DNA from: Octopus sinensis | Lineage: Eukaryota | DNA: 9,054 nt | Assembly (NCBI RefSeq): GCF_006345805.1 | Contig: NW_021828142.1 | Span: forward strand, 1-9,054 | Reading direction: 5' to 3' | Notes under the pieces: generated by a model | Databases searched by the model: none | Told to the model about the DNA's origin: nothing | The model's input: only the letters and a program-made list of their open reading frames with translations | Position numbers and translations under genes: made by a program | Shown: piece after piece, positions 1 through 9,054 of the stretch | Numbering within the stretch: the stretch's first letter is position 1 | Layout: every line of letters begins with the position of its first letter

Positions 1-216
1 TATGGTGTTATGGGTTCATAAGTTTGTATATAACTTGTAATGTCATGGATATGTGTGAGACCCATATATATCTGTGAGAGGAGCGCAGCATAAGTTTATG
101 AGGTCATGTGTTTTTCTATGCATGAAGTTCATATAATGCATATAACTGATGTTTGGAATGAAAATTTATCCAGGTTGCACGGGAGACAGAGTAGGTGGGG
201 ATATTTGCTTGAAATT

Positions 217-619
217 TCAGAGTGTGAAATGCTGCTTATGCATGCAAGGGAAGAAGGTGTCATCCCTAATATTTGAAATATTCACTTTTGGTGTGATAAT
301 GTATAATTTTTCAGTGATGTAAAGCTTGCATTTCCTGCCTCGTCCTCTGTACTTGTTGGCCTCAGCAATAATACTCCAGGTTATCTGGATGTTGCTCACA
401 CCTCTCTTTTTCAGTCTCTATACTATATTGGCTAGGATTATTGTGTGTTTTTTTTGTTTTTGGCTCTGAACAAAGCCAGGTGCAATGTATATCTTTATTT
501 GAAGGAGTTCCCTATCATTCCAATATATGTATTTGTTACTGTTCAAACCCATGTTATTGGTCTTATATACCAGTTCTTTTTCTGGGCACCCATTGTTCAG
601 GAACAGCTATCTGAAGATC
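217..619 (-). pseudogene. Decayed C-terminal GIY-YIG endonuclease of a Penelope-like retroelement (PLE-1)
   Basis: Minus-strand translation across 2 stops (495-497, 418-420) and a few frameshifts gives SC.LNNGCPEKELVYK (LVYK 562-573) ... TYIGMIGNSFK*RYTLH (YIG 519-527) ... ILANIV*RLKKRGVSNIQITWSIIAEANKYRGRGRKCKLYITEKLYII...NIRDDTFFPCMHKQHFTL* (stop 217-219). This matches the pattern I recall for C-terminal PLE endonucleases: CPLxGxC..VY..YIG..FKxRY..H..IWxLK..IxWSII..CxLCxxEK..CxH. Confidence 0.85.
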
Positions 620-621
620 TA

Positions 622-1878
622 GAGGGGTTGGACAAAATAATGGAAACATGTAGCATCATAATTTTGAAATATCTATAAACTGTCAAAAGCTGTTTATATT
701 TATGTTATTTGAATTATTATTAGTATTGCTTAATATGTTTTGCTAAAATTGCTGTTTCTTTTCAGATATCAACAGAAAAAGTTAACTGAAATTCATTACA
801 ATGACAGATCTATTGGACTTTCAAAGAGGTCAAATTGTGGTGTGCGTATATAGCAGGCGCTAGCGTAATGAAAACAGCCGAAGTGTTTGGTGTATCATGA
901 AGTCCTGTCTCAAAAGTAATGACAGCCTTTGAGGAAGTGGGAAAAACCTTCTAGTCAAAACAAAACTCTGGAAGAAAACCAAAACCTTCAGATAAGGACT
1001 GTTGGACTCTTACGCAAATTGTTAGAAAGGATCACAAAAGTACAGCTCCCAAAGTAACTGTAGAGCTTAATAACCATCTCAAGAACCCAGTTTCCATAAA
1101 ACTGATTGCTGGGAGTTGCACAAAGCTGGATTTCATGGAGGGCTGCAATCAGAAAACACTACTTTCAAAAACCAACTTTGCAAAGCATTTAGAGTGGGGT
1201 AAAAACCTACAAAACTGATCCCTAGAGCAGTGGAAGAATGTCATTTTCTTGGACAAGTCATCTTTTACCATATTTCTGACCACTGGCCGAGTATACATGT
1301 GGAGACATCCAAAACAAGCCTTTGACCCAGACTACCTTTTTCCAACTGTTAAACATGGAGGAGGATCTATGATGATCTGAGAGGTGGGGGCTATATCTTG
1401 GAAATCTGCCAGCCCAATGATTTCCCTTCATGGCAGACTATTTAAGCATTTTATCTGATCAAATTCATCCTATGATTGCAGAACTGTTTCTGAAGGGAAA
1501 TGCAATCTTTCAGGATGATAATGCACCAATTCATAGAGCAGCTAAACTTGTTACTGAATGGCATGAGAAACATTCTAGAGAAGTTGAACATCTTATCCTG
1601 CCACCACAGCCTCCAGATCTCAATATTATTGAACATTTGTGGTGCATTTTAGGAAAACAGGAAAAGGAGTCAATACCCTCCACCATCATCACTGCAAGAA
1701 TTGGGGACTCTTTTTAGCTGAAAAATGGACAAAAATTCTTTTGGAAACAATTCAAACTTGTACAAGTTCATACCTTGTAGAATTCAAGCTGTAATTACTG
1801 CTACAGGCAGCCCTACCCCATATTAAAATAAATTTGTTTGAAATTTTAAGGTGTTTCCATTATTTTGTCCAACTCCTG
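622..1878 (+). mobile_element. Full-length, inactive Tc1/mariner (Tc1-family, Incomer/DD36E-like) DNA transposon, 1257 bp
   Basis: Left TIR 622-648 gaggggttggacaaaataatggaaaca and right TIR 1852-1878 (reverse complement caggagttggacaaaataatggaaaca) match at 25/27. TA target-site duplication at 620-621 and 1879-1880. A transposase pseudogene lies inside. Confidence 0.95.
801..1826 (+). pseudogene. Tc1-family DDE transposase pseudogene
   Basis: MTDLLDFQRGQIV (ATG 801), QNSGRKPK, ELHKAGFHG, WKNVIFLDKSSF (first D 1252-1254), TVKHGGGSMM, FQDDNAPIH (D 1517-1519), PDLNIIEHLW (E 1631-1633), RIQAVITATGSPTPY* (TAA 1824-1826), then AATAAA at 1827-1832. Premature stops at 898, 952, 1216 and 1378, plus several frameshifts. 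ORF-track entry 1430..1717 is the longest open piece. Confidence 0.95.
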
Positions 1879-1890
1879 TATGTTTACACA

Positions 1891-1894
<4 letters not shown>

Positions 1895-1949
<55 letters not shown>
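1895..1949. repeat. Compound microsatellite (AC)13(AT)14
   Basis: Read directly. Forms the left flank of the 492-bp array. Confidence 0.97.
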
Positions 1950-1954
<5 letters not shown>

Positions 1955-1979
1955 TCAATATAGGGTGGCAAGGAAATTT
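1948..1979 (-). repeat. Inverted cap: reverse-complement copy of part of the array unit
   Basis: 1948-1976 taattaatcaatatagggtggcaaggaaa is the exact reverse complement of 2125-2153 (29 bp). Confidence 0.92.
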
Positions 1980-2308
1980 GCGGTAGAAGCTTTGGCTGTT
2001 ATTTCTAGTGGGTGAATGGCCTATTATGGCCGTTCCTTAATTGTTAATGTTGAACTTAAAAATGGTCTATGACTATTTAATCTTTTCCCACTGGGCCGCT
2101 GGTGGCAATAAAATTCTACAAAATTTTCCTTGCCACCCTATATTGATTAATTATGAATTTTTTGGTTAATTCCGTAATGGAATCGACGGCTGATATTTAT
2201 TTGCTGCCGATAAATTTGGCGCGAGTGCGACGATTTGAAAATTTTAGGTCAGATATTGCCTTGGCAAGATTGGGTATGCCTCGTGTAAAATCTGTTCCGA
2301 CTTGAGCT

Positions 2309-2414
2309 ATTTTTTGTGAAGAATCCGAGGGCTTATGGAAGATTGGCTTGATTTAATTTAATCAGGTTAGTTACCATTAAAACAGCGGATGAAACGGTAT
2401 ACCGTACAAGAAAT
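2309..2414 (+). ncRNA. Type I hammerhead ribozyme, copy 1 (C3 missing as assembled)
   Basis: attttttg-[c missing]tgaaga-atccg...cggat-gaaa-cggtataccg-ta-caagaaat. Predicted cleavage after 2406. Confidence 0.7.
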
Positions 2415-2802
2415 TACAGGGTAAAAATGTTTTTTTAATTTTCTCCTGTTTACGGAATTAATCTTTATTTGCGGCGGTAGAAGCTTTGGCTGTTATTTCT
2501 AGTGGGTGAATGGCCTATTATGGCCGTTCCTTAATTGTTAATGTTGAACTTAAAAATGGTCTATGACTATTTAATTTTTTCCACTGGGCCGCTGGTGGCA
2601 ATAAAATTCTACAAAATTTTCCTTGCCACCCTATATTGATTAATTATGAATTTTTTGGTTAATTCCGTAATGGAATCGACGGCCTGATATTTATTTGCTG
2701 CCGATAAATTTGGCGCGAGTGCGACGATTTGAAAATTTTAGGTCAGATATTGCCTTGGCAAGATTGGGTATGCCTCGTGTAATACTGTTTCCGACTTGAG
2801 CT

Positions 2803-2906
2803 ATTTCCTTGCTGAGAATCCAGGGCTATGGAAGATTGGCTTGATTTAATTTAATCAGGTTAGTTTACCATTAAACACGGATGAAACGGTATACCGTACA
2901 AGAAAT
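2803..2906 (+). ncRNA. Type I hammerhead ribozyme, copy 2 (N7 and one stem-II base missing as assembled)
   Basis: atttccttg-ctga[-]ga-atcc...cggat-gaaa-cggtataccg-ta-caagaaat. Predicted cleavage after 2898. Confidence 0.7.
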
Positions 2907-3290
2907 TACAGGGTAAATGTTTTTTTTTAATTTTCTCCTGTTTACGGAATTAATCTTTATTTGCGATAGAAGCTTTGGCTGTTATTTCTAGTGGGTGAAT
3001 GGCCTATTATGGCCGTTCCTTAATTGTTAATGTTGAACTTAAAAATGGTCTATGACTATTTAATTTTTTCCCACTGGGCCGCTGGTGGCAATAAAATTCT
3101 ACAAAATTTTCCTTGCACCCTATATTGATTAATTATGAATTTTTTGGTTAATTCCGTAATGGAATCGACGGCTGATTTTTATTTGCTGCCGATAAATTTG
3201 GCGCGAGTGCGACGATTTGAAAATTTTAGGTCGATATTGGCCTGGCAAGATTGGGTATGCCTCGTGTAAATCTCTGTTCCGACTTGAGCT

Positions 3291-3397
3291 ATTTCTTGCT
3301 GAAGAATCCGAGGGCTTATGGAAGATTGGCTTGATTTAATTTAATCAGGTTAGTTTAACCATTAAACAGCGGATGAAACGGTATACCGTACAAAAAT
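3291..3397 (+). ncRNA. Type I hammerhead ribozyme, copy 3 (intact catalytic core)
   Basis: Stem I 5' atttcttg 3291-3298; core CTGAAGA 3299-3305; stem II atccg 3306-3310 / cggat 3370-3374; GAAA 3375-3378; stem III cggtataccg 3379-3388; GTA triplet with cleavage after 3390; stem I 3' caaaaat 3391-3397 (caagaaat in copies 1 and 2). Confidence 0.9.
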
Positions 3398-3514
3398 TAC
3401 AGGGTAAATGTTTTTTTAATTTTCTCCTGTTTACGGAATTATCTTTATTTGCGGTAGAAGCTTTGGCTGTTATTTCTAGTGGGGTGAATGCCTATTATGG
3501 CCGTTCCTTAATTG

Positions 3515-3518
<4 letters not shown>

Positions 3519-3550
<32 letters not shown>
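3519..3550. repeat. (TA)16 microsatellite
   Basis: Read directly. Right flank of the array and left flank of PLE-2. Confidence 0.97.
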
Positions 3551-3551
<1 letters not shown>

Positions 3552-3579
3552 CCAGAAGATGAGGTCCAGAGATTTTCAT

Positions 3580-4445
3580 TGTAGAAGACACTTAGTAGTG
3601 CTCAAATGATCCAAACTTAGACTCATACCTTTACAGGGAATCAATTCCACAGGATTTTTAAAAATCATAACCTAGGTATCTCATTCGAAAATGACACACA
3701 CTGGAAACATCTTAAATCTATATCACCCTTTCTAGAAACCCTATCAATCATTACAATATATCTACATCCTATCAAATTACCCTAAACTTACTCCTATAGA
3801 ATAGTCACAGATATTTTTATCAGAATCTCCAGCTTATCTACTAACAAAGATATTTTTAATAATCATGCCCCACACTATAACCAAGCTCAGCAGATAAGTG
3901 GTTTCTGTAAAAAGAACTCTTATATCTCCAACACTAAACTTAAGGCAAAAATTGCACATTTCTTTCCTAGAGCAGGTAGGAAGACCACAGAGTAGGTAGG
4001 AAAACCACAGAACAGGTAGGAAAACTTGCAATTATTAGGTGTTTCAATTCAGCCCTCTTGGAGGTTTCTGTCAATGCAAAAATGTAGTCTACAAGTGCAG
4101 AGTAATAATACTATGCTCCCACCAGTAAGGGTCTATAACGACAGAATGTCAATTTCAAGCACTGCTACTGAGCACAAATGGACTCTTTCTCCAATCCAAA
4201 TTCTAAATATCTACCACCTTAGCAACTTAAACATAACCACAATCCAACAACAATCCCAAAACTACTCTATCCCGATCCATCATAAGGAGGCTCCCTCGTT
4301 CAGCTAAAACCTTGGTATTTGTAAGGGATCACTAATCATCCTTTGCAACCACAATCCCTGATTACTTAATAGATTCTCAGATGTAATACTCTCTTGTAAA
4401 CGCAGGTTCTACTCATCATTTACTCATTTTATTAAATCTATATAA
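3580..4445 (+). pseudogene. PLE reverse transcriptase (palm end/thumb), Cys linker and GIY-YIG endonuclease remnant
   Basis: With frameshifts: IFKNHNLGISFE (3654-3689), YHPF*KPYQSLQYIYILSNYP (3721-3783), RISSLSTNKDIFNNHAPHYNQAQQISGF (3822-3905), KTCNY*VFQFSPLGGFCQCKNVVYKCRV (4021-4104), then traces of TE..F..RY..HK.SFSNP and SII, LLNRFSDVILSCK (4362-4403), stop 4443-4445. The motifs are in the order expected for an RT then C-terminal EN PLE. Confidence 0.8.
3969..4026 (+). repeat. Three copies of a 20-bp unit (agagcaggtaggaaaaccac-like) in the RT-EN linker
   Basis: agagcaggtaggaagaccac / agagtaggtaggaaaaccac / agaacaggtaggaaaact. Confidence 0.85.
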
Positions 4446-5232
4446 TCTCATAACAATGATTATCATTAATTATAATTAACCTTGGGGTACAACAAGGTTA
4501 GCGAAGCAATGCATCTTCTCCAGTAATACCATCCTTCTCATGATTACCTTTGAAAATCTTCTTACCCACACATACCACCACCCCTCCCTCACAAATTGTA
4601 TTCTTTCCCCATTGTCTCAATTCTCGCCTTCAATCAAGAGCACTTGCAACTACCACCACAATCAATTAGCTACTAAACAATCAACATCCACCCCTCTACC
4701 CAATTTCATACACCTTTGCAAACCTCAGTACTCCCCCTCCACCACCAACCACCTTCATTATAGTACTAACCACAGCTACCCTATCACCGACTAACCTCCC
4801 CACTCTCTTGCACCTCCCTTTATCTTCTCTCATATCTTTGTTCATACTTTAGTAATCTCCTTCTGTTGCCTAATTAGAGTCTTTCCCTCCCTCAAATAAT
4901 TGTCATCCCTTTTCTCACTATCTCAACACTATACACAAACCCAATAATTGACTACCCTTCAATTACTACCCACTGCATCCCTCCCACTCATCTCTCAACT
5001 CTCCACATCGACTACCACTTCCTTAATACTTCCATTCTTAAGCCGCCACTCTCTTTCTGAACTAGTTTATTTATCTCCTCTCACCATTCTGTCTTAACAC
5101 TCGCCATAACTCCATCCTACCTCCTTCCTCTAATACTGCTTGCTCTCCACATTTAATCTGTCCACCTTTGCACTTCTTGATGGCAGCTCAATTTATCCAA
5201 TCTGATTGCCTTCTATTATGGCCTACATACTG

Positions 5233-5278
5233 TGATGAATACATCTACCAACATTCTCCCAGAAACAGCTGTTAGACT
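5233..5278 (+). ncRNA. Decayed minimal hammerhead motif (PLE pLTR type)
   Basis: gtgatga 5233-5239 (C3 to G), spacer, gaaa 5263-5266, palindromic acagctgt 5266-5273, then t and agac. Stems I and II no longer pair well. Confidence 0.5.
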
Positions 5279-5353
5279 TATATCCTCCCCTTAATTTTCT
5301 CTCTGTCATTTGCACTCTGTAAGTTGGATCTGCTCCTTTTCTCCTTCACTCAA

Positions 5354-5385
<32 letters not shown>

Positions 5386-5430
5386 AAATATATATATAAT
5401 ATATAATATATATATGTATGTATGTATGCA
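5354..5430. repeat. Compound microsatellite (CT)n / (TA)n / (TATG)n
   Basis: Read directly. Confidence 0.9.
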
Positions 5431-5446
5431 TGGATATAAGTTATGT

Positions 5447-5625
5447 CATCACTTCATCATTCATCATTTAAAGTCTGTTTTCAATGCTTACATGCTTTGT
5501 TAGAAGCTGGTAAGCTAGAAGACTGTGCCAAGTTCAACTGTCTGTTCTGGCATGGCTTCTACAGCTGGATGCTTTTCTTAATGCTCACCACTTTACACAC
5601 TGTACTAGGTGCCTTTTATGTGACA
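5447..5625 (-). mobile_element. Old copy of the same retroelement 3' tail family as 7229-7400
   Basis: catcattt.gtc.gtttt..atgct start, exact 16-mer ttctacagctggatgc shared (5557-5572 and 7345-7360), followed by c.t.a.gc..accact ... ttttatgtg. May extend to ~5720. Confidence 0.7.
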
Positions 5626-6008
5626 GCAGCCCTGGTGAAATCACAAAGTATTTTACAAGACAAAACCCTCAACAGAGGAGGGAGTAGTATTGAGGGAGGT
5701 AGTTTTGTGCCATGTGGGATCTAATGGGAGACCACAAGAAGTTACATTATTAACCATGCATTGTTAGGAATCCACAGTTGGGTATGTCACAGAATATATA
5801 CACATGACAAAACAAGAAAGTTTGTGTATAACTATTTAATTCGTACCACCTTACACATGTTCATAAACAAAAAAAACTATACAACTAAATTCTTTTTGGT
5901 ATTGCTTCCAATTCTTTACATTCTGAGTTCTTATCCCACTGAAGTCAACTTGACTCATCCCCTCAATCCAAAAATTGTTGCATTTGTGCAAAATTTGATA
6001 GACATTAT

Positions 6009-6044
6009 AACAACAACAACACAACAATAATAATAATTATTATT
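6009..6044. repeat. (AAC)n/(AAT)n microsatellite
   Basis: Read directly. Confidence 0.85.
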
Positions 6045-6268
6045 AAGGTAGTGAGGTGACAAAAATCATTAGTATGCTAGACAAAATGCTTTGCAGCATT
6101 TTCTTCATCTTATATGTTGTGTTAAAATTCTGTGAAGATTGACTGCCTTTGATCCTTAGAGGGAGGGGAGAAGGCTTGATAAAATAAGTATTAGTTGAAC
6201 CCTGGGGTCGATATAATTGATTTATCCTCCCCCCTAAATATTGCTGGCCTTATGTTTAAATTTGAGAC
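6045..6268 (+). mobile_element. Decayed tRNA-derived SINE copy 1 (octopus-type)
   Basis: Alignable by eye with copies 2 and 3 (gag.tg.ca..atcatt, gacaa.a.gcttt, gccttt.atc.tt, ggggtcgat, cctcccc, gctggcctt). Family assignment is from memory of octopus SINEs. Confidence 0.65.
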
Positions 6269-6285
6269 ATTTAACCTTATTATAT

Positions 6286-6476
6286 AAGGGCATGAGCTGG
6301 CAGGATCATTGCTGTGTTGGACAAGAAGCTTTGTGGTATTTCTTTTGGCTCTACATTCTGAATTCAAATACCACTGAACTCCTCAGCTTTGCCTTTCATC
6401 TTTTTGGGGTCAATAATATAAAATACTAATTTAGTAGAGGGATAATGTAATCAACTTGTCCTACCTACCACTAAAA
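6286..6476 (+). mobile_element. Decayed tRNA-derived SINE copy 2
   Basis: aagggcatgagctggcaggatcatt ... ttctgaattcaaat (B-box-like) ... ctttgcctttcatctttttggggtcaataa. Confidence 0.65.
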
Positions 6477-6506
6477 GTACTAAAAGTTGAAACTATTATC
6501 ATTAAG

Positions 6507-6700
6507 AGCAGGATTATAAGAACATGGAAAAAATGATCAGTGATACTTCTGTTCATACTTTATGTTCTGAGTTCAAATCTTGCCTGAATCAACTTTGCTT
6601 TTCATTGCTTTAAGTTTGATTAAGTACCAATTATAGGGGTGAATGTAATTTACATTTTTTCCTCCCCTTAAAAATGCTGGCCTTGTGCCAAACTTTGAAA
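6507..6700 (+). mobile_element. Decayed tRNA-derived SINE copy 3
   Basis: tttatgttctgagttcaaat (B-box-like gagttcaaat) ... actttgcttttcat ... ttaagtacca ... cctcccc ... gctggccttgtgcc. Confidence 0.6.
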
Positions 6701-6723
6701 GTTACTAATGTTTTTAAAATTTT

Positions 6724-6755
<32 letters not shown>

Positions 6756-6880
6756 ATAGAGGTAGTGGAGGTACTGGTGGTAGTAGTATTGATGGTAGAA
6801 GTAGTAGTAGTAAGAAGAGGAGTAGCAATGGTAGTAGTAATGGTGGTGGTTTCGGCTGCAGAAATGGTCATGGTAACAGA
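6724..6880. repeat. (TAG)n microsatellite decaying into (GTA/GGT)-rich low complexity
   Basis: Read directly. Explains the poly-S/T/L ORFs at 6631-6925. Confidence 0.92.
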
Positions 6881-7228
6881 TTAGAGTTACAAGAAGAGCA
6901 TGTCCGTAACACTAAATTACTGTAATTATTTTAACCAATAGAATATATGATTTTCATACAATCATTTTTTGTTTTCTTTAAATTTTTTATCTGATTCCTC
7001 TTTGAATACTGTCAATCAAACACATTATCATAGACATGAATGATCACTACTGCCATGCACCTATCAATGCTACAACCCCAACCAAAAACAGAAAACAGTA
7101 TCCACACATACATTTAGTTTTTGGATTATTCTTTAATGTTATTAACAATAAGAAAGTGGTATCTATAATTAAATATGTCATAGAAAAGAGGAAATAATTT
7201 ATGTTTCATTCAAAATAATTATATATAT

Positions 7229-8015
7229 CATCATCATCATCATCATCATTTAGCGTCCGTTTTCCATGCTAGCATGGGTTGGACGGTTCAACTGGGGTCT
7301 GGGGAGCCCGAAGGCTGCACCAGGCCAGTCAGATCTGGCAGTGTTTCTACAGCTGGATGCCCTTCCTAACGCCAACCACTCCGAGAGTGTAGTGGGTGAT
7401 TTTATGTGCCACCGACACAGGTGCCAGACGAGGCTGGCGAACGGCCACGCTCGGATGGTGTTTTTATGTGCCACCGACACAGGTGCCAGACGAGGCTGGC
7501 AGGGCCACGCTCGGATGGTGTTTTTATGTGCCACCGACACAGGTGCCATGAGGCTGGCAGACGGCCACCTCGGATGGTGTTTTTATGTGCCACCGCACAT
7601 GTGCCAGATGAGGCTGGCGACGGCCACGACGGTATGGTTGTTTTTTATGTGCCACCGACACAGGTGCCAGACGAGGCTGCGAACGGCCACGCTCGGATTG
7701 TGTTTTTATGTGCCACGACACAGGTTCCAGAGAGAGCTGGCGAACGGCCACGCTCGGATGGTGTTTTTATGTGCCACCGACACAGGTGCCAGACGAGGCT
7801 GGCGAACGGCCACGCTCGGATGGTGTTTTTATGTGCCACCGACACAGGTGCCAGACGAGGCTGGCGAACGGCCACGCTCGGATGGTGTTTTTATGTGCCA
7901 CCGACACAGGTGCCAGATGAGGCTGGCGGACGGCCACGATCGGATGGTGTTTGTTACGTCCCCAAAGCACGGAGGCCAGTCTATGCGGTACTGGCTACGG
8001 CCACGTTCGGATGAT
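7229..8015 (-). mobile_element. 5'-truncated non-LTR retroelement 3' end (RTE-type LINE 3'UTR, or a SINE sharing it) with (ATG)7 tail and internal minisatellite
   Basis: Minus strand ends ...ggttggcgttaggaagggcatccagctgtagaaac...aacccatgctagcatggaaaacggacgctaa(atg)n. Short-repeat tails are typical of RTE-clade elements. An older homolog lies at 5447-5625. Confidence 0.7.
7401..8015. repeat. 62-bp GC-rich minisatellite, 9 well-conserved units plus 1 diverged unit
   Basis: tttatgtgcc recurs at 7401, 7463, 7523, 7582, 7644, 7705, 7766, 7828 and 7890; diverged unit at 7951-8015. Confidence 0.95.
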
Positions 8016-8055
8016 TTATATCATATATGATAACACAGAGCACAAGTGTGATTAA

Positions 8056-8138
8056 GGCCCAATGATGGCTGTGTGGCTGAGAAGATTGCTTCTCAACCAC
8101 ATGGTCTTGGGTTCAGTCTCATAGTGTGGCACATAAGC
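8056..8138 (+). mobile_element. tRNA-derived SINE head fragment
   Basis: A-box-like tggctgtgtgg 8066-8076 and B-box-like ggttcagtctc 8110-8120 at tRNA-like spacing. It is too degenerate to fold as a tRNA. Confidence 0.6.
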
Positions 8139-8702
8139 TAGATAAATAAATACTATGATAACGATGCTAGGTAAATGGTGGAAGTCATAGAAGGATGTGA
8201 TTTCACAGCTGCAGTAGGGAGATCCACCTACAAAGTGGGAAACATGAACAAACCTAACATTTAATGAAAAGATTTCTAGACTAGACATGTAAGAGGCAAG
8301 ACATTTGCAAGCTGGAACGACAACAACTTTACTAGGAGAGCAGTAACCTCTAAATGAAAAAGTGTTACAGTGTAGAAGAAACCAGAAAGACCAGCTTTCT
8401 AGTGTCACTGACATGATAGTATACACTATGATACAAAGTAGTTAGTTATTAGAAAAACCATACCAAAATTATGTTAATCATAAATACTATGTAAAATCCT
8501 ATCCATGACATATAAGAAAGTGTGAGAGCACTTAGCTCCAGTCACTCTTGAACTTCCTTAGCCAGATTGTAGATAACTCATGCTGACTTCTCATGCAAAG
8601 GAAAACATATATCTTGTTCAACTGTATAAAGAAATACAGACTTTGAAATGAAACATCCTGATAATACCAGCTCCCCCCACCTCTCCTCTTTCTTTCTTTA
8701 TA

Positions 8703-8703
<1 letters not shown>

Positions 8704-8734
<31 letters not shown>
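8704..8734. repeat. (TG)15 microsatellite
   Basis: Read directly. Confidence 0.97.
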
Positions 8735-8736
<2 letters not shown>

Positions 8737-9054
8737 CTCCATCTATTTCTGATTTGAAGTCATAGGAAGAATGGTGCATTAATTCTTTCTTTCATGAGAA
8801 AGCTACCTGCAGGAATTTATCTATTTATGAATCAGCCCTACCAATCAGTGCCAAGGCTGCCTATGTATGCAATGAAATATGTAAAAACAATATATGTAGT
8901 AAAATAAGGAATAGATCCTCAAACATTAAGCATCTTCCTTATATTTCCACTAAGAATTACCTTGCATTTCAATAGTTAAGCTTTATAAAGAGAAATTGAT
9001 TGAGTTTAGCTTTGGTCTTTACAAATACTTCGACAAAGGCTTTTTAAGACTGAA

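Follow-up and report, generated by a model that had tools for sequence, protein, structure and literature searches.

The 9,054 nt of Octopus sinensis DNA analysed here (the window, which is an entire unplaced 9-kb contig) very probably contain one insertion of a non-autonomous, non-coding, non-LTR retrozyme, built from a 491-nt unit with a type I hammerhead ribozyme. The family to which it belongs adds to the known non-LTR retrozymes and has a long, unusually conserved helix II. The insertion fits the plan of the family's other insertions, with a short minus-strand tail, a plus-strand arm and (TA)n flanks (Table 1). The outer end of the tail is one of two putative priming sites of the family (site B, ..GATTAATTAT), the 3' end of the plus arm at position 3519 is the other (site A, ..TTGTTAAT), and where the arms meet, 4 nt (ATTT) are common to both.

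Table 1. Features of the putative retrozyme insertion, by position in the window. Unit positions refer to the 491-nt consensus.
Feature	Position	Strand	Evidence and remarks
Left target microsatellite, (AC)n(AT)n	1895-1949	.	TRF
Short inverted arm (tail), 33 nt, unit 205-237	1947-1979	-	BLAST of the 491-nt consensus against the window
Plus arm, 3.1 units with three hammerheads; 5'-truncated, start at unit 59, end at unit 131	1976-3519	+	TRF (tandem repeat, 494-bp unit x 3.1, 95% matches) and BLAST
Internal copy of site A, TTGTTAAT, unit 124-131	2041-2048	+	Mapping; hairpin loop in the whole-unit fold
Internal copy of site B, GATTAATTAT, unit 228-237	2145-2154	+	Mapping; long unpaired stretch in the whole-unit fold
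Hammerhead copy 1	2309-2414	+	Alignment to consensus; family model R1, 124.6 bits; predicted unit boundary 2406/2407
Hammerhead copy 2	2803-2906	+	Alignment to consensus; family model R1, 116.9 bits; unit boundary 2898/2899
Hammerhead copy 3	3291-3397	+	Alignment, Rfam on sub-stretch; R1, 130.9 bits; predicted cleavage after A3390
Copy 3, 5' side: ATTTCTTG	3291-3298	+	
Copy 3, 5' side: CTGAAGA	3299-3305	+	
Copy 3, 5' side: ATCCG	3306-3310	+	
Copy 3, 5' side: 59-nt insert (helix II extension: internal loop, 4-bp helix, 14-bp hairpin with 5 G-U pairs)	3311-3369	+	Minimum-energy fold
Copy 3, 3' side: CGGAT	3370-3374	+	
Copy 3, 3' side: GAAA	3375-3378	+	
Copy 3, 3' side: CGGTATACCG	3379-3388	+	
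Copy 3, 3' side: TA	3389-3390	+	
Copy 3, 3' side: CAAAAAT	3391-3397	+	
Arm-terminal copy of site A	3512-3519	+	Insertion mapping
Right target microsatellite, (AT)16	3518-3550	.	TRF and insertion mapping

Several other repeats are present in the window. A 62-bp unit is repeated 9.1 times at 7395-7952, within a longer dispersed element (7266-8030) that also adjoins a Penelope-like element at locus L151 and is present in the flank of locus L009; an apparent 254-aa open reading frame is a by-product of this repeat. A 20-bp unit is present 2.8 times at 3969-4025, an imperfect (TAG)n of 116 bp lies at 6724-6839, and (CT)n and (TG)n microsatellites lie at 5354-5385 and 8704-8734. Weak Rfam matches to a miRNA and a scaRNA coincide with microsatellites.

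Structure and condition of the hammerhead

Taken together, the three copies in the window yield a consensus with every element of a type I hammerhead: an 8-bp stem I, CUGAAGA, a stem II of 5 bp extended by 58 nt, GAAA, a stem III of 4 bp and the cleavage-site triplet GUA, in which H17 is not G. A preliminary description of this DNA had quoted the three-copy consensus correctly: it is identical to the genome-wide consensus and is matched exactly by 83 of the 123 copies in 30 fetched loci, counts that overlapping loci inflate somewhat. The full core, A15.1-U16.1 pair and GUA triplet named in that description are all present in the family consensus, and the core is present in copy 3. GUA is known as a triplet of natural hammerheads (PMC1636495). 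Pair 10.1-11.1 is A-U in the consensus of the young copies, not the usual G-C; it is the most conserved pair after 15.1-16.1, and mismatches there can still support activity (PMC3088659). Helix I has no internal loop inside its 8 bp. In helix II, an internal loop that is conserved and lies beyond the fifth pair (AGGGC.. / ..AAACAG) is a candidate for a tertiary contact to helix I.

Aligned to the family consensus, none of the three window copies is intact. In copy 1, C3 is missing and one C of stem I is changed to T. Copy 2 is short of one A in CUGAAGA and one G in stem II, and a C is inserted in its stem I. In copy 3 the G of CAAGAAAT is absent from the 3' strand of stem I, so that six of eight stem I pairs remain, and the insert is longer by one A; its core, stem II and stem III are intact. 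The hammerhead of the preliminary description is thus intact in the consensus and not in the individual copies, each of which bears lesions that in two of them (copies 1 and 2) affect the core. Judged by these lesions, copies 1 and 2 are probably dead as ribozymes and all three copies are probably impaired, whereas the hammerhead of the family consensus is plausibly active. The window copies belong to the youngest subfamily and are either decayed or mis-assembled. Because the differences are nearly all single-base insertions or deletions and the 9-kb contig is unplaced, assembly error is as likely a cause as real decay.

Folded alone, as the preliminary description had suggested, the 107-nt consensus adopts the exact three-way junction of a hammerhead as its minimum-energy structure (-35.3 kcal/mol; z = -5.2; none of 200 shuffled sequences as good), with the 4-bp stem III closed by a UAUA loop, helices II and III looped, and helix I open. 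The insert, put at about 59 nt before, has that length in copy 3 owing to its extra A and is 58 nt in the consensus, and the 12-bp hairpin with four G-U pairs that had been drawn within it is replaced in the fold by a hairpin of 14 bp with five G-U pairs, flanked by a 4-bp helix. When flanking sequence is included, the hammerhead lies 1.2-3.9 kcal/mol above the minimum-energy fold, and in a full dimer 8 kcal/mol above it; stems II and III persist in every longer context and stem I competes with upstream pairing, so that the hammerhead in these contexts is an accessible alternative fold, not the ground state. The circular 491-nt unit folds at -144.9 kcal/mol on the plus strand (z = -4.7 against shuffled sequences, with 60% of bases paired) and at -101.8 kcal/mol on the minus strand, in agreement with the earlier reading of the G-U pairs as a sign of plus-strand RNA structure.

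An Rfam scan of the full window did not report the hammerhead. When the 151 nt at 3270-3420 were searched alone, model RF00163 (Hammerhead_1) scored 14.3 bits (E = 0.84) and did not reach its cut-off of 34, with an alignment that spans the full model (positions 1-45) and accommodates the long insert in loop II. The low score is attributable to this insert, which thus conceals the motif from standard searches as had been predicted. A strict descriptor (stem I of at least 6 bp, stem II of at least 4 bp, stem III of at least 3 bp, insert of at most 90 nt) had no match in 2000 random 9-kb sequences with the dinucleotide make-up of the window, and a loose descriptor had 0.0005 matches per random window.

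Eight places in the genome, minimal hammerheads included, score above the Rfam hammerhead cut-off. A second hammerhead family in the genome is older and has no sequence relationship to the 491-nt family. It has an insert of about 65 nt in loop II, scores 25-34 bits with RF00163, and forms a helix III of 1 bp closed by a palindromic loop of the GATC type; similarity among its members is about 70-85% (loci L038, L047, L054 and L076-L080; for example G000:C7:2605576-2605684). The separation of the two core halves by an unusually long stem II, as first described, is accordingly confirmed for the 491-nt family and is not unique to it. Minimal type I hammerheads of the Penelope-like kind (GTACCTGAAGAGACCCAGAACAGGTCGAAACATGTGTCGTAC) are found at loci L031, L034-L037, L039-L042 and others.

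A dispersed family with fixed 3' ends

The genome searched comprises 2,719,151,902 bp in 13,516 contigs, with chromosome-scale contigs numbered to at least C29. A 130-nt query gave 866 first-look candidates, of which 40 were scored and found to be at least 98% identical, and an exact 29-mer that covers the 3' strand of stem II, GAAA, stem III and the 3' strand of stem I (CGGATGAAACGGTATACCGTACAAGAAAT) is present in 539 copies, against none for its reversed control. The consensus unit has 491 nt and 36.5% GC, its longest open frame in circular reading has 68 codons, and 33 distinct monomers differ from it by about 1%, as do copies on different chromosomes from each other. On C1 and C2, 100 listed copies form 33 loci; arrays contain from one to at least 11 units each and occupy a few hundred loci. 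The arms consist of the unit only, with no LTR, primer-binding site or polypurine tract. The word satellite, used for the unit in the preliminary description, does not suit a dispersed retroelement that forms short arrays with fixed 3' ends within (TA)n at many loci. A classical satellite, with long homogeneous arrays at few loci and unequal exchange, was rejected on account of the short arrays, the many loci and the 3' ends fixed in (TA)n. No description of the family was found in the literature on hammerheads in octopus. Fifteen metagenome matches to the motif CTGANGAATCCG-N(50-70)-CGGATGAAAC were dismissed as chance, all being prokaryote-like and without stem I or stem III.

Thirteen insertions were mapped with the consensus after overlapping 3-kb loci had been merged, and the loci of C1 and C2 were analysed by coordinates only. 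Most insertions consist of a minus arm followed by a plus arm, joined 5' to 5', and some have one arm; by coordinates, all 15 two-stranded loci on C1 and C2 are minus-then-plus. The inner ends of the arms are variable and truncated, and the inner junctions differ at each locus: some show microhomology of 0-8 nt, others contain filler of 9-20 nt. On the outer (3') side, arms stop at one of two fixed places, unit position ~131 (site A) or ~234-237 (site B), both AU-rich and unpaired in the whole-unit fold. Nearly all insertions abut (TA)n on both sides, and at C3, 97.22 Mb, the sole mapped insertion that does not lie in a microsatellite, 11 bp of target sequence (GTTTCTATATA) are duplicated at its flanks. 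Genome-wide, the junction of the 131-end with (TA)n is found 154 times and that of the 237-end 798 times. Wherever two ends lie within 8 kb on C1 and C2, one is A and the other B (10 of 10 pairs); the same combination is found, with no exception, in eight two-armed young and four older insertions, a set that overlaps with the C1-C2 pairs. The fixed 3' ends, 5' truncation, target duplication and microhomology are marks of target-primed reverse transcription. According to a 2020 review, animal retrozymes contain no motif that points to a mobilising element (PMC7761336); the 491-nt family, by its fixed AU-rich 3' ends, (TA)n target and inverted arms, does point to mobilising machinery.

In four or five of the roughly 21 arms, the 5' end falls within unit 6-9, shortly 3' of the predicted cleavage site (C17:47.35 Mb, C2:168.44 Mb, C2:29.40 Mb and C1:168.55 Mb), against an expectation of about 0.4. 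This clustering could reflect either linear, ribozyme-cleaved templates or AUUAC microhomology with (TA)n. An odd stagger of nicks in (TA)n, with 3' ends in T or in A, was considered as the cause of site choice and found insufficient, since either phase yields the same product at either site. Site A (unit 118-131; window 2035-2048) has the sequence CCTTAATTGTTAAT in the young subfamily, against CCTTGATTGTTGAT in older subfamilies; two G-to-A changes have raised its AU-richness in the currently successful young subfamily.

The young family is too uniform for a test of covariation, and older relatives were therefore used. Diverged copies were found by the junction of the 237-end with (TA)n in sites that lack the young 29-mer; these sites proved to be older subfamilies, 84-94% identical. 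An alignment of 33 distinct hammerhead copies (A1) has 96.3% of cells paired with the hammerhead structure imposed, and RNAalifold, with no structure supplied, recovers the same junction. Six pairs change on both sides (shuffled alignments, 2.3 +/- 1.0, with none of 500 reaching six; partners slid by 1-3 columns, 0-1), which reflect only a small number of independent events, about six, on a tree of related copies. In stem I, pair 2.1-1.1 is A-U or G-C, columns 17-117 are U-A or C-G and the outermost pair (columns 13-120) is A-U or G-C, the latter two each with a G-U type intermediate (U-G and G-U, respectively); in stem II, pair 10.5-11.5 is G-C or A-U and pair 10.4-11.4 is U-A or C-G. The sixth change is in the two central bases of loop III (UGCA or UAUA) and preserves stem III and its loop as a perfect 12-nt palindrome, a feature through which the type I motifs of newt, ASBVd and other repeats can form double hammerheads (PMC3088659). 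At N7, A, U and C all occur, and the remaining core bases are fixed in A1 save in obviously broken copies; 15.1-16.1 is A-U in all 33 copies, and 10.1-11.1 is A-U in 20 and unpaired, mostly A.C, in 13. The family has thus kept a complete core and three helices through compensatory changes over about 15% sequence divergence, and the covariation among genomic copies that had been named as a check on the motif is found in stems I and II across subfamilies, with only N7 varying freely. Position 11.1 (A1 columns 96-97) alternates between U and C immediately before G12, a CpG context, so that the A.C state of the 13 copies is possibly a polymorphism of methylation decay, in either direction.

In the helix II extension, 99.3% of cells are paired across the 33 diverged copies, and the changes are one-sided only, from G-U to A-U or G-C. 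Old and young subfamilies are 98% identical in the extension and 91% identical over the whole unit, and no other part of the ribozyme region is as well conserved as the hairpin. It may be guessed that the hairpin acts through its sequence, as a signal that a protein binds or that makes a tertiary contact, and not as a spacer.

Mobilisation, rival readings and related elements

An autonomous Penelope-like open reading frame, with reverse transcriptase and GIY-YIG endonuclease, is absent from the unit and the arms, and the family co-occurs in the genome with autonomous elements of this type. At least 147 GIY-YIG matches were found among 4846 candidates, several of them in open frames of 781 aa. 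One element (L081, G000:C6:12730000-12735500) encodes a 765-aa protein with an RVT_1 domain, a C-terminal GIY-YIG domain and a Cys-X4-Cys-X2-Cys motif upstream of the endonuclease. Penelope-like elements of intact appearance likewise sit in (TA)n; all five sampled (L081 and L150-L153) end in ..ACAAAT (..TTTTTTACAAAT) followed by (AT)n, which is the same target as that of the retrozyme, and two of them (L081 and L153) have 92-nt repeats in the 3' UTR. Comparison of the unit with these five elements, which represent at least two families, gave only chance-level matches of 12-21 nt (best E = 0.008), and no Rfam hammerhead was found in them; with neither common sequence nor a hammerhead in the sampled elements, such a partner is a plausible candidate only. 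Craig et al. reported that Penelope-like elements show a tandem or inverted layout, a short tail and a bias for (TA)n (PMC8557442).

The life cycle proposed for the family would begin with transcription of the arrays and cleavage by the hammerheads after GUA (A17), which would free 491-nt monomers to be circularised by a host RNA ligase. A Penelope-like reverse transcriptase/GIY-YIG endonuclease would nick both strands of a (TA)n tract, and the two 3'-OH ends, paired through microhomology with sites A and B of the RNA, would serve as primers for reverse transcription. Tandem units would arise as reverse transcription proceeds round the circle, and the two cDNAs would be joined centrally by microhomology. 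The tandem arms could instead derive from uncleaved multimeric transcripts. Tentatively, and with considerable doubt, the A/B rule may be taken as the record of a single retrozyme RNA, probably a circle, that bridges the (TA)n break and is reverse-transcribed at once from two AU-rich loops.

Because Penelope-like pseudo-LTRs bear type I hammerheads and insert in tandem or inverted layout in microsatellites (PMC8557442, PMC7761336), the arrays might be mere pseudo-LTR fragments of an autonomous Penelope-like element that owns the hammerhead, with no independent retrozyme. The many Penelope-like elements in the genome agree with this, as does a 2026 preprint that derives animal retrozymes from Penelope pseudo-LTRs by an argument from Xenopus sequence homology (10.64898/2026.07.22.740005). 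However, none of the 13 mapped insertions contains a coding part, the sequence from (TA)n to (TA)n being the 491-nt unit only; the unit has no open frame longer than 68 codons; and the five Penelope-like elements, a small sample of families, share no sequence with it. An origin of this kind is considered improbable.

It is highly improbable that the hammerhead is real and the repeat spreads as DNA, whether as a satellite (by unequal exchange and segmental movement) or as cargo of a Helitron or DNA transposon at AT-rich sites. Helitrons insert at AT and often carry tandem repeats, and a tandem unit flanked by (AT)n fits such a process, but no terminal repeats or Helitron ends were seen. DNA spread also accords poorly with outer ends fixed at two internal positions beside variable, truncated inner ends, with the strict 5'-to-5' orientation of the arms at 15 of 15 two-stranded loci, with the A/B ends of 10 of 10 pairs, with microhomology or short filler at the inner junctions and one 11-bp target duplication, and with the divergence of only about 1% between copies on different chromosomes. 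That the motif is a chance match to the hammerhead consensus within an ordinary repeat, without a catalytic role, is hardly credible. Perreault et al. cautioned that large data sets will contain chance matches to the consensus (PMC3088659), a genome of 2.7 Gb offers many trials, and the Rfam score is below threshold; yet the descriptor matched none of 2000 random windows, stems I and II show compensatory changes, N7 is the sole freely varying core position, RNAalifold recovers the junction, and the context is that of known hammerhead-bearing retrozymes.

The non-LTR retrozymes of metazoans, which consist of short tandem repeats of low GC and no coding capacity, every repeat with its own type I hammerhead, and are expressed as circular RNAs and found together with Penelope-like elements (PMC7229834, PMC7761336), are the closest parallel for the retrozyme reading preferred here. 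The 491-nt family resembles them (Cervera & de la Pena 2020, PMC7229834; PMC7761336) in its hammerhead per unit, short tandem repeats, low GC, lack of coding capacity, many dispersed loci, co-occurrence with Penelope-like elements and strongly self-paired plus-strand RNA (here a predicted fold), and shares a stable helix III with those of invertebrates. Whereas their genomic repeats measure about 150-400 bp and their circles from 150 to more than 1000 nt, the unit here has 491 nt, with a conserved 58-nt helix II extension, a 107-nt motif that the Rfam model misses, and A-U at pair 10.1-11.1. Newt satellite 2, Schistosoma Sm-alpha and Dolichopoda pDo500 (PMC2837043; PMC6155905) are likewise repeats of a few hundred bp (about 500 bp for pDo500) with one hammerhead per unit, and hammerhead satellites also show compensatory stem changes and a palindromic stem III and loop III that allow a double hammerhead (PMC3088659). 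In contrast, their motifs span about 49-70 nt with a short helix II, against 107 nt with a long helix II here, and they are described as satellites, whereas the octopus arrays of one to at least 11 units lie at a few hundred loci and have the hallmarks of retrotransposition. The minimal hammerheads of Penelope-like elements (Cervera & de la Pena 2014, as summarised in PMC7229834) have the same type I topology, palindromic loop III and Penelope-like insertion, but are there described as having no true helix III and as presumably active in dimeric form, unlike the present motif with its 4-bp helix III and A15.1-U16.1 pair. In plant LTR retrozymes and viroid-like circular RNAs (PMC4918200, PMC7761336), self-cleaving hammerheads delimit a circularisable non-coding RNA, as is predicted here; the type III hammerheads, LTRs, primer-binding site, polypurine tract and 4-bp target duplications of those systems have no counterpart in the 491-nt family.

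In the octopus, a very young family (~1% divergence) stands beside older subfamilies, which makes selection on the ribozyme fold visible. Animal tandem repeats with hammerheads have been on record since 1987 and were reinterpreted as retrozymes in 2020, and the ribozyme itself is therefore expected biology. An active-looking hammerhead that is hidden from Rfam by a long, conserved helix II implies that hammerhead counts in such genomes are underestimates. The insertion anatomy is unusually clean: insertions target (TA)n, end at two fixed, putative priming sites, have their arms joined 5' to 5' and in one case show a duplicated target. This structure, and not co-occurrence alone, connects an animal retrozyme with target-primed reverse transcription of the Penelope-like kind and makes the mechanism testable. 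If the bridging of a (TA)n break by a single RNA should prove true, it would explain the long-puzzling tandem and inverted structure and the short tail of Penelope-like insertions, and the helix II hairpin would be a recognition element for that machinery.
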